Assembly (NCBI GenBank): GCA_001599295.1 | Contig: BCGN01000002.1 | Location: 1,612,001 to 1,676,000 of the forward strand | Reading direction: 5' to 3' | Length of the DNA: 64,000 nt | Source: Sporopachydermia quercuum | Lineage: Eukaryota | Shown: positions 1-64,000 of the stretch, one piece after another | Position numbering within the stretch: position 1 is the stretch's first letter | Layout of the letters: each line of letters opens with the position of its first letter | Program-made: the position numbers and the translations under genes | Notes under the pieces: generated by a model | Databases searched by the model: none | Told to the model about the DNA's origin: nothing | The model's input: only the letters and a program-made list of their open reading frames with translations

Positions 1-197
1 AGAAGAAGCGCAGGGAACTTAATAAAAAACTGACAACCGTTTATGGTTTACAAACAGAGAATACGCCTGGTGGCTATTTATTGCCGGACGTCGTGACCAG
101 CAGTAGCAATGAAAAGAAGAAATTTAAAACTAGTGACAACAAAACAACCCCATCCAGTAGTCATAAGACGAGTGGAAGGAAGGAACCTACTAAGTAA
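1..197 (+). CDS. 3' end of an unidentified protein-coding gene entering the window
   Basis: Open frame from base 3 (KKRRELNKKLTTVYGLQTENTPGGYLLPDVV...GRKEPTK) to TAA at 195-197, followed by AT-rich 3' sequence; convergent with ARG3. Confidence 0.55.
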   Translation, partial: KKRRELNKKLTTVYGLQTENTPGGYLLPDVVTSSSNEKKKFKTSDNKTTPSSSHKTSGRKEPTK

Positions 198-362
198 TTT
201 TATGATTTATGTACTAATTAAGATTGAGCTAGTCAATATTATAAAGATATATGAATGATTATATTAGCATCGTTCGTACTTTTTGGATCGAAATGATATT
301 GTTCTGATAGCAAGAATATCACTTAACACTCAAATAGGTTGCCAATAATTAGCATAACAAAA

Positions 363-1394
363 TTACTCAAGCTTTCCCTTTTTAATAACAAATCCTTCTA
401 AGGCAGCAATTGCAGCATACAATCTGTTTTCAGCTTCAGGGAATACTACAGATCTATCAGAGTAAAAAACTTCGTCGGCAACTTCTTCCTGATGTCTAGG
501 TAAACAATGCATGAAAATCCAGTTTTCATTTGCTCCACCTTTTTTAGCAAGATCATTCGTAATTCTGAAACCATCGAATTCTTTGACTTTTTGTTGAGTC
601 TCAGCCTCTTGACCCATAGATATCCAGGTGTCAGTAACTAAAATGTCAGCATTCTTAACAGCTTCCAGAGGATCGTGAGTAGTTTCAAATCTAGCATTTG
701 TCTTTTCGCCAATTTCCTTGGCAACAATTCCAATTTCTGAGTCAAAATTGTAGGCAGGAGGTGTAGCAACACTTACATTTATACCTGATTTTACACATGC
801 AATAGCCAAATCATTAATAACGTTATTGGCATCACCAATCCAAGCCAATTTCAATTTTCCATCAACTTGAGATTCTGGNTTTATTCCAAATGCTTCTTTT
901 ATAGTAAGTATATCGGTGATAGCTTGAAGTGGGTGATAATTATCACACAAAGCATTAATGACAGGAACAGATGATGATTCAGCTAATTCAGCAATCTCAG
1001 CATGTTTGCCAACTCGAGCAACAATACATGATACCATTGACGAAATCACACGGGACGTATCATAAAGAGTTTCATTGACACCAAGTTGAATATCGTCCTT
1101 ACCCAAAAACATAGGCAGTCCCCCAAAATATTGAACTGCACCTTCTGTAGAGACTCTGGTTCTAGTAGATCTTTTGGAAAAAATCAAAGCAACTGTCTTA
1201 GCTGCCAAGGATACCTTTGGTGCTACTGCATCTGATTTGATCAGTGCCTTATGCTTAGCTGCCGATGAAACAAGAGCAGCTAACTCAGACGAACTAAGAT
1301 CTTGTATCGACAGAAGATGTCGAGGTTTGGTCCCAGTAGATAGAAATCGGCGACTTATTGGTAGCGTCATCTTTGAACAATATCGAAAACTCAT
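363..1394 (-). CDS. ARG3: Ornithine carbamoyltransferase, probably mitochondrial
   Basis: STRTR carbamoyl-phosphate motif, HPLQ, DTWISMG and HCLP motifs; N-terminus is Arg/Ser-rich with no acidic residues, like a presequence. Confidence 0.97.
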   Translation of the reverse strand: MSFRYCSKMTLPISRRFLSTGTKPRHLLSIQDLSSSELAALVSSAAKHKALIKSDAVAPKVSLAAKTVALIFSKRSTRTRVSTEGAVQYFGGLPMFLGKDDIQLGVNETLYDTSRVISSMVSCIVARVGKHAEIAELAESSSVPVINALCDNYHPLQAITDILTIKEAFGIXPESQVDGKLKLAWIGDANNVINDLAIACVKSGINVSVATPPAYNFDSEIGIVAKEIGEKTNARFETTHDPLEAVKNADILVTDTWISMGQEAETQQKVKEFDGFRITNDLAKKGGANENWIFMHCLPRHQEEVADEVFYSDRSVVFPEAENRLYAAIAALEGFVIKKGKLE

Positions 1395-1821
1395 TATCGA
1401 GAATGTTGGCTAGACGTAAAAAAAAGCTTCCCTGAATTACTCTGATACAAATTTCTTATATGCTACGTGATAAATAAAGTATTAGAAAGTACATACTCTT
1501 CTTAAATAATAAGAAGAATAGGGGGAGCTTTTTACAACTCGGTGCCTGAATCGCTTCCGACACCCAATTTAGTCCCCAGGCAAAGAAGATCATTATTAAC
1601 TTTCACTTTTCAATCTATCAATTGGAGAAGAGCTGTGATTGTTTCTCACATTATTGTTGTCCGGATATATGTCCTATCTGTTAGGAGTCCTTGCGTACTT
1701 CAAGTATATTTGTATACCAGTAACCAGACCGTTAGTAAGTTTCATCGTACCGGTTCATGGACAGTAGTTCGGTTTCTTGTTCGCGAAACAGCGTTACGCT
1801 TCCTCCACCTAAAGAAAGCCG

Positions 1822-1830
1822 ATGAGTCAT
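1822..1830. promoter_or_regulatory. Gcn4/CpcA (AP-1 type) binding site upstream of ARG3
   Basis: Perfect ATGAGTCAT about 430 bp upstream of the ARG3 start; ARG genes are classic general-control targets. Confidence 0.7.
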
Positions 1831-2746
1831 TATAGGAACGATAGTTTGTCGCTAATACTATAATTATTTGATTGCGGTATATATGAGAGGACATTCGACA
1901 TATCTTCCGTATTAAAGTTCCATAAATTTACTGAAATTTCAGTTACTCAAATGCTGTGAAGCTGTTGAGTTTCAAAAGCCGAAACGGAATCAGCACAATA
2001 AAGATACACAATTAGTCCATAAAGTATATGATTATACTTGATATCTATTGCAGTCAAGAAGACATGAGAATTCAATAAGTTAAGATACATAATGGCTGGC
2101 ACTGTCTAGTTTTAAACCTATCTTGTCTTTGTAAAATAGTTTTTCGTTCATCCTTGCAACTCAGTACCAATTTCACACCGTGAAACACCTTTTGTGGTTT
2201 GGTCATTGAGCACAGAGGACCTCAATTTGCAGCAAAAGCAAAATGAATAGAACAAATAATAAACAGCCGCTCCTATATTCCTCCCTTTTTCTTTTCTTTT
2301 TTATTGTATGTTAATATTCATTCAACATCAATAACAAAACAGAGTTACGAAGGTTACAGTATAGTACTAAACAAGAGTGTTTATGATATTAGTTCTTGAC
2401 TTATAATAAATTAAAGAATAACCATTTTTAATGTATCNTTATCCTGTTGTGATTAAGTTGCCGAATACAGTTGTCAATAATGAACGACTGAGATGAAACT
2501 AATGCGACAGGGTAAAGATACAAGAACTGAAGTAAACCAAAAAAAAAAAGACAATAAGCAATAAGCAAAAAGGAAAAGAAAAAAAATTATAGTTAAAATA
2601 AACAAACAAATGATAAAGACACCAAACGAATGAACGAACGAAGTGAATGAAGAAATAAATCAAGAAATCCTACCAACTGGAATCGGATATCAGTATGACT
2701 AGAAACTGCAAGTTGGTCTCGGTCAATAGCTATCAATCTATTCTAC

Positions 2747-3889
2747 TTACAAAATAGCTAGACCAATAGCCAGAGCAGGAATCAAAAGTTGGACATTCAT
2801 ACCGTTTGCGGAGTCCCCACCATTACTAGGGGGAATTGTATGGTTGGTAGGGGTAGAGTGATTATACTTGACACTGGTTTTGATAGTATAAGGGACGGAT
2901 GATGTGGTCGTGACAGGGGGTGTTAGGTGAGTGACTGAATCAGTTTTGGTCTTAGTGACTAAAGTGGTGTTATACGAAGTAGTTGATTCACAATCTTCAT
3001 CATAGTCTTTTTTATCTTCGTCGCACTCTTCATCGTAGTCCTTTACATCCTTTTCCCAATCTTTCTCGTTCCAATTAGTTGAATTAGCATAGCCTCTCTT
3101 AGACAAGTTCAAAGATTTAGAAACTGCGGAGTCTTCGCAATCTTCATCTTCCTCGGTTGGGTCTTCTTCTTCACAGTCCTCCTCCTCCTCGGGGTCTTCC
3201 TTTCCAAACTTGCCCTTCAATTTGTCTTTAAAAGCTTGTTTCTTATCTGTAAGCTTGTCTTTCAAGGCCTGTTTCTTGTCTGCGAGTTTGTCTTTGAGAG
3301 CTTGTTTCTTTTCCTTCAATTTTTCTTTCTTGGAAGGTTCTTCCTCTTCGCAATCTTCATCTTCTTCAACTGGGTCTTCTTCTTCACAGTCTTCTTCCTC
3401 TCGTTCCCCTTTTCCAAGTTTTTCTTTAAGGGATCCGAGGTCTCTTTTTCCAATAGTAGGCTTCTCGTTTCTCACAAGGAGCATGGAAACATTAATTGAA
3501 TCTGACTTGCATTTACCTTGCTGTAAGTAAAAAGCATCAGTTAGAGGGTCTCGACAGGCAACCAATTGGTTTTCGGTAGCTGACACTATTTTGTTTCCCT
3601 GAACCAAAACAGGATAGTTACCATATGGCGTGGTAACAATACGACCATTATTTGTCAAAGATAATTGACCGTTGGGAGTAACAACAATTCCATTATCATT
3701 AACATTTGCAGCAATAGTATCTTCTCCTTCTTCTCCAATTGCTAATCCAAAAGCGGTGTCTTTGATTGATTGAGTAGTTCTGATAGCAGGGTGATCCAAT
3801 ACAGCTTTCAACTGAAACTCACGTTGAGATTCAGCTTCAGCCATAGCCGCTGATAACATACCCAGCGTTGCAAGAGTTTGGTACTTCAT
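2747..3889 (-). CDS. Secreted, probably GPI-anchored cell-wall protein with Kex2 sites and acidic/basic repeats
   Basis: Signal peptide MKYQTLATLGMLSAAMA; KR sites (IGKR, LSKR); EEDCEEEDP and KKQALKDKL repeats; S/T-rich stalk; hydrophobic C-terminus after small residues (SNGGDSANG...LLIPALAIGLAIL). Confidence 0.85.
   Translation of the reverse strand: MKYQTLATLGMLSAAMAEAESQREFQLKAVLDHPAIRTTQSIKDTAFGLAIGEEGEDTIAANVNDNGIVVTPNGQLSLTNNGRIVTTPYGNYPVLVQGNKIVSATENQLVACRDPLTDAFYLQQGKCKSDSINVSMLLVRNEKPTIGKRDLGSLKEKLGKGEREEEDCEEEDPVEEDEDCEEEEPSKKEKLKEKKQALKDKLADKKQALKDKLTDKKQAFKDKLKGKFGKEDPEEEEDCEEEDPTEEDEDCEDSAVSKSLNLSKRGYANSTNWNEKDWEKDVKDYDEECDEDKKDYDEDCESTTSYNTTLVTKTKTDSVTHLTPPVTTTSSVPYTIKTSVKYNHSTPTNHTIPPSNGGDSANGMNVQLLIPALAIGLAIL
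3218..3325 (-). repeat. Coding 33-bp tandem repeat (about 3 copies) encoding KKQA(L/F)KDKLxx
   Basis: Visible in both DNA and protein; flanked by two copies of a duplicated acidic Cys-containing block. Confidence 0.85.
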
Positions 3890-5338
3890 CTTGTTGTTGA
3901 ATATTGTTTCGTCTATCTAGTTTTAATTTCTAAAAGCTTTACAATATCTGGTGTTGTAAATCGATGAAATAGAGTCTACAAATCAGCAGGTTGTCTGCTC
4001 AATTACTATCGATAGGGAATCAAAGCCGGCTTATATAGCCACAACCTCAATTTCCGCATTATCCCTTGTTGATGATATTTGGTATACTCATCAAGGAAAA
4101 CTGGATGGCACAGTCCAACAAGGTAAGTATAGCATCGAATGCAAGTCAATGTAAGATCGTAAATACTCTTCCGGAAGTTTGAAGAATCATAAGCAATTGC
4201 ACTGGTTATATCAATCTGATATTAATAATACTAGACTGAGTGGTTTCACAAGTAATTGATTAGGTGGGATTTATAACAAGATGTGTACTCGAAATTTCTT
4301 TAGGTTCATCAGTGCAGTTGCAATTACCATTTCCTACCACTGAGGAGGAAGTGCCTAAGATACAGTTCGCATTGTTCCATTGTTCTTTCACCACAACTTT
4401 ATCTATTTCTGAATCTTCGTATATTCAAGAACTGTCATTTCATCGGTAAGGTGTGTTTCTATGGATTTTTCACTTCAGGAAAGTCGAGTTTCCGATGNTG
4501 GAGTTGGCATCCACTCTTGATTTTCGAACATGTTGACGTCTGGGCTGCAATTCAAAATAAAAAGGATGTAAGTGCCTTTATGGTTCATGTGTTTTCATCA
4601 TGTATTATGTGTTTAGCGGTAGGACCCTTTTCTTTACAGAGCTTTACCCTGAAAATAACTGCTGTTCACCATGAATCAACAAGGCTATCTTTTCGAGATT
4701 GTTTAATACATATGAAAGTGATATATGGAGCACTACTTCTATCTATATAAGATGAACATGTATCAAGTCTCTCTTTCATGAAACACCAGTCAGNTTTCTT
4801 AGGCAACTAACACATTATCTAGGAGTTTCCTTAAAATCAATCCTGGAACTCTGATTAACAAATGACATAGACAATAAGTTTGATGCAATTGTGTTTATGG
4901 GAATATCAATCGATTCCACAAGCCTTACAACGGAAGTCTACCTCAGGTGAATAGCTTTCTTCAAATTTGTATAAAATAAGCTTCGAGGTATAAATCATGT
5001 TCAATGCAAACTTTATTCAGATAATGTATACTTTTGAGAGAATATCGTAGAGACCTTGAAAAAGAAAAAAAATATAGAACATACAGCTTAAAATCCGGCG
5101 GAAGTTACACTTACCGAATTACAACGATTAATGGGTTTTTTTAGTTGTAAGATTTTGAATTGCTCGTGTTGTATTCGATAATTGCAAAACAAACAGACTT
5201 CTATCTTGTACACAATTTTGTCCATTTCCCCTGACTTTCAATCCATCATTCAATAAGGCCCGATCTCGATACAATACTACGGAGTTAATCTTAATATAAA
5301 GTGATTAATGTTTTATTTAGATGTTAATTCGATTCCAT

Positions 5339-6105
5339 TTAAGCAATCAATTCGACAACACCACCAGCAGCCTTAATCTTTTCTTCAGCTAACTTGGAAA
5401 CAAATCTAGCCTTAACAATAACAGGAACTTGAGGTAATCTTCCTTTACCCAAAACCTTACCGTAGCCAGCAGCCAAAGTATCAATGACAGGGGCAGCTTC
5501 AGAAGAAGCAGCAGACAAGTACTTATCTCTGGATTCAGTAGGAACAAGAGTCCATAGTTTATCAAGGTTGATAACTGGTTTCCAAAAATGAGCTTGCTGC
5601 TTATGAAAGTATCTCATACCAACCTTACCAAAGTAACCAGGATGGTATTTATCCAAGTTAGTTCTGTGATGGTGTTGACCACCAGCCATACCTCTACCAC
5701 CAGGATTCTTTCTGTGCTTTCCGATACGACCGTAACCGGCTAGGAAAAGTTAGTGTACTATTCAAAAATAAGTTTAATGAAAACTGACAAACAATCTACA
5801 AAGCGGAGTCTCAAGCAATATATATTCATCTCCGTCTCAAGACGCCCATATGTTGTGCCGACATTTCTATGATCATACAATAAGATAAATTCTGATAAGT
5901 TGCAATTCAAACAATCTGATCAATCTCCAACTATTGTGAACAAACAATTCATCTAATGCAATTAAAAACTCCAAAGATCGTTATTGCTTCAATAGTAATA
6001 TACTTCTCACTCGTTATCTTGATTGCTTTGACATAAAACAAGAATCGTTAACATACCGGTTACGTGGCCTCTGTGTTTTCTTGTCTTTGTTAATCTGGTA
6101 GGCAT
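5339..6105 (-). CDS. RPL28: 60S ribosomal protein uL15 (L28/L27a); exons 6057-6105 and 5339-5739
   Basis: Spliced product [42 protein letters not shown]...; intron 5740-6056 GTATGT...CACTAAC...TAG, phase 1. Confidence 0.97.
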
Positions 6106-6257
6106 TTTTGATATTATCTATTAGCTGTCAATTCGTTACTGAATAAAACAATACCGTCTCGAAATAGATAATAATAAATTCACTCTATATGTGAACAACT
6201 ATGCAATGTACTTGGTAATTATGAGAGTGTCTACAGCAGATAGTAGAAACGAGCTCT

Positions 6258-6269
6258 AACCTGAGTCCT
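6258..6269 (-). promoter_or_regulatory. Candidate RP-promoter motif AGGACTCAGGTT (RPL28)
   Basis: Identical 12-mer upstream of RPS14 and 8-mer core upstream of RPL39, at similar distance and in the same orientation. Confidence 0.55.
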
Positions 6270-6889
6270 CACAAGCTGGAGAATTGCCCAGGCATACAAT
6301 GAATAATTTTGCGTGGGTACACCAAGATTTCATAGTCGAGCTTCGATAGAGAATTCTATATGAAACATATGAGCACGGACAGAGATATACAGAATTCTGC
6401 CCAAGCAAATAAACACTAAATGCATCCTGTGATAACCACGTGATGATTAGGTCATATTTTAACTTTACAACGCTCTTTGATCTTTGATCTTTGAATAGTA
6501 CGTAGGATATGAAGAAAGCTGCTTATTGATATCACTTTGATTTTTCAATCACGGTAGAAAATTAGAGAATTTTACAGAGATCAATCATATTTACCTATGT
6601 ATTGCATTCATGCCCGTCTGTGCATCGTACTGATGTATGCTCAATAGGGAACAGTTTCAAAGACAGTTGGTGTGGAAGGCGAATAGGAAATTACTGGTAC
6701 TCAACTGTTTTGGCATCAACCATGAATAACCCGATTACATGACACTATAAAGTGGACTTTCTCATTCAAATTCATGTGGTGTACTAGTGATTGTGATTAA
6801 ATTGAACTCAATCTTTATTATTACTCTAGGATAAAAAATAGAGATATACTTTAATATTACAGACAACTAAATCCTCAAATCCCCACTCA

Positions 6890-7584
6890 TTATATTTCCT
6901 GGTAACGTTGCATTAATAATCGCTTATACTCGGTTGGATTTTCATCCCAAAGTTGGGCAGCCCTTAATATTTGTAGTTAGTACAGTACTTTTTAGCCAGA
7001 AAATTACTTAACTGTATCAAAGCGCAATAACATACTGTGCGTTCAACGGACTACTGTTATTCGGTTCATTTAGTAGCGATTGCAATGAAAGTAAAATTGT
7101 TTGCACGTTATAAATTGCCGACCACTTTTCCTTGAGAATATCCAAACAGATATTTCCTGCCATGTCAACATTCGGGTGGTACATCGGAGAAACAAACTTG
7201 ATCGTTGGTGCAGCATATGGGTAGTTTTGGGGGAAAGTTAAGGAAATTTTGAATGTTAATCCTTCGTAGTACGTTCCTTCAGGACCAGCTATGGTTCCTG
7301 CCCATTGAAGCATGTCAGCGTCAGATTCAGGAAATGCACTAATACCTGGAGTTGTAGACATCTATTCAATTAATGCTGTTAGTATTACCCTCAGAGGAAC
7401 AGGAAATTGTTTAGAACGAGTGGCCTATTCCTTGACGTTGCAGAGACAAACTGATACTTACCATTAATTGTAAAAGCTCACTTTGTAATCTTTTTGTGAC
7501 AGAATGATTGTCAGTAGCTGGTGTTGAAGCACCTGAAAGCTTAGAACTATTAATCATAGCTGGATTGGCGTTTTGAGCATCCAT
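6890..7584 (-). CDS. UBC11: Ubiquitin-conjugating enzyme E2-C (UbcH10 type); exons 7462-7584, 7036-7361, 6890-6962
   Basis: [15 protein letters not shown] and [15 protein letters not shown] active-site motif; introns 7362-7461 (GTAAGT/TACTAAC/TAG) and 6963-7035 (GTATGT/TACTAAC/AAG) restore the C-terminus [19 protein letters not shown]. Confidence 0.93.
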
Positions 7585-9696
7585 TTTAATTTCAGAAGAA
7601 AGGTCTCGAAAATAGACTAACGAAAAAACCGATGAATATATAAAATCTTAAAACAATGTTGTTATTTTCTCCTTATTAACTGTATTGATGTATTTGAGAT
7701 TCTTCAACTGTTGTAAATAAATGTTAGGATGGTTACCTCAGATTAGTTATGAACGAGGCTTACAATTTAGGTCAGGCCGAACCAGTGTCATATTTCTACT
7801 TACTGAATAAACGCCACTGCTATGTTAATGACTCTGAATCAATAGTAGACTGTTGGTAAAATTTATTAATTATTCTTTTATAATCTGATAATCAAACTGC
7901 TTTCTCTGATGATTATACCACAAATCGGGGAAGTAAATAATTATGTCAGTTTAGTTGTTATAAACCATTAACAAACGCGAAATATTTCTTAAATTGCTAT
8001 TTTACTCAAATATAGTATTGTTTATTCTGAACAATTCTTTCATTAGATTATGAAAAAGAAAGAAAAAGAATATAAATGAGAACAAGAATGCAGATATTGG
8101 ATTGGAGAGAGGGAGGAATGAAATGATTACTGTCAACGGAATTGAAGAAATTTAGTTCACACGCTCTTTTTGTCTTACAGTGTGATGTTTACCAGTTACT
8201 AATAATTAACTACTACTTTTAGATATTGTCTACATATTGAATTCGTATTCCGTTTTAAGACAGCTACATCAGACATCGATTGCTTATAACTATGAAAGTA
8301 CATAAATATACATGAATAGATATAACTCTAGATATCCATATATTTTTTCTACTTCATCTCTTTTTCAATTCCCAGCCCTATTTATATCTATAGTCATTGT
8401 GAAGAAATGCTTAGCTTCTTGCTCCCTGATAAGTATAAAAGCTGACCAGTTTTACAGCTTCAGATTTCCCTTCAACTGTAAATGAAAATTCTTATCAGGG
8501 ATATATAGCTTTATAGTGGGATCAGTACACTGTTCTCCAAGTCAATTGCTTACATTGATTATGCACAACATACGGTAGTCCAGTATTCTCACCTATTATC
8601 ATAGGATTGAGGGATAGTTTCAACTATATCTTTTGATATCAGAACTCCCTTTATACTTTTGAACTATCATCTGGGAGCAATACTCTGTAATTAAGCGAAC
8701 GAATATGTTCTGTATTATTAATCAAGCAGCCAACAATTCTGTAGTTTCCCTTCCGATGCATGAAGGATAGTTAACATCGGTACTATAAATTGATAATTAA
8801 TTGGAGGTTGCACACAGCTTCTTCAATAGAGTTTGATTTGTAGTTGATTTTTTCTTAATTAGGAATACTAATATCACTCCTTGTTTGGAAGTGGGTAAAC
8901 AGCAAACAGATAGATCACATGTACACGATCTCCTATCTCTTGTCAATGAATATTCTTTTGAAAAGACATATTTATCTGAGTGCTCGAAAGCGAAGATATC
9001 TCAATTATTGGAATCCTCTAGCTGGAAGTGTTTGAGAAGTCGAGCTGACTCCGGCAATTCCCTTCATACGATTTCCCCATCGCAGCGCGCACCTCGTAGA
9101 ATTTTCGTTTAGTCAGGCTGTGCATGCTGGCGGTTAGGTGTTGATCTCGAGCTCTTCAGAATGTAAGATTGGCTCATCTTTTAACATAAATGAATAGACT
9201 TCAAATATCCAAACTTCAAATAGCTCTTTCAAAAAGAAAGAAATCTTAGAATTTACCTAGCTCATCCCATTATTATCAGAACTACATTGTTCCTGGCTGC
9301 TTATCACACATTAGATTTCGAATCTTCCATCAATATTCATAGAAACAAAATACTGATTAATTGATTATGTCATCCGCAACTAAACATCTATCACACTATT
9401 CAATGGACATTGAATAACTTAATCTACCTGTACAATTTTTTTCTTTTTCAGATCACTTTAATTGCCATTGGATTGAAGAGAAATGCTATGTCGTGGGAAA
9501 AGATGAATAGTTTTTGTATATGTATTAGCCTAAAGAGTTTCAATTTACTATTCTGAGTTTTCCTCTAACTATTTGTTCTAATTGAATTACCTGGGTCCTG
9601 TTATAGGATGTTCTTCATGAGTTGCAGATAATATTCTGTCAAATTTGACTCTGATAGACAACTAGATGGCATATTTTGAGGTTCAGGTAAATAATA

Positions 9697-11562
9697 ATGA
9701 GTGGAAGTGATAAATTGAAACAGAATGCTCCGAAAAGAAAAGTGAGTCAGTCAGCTTCAGAAGGGGGTGGAAATGCAAGGGCTAAGAGGAGTCGACTAAA
9801 TTCTTCACCACCAGGACCATCTTCATCATCTCTAGAAGCAGAGAATATACCTTTAGCTCAAGTTGAAGCTGTTAAAGAAAATGGCCTTTCCAAAAATTTT
9901 GGACTAACAATATCTACTTTGGAGTCAGTAGAGTATTATGTATCGCAGTTAACCAATGCAGTGGAAAATATCATACAATTTGCACCCACACAAGAAGTGA
10001 ATGATAGGATTCTGAATTCTGAATCTTCAAACTCAACGGAACTGATTCAAACACTGTCTAGAAAGAAAGTTCAATTGGCAGTATTGTTGAAGAATGTCCA
10101 CACAAAAGGTCATTTGAAACTTTTTGATCAACTACTGGAGTTTACAAAAGCTCAAGATTTGCAGAAACTATCCAATTTGAGTGATAAGGAGAATGAAATA
10201 AAGAAACCATCAACTATAGCGATAGTAAAAGCACAGACAGGTGTGAAGAATTATGATCCTGGACTTGGATCATTCCCTTCATTACCAGAGATTAATAATA
10301 AGGCATTAGAGTTTCAAGTGTTCAGTCATAAGTCCCGGATGAACGATAAGGACTATCTAACAGATGAAGAACGAATATCTGGTAGCAACGAACGGTTGGA
10401 ATTCTTAGGAGATTCAATTCTTGGTACGGTGGTGACAGAAACACTATTTGACAAATTTCCTTACGCTAGAGAAGGAGCATTGACAAAGTTACGATCGAAA
10501 TGTGTTTGTAATGATACTCTAAGAAAATGGGCTGAAGCTTATGAGTTTCCCTCTCGTATTTTATTTGACGATAAAAAAATACAAGCATTGAGAGTTAAGA
10601 CGAAAGATACTGACAAACCTGAGAAAGAAAGTTCAACAGTATTAGAAGAAGTCGCTGCAGGAAAAGGGAAAATTTTTGCTGATGTGTTGGAGGCATATAT
10701 AGCAGCCGTCGTGCTTGATTCTGAGAATGGAAGACAGGTGGCTACTAAGTGGATTCAAGCTTTGATTAAACCACTTATAGATAAGGCAGAGTGTACGCTG
10801 AAAAACGAAAGGCTCAACGAAAATGCCAAGAACGTTTTATACTCTAAAGTGGGATCAGCGCAAACTCCCATTGAATATTTACGCGTACGAAAAGGTGACG
10901 GTCAAAAAATTGATTATGTTGTGCATGCTCGTATAAATGGTACTGTCGTAGGTAAAGGTAGGGGAAAAAGTGAAAAAGATGCAAAGACACGGGCTGCCAT
11001 GGATGCTTTAGCAAATGAAGAGCTGATTGAACAGTTTGCATCAATAAGGAGAGAAAAGCCAAGATCAGAAACAATGATTAAAGAGGAAGAGAGACAAGAA
11101 ACTGTGACATCAGTGATCAAATACCCTTTAGTTCAGAATGATGGTGATAATAATGGTTACGTAGAGAAACCTCTATCTTCCCCGAAATCTGAAGTAGTTG
11201 CACCTATAAGAAGGAATGCTGTTCTACTGGATTCTCTAACCGATAGTTTAGCTGATAAAAAGTTTTCTGAATTTTTTGCGAAAACGGTGATTCAAGATAT
11301 GCCTGATGAAGAAGTCTCTCCTGATGCCAAACAACGACTAGTACAAGAATGTAACAATAAACCTTTAGGACGACCTATCTATAAACATGTGGCGATTCAT
11401 GAGACTATTCCTTATCCGGAATTTGAAGCAAATGTATATCTAAAAGGAGTTTTAGTCGGGAAAGGAGTAGGTAGAAGTAAAAGAGCTGCCGAAAGAAAAG
11501 CCGCTGAGATCGCTTTGAAAGGTATCAAGCTTTTTTATGGTACAGATAAAAAAGGACAATAA
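9697..11562 (+). CDS. DCR1: RNase III of the Rnt1/budding-yeast Dicer (Dcr1) family with two dsRBDs
   Basis: One RNase III domain (NERLEFLGD, KIFADVLEA) and two dsRBDs (GKGRGKSEKDAKTRAAMDAL; GKGVGRSKRAAERKAAEIAL); no helicase or PAZ domain seen. DCR1 versus RNT1 naming is uncertain. Confidence 0.85.
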   Translation: MSGSDKLKQNAPKRKVSQSASEGGGNARAKRSRLNSSPPGPSSSSLEAENIPLAQVEAVKENGLSKNFGLTISTLESVEYYVSQLTNAVENIIQFAPTQEVNDRILNSESSNSTELIQTLSRKKVQLAVLLKNVHTKGHLKLFDQLLEFTKAQDLQKLSNLSDKENEIKKPSTIAIVKAQTGVKNYDPGLGSFPSLPEINNKALEFQVFSHKSRMNDKDYLTDEERISGSNERLEFLGDSILGTVVTETLFDKFPYAREGALTKLRSKCVCNDTLRKWAEAYEFPSRILFDDKKIQALRVKTKDTDKPEKESSTVLEEVAAGKGKIFADVLEAYIAAVVLDSENGRQVATKWIQALIKPLIDKAECTLKNERLNENAKNVLYSKVGSAQTPIEYLRVRKGDGQKIDYVVHARINGTVVGKGRGKSEKDAKTRAAMDALANEELIEQFASIRREKPRSETMIKEEERQETVTSVIKYPLVQNDGDNNGYVEKPLSSPKSEVVAPIRRNAVLLDSLTDSLADKKFSEFFAKTVIQDMPDEEVSPDAKQRLVQECNNKPLGRPIYKHVAIHETIPYPEFEANVYLKGVLVGKGVGRSKRAAERKAAEIALKGIKLFYGTDKKGQ

Positions 11563-12338
11563 TACTCAATAGTCAGTTATTAATGAATATGAAATTTTAG
11601 TTCTGTCATACAGGTTTATAGGATTTGTAGTTTCTTGGTCTTGTAAATTGTTTGCCATTTCACTCCTTCTAAAAGAATCGCCAATATCAGATCCTGAAGT
11701 ATTTTTTGAATCGCCTGAAGGCCCAGCAAGTTGCCATTCTCATTCAGTAGTTCCAAACGGTTGTGTACATTATNATACTAAGTAACCGTAATATCTATTG
11801 TTGAAACGTAATATCTGAAGTGATTATCGAAGGATGTCAAATAGCAGTGAGAATTCATTATCTTAATATAAGAGAGACTCATTATTGCATCTTGTGGGAT
11901 TTTTGTATTATGGCATAGATCATGGCTATTATTACATGTATATATCATAGTGAGACATTAAGTTTTCTAAGCTTTTTGAACATGAAGTAACCCAGGTAAT
12001 AAGGCCTGTCACTCCACAGAACGATTATTTACCACTTTATCCTAGAATTCCAATAGAAGGAAGACAGAGGATAGTTAAATATAGTATTTTCCTAATCGGA
12101 AAATTTAGAGTAAGCAAATATACTTCTGTTGAGAGAAGACAAATTCGTGGATGGTGGACAACCAATGGTGGACACGATGAAAATGGTGGCATTACGCTGG
12201 CTTTTATTTCATTTTTACTTTGGTATGTTTTAGCATTTACTTAAAGCGATTGCTTACAGTTATATATATAATAACGGGACCTTGAACGGACATTGTCCCA
12301 TTAATTTTCATGGCCGGTAGACTAACTTATTTAGAGCA

Positions 12339-12665
12339 ATGAACTTCAGGGACCAGGTTTACGGAGTGACACGAAACATTCCTTACGGTAAAGTTTTGAC
12401 ATACGGTGATATTGCCCGTATCCTTGATAAGCCGAACAATGCGCGACATGTCGGACAAGCATTGAAGCAATTACCTGGATCTACAAGTTTACCTTGGTGG
12501 AGGGTTGTTGGTGTCAATGGTGTTTCATTACGAGGGAATGCAGGTTTAGAACAAGTCCGGAGATTAGGAGAGGAGAATATAGAAGTGCATGGTTGGAGTA
12601 TGAATGTCGAGTTGTATAGAGTTCGATCGACCGATATTAATATAGGTGAAACTGGGTATATATAA
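12339..12665 (+). CDS. ATL1: Alkyltransferase-like protein (ATL/Atl1/YbaZ family)
   Basis: IPYGKVLTYGDIA...ARHVG helix-turn-helix of the MGMT family; PWWRV replaces the catalytic PCHRV; 108 aa. Confidence 0.9.
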   Translation: MNFRDQVYGVTRNIPYGKVLTYGDIARILDKPNNARHVGQALKQLPGSTSLPWWRVVGVNGVSLRGNAGLEQVRRLGEENIEVHGWSMNVELYRVRSTDINIGETGYI

Positions 12666-12993
12666 AAGGACCAATACTAAATGGTGATAGCTCACGGACA
12701 TGATCTTACTTAGTACACTTGGTGTCGTTGATGTAGTCCGAATAGACCATTGTAAAAAGTTCTGTTTAAGTGGTTTGAAAATTTGTTTTTTATTCGATGG
12801 TTAGTCGCTCATTATTCACAGATAGCCTACTGTAACTCCATTCTATTCCTAGAATGCCCATACAATCCTGAACCCACAATTCTACCTCTACAAATCAAAT
12901 TAATGCTGAGATTTATCAAATTACAGCAAATCCTTCATTATATTTATACAGACATAGCTGAGGGTTGTTTTTGAACAAATGATATAATGTAAC

Positions 12994-13271
12994 TTAGATG
13001 CCCAACTTGGTTCTTCTCCAGTGTCTTCTCTTAGCGTTGTATCTAATGGTGTTGTCAGTCTTGAGACGGAACCATTGAGGAATTTGTCTGTTCTGCTTTT
13101 GAGCCTTGGCCAACTTGACCTTTGTTCTGAATGACTTATTGCTCTACATAGTTTGTTAGTAACTTGTCCCAATATCTCCCTGACTTTAATACAGGGGCAC
13201 TTCACAATTCGAAAGCATCTAGCCTTTTTTCTTGTATCACTCTTCCTCCATCATCATGTACATACAGGCAT
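12994..13271 (-). CDS. RPL39: 60S ribosomal protein eL39; exons 13266-13271 and 12994-13143 (absent from ORF track)
   Basis: Spliced 51-aa product [51 protein letters not shown]; intron 13144-13265 GTATGT...TACTAAC...TAG. Confidence 0.97.
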
Positions 13272-13894
13272 AGTGAATAGTTATTGCTTAACTTTTGATG
13301 TGTTGATCAGAAGATAATTCAAACAATAATCTTTGCTATTAGGTAAGTATATATTGAAGTCGTCGTCAAATATGTATATCACTAAGGAAAAATATGAGTC
13401 CTCTTCCTGTTAGTCTCTCACNAGCTTCCAAGGTTGACAAGTGAATTAATGAGAGCATGGAAAACAAAGAGGAACATTGTGCGTGGGTTTGTCTTTTCTG
13501 GAGTGAAAATGGTTAGCCAATACTTAATAACAGTCACAACACGTGAAGTAACTAAGGTGTCCTCATAATGGTTTATATTTTNTTATGGTTGTGACGTGCA
13601 TTACCAAACTAGGATATATGTCTTACGTGAAGTGAAGTGAAGTATCTCAGTATTTATAAATAATTAATATTTTCAAATGACGCATTAAATTGTAAGTGGT
13701 TCCTCACTATGTGAGGGCGGAGTTTGGGTGTTGGTTGAACAAACTATCAAATCTTCGAAGGAGAAGGACTCAGGTTTTCTTTTCACGCACTTGATAACTA
13801 CCATTCTTTCTATATGATTAGTGCAATAGACGATAGTGAAGGTCAATAGTCTTTTTGAATATTTTCATCAACTACAGACCAAATACATTTCAAG
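13272..13894. promoter_or_regulatory. Bidirectional RPL39/RPS14 promoter
   Basis: Divergent RP genes. AGGACTCA at 13395-13402 (-) and 13765-13772 (+); Homol D box CAGTCACA at 13531-13538 next to CACGTG at 13540-13545; inverted GTTGTGAC at 13588-13595. Confidence 0.8.
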
Positions 13895-14766
13895 ATGGCT
13901 CCAAAGACTGGTATGTGCATAAAAGAGAATATAATTAATACAAAGGAGATATTCATTGATCAATAAGCAGTTANGGCAGGTGATGTTTGTTGAATGTAGG
14001 AGTTACTGAAGGAGAAGATTTATACCGAGCGACAAATAAAGTGTAATAAACAGGTCAACCTATGAGAGTAGTTAATCAACAAGTTATAAGGAAGTTCTGG
14101 AGTTGTTGAAATTTGAGACGAAATGACCCTTCCGTCGAATGTTATTGAAGGAATTGTTTATCAGCAATACAAAGCTGAAAAAAGATCACTAGAAAGCAAC
14201 TAAACCATTCAACGTTTCTTCTATGATCTAGTTGTATAATCAACAAACATCGGTGTGAAAATGCGAAAAGCCATTTTGGGCGTTGAATATTTCCTAGTAC
14301 GATTTGTTATCATTAGTTTTACCGTATCTCATGTACTAACTTATTAGAAAACGTTACCTTAGGCCCACAATCCCGTGATGGCAGCCAAGTTTTTGGCGTT
14401 GCTAGAATTTTTGCTTCTTTCAACGATACCTTTGTTCACGTTACTGATTTATCAGGACGTGAAACCATCTCTCGCGTTACCGGTGGTATGAAGGTCAAGG
14501 CCGACAGAGATGAATCATCTCCTTACGCTGCTATGTTGGCTGCCCAAGATGTTGCCGTTAAATGCAAGGAAGTTGGAATTACTGCTGTTCACATCAAAAT
14601 CAGAGCTACTGGTGGTACCGGTACCAAGACTCCTGGTCCTGGTGGTCAATCAGCCTTGAGAGCTTTGGCTAGATCTGGTCTCCGAATTGGTCGTATTGAA
14701 GATGTTACCCCAATTCCTTCAGACTCTACTAGAAGAAAGGGTGGTAGAAGAGGTAGAAGACTTTGA
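13895..14766 (+). CDS. RPS14: 40S ribosomal protein uS11 (S14); exons 13895-13910 and 14348-14766
   Basis: [45 protein letters not shown]...GGRRGRRL; intron 13911-14347 GTATGT...TACTAAC...TAG. Confidence 0.97.
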
Positions 14767-16049
14767 TTATCGCGTTTGTATTCATGCATTGGGTGTTTTA
14801 ATATCTTTAGATTTATATGTAATGCCATAAGTTAGTCTTTTAATCTCTAATGAAAAACTTTTAGTCAATTATCTTTTCGGTCAAGTATTGTAACATTCAG
14901 AATCTCAGCGGAAGACCTGCTTGAATCAGTTTGCATTTTTATTGAAGTTTGCTTTCTTTCATTTCTACACACTAAGTCTGTTTATAATTTTATCCCTGTT
15001 GGCTTGTTCTCCATTGTTCTTAAGTTTCTTCTCGCGTTTGAAGCTCAGATAGTAAGTCGTAGTATAATGAGGTATAATTAGTATACTTTTTAGCTACCAA
15101 ATAAATGTTATGGTAATCATTATCCTTATCATACAAAATACGAACTCAAGTCAAAGAAGTTATTCTTTTCCGGTGAGATTACTGATATCCTCGTACTAAA
15201 GACTGCTCTTATACTTCTGCTACTATAAACATTCTTCTCCCCATATATTGCAGTACTATATCATTTTTCAGTACATATTATTTATAGTACTCCAAATACT
15301 CCTAGTTTTCTTCCTTCTAATCGCTTGATGCATAGGCTATCTACCCTTGATGTCTCAGTACCCTTTCAAAATAAAATTAAAGTTAAAGTCCCATCTTAAA
15401 CCTTAATCCCGAAAATATGCATGAAGATTGCATAACCAGAACAACTCTGTTCGGAACACTGTTTCATGGTGCTCCTGGTAAACAGGAAAAATAATTAACA
15501 CTTCATACTTCTTGTAAGGGAGCGCTATATAGTCGCACTTTGTGACCGAATTGTTTCGACAGAAGATGGACTGTGGATTAGTCATCTTGTTGAACGAAAT
15601 AGAAAACCGATATTTGAATATGACTGTTTATGTTTCATTATTGATAAGTGATTGATCTGGTGCTCATCGCGTTTTGAATTGATAAAGAAGTACGCTTGAC
15701 ATCAGTGAATTATTAGAAACGATAATAGCTGTTCTACCGATTAAATTTACACTTTAGAAAACCGTGTCAATTTGAGAATCAGTTTGATAGTCATTAACTA
15801 TTTGTCAGGGATCAAAATACTCTTTTATACTCTTATTTCAAATTCCTTCTCCGGCACGTGAATCCATTCTTATCATAAGCAGATTTGTAGATTCGCACAA
15901 CAATAAAATCGAACCAAGTATATCAAACATTTCTTTTTGAAAAAAGCATAGCCTTAATTTTTGGAAGGATTTTTTAATACATTTGATCAGTGTATTATCT
16001 ATAATATTTTTTGTTCCCTGGTCACTTTCAATCAGCTTCATAAGTCAAG

Positions 16050-19000
16050 ATGGCACCCTCTTTGACATCCTCGGTGCCAGCTACGCCATCAACAGCCTTA
16101 TCTACAAATACTACAAGAACGAACACACCTGTTCATAATTTTGTTGAACCTCCATTTGAATCTTTAGAAGACAAGCAGAATAAATATTTACTACCGAAAG
16201 ATTGGAAGAAAAGCTCAAACAATGACTTGGAAGATTCTAAGAAGCGTTTCAAATACCTCCTGGGCTTGACTGATTTATTTCGTCATTTCATTGAGGTAAG
16301 TAAGGATCCCAAACTACGGAATATTGTGGCTGAGTTGGATGAACAATCCAATTCAGGATCACTTCAAACTAAACGAAAAAGCCGAAGGAGTTCCCAAGCT
16401 CAACGAAATAGTAATAACACATCCAGCCGCAGGAGAAAGACTGAACGGGAAGAGGATGAAGAATTGATTCATGAAGAAGAAGATGATGAATACGGGCAAC
16501 CAACAATTGTGACTGAGTCTCCTGCATATATTAATGGAAAGTTACGAGAGTATCAGATTCAAGGTTTAAATTGGTTGATATCTTTACATGAAAACCAGTT
16601 ATCTGGTATTTTGGCTGATGAAATGGGTTTGGGAAAGACCTTACAGACTATTTCATTTCTAGGCTATCTACGATACACAAGGGGTATATCAGGTCCATTT
16701 ATTGTGATTGTTCCTAAATCAACATTGGACAACTGGCGCCGAGAGTTCAAGAAATGGACACCTAATGTTAATACATTGGTATTACAAGGAGATAAAAATG
16801 CACGTGCAGATCTAATTAGCCAAAGATTACTGACCTGTGATTTTGACGTTTGCATTTGTTCATTTGAAATGGTTATCAGAGAGAAAGCGCAACTAAAGAA
16901 GATTGCCTGGAATTATTTAATTGTTGACGAAGCCCATAGAATTAAGAATGAGAGTTCGGCACTATCTCAAATCATTCGTCTATTCTATTCGAAATATAGA
17001 CTACTCATAACTGGTACACCTTTACAGAACAACTTACATGAATTATGGGCACTGTTGAACTTTTTACTACCAGATATTTTTGGAGATTCTGAGGTATTTG
17101 ATCAATGGTTTGAGAGTCAAGAGAATGATCAAGATTTGGTCGTGAAACAACTTCATAAAGTTCTATCACCATTTTTACTACGAAGAGTGAAATCAGATGT
17201 TGAGAAATCGTTGTTACCAAAGAAGGAAGTCAATCTGTTTGTCGGTATGAGTGAAATGCAAGTTAAATGGTATCGGAAACTTTTGGAAAAAGACATTGAT
17301 GCAGTAAATGGTGCCATTGGTAAACGTGAAGGGAAAACCAGATTGCTGAATATAGTTATGCAACTAAGAAAATGCTGTAATCATCCTTATCTTTTTGAAG
17401 GAGCCGAGCCTGGACCACCATTTACAACGGATGAGCATTTAGTTGCTAATGCTGGGAAAATGGTAATTCTTGACAAGCTTTTGAGAAAATTGAAAGCTAA
17501 TGGATCGCGTGTGTTGATCTTTTCTCAGATGTCTAGAATGCTGGACATATTAGAAGATTATTGTTTCCTCAGAGATTATGAATACTGTAGAATTGATGGT
17601 TCTACTGATCATGAGGATAGAATAGCTGCTATTGATGAATTCAATAAACCCGGATCAGAGCAGTTTATATTTCTGTTGACTACTAGAGCTGGTGGATTAG
17701 GTATCAATTTGACCACCGCTGATACAGTTGTTTTGTACGATTCAGATTGGAATCCACAAGCTGATTTACAAGCTATGGATAGAGCACACAGAATTGGTCA
17801 AACCAAACAAGTGTACGTTTTCCGATTTATTACTGAGAATGCAATTGAGGAAAAAGTTCTCGAAAGAGCTACTCAAAAGTTACGTTTAGACCAACTGGTT
17901 ATCCAGCAAGGAAGAGCTAGCGTTGGTAATGGAAATGCCAAGGAGACAAGTACTGCAACTAACAAAGATGCACTTCTATCAATGATCCAACATGGTGCCA
18001 AGCAATTGTTTGAATCGACTGGTGGCGGTACTTTGGTGGATGATGATATAGATACTATTCTCAAAAAGGGTGAAGAGCGTACCAAGAAATTGAATGACCG
18101 TTATTTGAAGCTTGGAATTGATGATCTTCAAAAATTTACCTCTGATTCAAATGCCTATGAATGGAATGGTCAGGATTTTACAAAAGTTGCAAAAGAAGGA
18201 TCTGAAAGAATGAAGTTTTGGATCAATCCTAGTAAAAGAGAAAGGAAAGAACATGCATATTCCATTGACAATTATTATAAAGATGTTTTGGCATCTTCTA
18301 TGACTAATGCAGGATCTAAGAAGCCAAGAGCACCTAAAAATTTAATGGGACAAGATCATCAATTCTTTCCTCCAGAACTTAAAGAATTATATGAGAAAGA
18401 AATGCTGAATTATAGACGTGTCATTGGTAACAGATTTTCAGGCAATGAAGTCACCGAAGAGCAAATACAGAAGGAAGGAAAATCTCGTGATTCAATCCGG
18501 CGAAGAGAACAGAAACGAATAGATGAGAGTGTACCGTTGACAGAAGAAGAAGAAGAACGTAAAGCTGAGTTGTCAAAACAAGGATTTTCTAATTGGACTA
18601 GACGTGATTTCTTAACATTTGTTCATGCTGTTGGTAAATATGGAAGAGAGTCTTTTGATTTGATGGTGAATGAATTCAGTGATAAAAGTCAAAAAGATAT
18701 TGAAGACTATGCTAAAGTGTTTTGGGAGAGATACAAAGAAATTGAAGGGTATGAGAAATATATTGCTCAAATCGAGGCAAATGAGAAGAAAGCTAAGAAG
18801 CTTCTTTTACAGCAACAACTTTTAAAGCAAAAAATTGCTCAATATCGCGCTCCCCTAACTGAATTTAACGTCACTTATCCTCAGAATAACTCTAAGCGTA
18901 CTTATACTAAGGATGCTGACAGATTCATTTTGGTGCAAGTAAATAAATACGGATTGCTATCGCAGAATGTCTGGGATAGGATAAAGAATGATATCAGGAA

Positions 19001-19322
19001 GTCTAAAGACTTCAAATTTGATTGGTACTTCCAATCTCGTACTCCTGTTGAGTTATCACGAAGGTGTAACACTTTATTGTTGGCAGTTACTCGAGAGTTC
19101 GAAGGACCAAATGCAATGAAACGGAAGTCAGGCCCTAAGTACAGCAAAGACAAAGAAAAGGAAAAAGAGAAAAGTAAAGAGATTTCTACTTTAGAAGATA
19201 ATCATGCTTTGGTTTTTGAACCGACAACTGGGAGGGGCAAACGAAAAGCTGAAAGCGTTGAATCGGCAGAAGAGAAACCTTTACCAAGAAAAAGAACAAG
19301 GAGAAGTGAAAAATTGGTGTAA
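16050..19322 (+). CDS. ISW2: ISWI-family chromatin remodelling ATPase, Isw2-like
   Basis: SNF2 motifs ([25 protein letters not shown]), [34 protein letters not shown], and a C-terminal HAND-SANT-SLIDE region. Confidence 0.92.
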
Positions 19323-19415
19323 GATATACTCATAAATGATAAATATAGGTGTATTATAGATGATAATATTAGTTTAACATATATTTTGACAATGCCCTTC
19401 CTCAAGTGAAATAAC

Positions 19416-19442
19416 ATATATATATATATATATATATATATA
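19416..19442. repeat. (AT)13 microsatellite downstream of ISW2
   Basis: Directly visible. Confidence 0.95.
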
Positions 19443-19523
19443 AGCGAATAGATAATAATCCATCTTTAGAGAGTTTGATCATACCCAAGCTAATTCCTTT
19501 ATCTCACATAATAATCACTTCTT

Positions 19524-19547
19524 AACCTCAACCTCAACCTCAACCTC
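19524..19547. repeat. (AACCTC)4 short tandem repeat
   Basis: Directly visible. Confidence 0.85.
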
Positions 19548-20694
19548 AAACATACTTATCTGTCTCATCTTATCTTCATTTTTTATCTTCATCGTTCATC
19601 ATTCACCTATTCATTATCTCCTATATTATCATCAATTGTTAACGATTACATAAGCATAATATGAAATGCTCAGATATCCGCCATGTTCTCTGTTTCCCGC
19701 GTAATTTGAGTAACCAATCAAAGCCTGGTTGATAAAGCTGATTCATAACATCAAGTCTCATTACAAGTGATGTCACTTCAAAAATGGACGAATTGGGGGA
19801 GTTGAATTTATCCATCAATCCCTATAAATCAATGTTCACCATATGTATTGCTACTTTGAAGAGCGAAGATCTATAGCCAATTAAAATATAAGTCACTTTA
19901 AAGATAAATTCTAACAATTTCTGCTATATTCAGCTGATAAATTCGTCCATTCTCCTTAATTTCTTACCCCCACATTCTCTACATGTAATTATAGCATCTT
20001 GCATAATTCTTGCATATCTCTACAGTGAACATAGAAAATTACCGCTTTTTCTATAGGCTGTCGAATAATTTGTGAGGAACCAAGTAAAATTAAAGATTGA
20101 CCTGATTTGTTGTGGGTTCCTTTCTTATAACGAAAGGAATTTATATAGAAAAGAAAAGGTAACTTAGGATGGAAAGAGAACATCTACAACATTCTACTTG
20201 AATAAGAANGTATTCAATTTATTTGATTAAAATATTGGAATTTTTTGAATCACAGATTTCCAATAGTATTGCGTATATTCAGCAGAAGGGGTATTTAAAC
20301 TGCGACCTCGAGACCTGAATTGAATACCTGTTAGTTGAGTAAAGGAAAAGGTACAGTCTCAACCTTCTTCTCATACTAGAATCATCTGGAGGACACGATA
20401 AAGTCAGCAATAATAAGTTGGTTTTTTCCAGTTGAATCTCAACATAACAATTCATTATATCGGATTCTCAACTATTGGAAGAAAGACGGTTGTCATTTCA
20501 ATCTTTTTGCATATTGTGGTCACTATAGACTGAGAAGCTTCAAGCTCGTTACTTGCGTCTGGAACTAATTGAGATTCATCGATAAGTAGTCCATCAAAGA
20601 ACGTCGAATTTGATACCATTGGCTTGTTTCATAAGACTTCAAGAATTTCAGCCAAAGTAAGCAGAAACCTCATCCACAATCATATATCATCATA

Positions 20695-22881
20695 ATGCTT
20701 TCTGTCAAATCTGTTTTGAGAGCTAGCAGAGCTCAAAGTTCCATAATATCAAGATCCTTCTCTAATACAGCTATCAAATGTGCCGATGTTGAAGTGACAA
20801 TCGATGGCATAAAGGTAACCGTTCCAGCTGGATCTGCTGTGATTCAAGCTTGTGAGCAAGCTGGTGTCACTGTACCAAGATACTGCTATCATGAAAAGTT
20901 AGCTATTGCTGGTAATTGCAGAATGTGTTTAGTTGATATTGAAAGATCTCCAAAGATGGCTGCATCGTGTTCTTTCCCTGTTGCTAATGGTATGGTTGTT
21001 CATACAAATACTGAGAGAGTTAAGAAAGCTAGAGAAGGTGTGACTGAAATGATTTTAGCTAATCATCCATTAGATTGTCCAGTATGCGATCAAGGTGGTG
21101 AATGTGATCTTCAAGATCAATCGTTAAGGTACGGTAGTGATAGAGGTAGATTCAACGAAATTGTTGGTAAGAGAGCTGTTGAAGATAAGGATATTGGTCC
21201 TCTAGTCAAAACTTCAATGAATAGGTGTATTCAATGTACCCGTTGTGTAAGATTTATGAATGATGTTGCAGGTGCTCCTGAATTTGGTACTTCTGGTAGA
21301 GGTAACGATATGCAAATAGGAACTTATCTTTCTCGTAATATCAACACAGAACTTTCTGGTAACATTGTCGATTTATGTCCAGTTGGTGCCCTCACATCCA
21401 AACCCTATGCTTTCAGAGCCAGACCATGGGAGCTAAAGAAGACTGAATCTATTGATGTTTTAGATGCTGTTGGATCAAATATTAGAGTTGATTCTCGTGG
21501 TGTTGAAGTCATGAGAGTTTTACCTAGACTTAATGATGATGTGAATGAAGAATGGCTTTCTGATAAATCTAGATATGCTATTGATGGGTTGAAGACTCAA
21601 AGACTTACTACTCCTTTGATCCGTAGTGGTGATAGATTTGAAGCTGCTACTTGGGATCAAGCTTTATCAACTATTGCTTCAGCCTATAACAAGCTTAATG
21701 TTAAGGATAATGAATTCAAAGCTGTTGCTGGTGCCTTAGTTGATGTCGAGTCATTGGTTGCTCTTAAGGATTTAGCCAACGCATTAGGTTCAGAAAACCT
21801 CACCACTGATGAATCTCATACCGTTCCCGCTCATGGAGTTGATTTCAGAACATCATATACGTTTAATTCTACCATCAACGGCATTGAAGAAACAGACCAA
21901 ATCTTATTAGTTGGTACCAACCCAAGGTTTGAAGCTTCTCTTATTAATGCTAGAATTAGAAAACATTTCTTGAATGCGGATGTTGAAATTTCATTAGTTG
22001 GCGAAGAATTTGATTCTACATTCTGGGTTAATCATTTAGGAACATCTTTCAAGGATTTGAAGAAGGCTTTAGGTGGTGAATTAGGTAAGAAATTATCTGG
22101 TGCCTCTAAGCCAATGATTATTGTCGGCTCAGCAGTTGCTGATCATCCAGATTCAAAGGCCATTTACAACCTATTATCCAAGTTTGTCTCAGACAATGGA
22201 AATTTCTTGAATGAAGAATGGAATGGATATAACGTTTTACAGAGAGAAGCTTCAAGAACTGGTGCATTGGATGTTGGATTTGCTACACCAAGTGAAGAAG
22301 TTGCTAGCACACAACCTAAGATGATCTATCTACTTGGTGCTGATGAAGTCACCAATAGCGATATTCCAAGAGATGCATTTGTTATTTATCAAGGTCACCA
22401 TGGTGATTTAGGTGCGTCATTTGCTGATGTTATTTTACCAGGAGCTGCCTATACTGAACAAGCCGCCACATATGTCAACACAGAAGGACGTGTACAGGCT
22501 ACACGAGCAGCTGTTGGACCCCCAGGAGTTGCCAGAGAAAACTGGACCATTATTAGAGCTCTTTCTGAATACCTATCAACACCATTACCTTATGAAGATA
22601 TATACGAATTGAAGGGTAGAATAAATGACGTGGCCCCTCATTTAGTCCGGCAGGATTCTATCGAAAGACCATCATCTGAATTAGCTAAATTGGCATTAGC
22701 AGCTTTACAAAGTGCCAATAGTAAAGCAAAGGCTACAGATGCACCTTTGACCAACCCTATCAAAAATTACTACTTTACTGATGTCATTTCAAGATCTTCG
22801 TCTACAATGGCGAAATGTGTTCAAAGGTTTGGTGAAACGAACGGTAAGGATGGAATTGAACATATTGCTGCATCTGCTTAG
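20695..22881 (+). CDS. NUAM: NADH:ubiquinone oxidoreductase (complex I) 75-kDa Fe-S subunit, NDUFS1/NUAM orthologue
   Basis: Presequence; Fe-S motifs PRYCYHEKLAIAGNCRMC, HPLDCPVCDQGGECDLQ, RCIQCTRCVRF and DLCPVGAL. Confidence 0.97.
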   Translation: MLSVKSVLRASRAQSSIISRSFSNTAIKCADVEVTIDGIKVTVPAGSAVIQACEQAGVTVPRYCYHEKLAIAGNCRMCLVDIERSPKMAASCSFPVANGMVVHTNTERVKKAREGVTEMILANHPLDCPVCDQGGECDLQDQSLRYGSDRGRFNEIVGKRAVEDKDIGPLVKTSMNRCIQCTRCVRFMNDVAGAPEFGTSGRGNDMQIGTYLSRNINTELSGNIVDLCPVGALTSKPYAFRARPWELKKTESIDVLDAVGSNIRVDSRGVEVMRVLPRLNDDVNEEWLSDKSRYAIDGLKTQRLTTPLIRSGDRFEAATWDQALSTIASAYNKLNVKDNEFKAVAGALVDVESLVALKDLANALGSENLTTDESHTVPAHGVDFRTSYTFNSTINGIEETDQILLVGTNPRFEASLINARIRKHFLNADVEISLVGEEFDSTFWVNHLGTSFKDLKKALGGELGKKLSGASKPMIIVGSAVADHPDSKAIYNLLSKFVSDNGNFLNEEWNGYNVLQREASRTGALDVGFATPSEEVASTQPKMIYLLGADEVTNSDIPRDAFVIYQGHHGDLGASFADVILPGAAYTEQAATYVNTEGRVQATRAAVGPPGVARENWTIIRALSEYLSTPLPYEDIYELKGRINDVAPHLVRQDSIERPSSELAKLALAALQSANSKAKATDAPLTNPIKNYYFTDVISRSSSTMAKCVQRFGETNGKDGIEHIAASA

Positions 22882-23326
22882 AGAATTAAGTTACATAAAT
22901 AGAGAATACTGTTTTTATCATCGTATTAGTTAGTACTTTGGGCATTTTCATTTCTTTTCCATCATCGTGTTTCTTTTTCCTAATATTTTATATTTATTAT
23001 TCTTTTGGTATTAATATTTCCATTATTTATGCATAGCTGATTTGTTCTGCTTGTCGGTGTTTCATTTTCGTTTTCATTTTCATATTTATATTTATATACA
23101 TAATTTTATATTTTGTTTATTATATTCATGACTTTGAAGTAAATAAATTTATTGCAGTAGAGAATCGCTGAAATATCGGACCTGTATGATGATAGACTTA
23201 GCAAGAGTCAGCACATCTGGTTGTGTTTTACATGTAAGAATAGATCTTGACGGTCTTTTTATTACTATGCTTATATGATATATATGTATGTGTATATATT
23301 ATTAGGATTATTATTTATTTACATAG

Positions 23327-26300
23327 TTAAGAACTGACTATCGTTGAGTGTGAATGTGATGACTGTGCTTGTGCCTGTGACTGCGAAAGTCTCTCTGGTT
23401 TCTCAGGTTTATGAGATCTATTGTTTTTTCGTGATTTTGAAGGTCCCGACCCTGATGTTGATGTTGATCCGATATATTGATTGCTGTCATTAGAATACAT
23501 ATGTGAGGATTTTCTGTGTTTCTCTGTTTTTTCCTGTCCATCATTGTTACCGTTTGAACTGTTGGCTACTTTTGATGACTTATTACGCTTCTTCTGAGTT
23601 GGTCTGCTCTTCTCCCTTTCCTTATCTTTTTCTTTGTTTTCACCTCTGTCACTACCATTAACTTTACTTCTATTTTCCTGTTTGAACACTTTTCGAAGTC
23701 TAGCAAGTTCTCGTTCTTCCGCATCTTGTTTCTCTTTCATTTCTCTTTGAACTCTTTCGGATTCCGCACGCCACCAAAGCTCAAACTGTTCTTCAGCTCT
23801 GATTTCAGCAAAACTTGGAACTGCTTCCGTCTCCTCTTTCTTTTTCTGAGCTTTTCGCTTTTCTTCTTCTACAATTCGTCTCATTGATGGGATCGTTTGA
23901 ATTGGCTTTGGGTTAGAAGCCCAGGAGAATGGAGAACTATTGTTACTTTTCGACACAGTGGAGGATAATCCATTGGAAGTAATAGCTCTTGAGCCAGAAG
24001 CAAGACCAGAGTTAGAATCATTTGAAGTTGAACCTGTTGCTTTTTCCTCACGCATCATTTTTCTTCTTTCCTTTTGCGAAAGCTTTTTGCTTGGCAAGAT
24101 AGAAATTGCAATCTCTTCACTAGGTACAGCCAATTCTATCAAAGGCGAAGAAGATGCTGAGAAATTAGAAGGAGTGCTAGAAATTGGTGAAGATGAGACA
24201 ACTGCAGCAAACGAAGCAGCTTTGTTGGATACAGAGGGTGTACGCGGATGATTAAAACTAGAACTACTGATCGGAATTGCTATTGGTGATGAGGCAGTTG
24301 ATAAAGTAGCCGAAGCAGCCGAAGTTCTATGAACAATAGGTGTCACTGGAGGTATCAATATACTAGGAGACGATTGAACAATAGTAGATTTGTCACGATT
24401 GCTGGATCTTCTTCTCCTTCTGCCAGATTGAACCTTTATAAAGCTATCGTCAGTATCTGTAGCGAATGTGTCCTCATACTGAGGACCATTATTTTTATTT
24501 CCCGGAGATTTTGATGGCGTAGAAGCACTCAGGCTATTCACACTTGGACGTCTACTAGAACCAAATGACTGAGATTGCTTCATACCTGTAGAATGTTTTC
24601 TGTTTTTTATTGAGTACTGAATTGATCCCGGAATCATATCTTCAGATGCATAAATTGCATTCAAACCCATATTTTGATGAAGAAATATTGGCAGTAGCTT
24701 TTTGTCCTTATTAGTGAATAGCTCATGGTAAGTATTCGGTAATTTCCAAGGAGTCTTGAGAACTTCACTATTGAAATTGAAATATTTTCTGACCCCATTG
24801 TCAATCTCTGTCCATATATTCATGTCAATATCGGTTAGAAATCCGTTTAACAGTAGACATTCGACGTTATTATAAATATAAAATAAGCAAGCTTCTTCTA
24901 ACTTATGAGCTTGATAGAAGTATGCCTCTTGCAACATTGAAACGACATTTCTTGCATGTATGAAATCTGCTAAAATAGCTTGACATCCATCTTTCAATTC
25001 TAATAGTAGCAATTCATCGGCAATAGCTAAAACAGAGAAAACTAGAGAAACAAATTCAGAAAAATGTTTCTTTTCTTTCCCATTATCAGCATCACAGAAA
25101 TTGTCAAATAGTCCAGTTAATTCTGCTCCATAAAGATAACGCAGAACAACCATAAAAGGAGTTCTTTCAAATTGAGTCAATTTGATAGTTACTTTAGAAC
25201 TTGGAGTTACATCGGTTTCAGATTTTGTTTCTGCCGCATTATCTATTTCCTCCTCTTCTTCGGTGTATTGCCAGCGGGATGATAACACGGTTTCGAAAAA
25301 AGCGCTTCTTGAAGCCAGAATAACAGAATTAGCTGGAATCTCGACATTATTTGCTAATTCCAACGTAACATCATATAACTCAGGTGATGTAGTGATATCA
25401 TCATCTGGATGCTGGATTAGCTTGCTTAAATGACCGGAAAAGGTGTTTGCTGGTTCCAAAGCATTGTAATGAAGAAATAATAAGGCATGTAAGGATCTCA
25501 TATCCAGCAACTTAGCCAACTGAATAACTTCGGATTTGGCTTCATTTACTTTTCGAACAATCTTCACAGAAGAATTGAATTTGACCCATACATCCAGTAA
25601 TATATCGGTGTATAAAAAATAGAGAAGAATCAGAAATGCTCGAAGATGAATTCCTGAGAATACTAACTCATCATTTTTCCAAACCACATGAATATTTCCT
25701 TCTGACAATCCTTTACCTTTACATTTATTGAACATTTCACATCTACTCAACAGAATTGATTTATGACCTGAAAGGTAGAAATTCTTGTACCCCAGTAAAC
25801 ATATCTTAATATCTGAACCTGGCTGTCTTTCCGAATCAGAAAAACTAAATGTTTCAGGTGTTGCATAAATTACACTCTTTTCCAATTCCAAAAGCCCTTC
25901 AGGAATGTATTCTTTAAGCGATATGGTCTTATCTTCTAATAGTGATGAGCATAACAGAGGTTTCCTAAATGCAACAGTATTGTTTTTCCTTGGCCAACAC
26001 TTTAGATAATTGTTATGAAGAAGATCAGCAGTATCTATCGCATTGGAAGATTCTGAAATTCTAATATCATCAACCATTAAGCCTAGTTCATCTATCTCTG
26101 ATTTTTCCTCCGGTGCAGGTTGAAGGAAATATGGCAAGATATCAGGTGATTCAGGCAAGATGAAACGGATTGTCTCTAATGTTTTCCGATCTCTTCCTTG
26201 CATAGCCACTAAAGGAGAAGTGAAATGCAAGTCATGGAAGAGGGTATCGATGGGAACAGCCAGTGGGGGTAAATCTATGTCATCACGTAAAACAGCAAAC

Positions 26301-28213
26301 GACTGGAAAAGAGGGTCACAAGCTACCCTAGTAGCTTTCGTGAGCACAGGTACTTTGAACAACCTAAGAGTTTTTTCTTTGCTTCCATTTCCGTTGCAAA
26401 TTTCTTCGCTATTTGGAAATGAGGTTAAATGACGGAGAAGTTTTGGTGTTGAATGAGTTAGTAAAAATACACTTCCATCTTTGGTACAAATTATTAAAGA
26501 ACCATCTTTTGCAACGTCAAAGTCAACTACTTCTCTAATAGAACGATGAGATTTCCAAAGAGGCTCTAATTTCACTGATTTCGCAAACTGGGTTGCACTT
26601 AGAATTGTATGGAAATCGTTATGAGAATGCGTAATATGTAGCGATATGCTGAACAAATCACCATTATCACANAAAGCGATGATTGAATTAGAAGACCTAG
26701 CTGCAATTTTTATTATTGGTCTTAGCTTGTGCTGGTTTCTTGGAGTAAATGTATCGAAGATTGTTCTAGAGTCAAAATGGCTGGATTTTTCTATAGGACT
26801 GAGCGATGTTTGACTTGAGCCGGCAATCTTGAAATGAACCCCTTGTGTATAGATAACAATTTCCTTTGAATCCAGCAAGCAAACAGTCGCATGATTAGTA
26901 CAAACGACATTCAAGATTTTGTTATCCGGAAAAGACACCATGGATCTTGGATTGCTTTGGATTTGTCCAGTTATATCAATTTCCGGTCCTTCAGGTTGTT
27001 TGACAGTAATCATCTTTTTATCTCCTGTTGTAACAAAACCCATTTGGCCAATATTGAGACCCCAAGTAAACATCTCAGTTTTCGTATAAGCCACTATATG
27101 GTATTTACTGGTAGCAACACCTATAACAGATCTCTTTTTCAAATCACCAGATACTTTTCTCGGGACTGGGTTTATTGGTTCTGAACCAGATAACCCACCA
27201 CTAAAATCTACTAAATAGCCCAATTGTCCAAAAATATTTGACCCCCAAGTGTAACATTCACCTTTGGCTGTAACAATAACTGTATGATCTTCTGCTAATG
27301 CTACAGATGATACATGTTGGTCTAGAAAAAAATTTGTTGCTTGAAATGTAAATTGTGTACCCCAAGATGATTTCAAAGGGGACGTAGAAGATCCAGTTGT
27401 ATCAGATTTAATTCCTAATCGCCCTTTTGAACCAACACCACACACATATAAATTGTTATACCGATCAGTGGAAAGAAGAGCGGAATGATACTTAGAAATT
27501 GCTATCTGTTTGAATCGTGTAGGTAAATATTTTTCTCGAGGAGTAGAGTCAGACTTGAGAAACCCAATAGCTTTCACTTTTACTTTGTCAGGTGTGCTTC
27601 TATCGTCTGGATCAGCAAATCCTAACGTATAAGTTGAATTTGAGCCAAACATAAATAACTCTGATGCACCACGTTCTTTATTCCACCATTTACTCGATGG
27701 GATACGAGAACACATAGTATTGTCTCTTAGTTTAATATCATTATCGTAACATGAAATTTTTTCTCTGAACCAATACTGATTATCCAAACTAGTTCTAAGA
27801 AAATATAGCTCAAAAGGAGTGTTGAGTTCTCTGTCTGTTATTCGTAAAAGATCATGAGCATTTGGTTGCTCACAAATAAGTTTTGCTAAAGCAATATTGC
27901 CGTAATATAGAGCATAATGCAATGGGGTCCAGCCATTTTCCCAATCTTGTATAGATAAGCTGCAATATGGATTCTCAAGCAAAGCACTGAATATATTAAC
28001 GTCACCTAGAATTGCCAAAATATGAGCAAGCGTTCTTCCCATTCGATCATATTTTTCAACTTCAGCTTTAGGCAAAACAGCAATGGCAGATAGATGACTC
28101 TTTGAGAGAGTGGGTGCTCGTTTCAATAACAACTGCTCAGCTGTCAGTTGGGTCTTCGGGTCCACCAACGTTGACACACTGCATTTAGCATCTATTCCCA
28201 TTCTGTACATCAA
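23327..28213 (-). CDS. Ankyrin-RCC1-BTB protein (IBTK / S. pombe Btb1-like Cul3 adaptor)
   Basis: Ankyrin repeats (GRTLAH, GWTPLHYALYYGN), RCC1 repeats (YTWGSNIFGQLG, FTWGLNIGQMG), two BTB-like segments (GHKSILLSRC, NSVILASRSAFF), and KKLSQKERRK and SFAEIRAEEQFELWWRAESERVQ tail motifs. Confidence 0.88.
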   Translation of the reverse strand: MMYRMGIDAKCSVSTLVDPKTQLTAEQLLLKRAPTLSKSHLSAIAVLPKAEVEKYDRMGRTLAHILAILGDVNIFSALLENPYCSLSIQDWENGWTPLHYALYYGNIALAKLICEQPNAHDLLRITDRELNTPFELYFLRTSLDNQYWFREKISCYDNDIKLRDNTMCSRIPSSKWWNKERGASELFMFGSNSTYTLGFADPDDRSTPDKVKVKAIGFLKSDSTPREKYLPTRFKQIAISKYHSALLSTDRYNNLYVCGVGSKGRLGIKSDTTGSSTSPLKSSWGTQFTFQATNFFLDQHVSSVALAEDHTVIVTAKGECYTWGSNIFGQLGYLVDFSGGLSGSEPINPVPRKVSGDLKKRSVIGVATSKYHIVAYTKTEMFTWGLNIGQMGFVTTGDKKMITVKQPEGPEIDITGQIQSNPRSMVSFPDNKILNVVCTNHATVCLLDSKEIVIYTQGVHFKIAGSSQTSLSPIEKSSHFDSRTIFDTFTPRNQHKLRPIIKIAARSSNSIIAXCDNGDLFSISLHITHSHNDFHTILSATQFAKSVKLEPLWKSHRSIREVVDFDVAKDGSLIICTKDGSVFLLTHSTPKLLRHLTSFPNSEEICNGNGSKEKTLRLFKVPVLTKATRVACDPLFQSFAVLRDDIDLPPLAVPIDTLFHDLHFTSPLVAMQGRDRKTLETIRFILPESPDILPYFLQPAPEEKSEIDELGLMVDDIRISESSNAIDTADLLHNNYLKCWPRKNNTVAFRKPLLCSSLLEDKTISLKEYIPEGLLELEKSVIYATPETFSFSDSERQPGSDIKICLLGYKNFYLSGHKSILLSRCEMFNKCKGKGLSEGNIHVVWKNDELVFSGIHLRAFLILLYFLYTDILLDVWVKFNSSVKIVRKVNEAKSEVIQLAKLLDMRSLHALLFLHYNALEPANTFSGHLSKLIQHPDDDITTSPELYDVTLELANNVEIPANSVILASRSAFFETVLSSRWQYTEEEEEIDNAAETKSETDVTPSSKVTIKLTQFERTPFMVVLRYLYGAELTGLFDNFCDADNGKEKKHFSEFVSLVFSVLAIADELLLLELKDGCQAILADFIHARNVVSMLQEAYFYQAHKLEEACLFYIYNNVECLLLNGFLTDIDMNIWTEIDNGVRKYFNFNSEVLKTPWKLPNTYHELFTNKDKKLLPIFLHQNMGLNAIYASEDMIPGSIQYSIKNRKHSTGMKQSQSFGSSRRPSVNSLSASTPSKSPGNKNNGPQYEDTFATDTDDSFIKVQSGRRRRRSSNRDKSTIVQSSPSILIPPVTPIVHRTSAASATLSTASSPIAIPISSSSFNHPRTPSVSNKAASFAAVVSSSPISSTPSNFSASSSPLIELAVPSEEIAISILPSKKLSQKERRKMMREEKATGSTSNDSNSGLASGSRAITSNGLSSTVSKSNNSSPFSWASNPKPIQTIPSMRRIVEEEKRKAQKKKEETEAVPSFAEIRAEEQFELWWRAESERVQREMKEKQDAEERELARLRKVFKQENRSKVNGSDRGENKEKDKEREKSRPTQKKRNKSSKVANSSNGNNDGQEKTEKHRKSSHMYSNDSNQYIGSTSTSGSGPSKSRKNNRSHKPEKPERLSQSQAQAQSSHSHSTIVSS

Positions 28214-28943
28214 TTTATTTTCAATGGCTATGTTCCGACTCTCTATATTTGCTGTCTCAGTGCTGAATAAGTCAGAACTTCAGTGACTATTGGCCATCTT
28301 GACTAACGATGTCGTTCTTCCGTCTATCTGTTGTGTGATGTAGATTCAATAATAGATTCCCTCAGTTTAATACAAAATAATCCAAAAAAAAACACTCCAA
28401 AATATTATTTTTTAGTATTTCTATTATATTAGTATTATATCTGAGAATCCTATTATAAAAGGAAGGTAATCAATCCAAATCTGGGGCAAGAACTACCTCA
28501 CTTACTATAAGTCTTAAAATTGACTTTATCGTGCAATTCGTTGAGTTAAATGAAGATCGAGCAGACAGTTGACTTTATAGATTAATTCATGGTTTGCACC
28601 ATATAAATACTCAGTAACAATAGAATTTGAGCCTCAAAAACTATATAATAATGAGAAGATATATAATAGTTCCTACCAATACTTTCTATGATATACTCTT
28701 TTGTCATCTTACAAACTCCAAGGTAATAGATACTTTTCTTTGCTTTACCTGGCATGATGGGTAATGAGACAAGATTCCCTTAATAGTTACCCTATTCCTT
28801 CACGTGCTATAAACAATGAATCATTTCATTGTCAGTACTTTACTGATTATGTAACCATAAATGAGTTGGTTGTAATGAGACCCTTATGATTCTGCCGTGG
28901 ATACACGGATGGAGTCTTGTTGAACACATTTATTGCGTAGAAA

Positions 28944-28951
28944 CAGTCACA
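28944..28951 (+). promoter_or_regulatory. Homol D box upstream of the snoRNA host gene
   Basis: Exact CAGTCACA about 300 bp upstream of the first donor; TCACGTG at 28800-28806; followed by a long pyrimidine-rich tract. Confidence 0.55.
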
Positions 28952-29299
28952 GAGACTGATTGTCCGAGACTTTTGGCGGACAGCTTGTTTGTTTCTTGAG
29001 ATTTTTTTATTGAAACTTTTTCACTTCTTGTTTGAGCTTTCCTTTTTGTTGGAATTTTCTTCCTTTCCTCTAACTTTCTTCTCACTGATAACTTTCGGAC
29101 CATTATTTTGTTATTGGTTTTTCAGGCTTGAGTAACAAGTGTTCATTCTTAGTTGGATGGGTCTTGAGTATGAATGGATGTCTTCCGTTAGTATAGACAT
29201 TATTCATCATCCGTAAGCGTAGAGAGATGGATGATATATAGTTCCTGATAAAAGGTAAGAATTGATTGATACTTTNATTTATAAATTGAAATTGATGAG

Positions 29300-29386
29300 T
29301 TTAAATGATGATTGAACAAAACAAAGCTGGAATTACTGGCAGAACTATAGTGTTGAGAACCTTTTGGTACCATACGCCGCTGAAAA
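29300..29386 (+). ncRNA. SNR77: Box C/D snoRNA snR77 (guide for 18S Um578, S. cerevisiae numbering)
   Basis: C box ATGATGA 29305-29311; guide AGCTGGAATTAC complementary to 18S GTAATTCCAGCT; D' CAGA 29340-29343 (fifth nucleotide pairs with U); D box CTGA 29380-29383. Confidence 0.9.
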
Positions 29387-29501
29387 CTAATCAATTTCAA
29401 ATGAATTAGCGAAGATAACTTACTAATTTTGTTTGAGAAAGTTGTGACTAACAATTGCATTAGGTATGGATCATTCTAGTTAAAAAATTTACTTTGTAGT
29501 G

Positions 29502-29587
29502 TTGAGATGAAGACTCTAAGCACTGGGCACCGATACATAATGAGTGATAATGCTTAGTGGGCCTAGAAAACCCACGTTACAGATCAA
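29502..29587 (+). ncRNA. SNR76: Box C/D snoRNA snR76 (guide for 25S Cm2197)
   Basis: C box ATGAAGA 29507-29513; guide AGCACTGGGCA complementary to 25S TGCCCAGTGCT; D' CCGA 29530-29533; D box CAGA 29580-29583; terminal TTGA/TCAA stem. Confidence 0.85.
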
Positions 29588-29748
29588 TTGCAATGGAACA
29601 ATAAATAATAGAATCAAGGTGAAAGTAACCACATTATAGAGCCAGAGATTAACCAATGTTTTAGATGAATGGAAATTGTTTTCTATATGATTGCTATTCT
29701 AAATTGTAAGTATACTGAGAAGTTCTTTCAACCCGCAAGCTTATTTAC

Positions 29749-29836
29749 CAAAGTGATGATATTCTTAGATGACGAGTCGGATGGGTTTCCTACTGACGAT
29801 AAAACTATTTAATTACCATTCATGCATTTCTGATAT
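29749..29836 (+). ncRNA. SNR75: Box C/D snoRNA snR75 (guide for 25S Gm2288)
   Basis: C box GTGATGA 29753-29759; guide TTAGATGACGAG complementary to 25S CTCGTCATCTAA; D' CGGA; second rRNA-complementary element CCATTCATGC; D box CTGA 29830-29833. Confidence 0.92.
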
Positions 29837-29987
29837 TTGTATTTTAATTTGCGAGTTCATTCTGAGTAATTTCAAGAAAAATCGTATTATTAGGAATCAA
29901 AGCTAACCAATAAATTTAGTGTAGAACATTTGTTTTCCAATGTATTGTTTTGGTATGGAATGCTTTAACTAAGCTTCGTTANATAGT

Positions 29988-30060
29988 CGCAGAAGATGAA
30001 CATTTTAAAATTTTGACAAGCATATGTCTGACTATTGATGAATTTTTTATGTCTGATGCG
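29988..30060 (+). ncRNA. SNR74: Box C/D snoRNA snR74 (guide for 18S Am28)
   Basis: Terminal stem CGCA/TGCG; degenerate C box AAGATGA; guide GACAAGCATATG complementary to 18S CATATGCTTGTC; D' CTGA 30028-30031; C' TTGATGA; D box CTGA 30053-30056. Confidence 0.92.
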
Positions 30061-30195
30061 TTTATTTGATGATACTACTAAATCGTTCTAGACCGGACTG
30101 AATTCCCACTTTACAAAGTTCCCTTAGGGAAGTAAATAAGGTAAGCTATTTCGAGAGTATATAAACCTCCATTTGAATATTGAGTAGCTTGTTAA

Positions 30196-30293
30196 ATCGC
30201 ATGATGATCTCTCCACAACTCACGACGGTCAACTGTGTCCGAAATACGGACGTTGATGATAATCAGCCTGTGACAAGGCGTGGAAACTGAATC
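30196..30293 (+). ncRNA. SNR73: Box C/D snoRNA snR73 (guide for 25S Cm2959)
   Basis: C box ATGATGA 30201-30207; guide CTCACGACGGTC complementary to 25S GACCGTCGTGAG; internal GTCCG/CGGAC hairpin; C' TTGATGA; GCCTGTGACA element; D box CTGA 30287-30290. Confidence 0.9.
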
Positions 30294-31108
30294 AAGTGAA
30301 GCCTTATTCATATGGAGTGTGCTTTATTGTATTAGTTTCATGCGTTACAATTTATTAACCATCCGTTAGTTTCCGATGTTCATAACAACATATAACTTCT
30401 GTATATAAATTATTCTACTTGGATTGTAGTCGCTGCCAACAGATATCAATTGTAAGGATTCTCCCATAGAGAATCGTTAGCTTTACTGTAAGGATGTTGA
30501 AACATTGAAGTATTATTTAACATTATATTTCATTCTATTTACGAAATCGCTTAAAAAAAGAAGCTCTGTCTCCCTTTCGACTATAGATTGACATATAGAT
30601 CAACTACTTAGTAATAACACTATTATTCTAACCTTCTCAGTAGTCTCTCCTTTCAGTAATGCATTACTTTATAAGAAGCCACAAATCTTTGAATCCAATA
30701 TCAATTGTCTTTTATAATCTCTATGCGCTACTAAAATCAGAGACAAACACTGCCTGCTCCTTTAATCTACTATCATCAAAATTAGTATCATGTTGCATGT
30801 TAAATTAAATAACTATTCATCCTGTTGCCTCACCTCCATTTCAGCCCTTCATATCTCAATTAGTTTATTTAAGATCTCCAGACACCCCCAATTAATGATT
30901 AGAAATCAACAAAAGAAAAAAAAAGACAACTTCACACTAAATGTGAATTGATTGATTGTAGATTTAAACAATCAGTTTACCTGATATGAAACAAGCAGTT
31001 GGGTTGCAAAAGAACAAATACAATCGCTTTGATTGCATTGTTATTACTTTCAGTAGGCCAGTAATCTGCGAATCATAGTTTCCAGGCTGATAAAACTCTA
31101 CACACACA

Positions 31109-31734
31109 ATGGATTTTGGTACTTCAGTAAGTCAGGATATTAATGCAATAGATATGTGATGTGATGTGATGTGATGGCATATATGTCATGAAATGGAATA
31201 CAGTGGTACCTATACTATTGATTTCTGGGGAACTACAAATTTAAGGATGTACTAACAATATTCAAATAGCTCTCAAGAATGTCATCTTACATTCAGAATA
31301 CGCCGTTTGCAAATATCAGACCAGTGTCTGAGTTTTTGGCACCCACAAGATTGTCAGTCCCATCATTCTTAGTTCTTCAAACTCGAATTCCCTATAATCT
31401 AGGTTATTTTTCATCTAACTATGCGATAATTNTCCTGTTATTGAGTCTTTATGCTCTNCTGACGAATTTATTGTTACTATTAGTACTGACTGTGGCTATT
31501 GTTGGTATTTATGGTATTTCATCTCTTCGTGGAGGTGACCTTACATTCTCAACTGTAAGAATTACAACTAACCAACTATATACAGCATTGTTGATTATCT
31601 GCACACCATTAATACTCATTGCAAGCCCCATTTCAACTTTACTATGGCTTGCTGGAACATCAGCTGTGATAATTTTATTTCATGCAGCATTGCTCGATCG
31701 ACCTGCTCAAACCGCGTTTGCTGATGTTGTTTGA
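31109..31734 (+). CDS. YIP3: PRA1-family Rab-interacting membrane protein; exons 31109-31126 and 31270-31734
   Basis: RPVSEFL, RIPYNLGYFSSNY and LFHAALL PRA1 motifs; intron 31127-31269 GTAAGT/TACTAAC/TAG keeps frame. Confidence 0.9.
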
Positions 31735-31888
31735 TTTACTTTGATTACTACATGTTACACACAATCTACGTATTTCATTAATACAATAAATCATTTTACA
31801 ATTACCCTGTAGTCCCAATAATTTCACAATATCGAAATTGATAGCATGCTCGTAGAACCAAACATATTTATGTTCACCATGCCATTTC

Positions 31889-32605
31889 TCATACGTCTGT
31901 TGATCTTTTAGAATTACACGCGACAATCTTAACCATATCAGCATGAACTTTGTCACCATTGTCTAATTTGAAATCAGCATTCTCCACCAAAAAAATCCAA
32001 ACGTCGTCGCAAAATCTATATGTATGTAAATGTGCCTTAGCTCTCGGTTAGCACATTATTTATTTCCAAGAAACTCTCCGAGATTCCTCCGAACCACCAA
32101 CAATCACATACCTTGAAAGAAAGCTTCGATTTCACCCTTTCACGAAGGGAGTCGGTTACAGCCTTGTCGAACTGTCCTAAGTTAGTANCATCATTCTTCT
32201 ATAGCAGAGCAACATATCAGGGTAAGCATAAACAGAAGTAGAAAATGACCTTAGCCAATACCTGAACATACATTGTGAAGAACCTTCATGGCCAACTGGG
32301 GAGGAATCCTCTCATCCCTGTTCATACTTGTTAGCAAAATGTTCCACCATATACTCTAAAGCTTTCCTACATAACTAACTATCTATCCCAAAGGAAATAA
32401 ACCATACATGATCAAACTATCCAAGGCATCGGTGAGAGCTGTTCCAACACTAGATTTAAAGGTTAATAAGTGCACTCAGCATGACGCACAATTGACTCAT
32501 GACAATTCTGCTCGTAAGCTGCTATCTCTAATTCTTCACATACGTGCTCATACGATACAACTCATAGTTACCAGAACTATTGACTGCTGATAAAGCTTCT
32601 GCCAT
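31889..32605 (-). CDS. TOA2: Transcription factor IIA small (gamma) subunit; exons 32544-32605, 32408-32449, 32272-32317, 32112-32171, 31889-32035 (absent from ORF track)
   Basis: Spliced 118-aa product ...[74 protein letters not shown]...KIVACNSKR; all four introns have GT..branch..AG and phases are consistent. Confidence 0.96.
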
Positions 32606-33747
32606 CCTGTGTGATACCTGTATGTACGTTATACTACACCTGATCAAATAACTAGTTTTATATAAAGAAGCAGAACAATAAAAAAAACTGCTCCAAAAAC
32701 TGATTCGTCTAAACCTCCTTTCAATAAGCAGTTCTTTTCGTTACGATATCTATTACTTTAATTCTTGATTGCAATCCCCTTTCATCTATCTCTTCATAGA
32801 TAATGTATGTATCTGATTGTTCCCTGTGCAATTCGCCCTTGTACTAATTTGGATTACATAATCAGATAACTATCTTATACTGAAATTTACTAAGTGCCAG
32901 AGTTTACTGTAACCTTCTAACTTTTGTTTATATCTTCAATGTCATCGTCAAATAGACTTGCCACTATTTCCTTTCCACTGCTGATGCTTATTTGTCTTCG
33001 ATATTTGGTTGAATCATAATAGCAGAACAATTAGAATCCATTTTTTCGATCCCCCAGTTATATATAAGTGTTGCTTGACGAATTAGAGCAAATTGTTTGT
33101 TTTTTGAAGTAAGAACAAAAGATTGATTTTCCTGTGCGTGCGGATAAAGTTGGAAAGCACAACAAGAAGCAAGATCGTTAGAGGAAGTCTTTGGTTTGAT
33201 AAATACATTTCAAGTACATTTCGACAGGTTTTTATTTGTTAGAATTTAAGTATTGCTTATTGGTGCAGTATATGACTGAGAGAAGATTCAAAGAGGAAAC
33301 AAACCTTTTTGTACAAAACGGTGGAGATATACCATCAGCGATTTCGAGTAAAAGATAGTAGAGCAAGTTACCACCCATTGGAGTAAGACAGCAATACGTG
33401 ATCGTTCACTGAATTCTCAAAGCATTTACTGATTTGAATATAGTACTGCTAAATAATTGTCATTTGATATTTTTTCTGTTTTCTTAATCTGAATAGCGGA
33501 AGAGCTCTTGTCTTTCAATTATCAATAACGAACTACGCTAGACATTCCAGCCAGGAGGTGAATATTTGATTGGGAAGTTAGTAGAAATTACTACCTATTT
33601 GGATTTTTATTTACCTTTAACACGAAAGCTAATAAAAAAGAATCTATTAAATACTTTGTTCTTTCTTTTAATTTGTTATCATTATTGTGAATTGCTCATT
33701 CGCCCTCTTCTGTTAATCGTCATAGTTTCAATCATATTTGATTAGAT

Positions 33748-35370
33748 ATGTCGTCAGCTGTGTACTATAAGTTTAAATCCCAAAAGGACCCATCAAGAAT
33801 ACTCTTTGATGGAACGGGGATAACTATATTTGATTTAAAACGAGAAATTATCATCAGCAATAAACTAGGAGATGGAACTGGCTTTGATTTATCTTTGTAT
33901 GATCCAGATACCAATGAAGAATATACGGATGATACTTTAGTTCTTCCTCGAGCATCTTCAGTTACTGTTCGAAGGCTACCTGCTTCAAAACCTGGAAGAG
34001 GTAATGCTTCAAGGTATTTAACTGGAAAACTATCCATTTCGAATCGTGATTCTAAACATTCTAATATAAGTTCTGGCTCTGCGACTGCGGCAGCAGCGTC
34101 TCAAATTGCAGCTAGTAATTCCGAAGCCGATAAGATCAAAGCCATGTTTTCTGCGCAAGATGAAAACTGGAAAGAGACACAGCAGCATATGGCATCTATC
34201 GTACCAATTCGAAAACCACGATCAGGTGCTACGGAACCACCACCTCCTAACTACGTTTGTTATAAATGTGGCCAGAAGGGTCATTTCATTCAAGATTGTC
34301 CTTCTAATGATGATCCTAATTTTGAAGGTAAACGTATAAAGCGTACTACAGGTATCCCTAGGACCTTTCTTAAAACTGTTGAGAAAACAGATGAAGATAG
34401 TGATAATGTAATGGTAACTGAAGATGGAAAATTAGTAGTAGCTGTTGCTGATAGTAAATCGTGGGAATCTTATAAGAAGAAGACAAGAGAATTACAAAAC
34501 GAAGACAAGGTTGATGATGAGTCATTGGTTTGTCCTTTAACGAAAAAGCTGTTCATAAAACCTGTTAAAACTCCATGCTGTTCAAAAACTTATTCTGATG
34601 ATGCAATTCAGCAGGCGTTACTGGATGGAGATTTTGTATGTCCAAACTGCGGCGCCACCGAAGTTCTTTTGGATCAATTAACTCCAGATAAAGAGATGGA
34701 AGAACGGTTAGAAGAATACAAAGCAAAGAAAAATAACGAGAACAAAACTGAAGAAGAAACCAATAAAAGGAAACGAAGTGCAGAACCTGAAGCTTCTGAT
34801 AATCAATCCGATGAAAAGAATGAACTATCAGTGAAGAAAGCAAAATCAGATCTCTCGGATAATAATGAAGAATCAAACGAAAAGGAAAAAGTAACCAGCA
34901 ACGGCGAAACAAGAAGTAAAACTGTTTCACCATCACAACCTCTATCAAGTTTATCATCTCCCAGTTCAATTCCTGCTAAACCAGTTGATTCATCAGTTGC
35001 AAACTCATATATGATGCCTGATGGCACTCAAATGACACCAGAAATGTTCCAACAAATGATGGCTATGAGCATGATGTACAATATGCCTATGCCGATGATG
35101 GCTATGCCAATGAACCTGAATATGAATATGAACCCAGCGATGGGTATGTATAACAATGTTTCATATGGTGCAACTTATAGCAATGGAAATGAGCAAGTTT
35201 ATGATACTGTTCCTCATCAGAATTCTGGAACTTACAGCAATTATAATAATTATAATAACTATAATAACTATACTAATTACAACAATAACTACGACAAGAA
35301 CAAAAATAACGGCAATAATAATCAAAGCAATGGTTATTATAAGAATGACAACAAATACAAGGGAAAATGA
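33748..35370 (+). CDS. MPE1: Cleavage and polyadenylation factor subunit Mpe1 (RBBP6 homologue)
   Basis: DWNN domain (VYYKFKSQK), zinc knuckle CYKCGQKGHFIQDC, RIKRTTGIP, RING-like CP...CC...CPNC. Confidence 0.95.
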   Translation: MSSAVYYKFKSQKDPSRILFDGTGITIFDLKREIIISNKLGDGTGFDLSLYDPDTNEEYTDDTLVLPRASSVTVRRLPASKPGRGNASRYLTGKLSISNRDSKHSNISSGSATAAAASQIAASNSEADKIKAMFSAQDENWKETQQHMASIVPIRKPRSGATEPPPPNYVCYKCGQKGHFIQDCPSNDDPNFEGKRIKRTTGIPRTFLKTVEKTDEDSDNVMVTEDGKLVVAVADSKSWESYKKKTRELQNEDKVDDESLVCPLTKKLFIKPVKTPCCSKTYSDDAIQQALLDGDFVCPNCGATEVLLDQLTPDKEMEERLEEYKAKKNNENKTEEETNKRKRSAEPEASDNQSDEKNELSVKKAKSDLSDNNEESNEKEKVTSNGETRSKTVSPSQPLSSLSSPSSIPAKPVDSSVANSYMMPDGTQMTPEMFQQMMAMSMMYNMPMPMMAMPMNLNMNMNPAMGMYNNVSYGATYSNGNEQVYDTVPHQNSGTYSNYNNYNNYNNYTNYNNNYDKNKNNGNNNQSNGYYKNDNKYKGK

Positions 35371-35756
35371 GATGATTCATTTCCAGTCCAATTCTTAATA
35401 TTTAACGACTACTCTTGCATTAAAATTCATCCCTATGTATAATAAACTGAATTTCATCATTAATAATAATGAAAATCTATGAGACTATCTATAATTAACA
35501 GCTAGCATATTCAAAACGTAAGAATAACCATACAATAAAGTAGCCATAAAAACTGTCTGAATATTTACGATCTTAATAATTCTATTATCATTGTTGCATA
35601 TAATATGTGTTCACTGGTAACCACACACGTTACTTTCTCTTCTACATAGTATAATCAGCCATTGCTTTGCAAATTTATCAAAGTTCATCTAATTTAAATT
35701 ACCAGGCCTTTCATTTCAAATAAGTAGACAAAGAGGCTAGAATAGCACAATGAAAC

Positions 35757-37227
35757 TTAATTACCATCCCCATTAGAATAGGAAATTACTGCCCATTTGC
35801 CAGACCAAACCCATCCTTCTTTGGGCTCTTTACCCATAGCCAAATATTCTTGTTCCAGCTCTTTATCTTGACCTTTTCTTAGATTGACGCATACATCAGC
35901 CTTACAAGTTCGTAAAGCAAGAACTTTCACACCTGAAGTTGCCAATTCTTGAATAGCATCAATAAATGATGTCTCTCTTGGCCACATACAATCGCCAGTC
36001 AATTTTCTATAGTTTAAGTCACCTTTAAAAATAACTAAATTAGAATTGATCAANTCTTTCCAAACATCAGCACCTCCATTCAACCCATGTTCATTGATTT
36101 GCCAGTACGTTTCAAAACTAGTCCAGAAAGGATCAGATCTCTCTTCAATTTGCCCAGCTTCAATATAAGATGTAATCTTTTCAGCTAAAAAGCCCAATTC
36201 TTCTCTATGTTCAGGGAAAAAATCCGCGTCTTTTAAATCAGCAACTAAAGCTTTAAAGTCCCAAGGTGTTACGTCAGAAACCATCCAAGGGATATTCTTA
36301 GTATGAAATACAGCCTTGGAGATTAACTTTGAATCAAGCAAATAGAGAGTTAAGATCATATCAGTGTAAAGTTCAAATCCTGAATTGTCCAAAACAAAGT
36401 CAACTCTTTTATTAGCAACTGAGCTGTCAGAAATGATACTCCATGCTTTGTTTGTATCGTTAACAATTATCTTGCTCTCACTCTTTTTCCTTGCCTCAGC
36501 TCCTTGAACTGATTTTATATCATCTAAAGTAGCATTAGCAAGTAATGATAAATCAGTAGCATTGCCCCAGAGTGATACTTCGATGAATTCTTTAAACAAT
36601 AACTTCAAAGTTTCTTCATCAACCTTCTTGGAACCACCACCAGCTAACTCTTTAGAAAGGTTTTTATATCTAACAGCTAATTCACCAACCCCAAAAGCAG
36701 ATGATTTGTAAGTATTTTCTTTCAAATTGAAGAAAACATCGTACTCCTTCCAGAACTCAGAGTGATAAAAAATCTGGTTGATCTTTCTGTAGAATATACA
36801 TTCACTGAAAAGCCATGGTGCGTTCAACCAAGTAATCTCTTTTCCAATTGCTTTCAATGCATCATCATAATTCTTCAATCCCTCAATTTCGTCATCATCG
36901 AAAGGAGTAATTACATCTCCATTAGCAATTGCAGTTTTTAAAGCTGTCAGTTTCTCACTCACTTTCTGTCCGTCAATTTTCTTATCACTTTCAGTATCAG
37001 GTAATGCAGGATAAGTTTCTGTGATATCAGTAATAGTATTGGTGATAATGGCTAACCATCTAATTCTTGCAGTTGTCCAACCAAATGAATTGGGATCATC
37101 ATTCATATAAGGAGAAGGAGGAGTTGCTATTGGTTGATTCGTTAGTCCAAATATTTAGATACAAGTATCAACAGTTTGTTTATTCCAGATTTGTAGAATA
37201 ATAGTCTAACTACTTACGAGGAGTCAT
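35757..37227 (-). CDS. DUF89/ARMT1-family damage-control phosphatase (YMR027W-like); exons 37218-37227 and 35757-37126
   Basis: SLWGNATDLS, VLDNSGFEL, IFKGDLNYRKL and LRTCKAD motifs; intron 37127-37217 GTAAGT/GACTAAC/TAG. Confidence 0.93.
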
Positions 37228-38138
37228 TTTGATTAACTTTAGCTATCTCAGTTGTTATTTGACCAAATACTATTATGATCTCACAGAATTGAATCCACAG
37301 CAATGTACAAGACAGAGAAGTACCAATGGAGTCAAATAAATAACAGTTTCGCTAGATAGTGTTTCTTGACATCATCAGAAGCAATTTTCCTTCTCTCCAA
37401 TATTGCAGAGTGCATTGATTACGCATAATAAACATTCAATTAAGCTTTACGCATTCTCATTACCTTGTTGAGATGTCATTTACCCTGAGTACATGGCATA
37501 TGATAGGTACAACGGAACTGGGATTGCAGATCTGTGCAACCAGAAGAGTTCTGAACATTTGAATGAGGCCAATAAACTCTTAGTTATCCTTTTAGTTTTT
37601 ACACTCAATATGAAAATAAGAGTCAATTATCGAGTTTAACAATAATATCTATGATGAGTCCTCTTCTTTCTCCTATCCCCACATGGCTATTTAATTCCGT
37701 CTCTACTAATCAGGAAGTTGAAATAAATGGGTTATTGCATGTATACGTAATCATTATATAAAATGCTTTTCTACTGGCTCCCTAAATTGAGACCCTTTGC
37801 TAGATCAACATTAATTATGGAGTGTAGTAAATCTTCTGATGTGATGGCCTGTTCTTGTATGTCTTAATGAATTATTTGTTATAGATCAAGTAAATGTTAG
37901 GAGGCAAACGAGCTTATAGTGAAATCGGATCTATCAATTGAATACGAAACTCTGTTATACATTTTCATTACTGAAACCAGTCAGCCGATAGCAATATATC
38001 GACGTACATAGTATTATTCGTTTCTTGCAGGCAAAGCAAAGACAGAAACAAATCTATTCATACGTTGCCCTTTATTAGCCATTTCTGAGCGAAATAAGCA
38101 TCAGCATTTTCATTTAATATTACACTATTTGATTTATA

Positions 38139-39221
38139 ATGTCTAACTCATCACCATCGTTGAAATCGTTATTTCTTGAATCGTTGAAGCTGAAGAGGAA
38201 TCTGGACAATTCATCAATCATACCTTCTTNAGATTCTTACAAGTCACTTTTGAAAGAGGTGATCGGCAGCTTCGAGAAATGTAAAAGAGAGGTTGAGTCT
38301 TTAGCCTTATTTAGTGATAATGAAGATATTGAAGAACTTTCAACAAATGAACTGAAGTATATGAATATTGATTTCTATTTGGCAACTCTGCACGAAAAGG
38401 CATATCTAGATAAACTGACCCGTCAGAAACTAATCGAGCAATCAATAATAAACTATCTGAGGTTCGTAAAGAATTGTTCGAACTATGGTATAATTCCAAA
38501 AGCTCTGATAAAACGATTAGAAAAAATAACTGAAGAGAATGATGCAGCGTTTGATACTAAGAAATTAGAGAAGATTTTGAAACCTATTGAGTTAGTGAAT
38601 GCAACAGATAGACGTGAAGATAAAATTTCGAGACTAAAGCAGGCAAGAGAATTGAAAGAGAAAATATCGATATTGGATAAAGAAGATGTAACGANTTTGG
38701 ACGATGAAACTGTTAGATCGTTATATATTTCGGAACTACAGNTTCATTTGCTTGAAACTATTTCTTCGCTTGACTCTCTTCAAATGGAGTTAGAAGTCTT
38801 ATCACACGCACCACCAATATCTTCTAATATCAGTGTTTCTGGCCTCGCAAAAGAGGAATATCAGGATTCTCAAAAGCTATCAGATCCTACTGGTTATACA
38901 GAAAAACTTGAACCTATCAGCAACCCTATATTGTCAAAGCAGGGAAAAGTACTCCGACCATTCACTCTGGTTTCATCTCGTGATGAACTGAAAAAGAAAG
39001 TTTTTGGTACTGGACAGGTGTTACCTTCTATGTCAGTTGAGGAGTATATGGAATATGAATTACAGAATGGATTATTAGCCAAATCAGCTCCAAAAGAAGA
39101 AGAGGAACCTGATGAAGACAATATAGATGCAGCAGATAAGGAAACATATAAAAAAAGGGAGTGGGATGAATTCACAGAATCTCATCCTAAAGGCTCGGGA
39201 AACACTATGAATAGAGGCTAG
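38139..39221 (+). CDS. TAP42: PP2A-associated protein Tap42 (alpha4)
   Basis: LALFSDNEDIEELST, RREDKI, GKVLRPFTL, LPSMSVEEY, WDEFTESHPKGSGNTMNRG. Confidence 0.95.
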   Translation: MSNSSPSLKSLFLESLKLKRNLDNSSIIPSXDSYKSLLKEVIGSFEKCKREVESLALFSDNEDIEELSTNELKYMNIDFYLATLHEKAYLDKLTRQKLIEQSIINYLRFVKNCSNYGIIPKALIKRLEKITEENDAAFDTKKLEKILKPIELVNATDRREDKISRLKQARELKEKISILDKEDVTXLDDETVRSLYISELQXHLLETISSLDSLQMELEVLSHAPPISSNISVSGLAKEEYQDSQKLSDPTGYTEKLEPISNPILSKQGKVLRPFTLVSSRDELKKKVFGTGQVLPSMSVEEYMEYELQNGLLAKSAPKEEEEPDEDNIDAADKETYKKREWDEFTESHPKGSGNTMNRG

Positions 39222-39782
39222 TGATAATTTAGTCTATTAAACGTAACTCTGGCTTAACTTCGATCGCCAATGAGTGAAAGCGATGCCAAGAAAACTTGTT
39301 TTTTCCAAAACTATATATTATATCTTGGTGTTTAACCGCTCTCATATCCACGCTTCTTAATATTTATTGACTCCCCTGATATATATTATTGGACATAGAG
39401 TCAAACTAATGACATATAGTTGGACCTGTTGATGGATGTTTACTATATTATGTTCTTTCACGTGAATGATATTTTCACTATTTCACCTACATATATGTTT
39501 AATAGTTGATACGTTACAGCAATCTTCTAGCTTGAAAAATGCTGGTTTTTATTTNTCGATTAGAGATATGTTAGTTTCGCNAAGNCAATCTCATATATCT
39601 TCAAAAATTTAGCTTGAAAGAGGAAACATTGGTGAGCGTGTAACTGAGAAGTACGCTCAATTTACGAAATTTCAATCGCGTAGATAACGGATTGTAGTTG
39701 AAGAAGAAATTAAACATATATTTGTTGTATTTCTCTATGCATAAATACATATTCCCTCAGGTTAGGAAAATTATTCAAATAC

Positions 39783-42700
39783 TTACACCTTAAGCTTCAT
39801 TCTTTTATTCGACATAATTTGAGAAAGTTCGATGTCTTCAACTAAATTTAACCACTCATTTTCTTGAGCATAGATATCCTTAATAGTTAATATTTCCTTC
39901 CTACCAGATCCAACAGGAACAATAATCCAGGCGTCATTTCTATCCAAACATAGTAAAGCATTGATAGCAAATCTGAACAGTTTTGAGATCAAATAAATAA
40001 TTCGCTCCATTTCTTCACCAGATGAAGACTCATTTCGCTGTAACTGTTTCAATTTGTCTCTAACACTAATAATATACCGATATAATGCTGAAGCAGAGCC
40101 ACGGAAGTCCTCGCCGTGAATTCGCCAAGTGTAGAGAATGGGATACTTTCTAGCGTCTTTCTTGCATAAATCTTCTAGAATATTATCCACTTGATGTTCA
40201 TATCCAATGAAAGGATAGTTGAACAATGACTTTTCAGTTTGTGGGTTGCCATTGATAATCATTGAAATGAATCTAGTAAGCAATGTTTGAAACTCTAAGG
40301 TATCGCTCAATTCTACCATAGTACTATAGAAAACATCTAGGTCACCCAGCTTTTCTGCCAAGTTCATGATATTGCTATATATATCCAAGACGTCTGGTTC
40401 ATCTGAACGGAGTTGTTTACTCATAGCAACAGCCTTCTTCATAAATCCTAATGCAACTTGCTCCAATGGATACTGTTCTTGAAATAATTTCCCCAAATAG
40501 AAATAACAATGTAAAGGCGATGATGACTCCAAAAGCTCAATATGATTCTGCAATACTTTTGATTGGCTTATCAGTATTTTGTCTTGTTCAGATAGCTTCT
40601 GAGCAAATAGATCCACAATATGACTTTCTAATAGTTCCGCTGCTCCAGACAGTTCATTGTTTTCAAGCATTATCAATGCTTTCAAGAGTATAGCAGGTAC
40701 ACTCGCATTTGGAAGGAAGCCCATTAACTCTTTTGCAGCGTTCAGCTCCTTTTGTTGAATTAAAGTATCAATAACTTTGACGAGGAAATAAGTTGACCTG
40801 AATTTCAAAACTTGATCCCAAAGTTCTTTTCCTCTGTATAACTTTGATGGGGCTTTCTCAGTCTTCAAAAACTGTTTAATAATAAGCTCACCTTTAACAG
40901 TGTACCTAAATAATTTATTGGCTAAGTCAAACATCCTGAAGTAATCCAGAAACTCTTCATAACTATCATTCAAGCTCCATAATGAGCTTTTACTGGATAG
41001 AATTCCACTAGAAATAGCGAAACTTGAAGCCAAATCCCGAGATAATTCTAATAAATACGACAAAACGTTTCTCAAGTAAAACTGACCTTGTTCTGTTAAT
41101 GTTTCTTTATATTGAGCCTGGTTCAAAACACAAGTACCATCATCAAACATGGCTTGGCCCAAGAAGTAAAGAACATCAGGTAGTTTACTGCCAATTTTCG
41201 TAACAGCAGCGATCAAATCAGCCAAAGCGGATTCAGCATAGCCATTGTTGAGCAAGTTTGCTAATCTGGCCATTCTATCATCAACTGATGTTGAAATATG
41301 ACTATCATCAGATTGAAGTAACATTTCTGCTTCTAATCCAACTAATACCTCGGGTAGCAAATTCTGACGAAACTCCTGAGCAACTGTCACAAATTCAATT
41401 ATAATTGGAATTAGCTTTTTGTCACTTTCATTGGGGATTAGGTATGATATCTGAGCAATCTGTTCTTGGCTTAATGACTTCAAAGTCGTATCATCAACAA
41501 GGACATCTATCAAGGTAGATTCTCTCACTGTATCTATTGAAGAGCCTTTAGCAAGCCACACTTGTCCTGTTACTGGATTAATGGACAAAGAAATTCCATC
41601 ATTGGCTTGTCGTAAGAGATCAATACAAATACTTTCAAATCTAAGCCAAGCATCAACAACTAAAGAATCATATTGATCATCAGGTACTTTACCTGTTTCC
41701 AGTATTGCATCGACGACAGAATTAATTGCTGACAGAACCCTTGATTGCAGTGATTTTTCTGATGAGTTTTCCTCAAATTGAGAATCCTTCGTTTTAGAAT
41801 TACTAAATAGATCTAACGCATGGAAGATTAAAGAATGAGAAAATACACCAGAATATAAAATGCGATCACTGAATAACTGTGAAAGCTTCTCTGGGTCATA
41901 ACTAACCAGGGAAGCCAATAAGGATATATTAGTTCTGGTAAAAACTGAAGAAACGTCTGATTTCATCCAGGAAGGATGAACAGCCGATTCAGAGGGAGAA
42001 TCATTTCCAGGCACTGGAATAGAAGCCGTTTGAACACAGGACTGCGCATCGCTATTCCATAGAATCCAGATATCAAAGTATTTTTTGTTTCTCACAGACG
42101 GTACTACATGATAATCTTGTAACAAAGCTGGACCGACTGTTGGTTGCTCACAGGCAATTTTCAGAGGTTCTGATGAGATGGTTAGGTTATCAGTATTAGA
42201 ATTCAAGTTTAATCGATACACCAAAAAGAAGGGCTCCTCCGCTGGAATATAAGCTACTAAACAAGCAGAAGAGTTGTCGTTATTTTCAACCAAAGTAATC
42301 AACGTCTCAGGTTTATCTTCCCATAAAAGCAGTACCTGGTCAACAGAGTAATCAGGTAGTAAATTAAATGCTTTTATTGTAGAATTTGATGTTTTTGACC
42401 AGATATTTATACTGCCATCCTGTGAAAGAGTGATATAAAAGTCTCCAAATTTACTGTAATCACCAAGTGTAGTCGTTGTAATAATTTTACTATTCGTGGT
42501 ATCAAAGTCGTTTTCTGTTGCATTATTGACCCAAGATTTTAGCCATCCACGTAAACCAGAAGGTGTCCGTGGGTTTTGTTGCTGGAAAATGGAGACGGCA
42601 AACACGTCAATTGGCGTCTCCCTTGTAATCACTACATTATCTCCATTCTCTAGCATCAGTATAAACTGATTCTCAGATATAGAAAATAAACTGTTGATAC

Positions 42701-43178
42701 TTTGTTCATCCCAATTCTCAGTTGCGCTAGACTCGCTTATCTCAGGGTGTTTAGTGATTTCATTTGCTTGGATAATACAACTCTTCCGATCAATTGGTAT
42801 GTGTAAAGAACAGAATCCAGTTTCAACAGTATGGAAATCGATTAACAAAGACGAGTCTGTTGATGTGACTACTATACAGTTTGGTTTCACTGGTGATGGT
42901 AGATGGATTCTCTTAGTAGTAAAGGTTTGATTTGCTGTTTCTGTAGTTAGGTTCAAAAATGTTAATTCTATAACTGTACCGTTTCTTATAACTCTCCAAG
43001 CTAAGGAGACTTCTTCAAAGTGAACAAATCCTGTCTGTTTTGAAATTGAGGATAAATATGTGGAAGGGTNAGGATATGTAGTTCCTTGAGGGAATAATGG
43101 CTCATCAATGTACATAGACACTGATCCTGCTTGGAAAACGCATGATTGCTTCAAAAGTTGTACTTCATGCGTTGCCAT
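39783..43178 (-). CDS. NUP120: Nucleoporin Nup120/Nup160 family
   Basis: 1131 aa; beta-rich N-terminal half and helical C-terminal half; C-terminal LYTWRIHGEDFRGSASALY and INALLCL...AWI segments recalled from Nup120/160. Confidence 0.75.
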   Translation of the reverse strand: MATHEVQLLKQSCVFQAGSVSMYIDEPLFPQGTTYPXPSTYLSSISKQTGFVHFEEVSLAWRVIRNGTVIELTFLNLTTETANQTFTTKRIHLPSPVKPNCIVVTSTDSSLLIDFHTVETGFCSLHIPIDRKSCIIQANEITKHPEISESSATENWDEQSINSLFSISENQFILMLENGDNVVITRETPIDVFAVSIFQQQNPRTPSGLRGWLKSWVNNATENDFDTTNSKIITTTTLGDYSKFGDFYITLSQDGSINIWSKTSNSTIKAFNLLPDYSVDQVLLLWEDKPETLITLVENNDNSSACLVAYIPAEEPFFLVYRLNLNSNTDNLTISSEPLKIACEQPTVGPALLQDYHVVPSVRNKKYFDIWILWNSDAQSCVQTASIPVPGNDSPSESAVHPSWMKSDVSSVFTRTNISLLASLVSYDPEKLSQLFSDRILYSGVFSHSLIFHALDLFSNSKTKDSQFEENSSEKSLQSRVLSAINSVVDAILETGKVPDDQYDSLVVDAWLRFESICIDLLRQANDGISLSINPVTGQVWLAKGSSIDTVRESTLIDVLVDDTTLKSLSQEQIAQISYLIPNESDKKLIPIIIEFVTVAQEFRQNLLPEVLVGLEAEMLLQSDDSHISTSVDDRMARLANLLNNGYAESALADLIAAVTKIGSKLPDVLYFLGQAMFDDGTCVLNQAQYKETLTEQGQFYLRNVLSYLLELSRDLASSFAISSGILSSKSSLWSLNDSYEEFLDYFRMFDLANKLFRYTVKGELIIKQFLKTEKAPSKLYRGKELWDQVLKFRSTYFLVKVIDTLIQQKELNAAKELMGFLPNASVPAILLKALIMLENNELSGAAELLESHIVDLFAQKLSEQDKILISQSKVLQNHIELLESSSPLHCYFYLGKLFQEQYPLEQVALGFMKKAVAMSKQLRSDEPDVLDIYSNIMNLAEKLGDLDVFYSTMVELSDTLEFQTLLTRFISMIINGNPQTEKSLFNYPFIGYEHQVDNILEDLCKKDARKYPILYTWRIHGEDFRGSASALYRYIISVRDKLKQLQRNESSSGEEMERIIYLISKLFRFAINALLCLDRNDAWIIVPVGSGRKEILTIKDIYAQENEWLNLVEDIELSQIMSNKRMKLKV

Positions 43179-44283
43179 TCTTCACAACGTAATATCTACT
43201 CCCGATAATTGGTCTCTTATTTCAATATAGAGTATACACACATTCACTATGACCTCCCAATGTTTTGGCACTTAGAGAAACAATCGACGCGAAAACTTTT
43301 GCGCAACAATAGCTTTGTGAATTCAATAAATAACGATATCTATTCTTGTTTCTACTTTCCTTTCAGTAGTTGTTTTTAGGCAACAGATAAATGTTGATTG
43401 AAAGTCATTGGCTTATTCAATGCTAATTGTTCAGATGATTTGATTTGATTTGCTTTGGTTTGTTTTGCGTTTATAAAAGGGTAATTAGCGTTCATACAGA
43501 AAAAGAATACTGTGCTTATCACGTGATTGAGGGTCTTGATTCTGTTCAGTTCCTGAGCCATGGAACATCTTGGGAGCTCTCAAAACGCAGAAATTAAACA
43601 ATAAATGCTTATTAATGCTCATTTATTTATTTATTTATATACTGAGTCATTACATAGTATTCTAGTGTGTTTCAGTGTAAATCTTTTAGTAAGAAATGAA
43701 GTAAATAGTTGTGTCTTTCTTTGTCGATACTAAGCATTATGGAGCATACGGAGAGGATTTATAAGAAAAAAGAAAAGAGTATTTTCGTGTGTGTATCTTG
43801 ATGTTGTATTTACCGCTTGTTGATGAATATAATTCGTAGTATCAGTCGAATACAGGCGCCATTTTCATCATCGTACACAAAAAAATAGAAGATAAAATAT
43901 GATATGAATGAAATATCTAGGAACAGACCCCTATGTCTAGACATTCATTATCGTTTAATGAGGATTTTGTCTCATCCGTTGAAAACCTTTCCTTCAAAGT
44001 CATACTTCAACTGGTTCGTTCTATTGTTCTTCTTATACTGGTTGCATGAAAGTAACATAGCTTTGGGTGACACTTTAATCTACAAATTGAACGACATAAT
44101 CTATAATCATTTATAACACATTGTAACCTAACCTGTATTTCTGTATATACACAATGCTCATCCTAGAAACCAAAGAATAAGACAATGAAGAGTAGAGTAA
44201 TTCAAAACGTCTTCAATTCATTACTCAAGAAAACTTGATAATCAAAAAATATAGCTGAACCCTAAATAATAATCAATAAATAC

Positions 44284-45774
44284 TTAAGCAGCATCTGCAG
44301 TAGCAGCAGGCTTAGAAATCTTGGTAGCTTGTTCGCCAGCTCTTAGAATTTTAAACCCTTCTGAATCAGAAGTCAACTTCACATCTTTGTTTTCCTTATG
44401 CTGTTGTCTCCACACTTCAACTTCACAACCACCTCGAATAACAGCATAACGCATAGTACCCAAAAGATTGTGAGCAGCGTTAGAATGTTCGTACACACCA
44501 CCATTGAAAACAGCAGTTGCATCCTTTCCAATAGCAGATTTGATTAAAGCATATCCGCCAGGATGTTCATTGACAAATGTAGAGATATCATGAACAATAC
44601 CAGAGATCAACACAAGATTTCGTTCCTTGGATAACTCCTTAAACTCATCAAATTCAATGATAGGTAATTGTTCAATTGGAACACCCCAATCAAGCTTAGA
44701 TCTTCGCTTATCTAGTTTCTTCTGTTCTTGTTGAACCCGTCCTTGCTCTATAGCATTTTGAGAAAAGGTCTTCAAATCCCAAGCTAAGCCAACTTGCTTC
44801 AATAACCAGATGACATGCTTTGTAGGATCGTATTGATACCATTTCAGAGCATTTCTATAGTCTGATGGAAATTCGTGGTGGAAATTGTGGTAACCTTCAC
44901 CGAAAGTGACTAAAGCAGTCAAAACATGATCTCTTGGAGTTCTTCTGTCATCAAAAGGTTGTTCACCAATCCAATGAGCTAAAGAGTTAACACAGAAAGT
45001 AGCTTGCTGAATGAAGCCAACTCTGATTAATCCACCATAAACAAAACCACCCTTGAAATCGCCCCATAACATTGCAACTAAAGCTGGGAAAATAACAGCC
45101 ATGAAAGGCATAATAAAAACATAATACTTATGTTGCCACTTGACAATAGGATCAGCATTCAAATCGGAAATATCAACTCTACCTCTGTTTTTGGGATTTG
45201 GAACTAAAACCATCCATCCCATATGAGAGAACCAGAAACCAAACTTTGCGTTGTAGGGATCTCTATCAGTATCTGTATATCGATGGTGAACTCTGTGTCC
45301 AGCACTCCACCATCGAATGGAACCTTCAACAGCTCCTCCTCCACATAATGCCCAGAATAATCTGACGGGAGCAGCAGCAGAATAAGCTCTATGTGCATAT
45401 AAACGATGATAACCTGCAGTAATAGATAAACCGGACAAAGCATAATAAAAAATAGACCAAACGGCAGTTTGCCAGCAGAGGGGAGTTTTCAAAGCCAAAA
45501 GAAGCCCTAAGCTAGGAAGAACAATAACTAATGTAATATTTAACCAATTTAGATGTAAATACCAATTCGAAAGAGTCCATGGTTGCTCAGATATATGGAC
45601 CTTCTTTACTGGCTCTTTGGCAGTCTTGACACTCTTATTGGTTTTCACTTCAACCAGACCTTTTCGGTGGCTAACACCAAATGATTTGATATCAAGTTGA
45701 GGCTTGTCAGCTCCTGATGCCAATCTGGCAACTTCNTCATAATCGACAGCGTCAATACTGAGTCTGGGATCCAT
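44284..45774 (-). CDS. OLE1: Acyl-CoA delta-9 desaturase with fused cytochrome b5
   Basis: His boxes HRLYAH, HRVHH and HNFHH; C-terminal b5 domain with HPGG. Confidence 0.98.
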
Positions 45775-47732
45775 TTTTGAAACGGTTCTAAATCACTTGG
45801 AGTGCGGTATCACAACTATCTTTGCTATGGATGAACCTTAGNTTCAATTAAGCCAGTAAGAATGGTATCTTATTATTTGAACTGTTATGCTTAAAACAAT
45901 CCTTCAACTCAAGTTTTCACGATCGTTTAAGGACAAGCGCCAAATGATAGAACAACAACTTCTGTAAATAAAATATAAATTGTAGAAGAACAACTGTGGT
46001 GAGAAGAAATTATTCCAAAGCCCAATATTAAATATCTAACAGTTTTGATTGAGTTCTATTTATGGTTCCAACTTTTTGGAAGGTTTTGTTTAGCTTACTG
46101 TTCTTACAATGAGTTGTTGTATACGGATAAATGTAAGAAGTAAAACAGCAACGAATAGATTGACCGATTAATTCTCAAAACAACAAAAAGATGGTAGATG
46201 GAAATAAATTGAAATATATATATAAAATCAAACACTGGTTGGATGTCTAACTGTGCATAAAGCCTCATAATGAAGGATAATTAACGATCTAGCTAGCAAT
46301 GGTAATTTAGTTGAGTATACGTACAACTTGTCTAAAATGCTTCACAAAACTAGCTACTAATTGTTAAAGCTGAAATGTTGTGAACAATTAACGAGCTAAA
46401 GGATGCTGATAAATATATGTGTACAAGCCAAGAAAATATGCTGAGAAGTAATTAGAATTATGCACACATGAAGTACATGTTTAACTGTTCTTTCAATACA
46501 TGATGGCAATTTCCTTTCGCAGTAAGAGATAAATCGTGTTAAACTATTATATGATTTCTATTATATATGGCAATATATACTCATTAGACCCTAATTTGAA
46601 TGAACCATCAATATTATTTCCGGGAAATCTCGTACGAATGGAAAGTTATGAAACGTTTGATAATATTGAAAGGGTCTGTGATAGTGTTGAAACAACTTAA
46701 TTCTTCCCAACATATTAACAATTTCGGAAATAATGAAGAGATCATGAGGGTCCCTCAACTCATTGAGATTCAAAGGTCATTATAATCGGTATAATAACAG
46801 CTCATAAATGGTTCGGGTGCCATCGAATAATTGAGTCAAATTGATTATTTAAAGAAAGAAATATTGTTATAAATGAGATTTACTTATTTATTATCAGTTA
46901 TTGAATAACCTTATCAATTATATTATCTCATTATTTGGATATTATTGTCTTAAACTTCCTCAAGAGCTCTGAGAATATATTTAAGATAAGATAATCATTA
47001 ATTTACACTTTGTACGTAAACAATAGTAGACCCTCTGTTTCTCAACCCAACAAATCTCAAGCAAAAAATTACTATAATAATTCTTCTCATTGTTACCAAG
47101 GTTATACTCAACACTCTAATGAAACATACTAGACAAAAATTATGCGTGTCGCTTAGCTCATCATGAAGAACAATGTGTATGATAGGATCAGATGTCTTTT
47201 AATTTAGGAAAGTGACAAATTACAAAAATGATTTCATACCTTATACGATGAATGAAGTTAATTGTAAGGTTGAATCGTAAGACTTCACATTATCATGATG
47301 AACAAGATCAATTCCAGCGAAATTTACTGAAGATTCCCTTCAGAAATTGTTGTGTAATAAAAATATATAATATAGGCTCTTAGCAGATCNTTAATGATAT
47401 CATCATTATCGACTGCGGTCTCAAAAGTAAGATTGATGAACCTTGATGAGCCTTCATGAACCTGCAAAGCTGCCTATTTGGCTTTAATTCTCCAGAGCAC
47501 CAGAGATGAGACAGTAGGTGAGATTTTTGAGCCAACCAAATATCTATTTTTACTTATGGTTAAAAAGAAGTATACTTCGACTTCGAGCGGCATATCTTGA
47601 TATCAAATGTAAAGTTTTAGTTCTCTTNTCTAAGTTGAAATAGGCACCTCCAGTTGCTGGATGTGTCAAAAATACTGTCATTTATGTAGAGACATATATT
47701 TCAGAAGAAAACACCTGGACAATTAAAAAAAG

Positions 47733-47826
47733 TGCTTCGTGGGAGGATCGAACTCTCGACCTTCAGATCACACAGCTAAGTTTATACAGTATGAGACTGA
47801 CGCTCTACCGACTGAGCCAACGAAGC
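47733..47826 (-). tRNA. Elongator tRNA-Met(CAT) with a 21-nt intron (47769-47789)
   Basis: GCTTCGT/ACGAAGC acceptor stem (G1:C72), TGGCTCAGTCGG A box, GTTCGATCC B box, anticodon CAT at 47791-47793, intron after base 37, T7 terminator. Confidence 0.97.
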
Positions 47827-48114
47827 TTTTTTCAAAACCTGATTTTGTTGCCTATATAAAGAACATAAATTAATGTATATGAGATTGCAATTGTGGTTAT
47901 GTTTGAATCTGGTGTTCTACTACTTTATCTTCCTTAATTTCATTAATTAGACGCTAGTGGATCATGCATTCAAATGCAATTGACTTATAGGGTTGAGAAG
48001 GCATGACAGGCATGTGCAAAGGATTACTACTTGTCACAAACGATATAAGATTAACATATAGTGAACGTTGGTTCATCGAACGTATGTATAGTACAGGTAA
48101 CTGATTGTGTTTAT

Positions 48115-49362
48115 TTACAAGAGCTTTGCTGATTCCTCTTCAGGCAAAGAGTCAGAACTATAAGAACCACTGGGAAACATTGATGAAACTTTATCCGTAG
48201 ATCCAAGCTCATCAAAAGTGGGTGTTGATGGAGACGGCATCCTTGTCTGTACAAACTCGTTATTGTCAAGAGAAGATACTTTGACTACGTTCATAGTCCC
48301 AGATTCGATTCCTTGACCATCTTTCCGAACTTCATTTCTCTCCCGATGATGCCCATCATCTTTATCAGATTCGTTTACTACTCTGGGACCGGGATTTGCT
48401 CCCGGCTCTGAGCCTGAATCCGAGTCTGAGTCTGAGTCTGAGTCTGAGTCTGGCTTTGAGCTTGAACTTGAATCTGAACTAGAAGCAGAATCTTCATCTA
48501 AATCAGACTTACTAGTCGAATTGCTCTTTTTTGGTTCAACATCTTCGACAGTGAACCCATTGACTGTGACAGTCTTCAGGATATCGCTCTGTTTACAACT
48601 CGCTGTATTTATTTTAATAGAATTAGCCCATATGATACTTTCACGACTTTCCAGTTTCACCATATAAAATGTAGGAAACTCGATTACCACCTGGTCTTTT
48701 AAAACCTCTCCTAGTATTCGACTAGACGGTGAACTGGTATTCTGTTCTGAATCCCATACTTTGAGTACTCTGAGATTTTTCGAATCTGCTAGTAAAAATA
48801 TTAACCAATTATTGTCTTCTTCCGTATCTCCTTCTCCAGTAGTCAGCTCCATCTTCTGTAATGCTTTTAACAAAAAATCTACTACCAACGATCGCTCACC
48901 AATTCGATGGAANAGCAGCTTTCCTAACACATTACTACCTGGGTCTACTGCAATTACTTCAATAGTCCATTCGTACTCCCCACTGGACTTATTCCAGTCA
49001 CTCCTATTCTCTATAGACCTCTGTAAACCGGACGGAGCTAACTTCACTTTCACACCCCTTCTATATTCATCTGATGTTGAGAGTCGCTTACGACTATTTC
49101 GGCCATTGAACTTCTTAAAAACGGGTTCCTCCTTTTTCAAGTGGATCGCCCTATCAAGTTGTTGCAAAAACCTATAGTCTCTATTCAATACATTCGGATT
49201 CTCAACTATTTCACCTGCAGGAACATATTTTGTTGGATCAATCAAGCCTTTACAGGAGTACTTTAGTTTATGGTTCTTTGAACATCGAAGAGAACATGTT
49301 TGCCTTTCGCATGCGGGACACTTGTACTTCGATTCACTGAGGTGACATATCTCACATAACAT
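48115..49362 (-). CDS. BCD1: Box C/D snoRNP assembly factor Bcd1 (zf-HIT)
   Basis: CEIC...KYKCPAC...TCSLRCSKNHK zf-HIT domain, RDYRFL and VIEFPT motifs; syntenic with VMA10-MSC7-RRF1. Confidence 0.92.
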   Translation of the reverse strand: MLCEICHLSESKYKCPACERQTCSLRCSKNHKLKYSCKGLIDPTKYVPAGEIVENPNVLNRDYRFLQQLDRAIHLKKEEPVFKKFNGRNSRKRLSTSDEYRRGVKVKLAPSGLQRSIENRSDWNKSSGEYEWTIEVIAVDPGSNVLGKLXFHRIGERSLVVDFLLKALQKMELTTGEGDTEEDNNWLIFLLADSKNLRVLKVWDSEQNTSSPSSRILGEVLKDQVVIEFPTFYMVKLESRESIIWANSIKINTASCKQSDILKTVTVNGFTVEDVEPKKSNSTSKSDLDEDSASSSDSSSSSKPDSDSDSDSDSDSGSEPGANPGPRVVNESDKDDGHHRERNEVRKDGQGIESGTMNVVKVSSLDNNEFVQTRMPSPSTPTFDELGSTDKVSSMFPSGSYSSDSLPEEESAKLL

Positions 49363-49822
49363 CTTCTATTTATATTACAAAAATGCAATTGCAGCCGTTT
49401 CTAGTTGTANAATGGAACCATATGCATGAAACTCTCTGAGCAATATTTTAATCAGTTATTTGGCCTTCAGTTTATTTCCATGTGTGCTTTTTCATTCATA
49501 CTATGCGAGGAAGGTATTTTCACTTCTGAGAAGAGACCTAATGTTGGATTTATCTGCACTGTCCCATCTGGAATCATAATGAGTCTTTATGTAGGCAAGG
49601 GTGTATTGTATATACTTGGTAACTTAGAGCCAGCTGCAGCCAACATCACAATTGGCATCTTATCATTCATGATATAAGTTTTATCAATTGATTTAAATTA
49701 GAACATACCACAACTAGTTAACTTATTACTGTAGGTCAGCTTTTCATTTGAATCAAGCTTTAGTGAGATACTACAAAAGTAGACAAACTAGAACTGTGTA
49801 GGAAATAAAGAACGAAAGCAAA

Positions 49823-50413
49823 ATGGTATGTTCTTGACATGGGTGATGAATCGACGAGATAAAAGATACGTTGACTTTGNCGAAACTAATACTAACCGGA
49901 TGATTAAAGTCTTCTAACAATGGGATTCAAATGCTTCTCGATGTATGTTGATACTCTTTGTGAATTGATTAAGTGATTCTTGGTACGGTTGCAGGGCAAC
50001 TCAGATTTTCTAACATCTCTACTCAGGCCGAAAGGAAGGCACTAGAGATTGTTGCGGAAGCAAGAGCTTGTAAGTAGACTTTGCTGTGATAAACAATATA
50101 TATATGTGGTATATGTTGTGAATAACAGTTCACTAACAGAATAGATCGTGCACAAAAGTTGAAGGCCTCAAAGGCTGATGCCGCTAAGGAAATCGAGACA
50201 TACAAAGCAAAGAAGGATGAAGAACTTAAAAAATATGAAGCAAAGCATAGTGGTTCTAATGTGGAATTAGAGAAAAATGCAGAAGAAACAATCAAGAAAA
50301 GCGTTGAGGAAACTAAGAAGCTTGCAGTTACTCATAAAAATGAAGTCGTCAAGATGTTATTAGATGCTGTGATCAAACCTGAACCAGCTCTTCATACAAA
50401 TGCTTCTTTCTAA
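49823..50413 (+). CDS. VMA10: V-ATPase V1 subunit G; exons 49823-49825, 49910-49942, 50027-50069, 50145-50413
   Basis: Spliced 115-aa product MSSNNGIQMLLDAERKALEIVAEARAYRAQKLKASKADAAKEIETYK...; three introns with consistent phases; first exon is ATG only. Confidence 0.95.
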
Positions 50414-51273
50414 GTACGAAGGTTCTTCATCTTATGAGAGAACTAGTGTGACGGATCAAACATTCTATAATATATCAAACAATTTTCATGTATTCTAGAT
50501 AATATTATGGCCAAAATGTAAATGTCAGTCTCTTTACTCATTATATATATATAATAAGCATGGTGAAACAGGTTACCGATATCCCTCCCTATCAAATAAA
50601 TCCCAATGGCTACTCGGTTGGGCTTNTTACATAGGTTATTTTTATAAGACTATTTGCGGTACTTCTGGAGCTCCCGAACAGTTTAATAACATCTATCCAT
50701 CAGTTTTCATCTCGAATGCCAAACCTGTTCTCTACACTGGTTGTAGTGCCTATTAATTTGTAATACCCGATTACACGATCATACATTTTTATGATTACAT
50801 AACAAACAATTTGTNCTCATTGTCGATGACATAATCCATCTCCATCTTCCTCTTCGAAATTTCGTGTCAGGTTTGCATATTTCTTTCAGTCATCCTTATT
50901 ATTGCACGTTCCATTGTTTGAGCTTTTAACAGTAGCAAATCAAGATTTATACTATTAACTGTTTCTTCAATAATCACTTGAGAGTTTCGAGTACCTTGAT
51001 TGTTTTACTGCCTTGAATTACAAGAGATAAGAACCCTACCGTTGACAGTTTGCCAACACTAAAGTCATACTTTGTATGTGGCTTTGAGAGTACAACATTA
51101 GATAGGTCTCGTTGCCTGGGCTGGTTGGATTGCACAAGTAATTGAAGCAATTGGAAGATAGCATAATCATTTGAACTTTTCATCAATTTCATTGTTTGAT
51201 ATTGACAATTTTTGTATAATCGGCGAAGATCCAAGCCAATACTACTTAAGAGCAAACACTTCGCAACTTTTCA

Positions 51274-53163
51274 ATGGATTTCAATAGTAGTGTGAATGAA
51301 ACCATTGCTTCTGCTGCAGCGCGTATTTCATCAAGATTTAACAACTTCGTTATGATGATAAATTCGATGGAGATACTTGGTACGCAAGCAGTTCAAATTT
51401 CTCTATCATTTTTTGTTACAATATGTATCCCAACATTTTATTTTCTCTTTACAAGATATTTCAGATCTTTGTCCAGCATTGATAGAGTTCCTAGTTTTCA
51501 ACTCGAGCCCGTTGTAGAAGCATTACCACATTGGAAAGGCAAAAGGCTTGATCCTATTAGTCTCCGTTCCCCAGAAGACNCAACTAAAATTCAATGCTAT
51601 TGTCCTGCAACTGGCCAATATTTAGGATCTGTCAAGGCATCAAGTAAGGATGACATAGACACATCAATCCGCTTATCAGCTAAAGCTCAGAAAGAATGGC
51701 GAAACACTTCATTCAAACAGAGACAACAAGTTTTGAAATCTTTACAAAAGTTCATTTTAGACAACCAGGACATGATTGCCCGTGTTGCTTGTCGTGATTC
51801 AGGAAAAACAATGGTCGATGCTTCAATGGGCGAAATTTTAGTTACTTTAGAGAAGATTGGATGGATTTTGAAACATGGTGAGAAGACGTTGAGACCATCC
51901 GGAAGGCCAGGCCCATCAAATTTATTGCTCAGGTACAAGAAGGCTGAAGTAAGNTATGAGCCAATGGGCGTAGTGTCAGCTCTTATCTCATGGAACTATC
52001 CTTTTCATAATTTAATGGGACCTTTAATTGCTAGTATATTTACTGGTAATGGTATTGTTATCAAATGCTCAGAGAATGTTATTTGGAGCTCATTGTTCTT
52101 CATACAAATTGCGAAAGGCGCCTTGAAAGCTTGTGGCCATGACCCAAATCTTGTTCAACTTGTTACTTGTTGGCCAGAAGATGCTGATTACTTCTCTTCT
52201 CACCCAGAAATCTCACATATTACGTTTATTGGATCCCAAGCAGTGGCTCATAAGGTTACCGCAGCTGCTTCAAAATCTNTGACACCAGTAGTTGTCGAGC
52301 TTGGTGGAAAAGACGCATTTATTGTTCTTGATGATGTATCTGATATTGAAGCTATAAGTTCGATAGTCATGAGAGGTTCATTTCAATCATCAGGCCAAAA
52401 TTGTATTGGGATCGAAAGAGTTATTTGTTTACCAAAATCATATGAGAAAATGGTTAATATTCTTCAAAAGCGAGTACCAACTCTTCGGTTAGGATCTGGA
52501 ATTGATCAACAAGATGCTGTTGATATGGGTGCTTGTATAACAGATGCACGATTTGAAAGTCTCGAACTACTGATACAAGATGCTGTGAATCAAGGAGCAA
52601 GACTACTAAGCGGAGGTAAACGGTATACACATCCTAAGTATCCACAAGGGCATTACTTTTTACCCACTTTAATAGTCGATGTTACCAAGGATATGAAGTT
52701 AGCACAACAAGAGGTTTTTGGACCAGTGCTGACTGTTATGAAAGCAGAAGATATAAATGATGCGATTGAGATTGCCAATTCGACTGATTATGGTCTTGGT
52801 GGTTCCGTATTTGGATCAAGCTGGAAAGATCTTAATACCGTGACTAATGGACTTCGTACAGGAAACGTTTCCATTAATGATTTTGCCACGTATTATCTGT
52901 GTCAATTACCTTTTGGTGGTGTAAGAGGTTCAGGATATGGTAAATTTGGAGGAGAAGAAGGATTATTAGGATTATGTTATAGTAAAAGTGTTTGTTACGA
53001 TAAGCTACCTTTTATTTCTACCCAAATTCCTAAACCAATTGATTACCCTATAATTGATATGAAAAGAGCTTGGATATTCGTCAAAAGTTTATGTGCTGCG
53101 GGTTATGACCCAAGTATGTGGAACAGAGTAAAGGCCATTGTCAAACTAGCCAAAAATGCTTAG
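51274..53163 (+). CDS. MSC7: Aldehyde dehydrogenase-like protein Msc7
   Basis: N-terminal transmembrane segment; WNYPFHN, ELGGKD, GQNCIG and EVFGP ALDH motifs; conserved position next to VMA10. Confidence 0.95.
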   Translation: MDFNSSVNETIASAAARISSRFNNFVMMINSMEILGTQAVQISLSFFVTICIPTFYFLFTRYFRSLSSIDRVPSFQLEPVVEALPHWKGKRLDPISLRSPEDXTKIQCYCPATGQYLGSVKASSKDDIDTSIRLSAKAQKEWRNTSFKQRQQVLKSLQKFILDNQDMIARVACRDSGKTMVDASMGEILVTLEKIGWILKHGEKTLRPSGRPGPSNLLLRYKKAEVXYEPMGVVSALISWNYPFHNLMGPLIASIFTGNGIVIKCSENVIWSSLFFIQIAKGALKACGHDPNLVQLVTCWPEDADYFSSHPEISHITFIGSQAVAHKVTAAASKSXTPVVVELGGKDAFIVLDDVSDIEAISSIVMRGSFQSSGQNCIGIERVICLPKSYEKMVNILQKRVPTLRLGSGIDQQDAVDMGACITDARFESLELLIQDAVNQGARLLSGGKRYTHPKYPQGHYFLPTLIVDVTKDMKLAQQEVFGPVLTVMKAEDINDAIEIANSTDYGLGGSVFGSSWKDLNTVTNGLRTGNVSINDFATYYLCQLPFGGVRGSGYGKFGGEEGLLGLCYSKSVCYDKLPFISTQIPKPIDYPIIDMKRAWIFVKSLCAAGYDPSMWNRVKAIVKLAKNA

Positions 53164-53631
53164 AAACCTTTGATGGTGATTCTTATTTCTTAGAAAATCA
53201 GAAGACGACTAGAGAGAAGGATAGCATTATGATCAATTTTAGGGCACGAATATTAATTTTTGTTTACCGAGATATTTATATGGTATTATTTATTGTCTTA
53301 GTAGTTTTTCTTCAGCAACACTTGATAGTAATATTTATTTGGTTTCGGGGCTCTTCTTTTAGATTGAGCAAGTAACAAATGTACACATACGTTAATGAAT
53401 CTTATAATATATATAAATATAAACATGAAACTAGCATGTCCTTCTTCCTTTAGTGATATTGTATTCGATGTANTTTTCGAGTCAAATGAAAGTATTCAAA
53501 ATACTGTATATACAAGTTCATAATTTTCTCCAAACTTCTCTCTCTTTTACTACAAAACTACTCCATAAGTTACGGGAGACTCGTGGAAGTGTTTATCATG
53601 CGAAGCGAAAAGCATCCAATTGAAAACATGA

Positions 53632-54453
53632 CTAAACCAAAAGGTCTTTGAGAGCCTTCTTGAATACTTCTTCTAATTCAGTAGAATACTGCTTGTGCAG
53701 CTTCTCGATATCAGCAGCCATTTTTCTTTCATCGTCATTCATTTTCGCTGATTTTGGTAGCTTTTTCATAACCGTAGTTCGAACACTTGACAGTGAGTGT
53801 CTTGAAGGAGAATTCTTGAAATGTTCGAAATCAGTTTTGATTTCTTTGGCTATCTCTTTCTTAGCTTCAGAAGTTTGCTTAGGTAAAGAAATGTTCATGA
53901 TAACATCAGGTGCTGTTTTATCAGGTTGAGGATTATAATCCATGTTAAGGCCAATAATTGCAGACTTGACGTATTTGAAGTGTTTGGGATCGAAAACTGT
54001 AACAGTGACAACTTTGGTTCCTTTAGCAGCAACATGTGCTAATGATGTGAAAGGACATACTTCACCATGATCTAAAGTCACTTCAAGATTTTGAAATATC
54101 TTCAAATTGGCCTTACCTTGTTTCTTTTCTCGAATAGAATCTTTAAATTGATTTATTGTAGTTTGAAACTTGGATTCAAGATCCGAAAAGTCTATCTCAA
54201 CCACTGACACTTCTTCTGCTTGTTCTTCCGATTTGCCTTTCCCCTTCGCACTTTTCACTTTCTTCTTCTGAGCCAGCACGCAGGAATGAAAATAACTCAT
54301 TCTGCTAAAAGATAGCTCACTCTTGGGACTTGAGGGAACATTGGATTGAGTTCTTGTTAATGAATAGACACTTCGATTTGCTAACATTGGAACTCTAACC
54401 CGAAGTCTCCCCGTCAATGATCTTCTGGTGCTATTTCTTGCTGCGGTAATCAT
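53632..54453 (-). CDS. RRF1: Mitochondrial ribosome recycling factor
   Basis: Arg-rich presequence, RRF-like VTVTVFDP...YNPQ segment and helical C-terminus; synteny with MSC7. Confidence 0.85.
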   Translation of the reverse strand: MITAARNSTRRSLTGRLRVRVPMLANRSVYSLTRTQSNVPSSPKSELSFSRMSYFHSCVLAQKKKVKSAKGKGKSEEQAEEVSVVEIDFSDLESKFQTTINQFKDSIREKKQGKANLKIFQNLEVTLDHGEVCPFTSLAHVAAKGTKVVTVTVFDPKHFKYVKSAIIGLNMDYNPQPDKTAPDVIMNISLPKQTSEAKKEIAKEIKTDFEHFKNSPSRHSLSSVRTTVMKKLPKSAKMNDDERKMAADIEKLHKQYSTELEEVFKKALKDLLV

Positions 54454-55910
54454 TTTTCTTATTTACAGAATAAATCTGCTTATCTAACTTTCAGAATCCC
54501 CAATAATTTCAAATTGGTTGGTGCATATATTGCATACTCTGCTTGATAAAATAACCAGCATGAAAGACCCTGCATGATCATCATCGGAACCAATGGCTTA
54601 TTCAACGATTATGTGATCAAAAGGTGAAGAAATTTGGATGAGATCATGTGATCTAGTACAGAGCTTCGAGAAGCAACTACAGGAGTTCTGAGAACCGGAA
54701 GCAATTTAGATAGAACTAGAAAGTGTCGTAATAGGATATTTATGGATATTATTTAAAAGAACTATCACGACAACTCCTGTATAAATTTTGACAATTTTTA
54801 ACATTAATATTGATTGCTGTGTTATATTTATTAGCATTTCTAGTTTCTTTCATTTGACCCTATCCTCGCCGTGCTTCTCTTTACCAATGGTTCGTTTCAG
54901 CAGAGACACAGCGTAAAGTGCATACCATGCCTAAAGGGAAGAATTTTTCATAAGCGATTACTGTCGAATGGTGGACAATGGGCACAGTATATAATTTAGC
55001 TTTCTCGTCTTTCTCTTTCCTCTTCATTTCTTCTTCTTTCTTTAATGATATTTTCTAGTACTGTTGTGGTATATTACCCAAGTTAATTTAAACAAACAGT
55101 TTGTTGAATAAATATACAATATTGAACTTGTCAGTATTATAACCGATAAGAATAAATATGATCCAACCCCATAGTCAACTTAGCCATGAACTAGTTTTCA
55201 TCACAGGTTCTATCTTACCTACCATTTTATTCGTAATTGTTTAATAAATGGTTTTGATTATACGCGTTCAAGAGATATATGATGGGAAAAGTCATCAGAG
55301 TCCCGCAAATGGCATATTTGATTTGAAATTTGTTGTTAAATCATATCATATGTACATTATTATCTTTTCCTTACCTTCGTTCGTAGGATACTATTACCAG
55401 GACATTTTGCCTTCGCTGAAATTATATCATATGTTTTCAGGGATAACTGTTGACCTGGAAGATTAAAAAAAATGACTATTCAAGTAATTGAACATTCATT
55501 TTTTTGGTTTTCTCCACCTTGGTTGAAGTATTTCAGTATTCTTCCAGGACTAAATCACTAACCGATATTCACCATTTTGTAGGACTGTTATCAATAAGTA
55601 ATTGCAATATTTTTTAATATTTTTTAAGTAAGCTTAAACAAGTACAATAAGAATAAACTAAAAACATAGAATGGTCTTTATTATTGTGATTGTACAACTA
55701 AATATAAACTTTTAACAATTAAAACGTATTATTACACTAAAATCATCTATCAGTAATATTATCAATGCAGATGTATGAATATTAGCATGGTTGATCAAAG
55801 AACACTTTAATCGAATTAAGAGATAGTAAACAAACTGATGAACTGATTTAAATAAACATGAATAAACAATTATGCGACGGGAAGAAAACTTCAACATAGT
55901 CTCAAAATAA

Positions 55911-56998
55911 TTATCTTGTACCAAGAGGGATACCGACTGCCAATGCAATGATGATGATAATGATGATAACAATGAGTAAACACCAAAGCTTCTTCTTTCT
56001 GGCCTTCCTAGCGCTCACTACAGCTTTCGCAGCTTCACCAGTGCCTTGCTCAATATCATGTTGAGCATTTTGAACGTTAGCTTCAATTTGTTGGACACCT
56101 TCTTGTTGCTCGGCCACTAAGTTTTGCATATCTTCAAACAAAGCTAAGAGTTCAGCCATTTGTTTGGTTAGCTTCTGGACTTCCGCATGTCTAGCTTGAA
56201 CATTAACCAGGGCGTTTCGGGCATCACCTCTTCTGCTGGAATTGAGTAATGCTTGAGAGAACACTTGAGTACCGGCAGAATCTTCCAAGGCAGCTTCAAT
56301 CTCATCTTCAGAAGCTTCGGGACGAATAATTTGATATTGCTTGACGGCAACATCCTTACTATCTTCTTTGTATCTTGCTTCTGTAGATCGGTATTCCTGA
56401 ATTAAATCCATAAATTGTTTCTTAACACTCTCAGCTTGTTGTACTTTTGCCTCATCACTTCCGGCAGCATTTAAACATTGTTGAATAGCATTCTTAATGG
56501 ATCTTGATTTGGCGTTCTGATCTGCTGTCAACTCATCTAATGACTTTGTCAGCATATCNATTTGGTCTACAGANACTTCATTCAACAATCTTTGTTGTAT
56601 CCTGTTGATAGCACCGATGTTCTGCTGATATGATTCCAATTCACCTTCAATAGATCTAATTTGTTTCATATAAACNCCGAAATCGTCGGCATTGTTCAGT
56701 TCGTAACTTTCATTATAAGGATTTTGCTGTTGGTAACTAGTTTTCGCTTGTTAGTATATTCCTTTCATACATCAAAAGTCCTTACGTAGTCTAATGAAAG
56801 CTAAATGCCACCAAGTACAAAGATTCTATTGAATCGCAATTCAGTTCACATACTTGAATCCACCGTAGGGCTATATTCGTGTAAAAATAAATGTTAGTAA
56901 ATGATTATAATAAAATTTTCCACCACAATCTTCTACAAATAGTCTGTGACAGCCCCTGGCTTGTTTATACATACATTTTGTTGTTGTTGATAAGCCAT
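55911..56998 (-). CDS. SSO2: Plasma-membrane syntaxin Sso1/Sso2; exons 56975-56998, 56854-56870, 55911-56736
   Basis: Habc domain, Qa-SNARE motif and C-terminal transmembrane helix. Two GTATGT/TACTAAC/TAG introns give N-terminus MAYQQQQNPYGGFNYQQQNPYNESYEL; 288 aa. Confidence 0.92.
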
Positions 56999-58717
56999 GA
57001 TGTTGATTCCAATTTACAAACAAATCTCCTGAGCAAAGTCGTTTCGCGAAAAGATTGAGAAGCAACCGTTTAGTTTTCGAGCAATCAAATAATAGTGATG
57101 TTAGTAGCTTAATTCTTTTTTGCAACTACTTTCCAAACAATGTTCTCATCAGCAAAATAGTATAACTTAACATCATTATGATTTACGTTTTTTCTTGTCC
57201 TCCTGTGTTTATAGGAGTGGTATTTTTATATCGAGAAGAGAAATTCTGTGTTGGACCGAGAAAACACCAAGTTTGGAAGTCATGTACTGAATCAAGTCAA
57301 TAAGTACAGTTTTTATTACTTAATTTAGTTACTGGATAAAAGAATCTAATAGTGGTGAATTTGTGTGGGTTAGAGATAATACGTGTAACAAACTATAATG
57401 AGATTATTTGAAAACAAAATATTGAATTCATTATTGAGCATATTTGTCCAGTAGAAAGATCTTGGTTGTTATTCAAATAAGATGNCATCCATTTGTACTA
57501 TCTTTAGCTCAGATATCAAAATTCAAACTTGAACTCTAGTAGAGTCATGTTAATTAATGAGGCACAGCAAAAGCTTTACGTATAATTCACTACTTTCAAA
57601 CAGCCTCACNCCAAGGCCAAAGAGTATCGTTCGCTAAGTTATGATAGCCAAGTAAAAAAAAATGCTTGATAGAAATTTAATTTTCGAAAAATTTATAACC
57701 AAACTGTAACTGGAAGGGTTGAACTAAGGAATTGGATTGTATAAAGTTCAGGGTCCAAGTTCGGGGGTTGGAAGAGAGCCCTAAGCTCTAAGAATCTCAA
57801 ATGACCCAGGAGCTCTTTTTTGCATATTTGACATATTAGTTCTAATCTTATCCCCGAATTATACAGTATCTATATAGAATTATTCGCCGCACTTATCACT
57901 TATTACAGAGAGCTTAATCAGCATATCGAACATTATATTTGATTAAGAGAGAATAGACAATGAACAAACACGATAATCACATCTGAAGATCTATTAAAGG
58001 TTGGTTCAAGAGAACAATTTCTCTAGTTAAGCTCAACTCCTTTATATTCTCTGACTATTATACCGCTTATGTGGCCAGCTCGATATAGCATAGCAGTTCA
58101 CATTTTGTTTGTAGGTAGATTTTCCCGTAAAACATGTTAACTACTCCAATGTTCACAAACCAAGAGGGTACAATGCAATGGAACTTCGTTCCTGTAGTTC
58201 ATTTAGAAGGTATCTTGATCCCGATTCTATTTTCAATGATCTCCTTAATTAGAGATTGTCTAGTATATATCAGCTGCCAAACATTACGAGAACGGTACAC
58301 TATTACGGACTATCTCTATCAAAATACCTATGGTCACAGCTTGGTTCTCATTTGAAATAATTCACGTGATAGATCACATCCAGGCTTGGTTCTCGTAAAT
58401 AGACAAAACCAACAATTGGTTGTTTACTGTTTGATTTACCATTACATTGTATTTATAGAATAGCCAAGAACAATTGGGAATCAATTGAATTTAATGTTCA
58501 CAAACCTCATCTAAATTTTTCTTGATTAATACTCAGCTCATCGGTCTAGTCGTCAGTAATAAAGGAAAAAGCCGGAGATCGTCTCATACACATTATTGCA
58601 CCAGTTTGCAGTACAGAGCATACTTCATAAGAATTGGTTACGGCAACTGTGAGCTGAATATTGTTAGTTTCGTAAANATAATTATTATCCGCGTTTCATT
58701 GGATACAATCAGTCGGG

Positions 58718-59686
58718 ATGGAAGATTTTGTTCCCTATGACCTATCGGTAGCTGGTCATGATGGCACTATTATAACAAAAACTGGAGAACTATTTGCAAA
58801 ACCCAGTTCCAAGAAAGAAATTGAATTCTATACAACGCTGCAAGTAGAAGAATCCTTAAGCGGCCTTCTGCCTTGGGTGCCGCAGTTTTATGGGTGTTTG
58901 CAGCCACAATCGAATACATTAGATCAATCAAATGTAAGTGATGAACGTATCTTGAAGGATGCATTAGAAAAACCTAGTGAAGAACAGTTTATGGTGCTGG
59001 AAAATTTAACTCATGGCTTTAACGGTCCATGCATTATGGATATAAAGTTGGGATCAAGGCTATGGGATTCAGATGCTAGTGAAGAAAAGGTATCGAGGCT
59101 TAATTCGGTATCCGAATCAACTACATCTGGAAGCTTGGGTTTGAGGATTTGCGGAATGAAAGTATGGGAAAATGAAGACAAATGGAAAGTTTATGATAAG
59201 TGGTATGGCAGAAATATCAAAGCTGGAGAGGTTACTGNGAGTATCAAAACTCACTTTTTCAGGTATTGTGAAAGTGAAGATTTGGTGAAAAGGAGACGTA
59301 TAAGAGATTTGATTGATAGATTTCTAAAACGCTTAAGATTGATTTATGATTTACTTTCTGAAGTTGAGGTCAGAATAATTTCTGGAAGTCTACTGTATAT
59401 ATACGATGGTGATTGGAGCCGTTGGGATCAGAAGAATGATGAAGACGTTCTGGTACGGAAATTGGAGTTATATGATTCTGAAGATGATGATGACGACAGT
59501 GAAGTTTTACTTGGAGGTACTAACAATACTGAAGATGAAGGTAAGGATGTTCCATTGAGCCGTTTAACTTTGATAGACTTTGCTCATTCCGATTATACAC
59601 CAGGCCAGGGTAAAGATGAGAATGTATTAAAAGGAATCGAGAATTTGATTAAGATATTCACTGAATTAAAGCAAACTTGCAGTTAA
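58718..59686 (+). CDS. ARG82: Inositol polyphosphate multikinase
   Basis: VAGHDG, PCIMDIKLG (PxxxDxKxG), SGSLL, poly-Asp loop and LIDFAH motifs. Confidence 0.93.
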   Translation: MEDFVPYDLSVAGHDGTIITKTGELFAKPSSKKEIEFYTTLQVEESLSGLLPWVPQFYGCLQPQSNTLDQSNVSDERILKDALEKPSEEQFMVLENLTHGFNGPCIMDIKLGSRLWDSDASEEKVSRLNSVSESTTSGSLGLRICGMKVWENEDKWKVYDKWYGRNIKAGEVTXSIKTHFFRYCESEDLVKRRRIRDLIDRFLKRLRLIYDLLSEVEVRIISGSLLYIYDGDWSRWDQKNDEDVLVRKLELYDSEDDDDDSEVLLGGTNNTEDEGKDVPLSRLTLIDFAHSDYTPGQGKDENVLKGIENLIKIFTELKQTCS

Positions 59687-60087
59687 GCTATNTAAATTAA
59701 CGGCCCGAAGTTTTGAAAACGCTAGTACAATCCGTCCTACTTTTAGCGCCCATCAATATCAAAGTCGTTGTTTGTTATGATGATGTGATGAGACCTGTTC
59801 ATATTAATGGTCCATTAGCATTAATACCCTTTAATTTATCTACTAAAAATAGTTAGCCTTAATGTCATCATTATTGTTGAAATGGAAAACAATTCATTTA
59901 TTTGGGAAGTAGTAAACCTAAATTCGGAAAGCCTACTAAATTTATGAGAATGTTGCCCAAAATTACCATCTATTAAATTATCTAAACAAATAAATCATTT
60001 CAGCAAGAAAAATGCCTATTACGTAAATAAAAAGAAACCAAAAAGAAAAATTAACAGGTATAAACCAAACATAAAACCATTAATACT

Positions 60088-62496
60088 CTAAAAGTAGTGT
60101 GTATTTTCCATACTCATATCATGAACTGGCATTTCCTGTGCCTTATAATCGTTGAGTTCTTGTTTAATCAAATCTGCCGTTTCAGGAGTGAGATTGTTAC
60201 AAGTTGCNAACTCGTCAGCCTTACGATCATATTCAGATGATGACCAAGTATCAAACATGATTACTCTGGATGAAAATAACACTTGTGATGACTTTTCTAA
60301 CAACGAAGTTGGTCTTAGAAGAGGTGAAGATGTTTGAAATTGAGCTCTTAAAGGTCTAGGTGCATGCTTTGGAGCAGTTGATGTTGACATTGACTTTAGC
60401 GAAGGTGAAGTTTTCAAGACCGGTTTTGTAGGATTAGGAGAAGTGGGTGGAGAAGGTAAAGAAGTTGTGGAAGGAAATGAAGGTAAAGGTTGTCCAGTTG
60501 TAGACTTGAATAAAGATCTGAACCTAGATTTAGAACTTTTTGATGCAATAGAAGTTGTAGAATGTGTTCTTGCTAGTGTAGGCAAATCTGTTGTCGAAGA
60601 AGATCGGGAAAGCGTAGATTTTTTAGACTTTCCAAATAATCTGGATATAAGTGACCTCTTCTCTTTAGATGTGGTTTGATCTGGAAGAATAGCTTTAGGA
60701 GATTCTGGTGGTGAAGGTAGGTGAGTCCTTATTTCTGAATCAGTAGTTGTTTGTAAAGAGCTTTCACTTGAGAAAAGAACAGTCATAGATACATCAGATA
60801 TGTCAGACAAGTCAGATATTTCATTGGAGGAGCTGGATGAAAGGGGGGGATCGGATTCTTCAGGTGTCAATAATGGACTTAGGTATGCACTGGAGGGAGG
60901 TAAGAGCTTTCCTGGTAGATCTGTAAACTTCTTATTGGACTTGAAAGGAGTAGTATCAAATTCCTGGTTGTTCTTGATGCCACTCATTGCTCTCTGCCTT
61001 ACTTTAGTGGTTGGTGATGACATTTTGTAAGTTCTAACAGGTCTTGGTTTGGAAATAGTAGGTATATGTAAATCTGGAACTGACACTGATCTTGGCAGAG
61101 TGCGAGCTTGAAAAATGTCACCATAAACAGAAAACCGAGCCGTTGGTGGCCTTTGAGGCATAAAATCGTTGGCTAGCATTTTGATAGTTAGTAGGAGAAT
61201 TTCAACATTCCATAGTTATAATAGATCTTCGTTCAACTGAAAGAGATTTTTTAGTGCAGAACTAAACNCTTTCTTAATAATGATTAAATTCACTAAAGAC
61301 AATAGAAACTAATTGAAACCAGCTAAGACAAGAAAAAAATCATATATATGAAAATGCAGTGATTTTCTCTATTACTAGCAATCTCTGAATGAGTTCGATT
61401 TCCCTTTTGTTTAAAAAAGACGTTTCTATTCGATTTTTAGTTTACCGATTCCTTTCGATCAGGCAATCCTGAAAACTATTGATTCAAATCAGGTATATCG
61501 GCAATATTAGTTCTATCATGAGAAACTTTGTGNTATTGCAGTAGTGACTTTTGTACCTTAGAATGATTCAATCGACATAGAGAAAGAGGAACAGCAGGAT
61601 TATAGAAATTGAAGGCACGAACTATCTCTCTTCATTACGCTTCTCCAACTATTTTTTTCAACAACAAGAGTAAAAAGAAACTCTAAGAAGTCTAGCGTGA
61701 AACCTTAACCGTATATCCAAACCTTAATTATGCCCCTTTCCATTCATGTCACTATTGAATCTGATCGTTAATCAGGAATAAAAAATGCATAGTTGATATA
61801 TGATAAAAAGAAATATAACAAAATAAATGAGGTCACTTCAATTTATAGCTCTTTTGGATGTATAGAATAGTGTCTTGACTGAATATGTGCTTCAAGTTGT
61901 GATAACATAATAACGTGATTAGCCAGAGGACTCCGGACAACAATTTGCAATTGACAGGTGTTTTACCCTTGAGACGATTGAAGACATGTATAATGATGGA
62001 AATATCGGGTAGTTATTGAAAGAAATTTGCAATGANAACAACGAAAATGAAGCCATAGAACAAAGAAATCATGACACATGAAAATAAGAAAACGTAGAAA
62101 TTATATATGTTTCAATAATATTAAGAAAGAAATGAGAATAGATCATTTTGAAGTCAGAAAAAAAGTTTACATACCATTTGATTGCCAGCGTTGATCTTCT
62201 GGCTGAGGAGCCCATTTTCTTGAAGAATCCATGGGTTGATAAAAGCTACGAGAGTGAGCATGCTGATGATATCTTTGCTTAGTACTGTTATCACTTGACG
62301 AGTAACATTTTTGAGAATTGATTAAATTATCGTTTGATACATTCAACAATGTTCTGTAGCAATGATTCGTAGGTGGTAGGTCAGAGCCAACACTAGAAGA
62401 GATCGAACCATTTGACGTTGTTCGACTATGATGACTGTATCTCTTAGGATATCCGTGAAAGCTGTTTTCGGTTAAGGCGTTGCCAACAGAAGTCAT
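60088..62496 (-). CDS. BNI4: Bni4/Phactr-like Glc7 (PP1) targeting subunit; exons 62175-62496 and 60088-61172
   Basis: C-terminal VLFSSRV...EYDRK...TCNNLTP...IKQELNDYK...EMPVH...NTHYF domain. A 1002-nt phase-1 intron (61173-62174; GTATGT/TACTAAC/TAG) joins two ORF-track entries in frame, giving 468 aa. Confidence 0.78.
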
Positions 62497-64000
62497 TCTC
62501 AAAATATTGTACGGTCCTAGTGGTTGGTCTTTTTTAACAATTGATCATTTTCAATCTTCAACCACATGACCTACTCTATACTTTTCTGATTATTGAAAAC
62601 CAAAAGATTCTACTTTATCAAGCAGTAGTATACTCTTCATAACATTTTTCGGTTAGATAACCAATATTTCGAAAATCCCTTAATCTACNAAGTGAAGAAG
62701 GAAAAAGAAATGAGAGATAGAGAGGAAAGAAGAAAGATATAAAGAATCTCAGAGAACGTGTAGCCTTTCCACTTGAACGAAACTGTTTTAGTATAGAGTT
62801 ATCCAGCTCTCTATAACAACCATTATGAATTAGCCAGTAGTTCTAACTATACTCTATTGGATACAGCAGCATATTATAATTTTTTTTATTTTCTCAGTCA
62901 TTCTTCGCCTATCTTAGAAAATCTAAACTTCGAGTTGATCGATTTGAGCAACACTTTTTGTTCTACAGTTCTAATAATACCATCATGCAAATTTTCGATA
63001 TGGTTACGTATAATGATTGTCTGTAAATGACCGATAAGATTTGTTCAATGTTACAAAATTCTAACGCTCTAATGGCTGCTTTGTGAAAATTTAATGATTT
63101 ATATGAAAACCTGATTGTCCATCGGCAATAACCTGATACTGACTACGGACACCAAGCTCAACCGACAATAAAAAAATTATTTTTCTTTGGTCAATTTCTG
63201 AGACTCCAACATAGTTAGTACATAGCAAATTGAATAATGCTNGTATTATAATAGTTTATCTGATTCATTGTAAATGATATTTCAACTTTTGAGAACAATC
63301 TCCTATATTTCAAATGATTCTTGTTGCGTATACGCTTGACTGTGTTGATAGTTTGGTTAGTATGAGGATATTAATNAGTGATTTCCTAATAAAGCGTTAA
63401 ATCCAATTTACCGTTGTAATTGGAAACTGAAACGCGATTCATTTGGTAAAGCATAAATTGTATCATTGGGGCAAACCCTTGCCTTGTGCAAGTTTCCACC
63501 TCAAAATGGATACATCTCATAATATTTNATTGGGAGAATGCTAACCTCATGCACACTATATGCAGAAAGCTGAATGAACAGCAAAGTTAAATNAATTACA
63601 GTACCTGATTCGGTAGGTACTACTTGGGGAAATGAATTTTTACGCGTNCAGGAATAACTCAATTCCAAAAATGCCATTCCAATTTACATTANGATTAGCT
63701 TAAGGTTTCATAAGTGAGATGAACCAAACTAAAATTAATTATTTGTCGAATTGCTAAAAATAGTTCTAATCATCTCATCTTCAAGGTATTAATGGATATT
63801 CGATTTTATTCGATTTNCTTGATTATTCCATTTGGAATGTTTCAAGCTTCTTATTGTTCAAAAGATGAGAAATCACAAATCACACCTTAATCTTAACGTG
63901 ATGAGGACAAGGTAGCCGAATATTGTTGAGACTGTAATATATATTTGAATTTGATTGAACTGGTTGCTCGGGGTTATTATCAAATTTACTGTCATGAAAC

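Follow-up and report, generated by a model that had tools for sequence, protein, structure and literature searches.

The 8-mer AGGACTCA, which stands in front of the ribosomal protein (RP) genes RPL28, RPL39 and RPS14 in the 64,000-nucleotide stretch of budding yeast DNA analysed here (the window), is probably a real control element. On balance we lean towards a genuine, strand-specific and promoter-proximal RP-gene cis-element in this yeast, a reading in which the word would be recognised by a putative sequence-specific DNA-binding protein. Promoters rarely share an 8-mer at matched positions, and the word stands in sense orientation at similar spacing before each of the three genes, and has no threshold match that explains it among 13 published matrices for regulators of RP genes.

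Copies of the word and the genes they precede

We identified five copies of AGGACTCA in the window, counting both strands, and the shorter 7-mer GGACTCA has the same five occurrences and none beyond. In the RPL28 promoter, the word lies at 6262-6269 on the reverse strand, as part of AGGACTCAGGTT (6258-6269), with its 5' end at -164 from the ATG. The divergent promoter of RPL39 and RPS14 holds two mirror-placed copies, one per gene and each pointing geneward: that of RPL39 is at 13395-13402 on the reverse strand, inside GAAGAGGACTCAT, with its 5' end at -131, and that of RPS14 is at 13765-13772 on the forward strand, again as AGGACTCAGGTT (13765-13776), with its 5' end at -130. All three RP copies are sense-oriented, with distances that fall within a 34-bp range. 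The sequence-only reading had reported these coordinates, strands and distances, a 12-mer common to two of the RP genes and just two further copies of the 8-mer (37655-37662 and one in an open reading frame that it called BNI4-like); our recount agrees throughout, the 12-mer being AGGACTCAGGTT, common to the RPL28 and RPS14 promoters.

Each of the three genes is interrupted by an intron and matches a ribosomal-protein Pfam family. RPL28 (uL15; Ribosomal_L27A) occupies 5339-6105 on the reverse strand, with its start codon at 6105, exon 1 at 6105-6057 and exon 2 at 5739-5339. RPL39 (Ribosomal_L39, E=1.6e-23) occupies 12994-13271, also on the reverse strand, with its start codon at 13271, exon 1 at 13271-13266 and exon 2 at 13143-12994. 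RPS14 (uS11; Ribosomal_S11) occupies 13895-14766 on the forward strand, with its start codon at 13895, exon 1 at 13895-13910 and exon 2 at 14348-14766.

The two remaining copies are both on the reverse strand. The fourth (37655-37662) is intergenic and flanked by TAP42 and an ARMT1-like gene; it is upstream of the latter, about 436 bp from an ATG that we read at 37226. The 13-mer GAAGAGGACTCAT is common to this copy and that of RPL39. Its position in a non-ribosomal intergenic region counts against the interpretation as an RP element, and a snoRNA was looked for in this region and none was found. The promoters of the snoRNA cluster and of BCD1 in the window are without AGGACTCA, which likewise counts against that interpretation. 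The fifth copy (60722-60729) lies inside, and on the sense strand of, an open reading frame at 60088-61179 for which a Pfam search returned no family, and is most simply a chance occurrence. All five copies keep the leading AG and the T, and the word is usually preceded by purines (GAG or GAAG).

Known regulatory sites in the same promoters

A second word, [CG]ACGCA, is shared by the RP promoters, occurring in sense in all three and in none of 19 non-RP promoters. It is found as CACGCAA within ACCCACGCA in the RPL28 promoter (6309-6315, reverse strand, 5' end at -210), as CACGCAC in the RPL39 promoter (13479-13485, reverse strand, 5' end at -214 from the ATG) and as GACGCAT in the RPS14 promoter (13679-13685, forward strand, -216). 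This word is the known Fhl1 motif, and 4 of the 12 Fhl1 matrix matches of at least 6.5 in the window fall in the RP promoters; its sharing indicates that these promoters do carry regulon-type shared elements. The RPS14 promoter contains a second Fhl1-type site, CACGCAC, at 13784-13790 on the forward strand (-111), 12 bp behind AGGACTCA.

We additionally identified Cbf1-type CACGTG cores at -274 to -355 in the RP promoters. The RPL28 promoter has a perfect TCACGTG at 6436-6443 (core 6437-6442, no strand assigned, -337), and the divergent promoter has a perfect TCACGTG with its core at 13540-13545. The latter adjoins a perfect HomolD/Rrn7 box, CAGTCACA (13531-13538, forward strand), in the middle of the divergent promoter, and a second perfect HomolD box lies upstream of the snoRNA cluster in the window. 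Rap1-like sites are present on the reverse strand as AAACCCACGCACA in the RPL39 promoter (13478-13490; Rap1 matrix 7.8 of 14.8), which contains the CACGCAC site of that promoter, and as ACACCCAAACTCC upstream of RPS14 (13719-13731; 5.97 of 14.8). TATA-like cores are found at about -82 to -85, downstream of AGGACTCA.

The word had previously been proposed to mark a rewiring of the RP regulon specific to this lineage. This is not supported as stated, since Cbf1, Fhl1-type, HomolD and Rap1-like sites are retained in the same promoters, which makes AGGACTCA an extra, promoter-proximal oriented element, which would supplement the conserved RP toolkit and not replace it.

Chance, known factors and general factors as alternatives

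The statistics on AGGACTCA are post hoc, the word having been picked after inspection, and cover three genes and two intergenic regions; the case currently rests on those three genes. Coincidence would here mean that three AT-rich 300-bp promoters share an 8-mer at similar positions, with the 12-mer and 13-mer extensions as ordinary pairwise matches, and the selection of the word after the fact speaks for this. So does the window total, since five copies against 1.93 expected are reached by 3 of 100 shuffles and the count alone is not significant. In favour of a real element, the excess is confined to the exact word, as its one-mismatch neighbours are not over-represented (30 seen, with about 50 in shuffles for zero and one mismatch together). 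An 8-mer common in sense to three 300-bp promoters at any position was found in 39 of the 969 triples that can be drawn from the 19 non-RP promoters, and in 657 and 667 of 20000 triples simulated under a first-order Markov model, which is about 3-4% in real and simulated triples alike, and 3 of 171 pairs of other promoters share a 12-mer. Matched position, however, cuts these rates sharply: an 8-mer or longer with offsets within 50 bp was shared in 1 of the 969 real triples, and an 8-mer in 63 and 40 of the 20000 simulated ones. Within the window, AGGACTCA itself is present in sense in 3/3 RP and 0/19 non-RP promoters (300 bp). The agreement in strand and distance noted in the sequence-only reading therefore exceeds both the real-promoter and the simulated nulls. 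The composition of the word (half of its bases are G or C, against about 35% in the window), the three sense copies and the mirror placement in the divergent promoter also argue against coincidence, as does the known RP motif [CG]ACGCA that the same promoters share at a fixed distance, because of which further shared elements are to be expected there. We thus regard chance as an unlikely explanation.

We compared the word with 13 published matrices of RP-gene regulators, comprising Rap1, Tbf1 (two matrices), Cbf1, Rrn7/HomolD, Fhl1, Hmo1/IFHL, Mcm1, Dot6/Tod6, Rim101, Sfp1, Stb3 and an unnamed Botrytis motif. The four intergenic copies were scored, with the 99.9th percentile of the window as the threshold for each matrix. 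None exceeded it, except for Stb3 at the RPL39 copy only (4.45), due to a run of T behind AGGACTCA there. The earlier statement that the word matches none of the Rap1, Tbf1/Cbf1 and Homol D/E sites is upheld to this extent. Among the matches listed in a search of the full-text literature the literal AGGACTCA appeared in primers and adaptors only.

The nearest matrices were those of Fhl1 and of Ascoidea Tbf1, with one core mismatch each. AGGACTCA could accordingly be a lineage-shifted site of a known RP factor, either a weaker second Fhl1 site (GACTCA for GACGCA) or a derived Tbf1 site (AGGACTC for AGGGCTC), and so a sequence variant with no new component. For Fhl1, whose site (ScerTF matrix, taken from supplementary file 4 of Sorrells et al. 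2018) is placed like AGGACTCA downstream of the activating sites of RP genes and upstream of their core promoter, GAC-CA is identical. Each of the four intergenic copies, as GACTCAG/T, scores 3.85-3.86 from a maximum of 9.34, which corresponds to the 99.89th percentile for the window, and no other wrong base at the mismatched position is penalised less than T. In addition, each RP promoter has a true Fhl1-type site 46-86 bp farther upstream than AGGACTCA. For Tbf1, the TTAGGG-like site of RP promoters (Ascoidea rubescens matrix, Sorrells 2018) has a purine-rich AGG-CT(C) core in common with the word; the intergenic copies score 2.3-3.0 of 11.9 (99.77th-99.85th percentile), with GAGGACTCA the highest at 3.02, and the two Tbf1 matrices give the RPL28 flank CAGGTTAGAGC/TAGAGCTCG 6.49 of 14.9 and 5.89 of 11.9.

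Both resemblances nevertheless break an invariant core position and stay below the 99.9th percentile (3.86 for Fhl1), and a one-mismatch resemblance is not rare with 13 matrices and two strands. The invariant G of the Fhl1 core is T in AGGACTCA, and the Fhl1 matrix does not require the AG prefix that is invariant, together with the T, in all five copies of the word. Compared with a Tbf1 site, AGGACTCA has A for the central G of the GGG triplet (TAGGG core), purines where TT would precede AGG, and no palindrome; for Candida albicans, the accessible part of Lavoie 2010 gives the Tbf1 RP palindrome as TTAGGGN6CCCTAA. The Schizosaccharomyces japonicus Tbf1 matrix gives -2.7 or lower, and a matrix scan of the RPL28, RPL39 and RPS14 promoters found no good Tbf1 site, with 5.89 of 11.9 as the best. 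Furthermore, every distal site is [CG]ACGCA and every proximal one AGGACTCA, unmixed, which sets the word apart as a class from the Fhl1-type sites at -210 to -216 and suggests either separate readers or separate modes of binding. A shifted Fhl1 or Tbf1 site hence appears improbable.

Identity with a general transcription factor site that is not tied to RP genes, for example a variant half-site of a bZIP protein, is very improbable. The Gcn4/AP-1 heptamer has the consensus TGA(C/G)TCA, with GACTCA as its right-hand part, and AGGACTCA equals it in six of seven bases. The fourth copy, with its 13 bases in common with the RPL39 copy, would also suit a factor of broader use. Against this, all five GGACTCA copies have G in place of the first T and an A before it, three of the four intergenic copies stand near RP genes at a single distance, and the canonical TGACTCA occurs eight times in the window, always outside the RP promoters (for example ATGACTCAT, which precedes the ornithine carbamoyltransferase gene by about 430 bp).

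The other matrices can be dismissed briefly: the word scores -2.2 or lower as a HomolD box (CAGTCACA / TGTGACTG; the perfect box is elsewhere, at 13531), -2.3 or lower as a Rap1 site (ACACCCRYACAYY-type 13-mer, Saccharomyces cerevisiae matrix) and -4.4 or lower as a Cbf1 site (TCACGTG; perfect sites are elsewhere in the same promoters), and is below the 99.9th percentile of the window at the intergenic copies for Mcm1, Dot6/Tod6, Rim101, Sfp1, Hmo1/IFHL and the Botrytis motif.

Comparison with other yeasts and evolutionary meaning

In the methylotrophic yeast Hansenula polymorpha, the accessible part of the published study (PMC6510891) describes RRPE, Cbf1, poly(A), Rap1A and Rap1B motifs in RP promoters. 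The promoters studied here resemble its 'Cbf1 plus Rap1-like' class as described in that part, and AGGACTCA is absent from the five motifs given there. Read by eye against the Rap1B consensus as printed there (GGTGYGAGGWGT), TTGTGAGGACT, which is the RPL28 copy plus flanking bases, matches at 9 of 12 positions, and the remaining copies at 6-7 of 12 only. A possible working analogy is the HomolD/Rrn7 element known from RP and snoRNA promoters in fission yeast (Diao 2014; Arxula matrix, Sorrells 2018), as far as the accessible parts of these sources describe it: a short, oriented and proximal word, at a fixed distance from the gene and common to RP genes. The HomolD sequence is unrelated to AGGACTCA, and a core-promoter role for the word is drawn by analogy only.

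We looked for the word in relatives with limited reach. A sense AGGACTCA was found upstream of RPS14 in none of 80 metagenomic loci, which come from distant taxa throughout and often have short flanks. No close relative turned up: the best TAP42 hit is 42-43% identical and the NDUFS1 hits are 67-73% identical; the contigs of runs X4 and X5 reach coding parts only, and a metagenome scan with the Dicer-like protein gave no hit.

Returning to AGGACTCA as an RP-gene cis-element, we propose that a protein binds the word, which is placed between the upstream activating sites (Cbf1- and Fhl1-type, joined in the divergent promoter by Rap1-like and HomolD sites) and the TATA-like cores. The bound word may help to position or direct the machinery that transcribes the adjacent gene, comparably to what the HomolD box or the Fhl1/Ifh1 layer does elsewhere among yeasts, and the remaining RP genes of the genome would be predicted to use it as well. 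It is plausible that AGGACTCA adds a new cis-element to a regulon of a known kind. More tentatively, and with doubt prevailing, it may be the site of a candidate factor not so far linked to RP genes, and the proximal element that sets direction throughout the RP regulon of an isolated lineage of budding yeasts, atop a retained Cbf1 and Fhl1 framework.

The RP regulon is a textbook case of fungal cis-regulatory turnover, in which, according to the accessible parts of Lavoie 2010 and Sorrells 2018, about 80 genes stay co-regulated as the DNA words and their reader proteins change. If this last proposal is true, AGGACTCA would represent a further solution alongside Rap1, Tbf1/Cbf1, Mcm1 and HomolD/Rrn7. 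Being a new proximal word with a set orientation, in a lineage that lacks closely related sequenced species, it would add one state to the series of RP turnover and, because it adjoins retained Cbf1- and Fhl1-type sites, could show the gain of an element preceding the loss of old ones.

A shared word ahead of three ribosomal-protein genes

We identified five copies of the eight-letter word AGGACTCA (longer probe form, GAGGACTCAGGTT) across both strands of the 64-kb window. Three of these lie in the promoters of ribosomal-protein (RP) genes, namely RPL28 (6262-6269, minus strand, starting at -164 from the ATG), RPL39 (13395-13402, minus strand, -131) and RPS14 (13765-13772, plus strand, -130), and in all three (3/3) the word is carried by the coding strand. 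The other two copies, both on the minus strand, are placed between an ARMT1-like gene and TAP42 (37655-37662) and inside an ORF (60722-60729); the 7-mer GGACTCA had no copy in the window beyond these five sites. The RPL28 and RPS14 promoters additionally have AGGACTCAGGTT in common. Pfam identified the translated product of RPL28/uL15 as Ribosomal_L27A, RPS14/uS11 as Ribosomal_S11 and RPL39 as Ribosomal_L39 (E=1.6e-23), and each gene has a short first exon followed by an intron with yeast-type splice signals. Thus, the coordinates of the sequence-only reading, which had proposed a promoter motif common to three RP genes, were correct throughout, as were its gene identities and its total of five copies. 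The window holds 56 N letters, mostly single bases, with those at 13422, 13582 and 13934 falling within the region studied; one of these is 20 bp upstream of the word in the RPL39 promoter.

The most serious competing explanation is that the three promoters share the word by chance. Five copies were counted against 1.93 expected, at least five being reached in 3 of 100 shuffles of the window, and a common 12-mer was found in 3/171 pairs of unrelated promoters. The comparison set comprised 19 non-RP promoters of the window, of 300 bp each, leaving out those of the UBC gene, the V-ATPase-G gene and one antisense ORF inside MPE1. At any position, an 8-mer or longer was common to 39/969 non-RP promoter triples, and to 657 and 667 of 20000 triples in first-order Markov simulations; with offsets of at most 50 bp these numbers were 1/969, and 63 and 40 of 20000 (the triple comparison placed the RPS14 ATG 2 bases too far, which did not affect the outcome). 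The word was present in 3/3 RP promoters and in 0/19 others. One-mismatch variants were not enriched (30 seen; in shuffles, exact and one-mismatch matches combined came to about 50), so that exact AGGACTCA stands out among its neighbours. The unusual part is its occurrence in each of the three RP promoters on the coding strand and at matched distance, while the count and the 12-mer are unremarkable. These tests were post hoc and are read as a nominal p of about 0.002-0.03, and we consider coincidence unlikely.

Known regulators and the layout of the promoters

We scanned the whole window with log-odds matrices for 13 motifs (supplementary file 4 of Sorrells et al. 2018, PMC6173580): Mcm1, Dot6/Tod6, Rim101, an unnamed Botrytis motif, Rap1, Sfp1, Stb3, Fhl1, Hmo1, Cbf1, Rrn7 and two Tbf1. 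At the four intergenic copies of AGGACTCA no matrix reached the 99.9th percentile of the window, with the exception of Stb3, which scored 4.45 at the RPL39 copy alone because of a T-run behind the word. The earlier claim that the word matches none of the familiar RP-regulon sites (Rap1, Tbf1/Cbf1 and Homol D/E) is borne out to that extent. Supplementary file 5 of the same study, which holds the best Mcm1 sites only, does not contain AGGACTCA, and PMC6510891 describes five MEME motifs in Hansenula polymorpha RP promoters, with AGGACTCA not among them.

The word could instead be a site of Fhl1 or Tbf1 with shifted specificity, which we judge somewhat less probable again than chance. Fhl1 (GACGCAA) was the nearest matrix, with GACTCAG/T scoring 3.85-3.86 of 9.34 (99.89th percentile), followed by Ascoidea rubescens Tbf1 (YAGGGCTYT), with GAGGACTCA scoring 3.02 of 11.9 (99.85th percentile); AGGACTCA differs from each by one mismatch, at an otherwise invariant core base. 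The least probable alternative is a site for a general factor, for example a variant of a bZIP site. Against it, all eight canonical TGACTCA heptamers, the AP-1/Gcn4 consensus, lie outside RP promoters and the first position is G, never T, in 5/5 GGACTCA copies. One canonical AP-1/Gcn4-type heptamer, at 1823-1829 in ATGACTCAT, precedes an ornithine carbamoyltransferase (ARG3-like) gene by about 430 bp.

We additionally identified a second word common to the three RP promoters, the Fhl1-type [CG]ACGCA (3/3 RP promoters, 0/19 others), in RPL28 (6309-6315, minus strand, -210), RPL39 (13479-13485, minus strand, -214) and RPS14 (13679-13685, plus strand, -216, with an extra copy at 13784-13790, plus strand, -111). 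The Fhl1 matrix scored 6.65-7.36 on these sites, and of its 12 matches of at least 6.5 in the window, four are in RP promoters, in sense orientation. The spacing of [CG]ACGCA (-210, -214, -216) is more regular than that of AGGACTCA itself. Upstream of these sites lie CACGTG cores at -337 (RPL28), -274 (RPL39) and -355 (RPS14), and the Cbf1 matrix maximum (10.16) was reached in both RP regions, away from AGGACTCA. In the RPL39/RPS14 region a perfect HomolD box, CAGTCACA, adjoins CACGTG (13531-13545) and the Rrn7/HomolD matrix reached its maximum (10.70); Rap1-like sites occur at 13478 and 13719, the Rap1 matrix scoring 7.8 of 14.8 on AAACCCACGCACA. These promoters match the 'Cbf1 plus Rap1' class characterised for Hansenula polymorpha (PMC6510891). 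The RPL39/RPS14 region also contains a Mcm1-like site, TTACCAAACTAGGATA, at 13601-13616 (7.67 of 16.4, the window's 99.994th percentile). Repeated gain of Mcm1 sites at RP genes is known.

TATA-like cores were found 3' of AGGACTCA at -85 (RPL28), -82 (RPL39) and about -84 (RPS14, TATAT at 13811-13815), giving the order Cbf1-type site, Fhl1-type site, AGGACTCA, TATA-like core and ATG. In the divergent promoter of RPL39 and RPS14 each gene has its own copy, directed at that gene and at equal distance, an arrangement that argues for a gene-proximal and direction-dependent role. Between AGGACTCA and the TATA-like core of RPL39, ACGACGAC (13359-13366, minus strand) scored 8.17 of 9.5 with the Botrytis RP motif, described in Sorrells 2018 (PMC6173580) as 'widespread but previously unidentified'. 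GCYTGGGCA occurs twice on the minus strand of the RPL28 promoter (6285-6300 and 6398-6413), each time with AATTCT behind it, after an extra G in one case; the Rim101 matrix scored 6.21 of 10.0 on one GCYTGGGCA copy (TGCCCAG).

Copies elsewhere, the snoRNA cluster and the source organism

The copy at 60722, within an ORF, is most simply ascribed to chance. The copy at 37655 lies about 436 bp upstream of the ARMT1-like gene, whose first exon is read at 37226, and has 13 bases, GAAGAGGACTCAT, in common with the RPL39 copy. Behind it Rfam found no snoRNA at E<=0.4, and near it there was no small ribosomal gene, the local ORFs being without a Pfam family, and the idea of a hidden snoRNA or RP gene was rejected. 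Thus, either this copy speaks against the word being strictly RP-specific, or the same factor has an unrelated use here.

A box C/D snoRNA cluster at 29301-30292 (plus strand; snR77, snR76, snR75 and snR73 by Rfam) looks polycistronic and could hold snR74 and further members in its gaps. The 10-mer AACAGTCACA, which holds a perfect HomolD/Rrn7 box, occurs both in the RPL39/RPS14 region (13531-13545) and upstream of the cluster (28800-28951), accompanied in both places by a perfect Cbf1 TCACGTG, in keeping with published work in which box C/D snoRNA genes and RP genes are co-regulated through shared motifs. The cluster promoter has the Cbf1 site and HomolD box without AGGACTCA, so the word, if genuine, does not mark ribosome biogenesis in general. 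Looser words shared with the snoRNA promoter (GAGACT, AGCTTGT and TGGGCA) were too frequent to be usable.

The window has a G+C content of about 35% and codes for a complex-I subunit, a Dicer-like RNase III, ISWI, TAP42, NUP120 and others. The best relatives of TAP42 (Ogataea, Kuraishia, Pachysolen and Babjeviella) were no more than 42-43% identical, and those of NDUFS1 (67-73%) were spread over many budding-yeast families; four window proteins had no exact match in the protein collection, and a metagenome scan with the Dicer-like protein yielded no syntenic relatives. In the collections searched, this budding yeast has no close relative. A metagenome scan with RPS14 yielded 80 loci, all from distant taxa and with identities of up to 91%; none had AGGACTCA in sense upstream, and inspection of the two best yeast-like loci (L002 and L044) found no copy. 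Contigs of X4 and X5, sequencing runs that the same study made of two further organisms, matched coding parts of the window at 80% likeness and left the promoters uncovered. Among the matches listed in a full-text literature search, literal AGGACTCA occurred only in primers and adaptors, and the supplements of Diao 2014 gave matches to snoRNA and primers only. A telomere-repeat origin appears unlikely: a likeness to the Y. lipolytica repeat TTAGTCAGGG is seen in one copy only, that of RPL28 taken with its flank, and the main text of two telomere papers contains no repeat with AGGACTCA.

The Dicer-like RNase III (9697-11562, plus strand) combines an N-terminal domain with two dsRNA-binding motifs, as in the budding-yeast Dcr1 type, and hints that RNA interference may be retained in this yeast. 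A 94-base tRNA gene (47733-47826, minus strand; Rfam 51.8 bits), missed by ARAGORN, probably contains an intron. In run X1, a 251-base contig of low depth (2.1) beside the main contig matches RPL39 exon 2 (13006-13122) with 14 differences; it could be due to contamination, to another strain or to a second copy of the gene.

A candidate element of the RP regulon

On balance we lean towards AGGACTCA being a genuine RP-gene element, oriented and promoter-proximal, that is read by a putative DNA-binding protein and perhaps used by other RP genes. Such an element would act downstream of the retained sites and ahead of the core promoter, and its mode of action might in principle resemble that of the HomolD box or of the Fhl1/Ifh1 layer. 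The sequence-only reading had gone further, to a lineage-specific rewiring of the RP regulon. Its observation stands, but the rewiring has only partial support, since Cbf1- and Fhl1-type sites, which are conserved, persist. That RP-promoter words turn over among fungi is well documented (Sorrells 2018, Lavoie 2010, Diao 2014 and PMC6510891), and a further lineage-specific RP word would extend this turnover.

Follow-up and report, generated by a model that had tools for sequence, protein, structure and literature searches.

The window, by which we mean the whole stretch of 64,000 nt analyzed here, harbors five box C/D snoRNA genes in the order snR77-snR76-snR75-snR74-snR73, all on the + strand, with Rfam matches spanning 29301-30292 (Table 1). 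A first-pass annotation made from the sequence had claimed the same set in the same order, and the Rfam search bore it out: four of the five snoRNAs exceed the gathering score of their family, and the snR74/U27-type snoRNA lies just below it. The E-value of this SNORD27 match is 3.9e-7 in a 3-kb search and 8.4e-6 in a search of the whole window; we take SNORD27 to be the U27 family, of which snR74 is a member. In the Rfam alignments the snoRNAs show C and D boxes at their ends and C' and D' boxes inside, with variant D' boxes in snR77 (CAGA) and snR75 (CGGA). The boxes of snR76 are CCGA (D') and CAGA (D), each of which reads CTGA in all four comparators aligned with it. The conserved guide blocks are identical to the Rfam family consensus letter for letter, as seen with GCACUGGGCAC and GGGCCUAGAAAACC of snR76 or ACAAGCAUAUGUCUGA of snR74; the guides of snR74 and snR77 presumably match 18S segments known from standard primers. 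In the Rfam search the upstream flank (28650-29300) contained no snoRNA family at E<=10 except for one chance-level match on the - strand, and the downstream flank (30293-31110) contained, apart from one chance-level match, no RNA family. Two snoRNA-like stretches in or near the putative exon 1, 28870-28960 and 29160-29250, yielded nothing convincing by eye or with Rfam.

Table 1. Predicted exons, introns and snoRNAs of the locus, in window coordinates.
Feature	Position	Strand	Details
Putative exon 1 of the non-coding host	28990..29254	+	sequence reading; start 28990 is a placeholder
Intron 1, 209 nt	29255..29463	+	donor GTAAGA 29255, branch GACTAAC 29446 (A 29451), acceptor TAG
snR77-type box C/D snoRNA	29301..29385	+	Rfam RF01181, 57.8 bits vs gathering score 50
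Intron 2, 201 nt	29464..29664	+	donor GTATGG 29464, branch GATTAAC 29647 (A 29652), acceptor TAG
snR76-type box C/D snoRNA	29502..29587	+	Rfam RF01209, 78.5 bits vs gathering score 55
Internal exon, 41 nt	29665..29705	+	between introns 2 and 3
Intron 3, 214 nt	29706..29919	+	donor GTAAGT 29706, branch AGCTAAC 29901 (A 29906), acceptor TAG
snR75-type box C/D snoRNA	29751..29835	+	Rfam RF01185, 72.9 bits vs gathering score 40
Internal exon, 33 nt	29920..29952	+	between introns 3 and 4
Intron 4, 139 nt	29953..30091	+	donor GTATGG 29953, branch TACTAAA 30076 (A 30081), acceptor TAG
snR74/U27-type box C/D snoRNA, 4-bp terminal stem	29988..30060	+	Rfam RF00086 SNORD27, 49.4 bits vs gathering score 52
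Internal exon, 49 nt	30092..30140	+	between introns 4 and 5
Intron 5, 229 nt	30141..30369	+	donor GTAAGC 30141, branch TATTAAC 30353 (A 30358), acceptor TAG
snR73-type box C/D snoRNA	30191..30292	+	Rfam RF01207, 59.2 bits vs gathering score 37
Putative last exon	30370..30620	+	sequence reading; end 30620 is a placeholder

All five snoRNAs are bracketed by splice signals, a GTAWG donor 35-50 nt upstream and, downstream, a branch motif of the form xxxTAA[C/A] followed after 10-13 nt by TAG. The donors and branch motifs quoted in the first-pass annotation were all found at the places given there. From the branch A to the G of TAG we counted 12, 12, 13, 10 and 11 nt in introns 1 to 5, and the distance between the end of the snoRNA and the 3' splice site is regular (77-84 nt) in four of the five introns. 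The host gene had been proposed to be non-coding, and indeed the longest ATG ORF in the joined exons comprises only 24 aa; moreover, no Pfam family was detected in any stop-to-stop frame of at least 45 aa within 28585-30948. The boundary of the first exon is uncertain, as two additional donor-like sites lie inside the putative exon 1, GTATGA at 29168 and GTAAGC at 29213. The next gene downstream is PRA1/YIP3-like and starts at 31109 according to its gene model.

As a reference for splicing in this genome we used 13 coding introns, from TOA2 (four), VMA10 (three), DUF89, UBC, PRA1, RPS14, RPL39 and RPL28, each of which leaves an open spliced frame. Their donors are GTATGT, GTAAGT or GTATGG, and their branch motifs follow the form xxxTAAC, among them GACTAAC, TGCTAAC and TATTAAC, with the branch A 8-17 nt from the acceptor. 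The motif sharing with coding introns that had been claimed earlier is real: GTATGG is the donor of TOA2 intron 2, TATTAAC and TGCTAAC are TOA2 branches, and GACTAAC is used by the intron of the DUF89 (ARMT1-like) gene, the spliced frames of both genes being open. The predicted splice signals of the host gene fall within the range of these coding introns. A T at donor position +6 is absent in four of the five host donors and present in 12 of the 13 coding introns (Fisher p 0.008), and some host donor sites may thus be weak. The relaxed +6 position could mark slow splicing that is tuned to snoRNP assembly, a reading that we consider unlikely.

Branch motif, YAG and donor follow each other in this order in all four spacers between the snoRNAs of the window. 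Such ordered signals arise by chance in 2.9-6.6% of cases per spacer (5000 dinucleotide shuffles), values whose product overstates the significance as the pattern was chosen only after the data had been seen, and they occur in 41 of 2473 background windows of 135 nt (1.7%). The arrangement of the splice signals exceeds chance. A pattern scan of metagenomes gave 110 loci, no close relative among them; the best (L016, L042, L075 and L029) are only 73-88% identical within the snoRNAs. Three of these (L042, L029 and L075) are of yeast type and display clear sets of donor, branch and acceptor around the same snoRNAs. In these three loci a regular expression tuned to the window recognizes one or two of the four spacers, an undercount, since it skips, for instance, the snR77-snR76 junction of L042 that is evident by eye. 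In the snR75 flanks of 83 distinct loci a loose bracket of donor and branch/YAG was present in 60, as compared to 17.8 expected from shuffles, and the strict pattern in 10, as compared to 1.2 expected. With patterns that are either too loose or too strict, this survey suggests a general enrichment at most.

Intron 1 ends in TAG (29461-29463), and the very next letters are the GTATGG of intron 2; the exon between them thus has zero length, a detail absent from the first-pass annotation. As the two introns abut, the earlier description of each snoRNA residing in its own intron needs stepwise, recursive splicing. The two introns would be removed one after the other, most likely in 5' to 3' direction, since exon 1 (...AAAAG) joined to GTATGG recreates a donor for the second step. 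The same junction of TAG and donor between snR77 and snR76 was read in two other metagenomic yeast loci, L042 and L029, and this recurrence suggests that the zero-length exon is old. We also considered another acceptor for intron 1 (TACTAAT at 29421, GAG at 29435-29437), leaving a 26-nt exon, and rejected it, as none of the 13 coding introns ends in GAG and abutting introns are also present at this place in L042 and L029. Zero-length internal exons in fungal snoRNA clusters have already been described: the sections of Luo et al. 2013 (PMC3596301) that cover them report exonless adjoining introns in clusters II and III of D. hansenii and Y. lipolytica that are removed stepwise 5' to 3'. The junction of TAG and GTATGG in the window belongs to cluster I and resembles these lost-exon introns, the experimental cases in those sections being clusters II and III.

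Mature snoRNAs might also be generated as in Saccharomyces, i.e. from an intronless polycistron whose unspliced precursor is cut by an RNase III of the Rnt1 family and trimmed by exonucleases, the splice motifs being relics or chance. The SNR78-SNR72 polycistron of S. cerevisiae is reportedly processed by Rnt1 and Rat1, a result attributed to Qu et al. in 1999. The window itself encodes, at 9697-11562, an RNase III with the Pfam domains RNase_3_N and Ribonuclease_3, its best solved relatives being S. cerevisiae Rnt1 (E 2e-43), so that absence of the enzyme is no argument against endonucleolytic processing. The four donors that are off-consensus at +6 would also fit an intronless polycistron. 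Intron loss is said to proceed through decay of splice signals (Mitrovich, in 2010), and if so, intermediate states with decaying splice signals should exist. The signal for Rnt1, AGNN-capped stems, was, however, present in none of the four window spacers but in three of four folded spacers of L016 (MFE folds), a Saccharomyces-like metagenomic locus that served as stand-in for the SNR78-SNR72 polycistron. An ungapped scan of 28990-30620 likewise revealed no AGNN-capped hairpin, and the folding z-scores of the window spacers range from -0.25 to +0.76. The snoRNAs of L016 are homologous to those of the window, share their order, all lie on one strand as they do and are likewise ~0.1-0.2 kb apart, but L016 has seven snoRNAs and ordered splice signals in none of its six spacers, whereas the window has five and the signals in every spacer. 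Moreover, five full signal sets that are intact and correctly ordered are improbable for relics, and GTATGG as well as the same branch variants serve coding introns of this genome. We thus regard processing of an intronless precursor as very improbable.

Intron 4 deviates from the other introns in two respects. Its branch motif is TACTAAA, whereas all 13 coding introns have a branch ending in TAAC, and only 21 nt separate the end of snR74 from the branch A, as compared to 65-71 nt in the other four introns. These deviations would be in line with a mixed state in which most introns are spliced and one or two inefficiently, the snR74 intron being the best candidate and snR74 being released by a splicing-independent route or from retained-intron RNA. 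Furthermore, snR74 appears to be exonic in L042, where no donor lies between the acceptor of the snR75 intron and snR74, and cluster I is only partly intronic in Candida, with exon skipping occurring, according to the parts of Donovan 2016 (PMC5033589) on this cluster. Intron 4 of the window, however, retains GTATGG, which is a TOA2 donor, its TAG follows the branch A at a distance of 10 nt, and the snoRNA has its 4-bp terminal stem; a mixed state seems improbable to us.

Monocistronic snoRNAs are common in yeast, a general fact with nothing specific to this locus, and the five snoRNAs might accordingly be clustered genes that are transcribed independently from their own promoters to their own terminators. 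The spacers, however, are only 116-163 nt long and are occupied by ordered acceptor and donor signals. In addition, order and spacing of the cluster are kept across Ascomycota as a single transcript, according to Canzler 2018. Independent transcription is hence highly improbable.

Very probably, the locus is the local form of the fungal snoRNA cluster I, with one non-coding host gene and five intronic snoRNAs. The splicing-dependent architecture that the first-pass annotation had proposed is supported, as far as sequence can tell, by the snoRNAs, the splice signals, the non-coding exons and the lack of AGNN stem-loops in the spacers. The host gene would be transcribed by RNA polymerase II as one unit from the + strand, from ~29.0 to 30.6 kb, its introns being the useful products. 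Five separate spliceosomal introns (139-229 nt) with one snoRNA each would be excised, the exons between them measuring 0, 41, 33 and 49 nt. Splicing would free each snoRNA in its own lariat, which Dbr1 would debranch, and exonucleases would then trim both ends up to the assembled C/D snoRNP core, while the spliced exon RNA is presumably discarded. This layout has parallels in the mammalian UHG/U22 host gene and in GAS5, which like the window have one box C/D snoRNA per intron, ORF-less and poorly conserved exons, and functional introns. The mammalian genes differ by far longer introns, a lack of host-gene homology and another set of snoRNAs. UHG is also mentioned in Luo 2013 (PMC3596301).

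Closer counterparts exist among fungi. The background given in the first-pass annotation, an intronless cluster cut by Rnt1 in S. cerevisiae and an ancestral intronic form, agrees with the relevant passages of Donovan 2016 (PMC5033589) and Luo 2013 (PMC3596301). For filamentous fungi as well as for Candida species, D. hansenii and Y. lipolytica, the same passages describe cluster I as intronic and, on the evidence of RNA-seq, EST or RT-PCR, as spliced. [quoted passage not shown] Like the window, the Candida clusters mostly have one snoRNA per intron and tiny exons; their splicing was seen by RNA-seq, and that of the window is predicted from sequence. Branch variants such as GACTAAC have been reported for Candida cluster I, too. 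According to Donovan 2016 (PMC5033589), the 5' splice sites of C. parapsilosis cluster I follow the consensus, whereas four of the five donors of the window differ at +6. The Candida clusters also add snR78 and, in most species, snR72, neither of which was detected in the window. The yeast of the window is not a CTG-Ser yeast, since CTG is read as Leu at all five conserved Leu positions of ISW1 that were checked.

Neither snR78 (RF01176) nor a snoRNA of the snoZ122/snR72 type was detected in 28400-31400 at E<=10, in the flanks of the cluster at E<=10, or in the 64-kb window at E<=0.5. According to Donovan 2016 (PMC5033589), snR72 is absent from cluster I in C. parapsilosis, Y. lipolytica and M. 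guilliermondii, and the same is reported for K. capsulata. Canzler 2018 infers a five-gene core, 77-76-75-74-73, for the ascomycete ancestor. The yeast of the window may preserve this bare core in fully intronic form, snR78 and snR72 never having entered it, instead of having lost them secondarily; we consider this unlikely. If it were true, the ancestral cluster would survive in a living yeast, and the locus would bear on the two alternative histories that Canzler 2018 outlines for the entry of the 25S-2421 and 25S-876 guides.

Earlier publications have described intron-encoded cluster I, including missing internal exons (Mitrovich 2010; Luo 2013; Donovan 2016; Canzler 2018). The layout being known from Candida, Yarrowia and filamentous fungi, the locus is an ordinary new example and no discovery. 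Its weight is modest, that of a clean extra case of budding yeasts outside the Saccharomycetaceae that keep snoRNA clusters in the introns of non-coding hosts, in keeping with the published picture in which the Saccharomyces lineage swapped splicing for RNase III cleavage. It adds a lineage in which CTG is decoded as Leu, a gene for a complex I subunit has been kept and introns are plentiful (four in TOA2, three in VMA10). Since gene finders will miss the host gene and its five snoRNAs, the locus is also useful for annotation. As a separate observation on this yeast, no close named relative appeared among the matches of its TAP42 homologue, the best named ones, from Ogataea and Kuraishia, being only 41-43% identical.

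Scanned over its full length at the Rfam gathering thresholds, the window yielded four snoRNAs, and a more permissive Rfam scan of 28400-31400 added a fifth, a SNORD27 match that lies narrowly below the curated threshold and includes a 4-bp terminal stem as well as the conserved D' guide block. We take SNORD27 to be the U27 family and yeast snR74 to be a member of it. All five snoRNAs are thus matched, and their coordinates bear out the order 77-76-75-74-73 proposed in the first-pass annotation. Neither snR78 nor an snR72-type snoRNA (snoZ122) was matched by Rfam at the locus, on either side of it or elsewhere in the window. snR72 is likewise missing from the cluster of K. capsulata according to the literature, and exactly the five-gene core 77-76-75-74-73 has been placed at the root of the Ascomycota (Canzler et al. 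2018).

Coordinates of the snoRNAs and the proposed introns of the putative host gene
Feature	Position	Strand	Length (nt)	Class	Rfam score (bits)	Relation to gathering score
Proposed intron 1	29255-29463	+	209
snR77	29301-29385	+		box C/D	57.8	above
Proposed intron 2	29464-29664	+	201
snR76	29502-29587	+		box C/D	78.5	above
Proposed intron 3	29706-29919	+	214
snR75	29751-29835	+		box C/D	72.9	above
Proposed intron 4	29953-30091	+	139
SNORD27 match (snR74)	29988-30060	+			49.4	below (52); E 3.9e-7
Proposed intron 5	30141-30369	+	229
snR73	30191-30292	+		box C/D	59.2	above

Reading the sequence, we found all donor and branch motifs that had been quoted for these introns at their positions. The donor lies 35-50 nt upstream of the snoRNA and the branch A 10-13 nt before the G of the TAG in all five, the distance from the snoRNA 3' end to the acceptor being 77-84 nt in four introns and 31 nt in the snR74 intron. 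The internal exons comprise 0, 41, 33 and 49 nt; the zero-length exon, where GTATGG of intron 2 directly follows TAG of intron 1, is absent from the first-pass annotation. With placeholder ends the joined exons contain a longest ATG ORF of 24 aa, and none of the stop-to-stop frames in the locus region that reach 45 aa or more matched a Pfam family. CACGTG immediately followed by TATAAA can be read at 28802-28814, upstream of the first donor by roughly 450 nt, and may mark a host-gene promoter.

The ordered pattern of branch core, 5-16 nt, YAG and GTAWG donor is present in all four inter-snoRNA spacers. It arises in 2.9-6.6% of dinucleotide shuffles (5000 per spacer), and among 2473 background windows of 135 nt from the same 64 kb it is seen in 41. 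The joint probability (~2e-7) is optimistic because the pattern was defined post hoc, after seeing the data; the arrangement of the signals is clearly not random.

As a yardstick we located intron-containing coding genes of the window by Pfam and worked out 13 introns that, once removed, leave an open reading frame and give back the expected N-termini (TOA2, VMA10, ARMT1/DUF89, a UBC gene, PRA1/YIP3, RPS14, RPL39 and RPL28). Their donors are GTATGT (8), GTAAGT (4) and GTATGG (1), their branch motifs all end in TAAC (TACTAAC 6, CACTAAC 2, TGCTAAC 2, and GACTAAC, TATTAAC and TTCTAAC once each), and the branch A is located 8-17 nt from the acceptor, which is TAG (7), CAG (4) or AAG (2). Since GTATGG and TAAC variants occur in this set, the claim that GTATGG, GACTAAC, GCTAAC and TATTAAC are shared with coding introns is correct. 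The host-gene introns are inside the range of these signals, yet weaker: T at donor +6 is found in one of five as compared to 12 of 13 coding introns (Fisher p 0.008), and one of the five has the branch motif TACTAAA. TOA2 (31889-32605, -) with four introns and VMA10 (49823-50410, +) with three are intron-rich for a budding yeast, AAG apparently being the 3' splice site of TOA2 intron 4 and VMA10 intron 1.

A single metagenome scan, with a pattern built from the two snR75 guide blocks, yielded 110 loci, none of them a close relative. Of the 20 that were analysed with Rfam, L016 proved Saccharomyces-like, L042, L029 and L075 were further yeast-type loci, and 16 had Aspergillus-type family names. 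Read by eye, all three further yeast-type loci have the same snoRNAs bracketed by sets of donor, branch and acceptor signals, and the snR77 and snR76 introns adjoin without an exon, as in the window, in L042 (CACTAAC aatatag/GTATGT) and L029 (AACTAAC tggtgttttag/GTAAGT); L075 has an ordinary exon there. A regular expression tuned to the window's spacing detected one to two of four spacers in each, values that are lower bounds. At 2073-2130 of L029 an acceptor TAG overlaps a donor GTAAGA by one G, giving an exon of negative size, and in L042 (reverse strand, 2071-2323) snR74 is seemingly exonic, following the acceptor of the snR75 intron and preceding the donor of the snR73 intron.

Instead of being spliced, the transcript might be processed in Saccharomyces style by Rnt1, an RNase III, and a Rnt1-family RNase III is indeed encoded in the same window (9697-11562, +). 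Upon folding, none of the four window spacers contained the AGNN-capped stem that serves as Rnt1 signal, folding energies were unremarkable (z -0.25 to +0.76), and an ungapped scan of 28990-30620 revealed no AGNN hairpin. In contrast, L016, which served as control and has very high scores to Saccharomyces-seeded models (snR78, 77, 76, 75, 73 and snoZ122), shows stems of 8-12 pairs with AGUA or AGUU caps in three of four spacers folded and ordered splice signals in none of six. The window therefore resembles the spliced rather than the RNase III type. The annotated arrangement is confirmed, and the sequence supports its interpretation as an intron-encoded snoRNA cluster with predicted splicing; the biology of the first-pass annotation, a splicing-dependent architecture, appears right. 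Pfam assigns to the RNase III itself (621 aa) an N-terminal domain of Rnt1 type, a single RNase III domain and two stretches of dsRBD, its best solved relatives being S. cerevisiae Rnt1 (E 2e-43) and then K. polysporus Dcr1 (1e-24). A Rnt1-like enzyme with a second dsRBD is reminiscent of the dual-function Dcr1 of Candida.

Following established knowledge of intronic snoRNA biogenesis, one Pol II transcript would be spliced to give one snoRNA per lariat, and the lariats would be debranched and trimmed by exonucleases until these are halted at the snoRNP core, leaving exon RNA as by-product. As introns 1 and 2 abut, two successive splicing reactions would be needed, and joining ...AAAAG of exon 1 to GTATGG would recreate a donor. 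For clusters II/III of D. hansenii and Y. lipolytica, juxtaposed introns are described as being removed stepwise 5' to 3' or via alternative acceptors (Luo et al. 2013, PMC3596301), a study that also surveyed cluster I (snR78-72) across fungi. Splicing of C. parapsilosis cluster I was reported from RNA-seq, and recursive and nested splicing was described for cluster II (Donovan et al. 2016, PMC5033589). The intron-encoded architecture is thus already published and is what one expects in a yeast outside the Saccharomycetaceae.

CTG falls on conserved Leu of ISW1 at all five positions checked, of nine CTG codons in the gene, a 75-kDa complex I subunit gene is present in the window, and the best named homologues of TAP42 are from Ogataea and Kuraishia (41-43% identity); the organism is therefore a budding yeast outside the Saccharomycetaceae and the CUG-reassigned clades. 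No close named relative appears among the matches.

snR76 has the D' box CCGA and the D box CAGA (CTGA in all four comparator loci), and the D' box is CAGA in snR77 and CGGA in snR75. These deviations could reflect a second box position that is relaxed in this lineage, or else errors in base calling, the assembly having scattered Ns. Single N positions number 56 across the 64 kb; the two within the locus (29276 and 29982) are in proposed introns, outside the snoRNAs. A weak H/ACA-like match at 55469-55570 (+; S_pombe_snR92, E 0.077, 29.4 bits where the gathering score is 80) may be either an H/ACA snoRNA that has diverged or a chance match. At 47733-47826 (-; Rfam tRNA, 51.8 bits) lies a tRNA gene whose intron measures 23 nt. 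Finally, a homologue of the box C/D snoRNP assembly factor BCD1 (48115-49362, -; zf-HIT and BCD1 domain, Pfam) is encoded 18 kb from the snoRNA cluster, probably by coincidence.

Follow-up and report, generated by a model that had tools for sequence, protein, structure and literature searches.

Two snoRNA introns that abut at a predicted zero-length exon in a cluster I-type host gene of Sporopachydermia quercuum

Exon-less introns, also called complex or juxtaposed introns, have been described in fungal snoRNA clusters I–III (Luo et al. 2013, PLoS One, PMC3596301). EST and RT-PCR products reported there agree with stepwise 5′-to-3′ removal or with one donor picking among acceptors. The same paper attributes the findings in the Candida clade and Yarrowia to Mitrovich et al. 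(2010, Science), and it treats exon loss as widespread and not as a stage on the route to the Saccharomyces polycistron, which by its account arose by splice-site degeneration. Recursive (exon size zero), nested (negative exon size), and 1-nt-exon splicing have been reported with RNA-seq support in snoRNA clusters of the Candida parapsilosis group (Donovan et al. 2016, PLoS One, PMC5033589). Exon skipping is reported in cluster I of N. crassa (Liu 2009, PMC2780460). In S. cerevisiae, RNase III (Rnt1) cleaves the SNR72-78 polycistron, with trimming by Rat1/Xrn1 (Qu et al. 1999, cited in PMC5033589).

The window analyzed here is a stretch of 64,000 nucleotides of Sporopachydermia quercuum (contig BCGN01000002.1, positions 1,612,001–1,676,000, forward strand), and positions are counted from its first letter. 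Five C/D box snoRNAs lie on the plus strand, one in each predicted intron (Table 1), and four of the five score above the Rfam gathering score. Internal exons in the host-gene model are 0, 41, 33, and 49 nt long, and the longest open reading frame of the spliced model is 24 aa. Because each snoRNA is surrounded by a donor, branch site, and acceptor and no longer reading frame is present, the locus is, as judged from these signals, a non-coding snoRNA host of the fungal cluster I type (snR77-76-75-74-73) in which each intron contains a single snoRNA. The D box of snR76 (29580–29583, +) reads CAGA where the Rfam consensus is CUGA; the remainder of the gene, with both conserved guide-like elements, matches well. 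Rfam searches of both flanks of the host gene gave no snR78 or snR72 match at E values up to 10. Upstream of the host gene, at 28740–28960 (+), two stretches carry C-box-like and CTGA motifs and have no Rfam match at E values up to 10; the second is followed by a small GC hairpin (about 28962–28984).

Table 1. Features of the snoRNA host gene and of the junction between its first two introns
Feature	Position (strand)	Length (nt)	Signals and support
Intron 1, snR77	29255–29463 (+)	209	Predicted from signals; donor GTAAGA after exon end AAG, GACTAAC, TAG at +12
snR77 C/D box snoRNA	29301–29385 (+)		Rfam RF01181, 57.8 bits (gathering score 50); C box ATGATGA, D box CTGA at 29380–29383
Local hairpin, predicted	29395–29438 (+)		Covers upstream TACTAAT and GAG
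Alternative or relic branch site TACTAAT	29421–29427 (+)		Branch A 29426
Alternative acceptor AAG	29439–29441 (+)		+15 from A29426; use would give exon 29442–29463, 22 nt
Branch site of intron 1, GACTAAC	29446–29452 (+)		Branch A 29451; 68 nt after snR77 D box
Acceptor of intron 1, TAG	29461–29463 (+)		12 nt past branch A 29451
Donor of intron 2, GTATGG	29464–29469 (+)		Abuts TAG acceptor; same hexamer also at 29953 in host gene
Intron 2, snR76	29464–29664 (+)	201	Predicted; GTATGG, GATTAAC 29647–29653 (branch A 29652), +12, TAG 29662–29664
snR76 C/D box snoRNA	29502–29587 (+)		Rfam RF01209, 78.5 bits (gathering score 55)
Internal exon	29665–29705 (+)	41	Predicted
Intron 3, snR75	29706–29919 (+)	214	Predicted; GTAAGT, AGCTAAC, TAG at +13
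snR75	29751–29835 (+)		Rfam, above gathering score
Internal exon	29920–29952 (+)	33	Predicted
Intron 4, snR74-like	29953–30091 (+)	139	Predicted; GTATGG, TACTAAA, TAG at +10
snR74/SNORD27-like snoRNA	29988–30060 (+)		Rfam, 49.4 bits, just under gathering score 52
Internal exon	30092–30140 (+)	49	Predicted
Intron 5, snR73	30141–30369 (+)	229	Predicted; GTAAGC, TATTAAC, TAG at +11
snR73	30191–30292 (+)		Rfam, above gathering score

The locus resembles the clusters of Luo et al. (2013) in having a non-coding host, one C/D snoRNA per intron, and internal exons that are tiny or absent, and cluster I (snR78-72) was included in that survey. It differs in that the experiments reported there were made on clusters II and III (D. 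hansenii, Y. lipolytica, and Euascomycetes), and S. quercuum is outside the species set of that paper. The S. quercuum NUAM protein has at most 73% identity among the matches listed, with 70–72% to named Babjeviella, Geotrichum, Scheffersomyces, and Lodderomyces hits. On this protein comparison, S. quercuum appears not to be close to any species of that set and to be without a close named relative.

Between snR77 and snR76, the bases GACTAAC are followed by eight bases (AATTGCAT), then TAG, and directly by GTATGG, which places an AG|GT junction at 29463|29464. The first-pass annotation had described this zero-nucleotide junction, and its coordinates were found correct when the sequence was re-read, as were the positions it gave for an upstream TACTAAT and AAG. 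Its main reading, two complete intron modules meeting at AG|GT, agrees with the anatomy. The assembly is of draft quality, with 56 N calls in the window, yet the junction bases are unambiguous; a single N at 29277 is inside intron 1, away from the junction, and another lies at 29982 in intron 4.

From intron 1 to intron 5, the distance from donor to C box is 50, 43, 49, 41, and 60 nt, from the end of the D box (29383 for snR77) to the branch A 68, 69, 73, 25, and 68 nt, and from the branch A to the acceptor G 12, 12, 13, 10, and 11 nt; the predicted acceptor is TAG in all five. The claim that the spacing of intron 1 matches that of its sister introns holds for the snR76 (69/12), snR75 (73/13), and snR73 (68/11) introns and fails for the snR74 intron (25/10, with TACTAAA). 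The donor-to-C-box distances fall in the 41–60 nt range given for N. crassa intronic snoRNAs (Liu 2009, PMC2780460). A rule for the spacing from snoRNA to branch point is not stated in the reviews searched, and Liu (2009, PMC2780460) offers only a general statement.

A zero-length internal exon, with the two introns leaving as separate lariats by stepwise (recursive) splicing, is the preferred reading and is considered probable. The introns would follow a common plan of about 200 nt consisting of a donor, 41–60 nt, C box to D box, about 68–73 nt, a YTAAC branch site, 11–13 nt, and TAG. TAG|GTATGG would double as acceptor of the snR77 intron and donor of the snR76 intron. Intron 1 would be removed first through branch A29451, probably co-transcriptionally, and exon 1, which ends in AAG, would be joined to GTATGG. 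By sequence logic, this step turns TAG|GTATGG into AAG|GTATGG and would thus regenerate an AG|GTATGG donor, which would be used in a second step with branch A29652 and the acceptor at 29664. The products would be two separate lariats. After debranching, each could be trimmed to its snoRNP by exonucleases, so no endonuclease would be needed. The reverse order would also be workable on paper, because removal of intron 2 keeps the TAG acceptor intact.

Signals of the same kind occur in protein-coding genes of the window. A TFIIA-gamma (TOA2-like) gene at 31889–32605 (−) has four short introns and exons of 62, 42, 46, 60, and at least 144 nt. Spliced by coordinates, it yields a 118-aa product that aligns without gaps over all four junctions with P0001 (69% over 97 aa) and P0004 (52% over 108 aa). 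The last exon matches positions 2–43 of the 43-position Pfam profile TFIIA_gamma_C from its first residue, and it also matches solved TFIIA small subunits. Intron 2 of this gene has the donor GTATGG, with gapless alignment over the junction, and GTATGG is on this alignment a working donor for the species. In intron 4 the acceptor is an AAG lying 12 nt past the branch A of TGCTAAC, and the frame is broken if the TAG at +32 is taken instead. Given four introns in this gene and the AAG at intron 4, the genome is intron-rich for a budding yeast and tolerant of AAG acceptors.

Ten protein-coding introns were reconstructed, four from TFIIA-gamma, two from a VMA10-like gene, and one each from PRA1-, ARMT1-, UBC-, and RPL28-like genes. 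All ten have a YTAAC branch site 8–17 nt from the acceptor, and one, in the ARMT1-like gene, is GACTAAC. The sample was obtained by a YTAAC scan and is unbiased only for the extra introns of multi-intron genes; a broad ORF-rescue intron finder gave output too noisy for use. At the junction, GACTAAC lies at a distance from the acceptor G (12 nt) that is typical of the species. The sequence anatomy, the snoRNA identities, and the genome's use of GTATGG donors and YTAAC branch sites are established here; from these it is inferred that the 29463|29464 site is used and in which order the two steps occur.

The same genes bear on a second reading of intron 1. In it, TACTAAT (branch A29426) would be used with the AAG ending at 29441, or with a GAG ending at 29437, to give a 22-nt or 26-nt exon ending in TAG, and GACTAAC/TAG would be unused or would serve a minor isoform. 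TACTAAT matches the yeast heptamer at six of seven positions and is followed by a U-rich stretch, and a U-rich stretch after a branch site favors its use. The checked introns take the first AG at +8 or beyond from the branch A, and an AAG is the acceptor in TFIIA-gamma intron 4 and probably, at +14, in VMA10-like intron 1, where the homology is presumed. From this first-AG pattern and the use of AAG in the genome, the AAG (+15) or GAG (+11) would be the expected acceptor if TACTAAT were bound. The snR74 intron appears to use TACTAAA and has no other candidate, so branch sites without a final C may work in S. quercuum. Against a 22-nt exon, the branch site ends in C in all ten reconstructed coding introns and the predicted acceptor is TAG throughout the host gene. 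The distance from the D box to A29426 would be 43 nt, compared with 68–73 nt in four of the five introns. The alternatives named in the first-pass annotation were well chosen, but it made too little of this one, which is more live than implied because AAG acceptors are used in the genome. Overall, a 22-nt exon is judged unlikely, though worth keeping in view.

Folding also separates the two branch sites. Mean unpaired probability in three folding contexts was 0.70–0.71 for GACTAAC, and TACTAAT (0.19–0.20) and GAG (0.03–0.04) were predicted to be paired, which counts against the 22-nt exon. The hairpin responsible has a z score of −3.57 on 48 nt whose ends were hand-picked after the fold was seen. 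An unbiased 60-nt spacer containing it gave z −1.67, and 9 of 200 shuffles were as good. No significant hairpin was found by shuffle test in the D-box-to-branch spacers of the sister introns, so the hairpin of intron 1 does not belong to a design common to these introns.

Chance estimates were made for the junction. The motif TAAC-N5-15-YAG|GTAWG has one match in the window, with 0.38 expected over both strands, and at least one match appeared in 31 of 100 shuffles; the motif alone is therefore weak evidence. The module YTAAC-N5-8-YAG was counted 35 times in 128 kb, or 2.7e-4 per base, and this rate gives the probability that one ends at the base just before a given donor. In the window, YTAAC-N5-8-YAG|GT has three sites, and a donor-like hexamer follows only at 29464. 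A chance artefact was rejected as an explanation of the junction on this module rate and on that single donor-like follow-up among the three sites. If a 22-nt exon were used and the YTAAC-N8-TAG module were without function, it would end exactly at the donor with a probability of about 3e-4. For a 60-nt spacer, the probability of a decoy TACTAA[AT] is about 0.013, and that of CTAAT about 0.08. From these rates, selection on GACTAAC/TAG appears to be favored roughly tenfold to hundredfold over its chance presence in a 22-nt exon.

Both sets of signals could also be accommodated by acceptor migration. A new branch site and TAG would have arisen within a former 22-nt exon, so that the zero exon would not stem from deletion. 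The old TACTAAT/AAG would persist upstream, masked by the hairpin, and both 0-nt and 22-nt isoforms would be made. This history is tentative and rather doubtful. If true, it would be a case of exon death by intronization caught in progress, and the locus would be a compact natural system for asking whether the yeast spliceosome recognizes a donor without a preceding exon.

A different outcome would follow if the AG|GT were skipped. One 410-nt intron (29255–29664, branch A29652) would then contain both snoRNAs, and either an endonuclease would have to part them or their processing would be inefficient. Two snoRNAs on one debranched lariat cannot be freed from each other by exonucleases that trim its ends, which counts against this arrangement. 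Each of the internal signals (branch site, acceptor, and donor) is moreover intact, and they stand in register. Folding of the snR77-snR76 spacer gave no stem of the RNase III (Rnt1) type with an AGNN cap (z 0.05, no better than shuffles), whereas such a stem is present in the same spacer of two Saccharomyces-type loci from metagenomes, capped by AGUA in L001 (z −2.68) and by AGUU in L004. In favor of skipping, a minor pattern of skipped short internal exons is reported for cluster I in both C. parapsilosis and N. crassa (PMC5033589, PMC2780460), and the results reported by Luo et al. (PMC3596301) are also compatible with one donor choosing any of several acceptors. A dicistronic intron is regarded as improbable.

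These metagenome loci came from a scan with a pattern of the snR76 C′ box and guide, which returned six loci (L001–L006). L001, L004, and L005 are Saccharomyces-type unspliced clusters, L002 and L006 are lone snR76-like genes below the gathering score, and L003 has no Rfam match at E 0.1 or better. A scan of genome contigs with an snR77 pattern gave five loci, which were rejected as chance matches in bacterial coding sequence with no Rfam hits.

The three unspliced clusters have the same snoRNAs in the same order as S. quercuum, and their arrangement raises the reading that the S. quercuum locus is itself an unspliced polycistron whose splice-like motifs are relics. The related loci, however, lack splice signals and have AGNN-capped spacer stems (L001 and L004), and S. 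quercuum is the reverse; the combination that marks an Rnt1-processed Saccharomyces-type polycistron, an AGNN stem without splice signals, is thus not what is found here. Beyond the missing stem, five donor, branch-site, and TAG sets stand in regular register about the five snoRNAs, and the genome is intron-rich with the same signals in its coding genes. An unspliced transcript is accordingly considered very improbable, and stepwise removal of two abutting introns is retained as the preferred reading.

In metazoan ratchet-point recursive splicing, for example in Drosophila Ubx, a combined AG|GT regenerates a donor after the first step. Such introns are tens of kilobases long, and their subdivision is thought to serve fidelity or kinetics. 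In S. quercuum the two introns together measure 410 nt, and their separation is likely to serve to keep one snoRNA per lariat. As read here, the junction works like a ratchet point and falls outside the metazoan class, which is defined by very long introns.

The fungal comparison is closer. As in the clusters of Donovan et al. (2016), an acceptor abuts the next donor (or, in some of theirs, overlaps it), and removal of one intron regenerates the signal of its neighbor. That account places the zero, 1-nt, and negative exons in clusters II and III and describes the introns of cluster I as spliced one by one between real exons; at the S. quercuum junction the exon has a length of exactly zero, acceptor and donor share no bases, and on paper the introns could be removed in either order. 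The first-pass annotation had presented the mechanism as mainly known from long metazoan introns. This overstates its novelty, since stepwise splicing of juxtaposed snoRNA introns is in print for fungi (PMC3596301, PMC5033589), and what was proposed is therefore a mechanism already published for this family of genes, with no transfer from metazoan introns needed. The further suggestion that the junction lies on the way to a polycistron finds no support, given the derivation by splice-site degeneration in Luo et al. (2013, PMC3596301). A zero exon between snR77 and snR76 of another yeast may already be included in Figure 1 or Table S3 of that paper or in Mitrovich et al. (2010).

Because the same arrangement has been described in the same kind of gene in other fungi, the S. 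quercuum junction is a real but fairly ordinary example, and its mechanism is not new. It adds one example of abutting snoRNA introns, in cluster I and in a poorly sampled budding-yeast lineage. It also lends support to the view, already in print, that a non-coding snoRNA host can lose internal exons wholly while each snoRNA keeps its own lariat. With its small size (410 nt) and its competing upstream branch site and acceptor, the locus could be a simple system in which to study how a branch site is chosen and in what order recursive splicing proceeds.

Elsewhere in the host gene, the snR74 intron (29953–30141, +) is without YTAAC and has only TACTAAA, 25 nt past the D box, with TAG at +10. 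If TACTAAA is non-functional, snR74 and snR73 would share a single 417-nt intron (29953–30369). A pair of motifs resembling a C box and a D box, TGATGA and CTGA (about 30067–30100), spans the snR74 acceptor and the 49-nt exon.

Further introns were observed in the window. RPL28-like (5740–6105, −), UBC-like (7362–7461, −), PRA1-like (31127–31269, +), and ARMT1-like (37127–37217, −) genes have one intron each, with CACTAAC, TACTAAC, or GACTAAC as branch site 10–17 nt from TAG. A VMA10-like gene (V-ATPase subunit G; 49823–50400, +) probably has three. Its first coding exon, which on presumed N-terminal homology is probably ATG alone (49823–49825), is followed by GTATGT and by TACTAAC with AAG at +14. 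A tRNA gene at 47733–47826 (−) is 94 nt long and therefore probably contains an intron.
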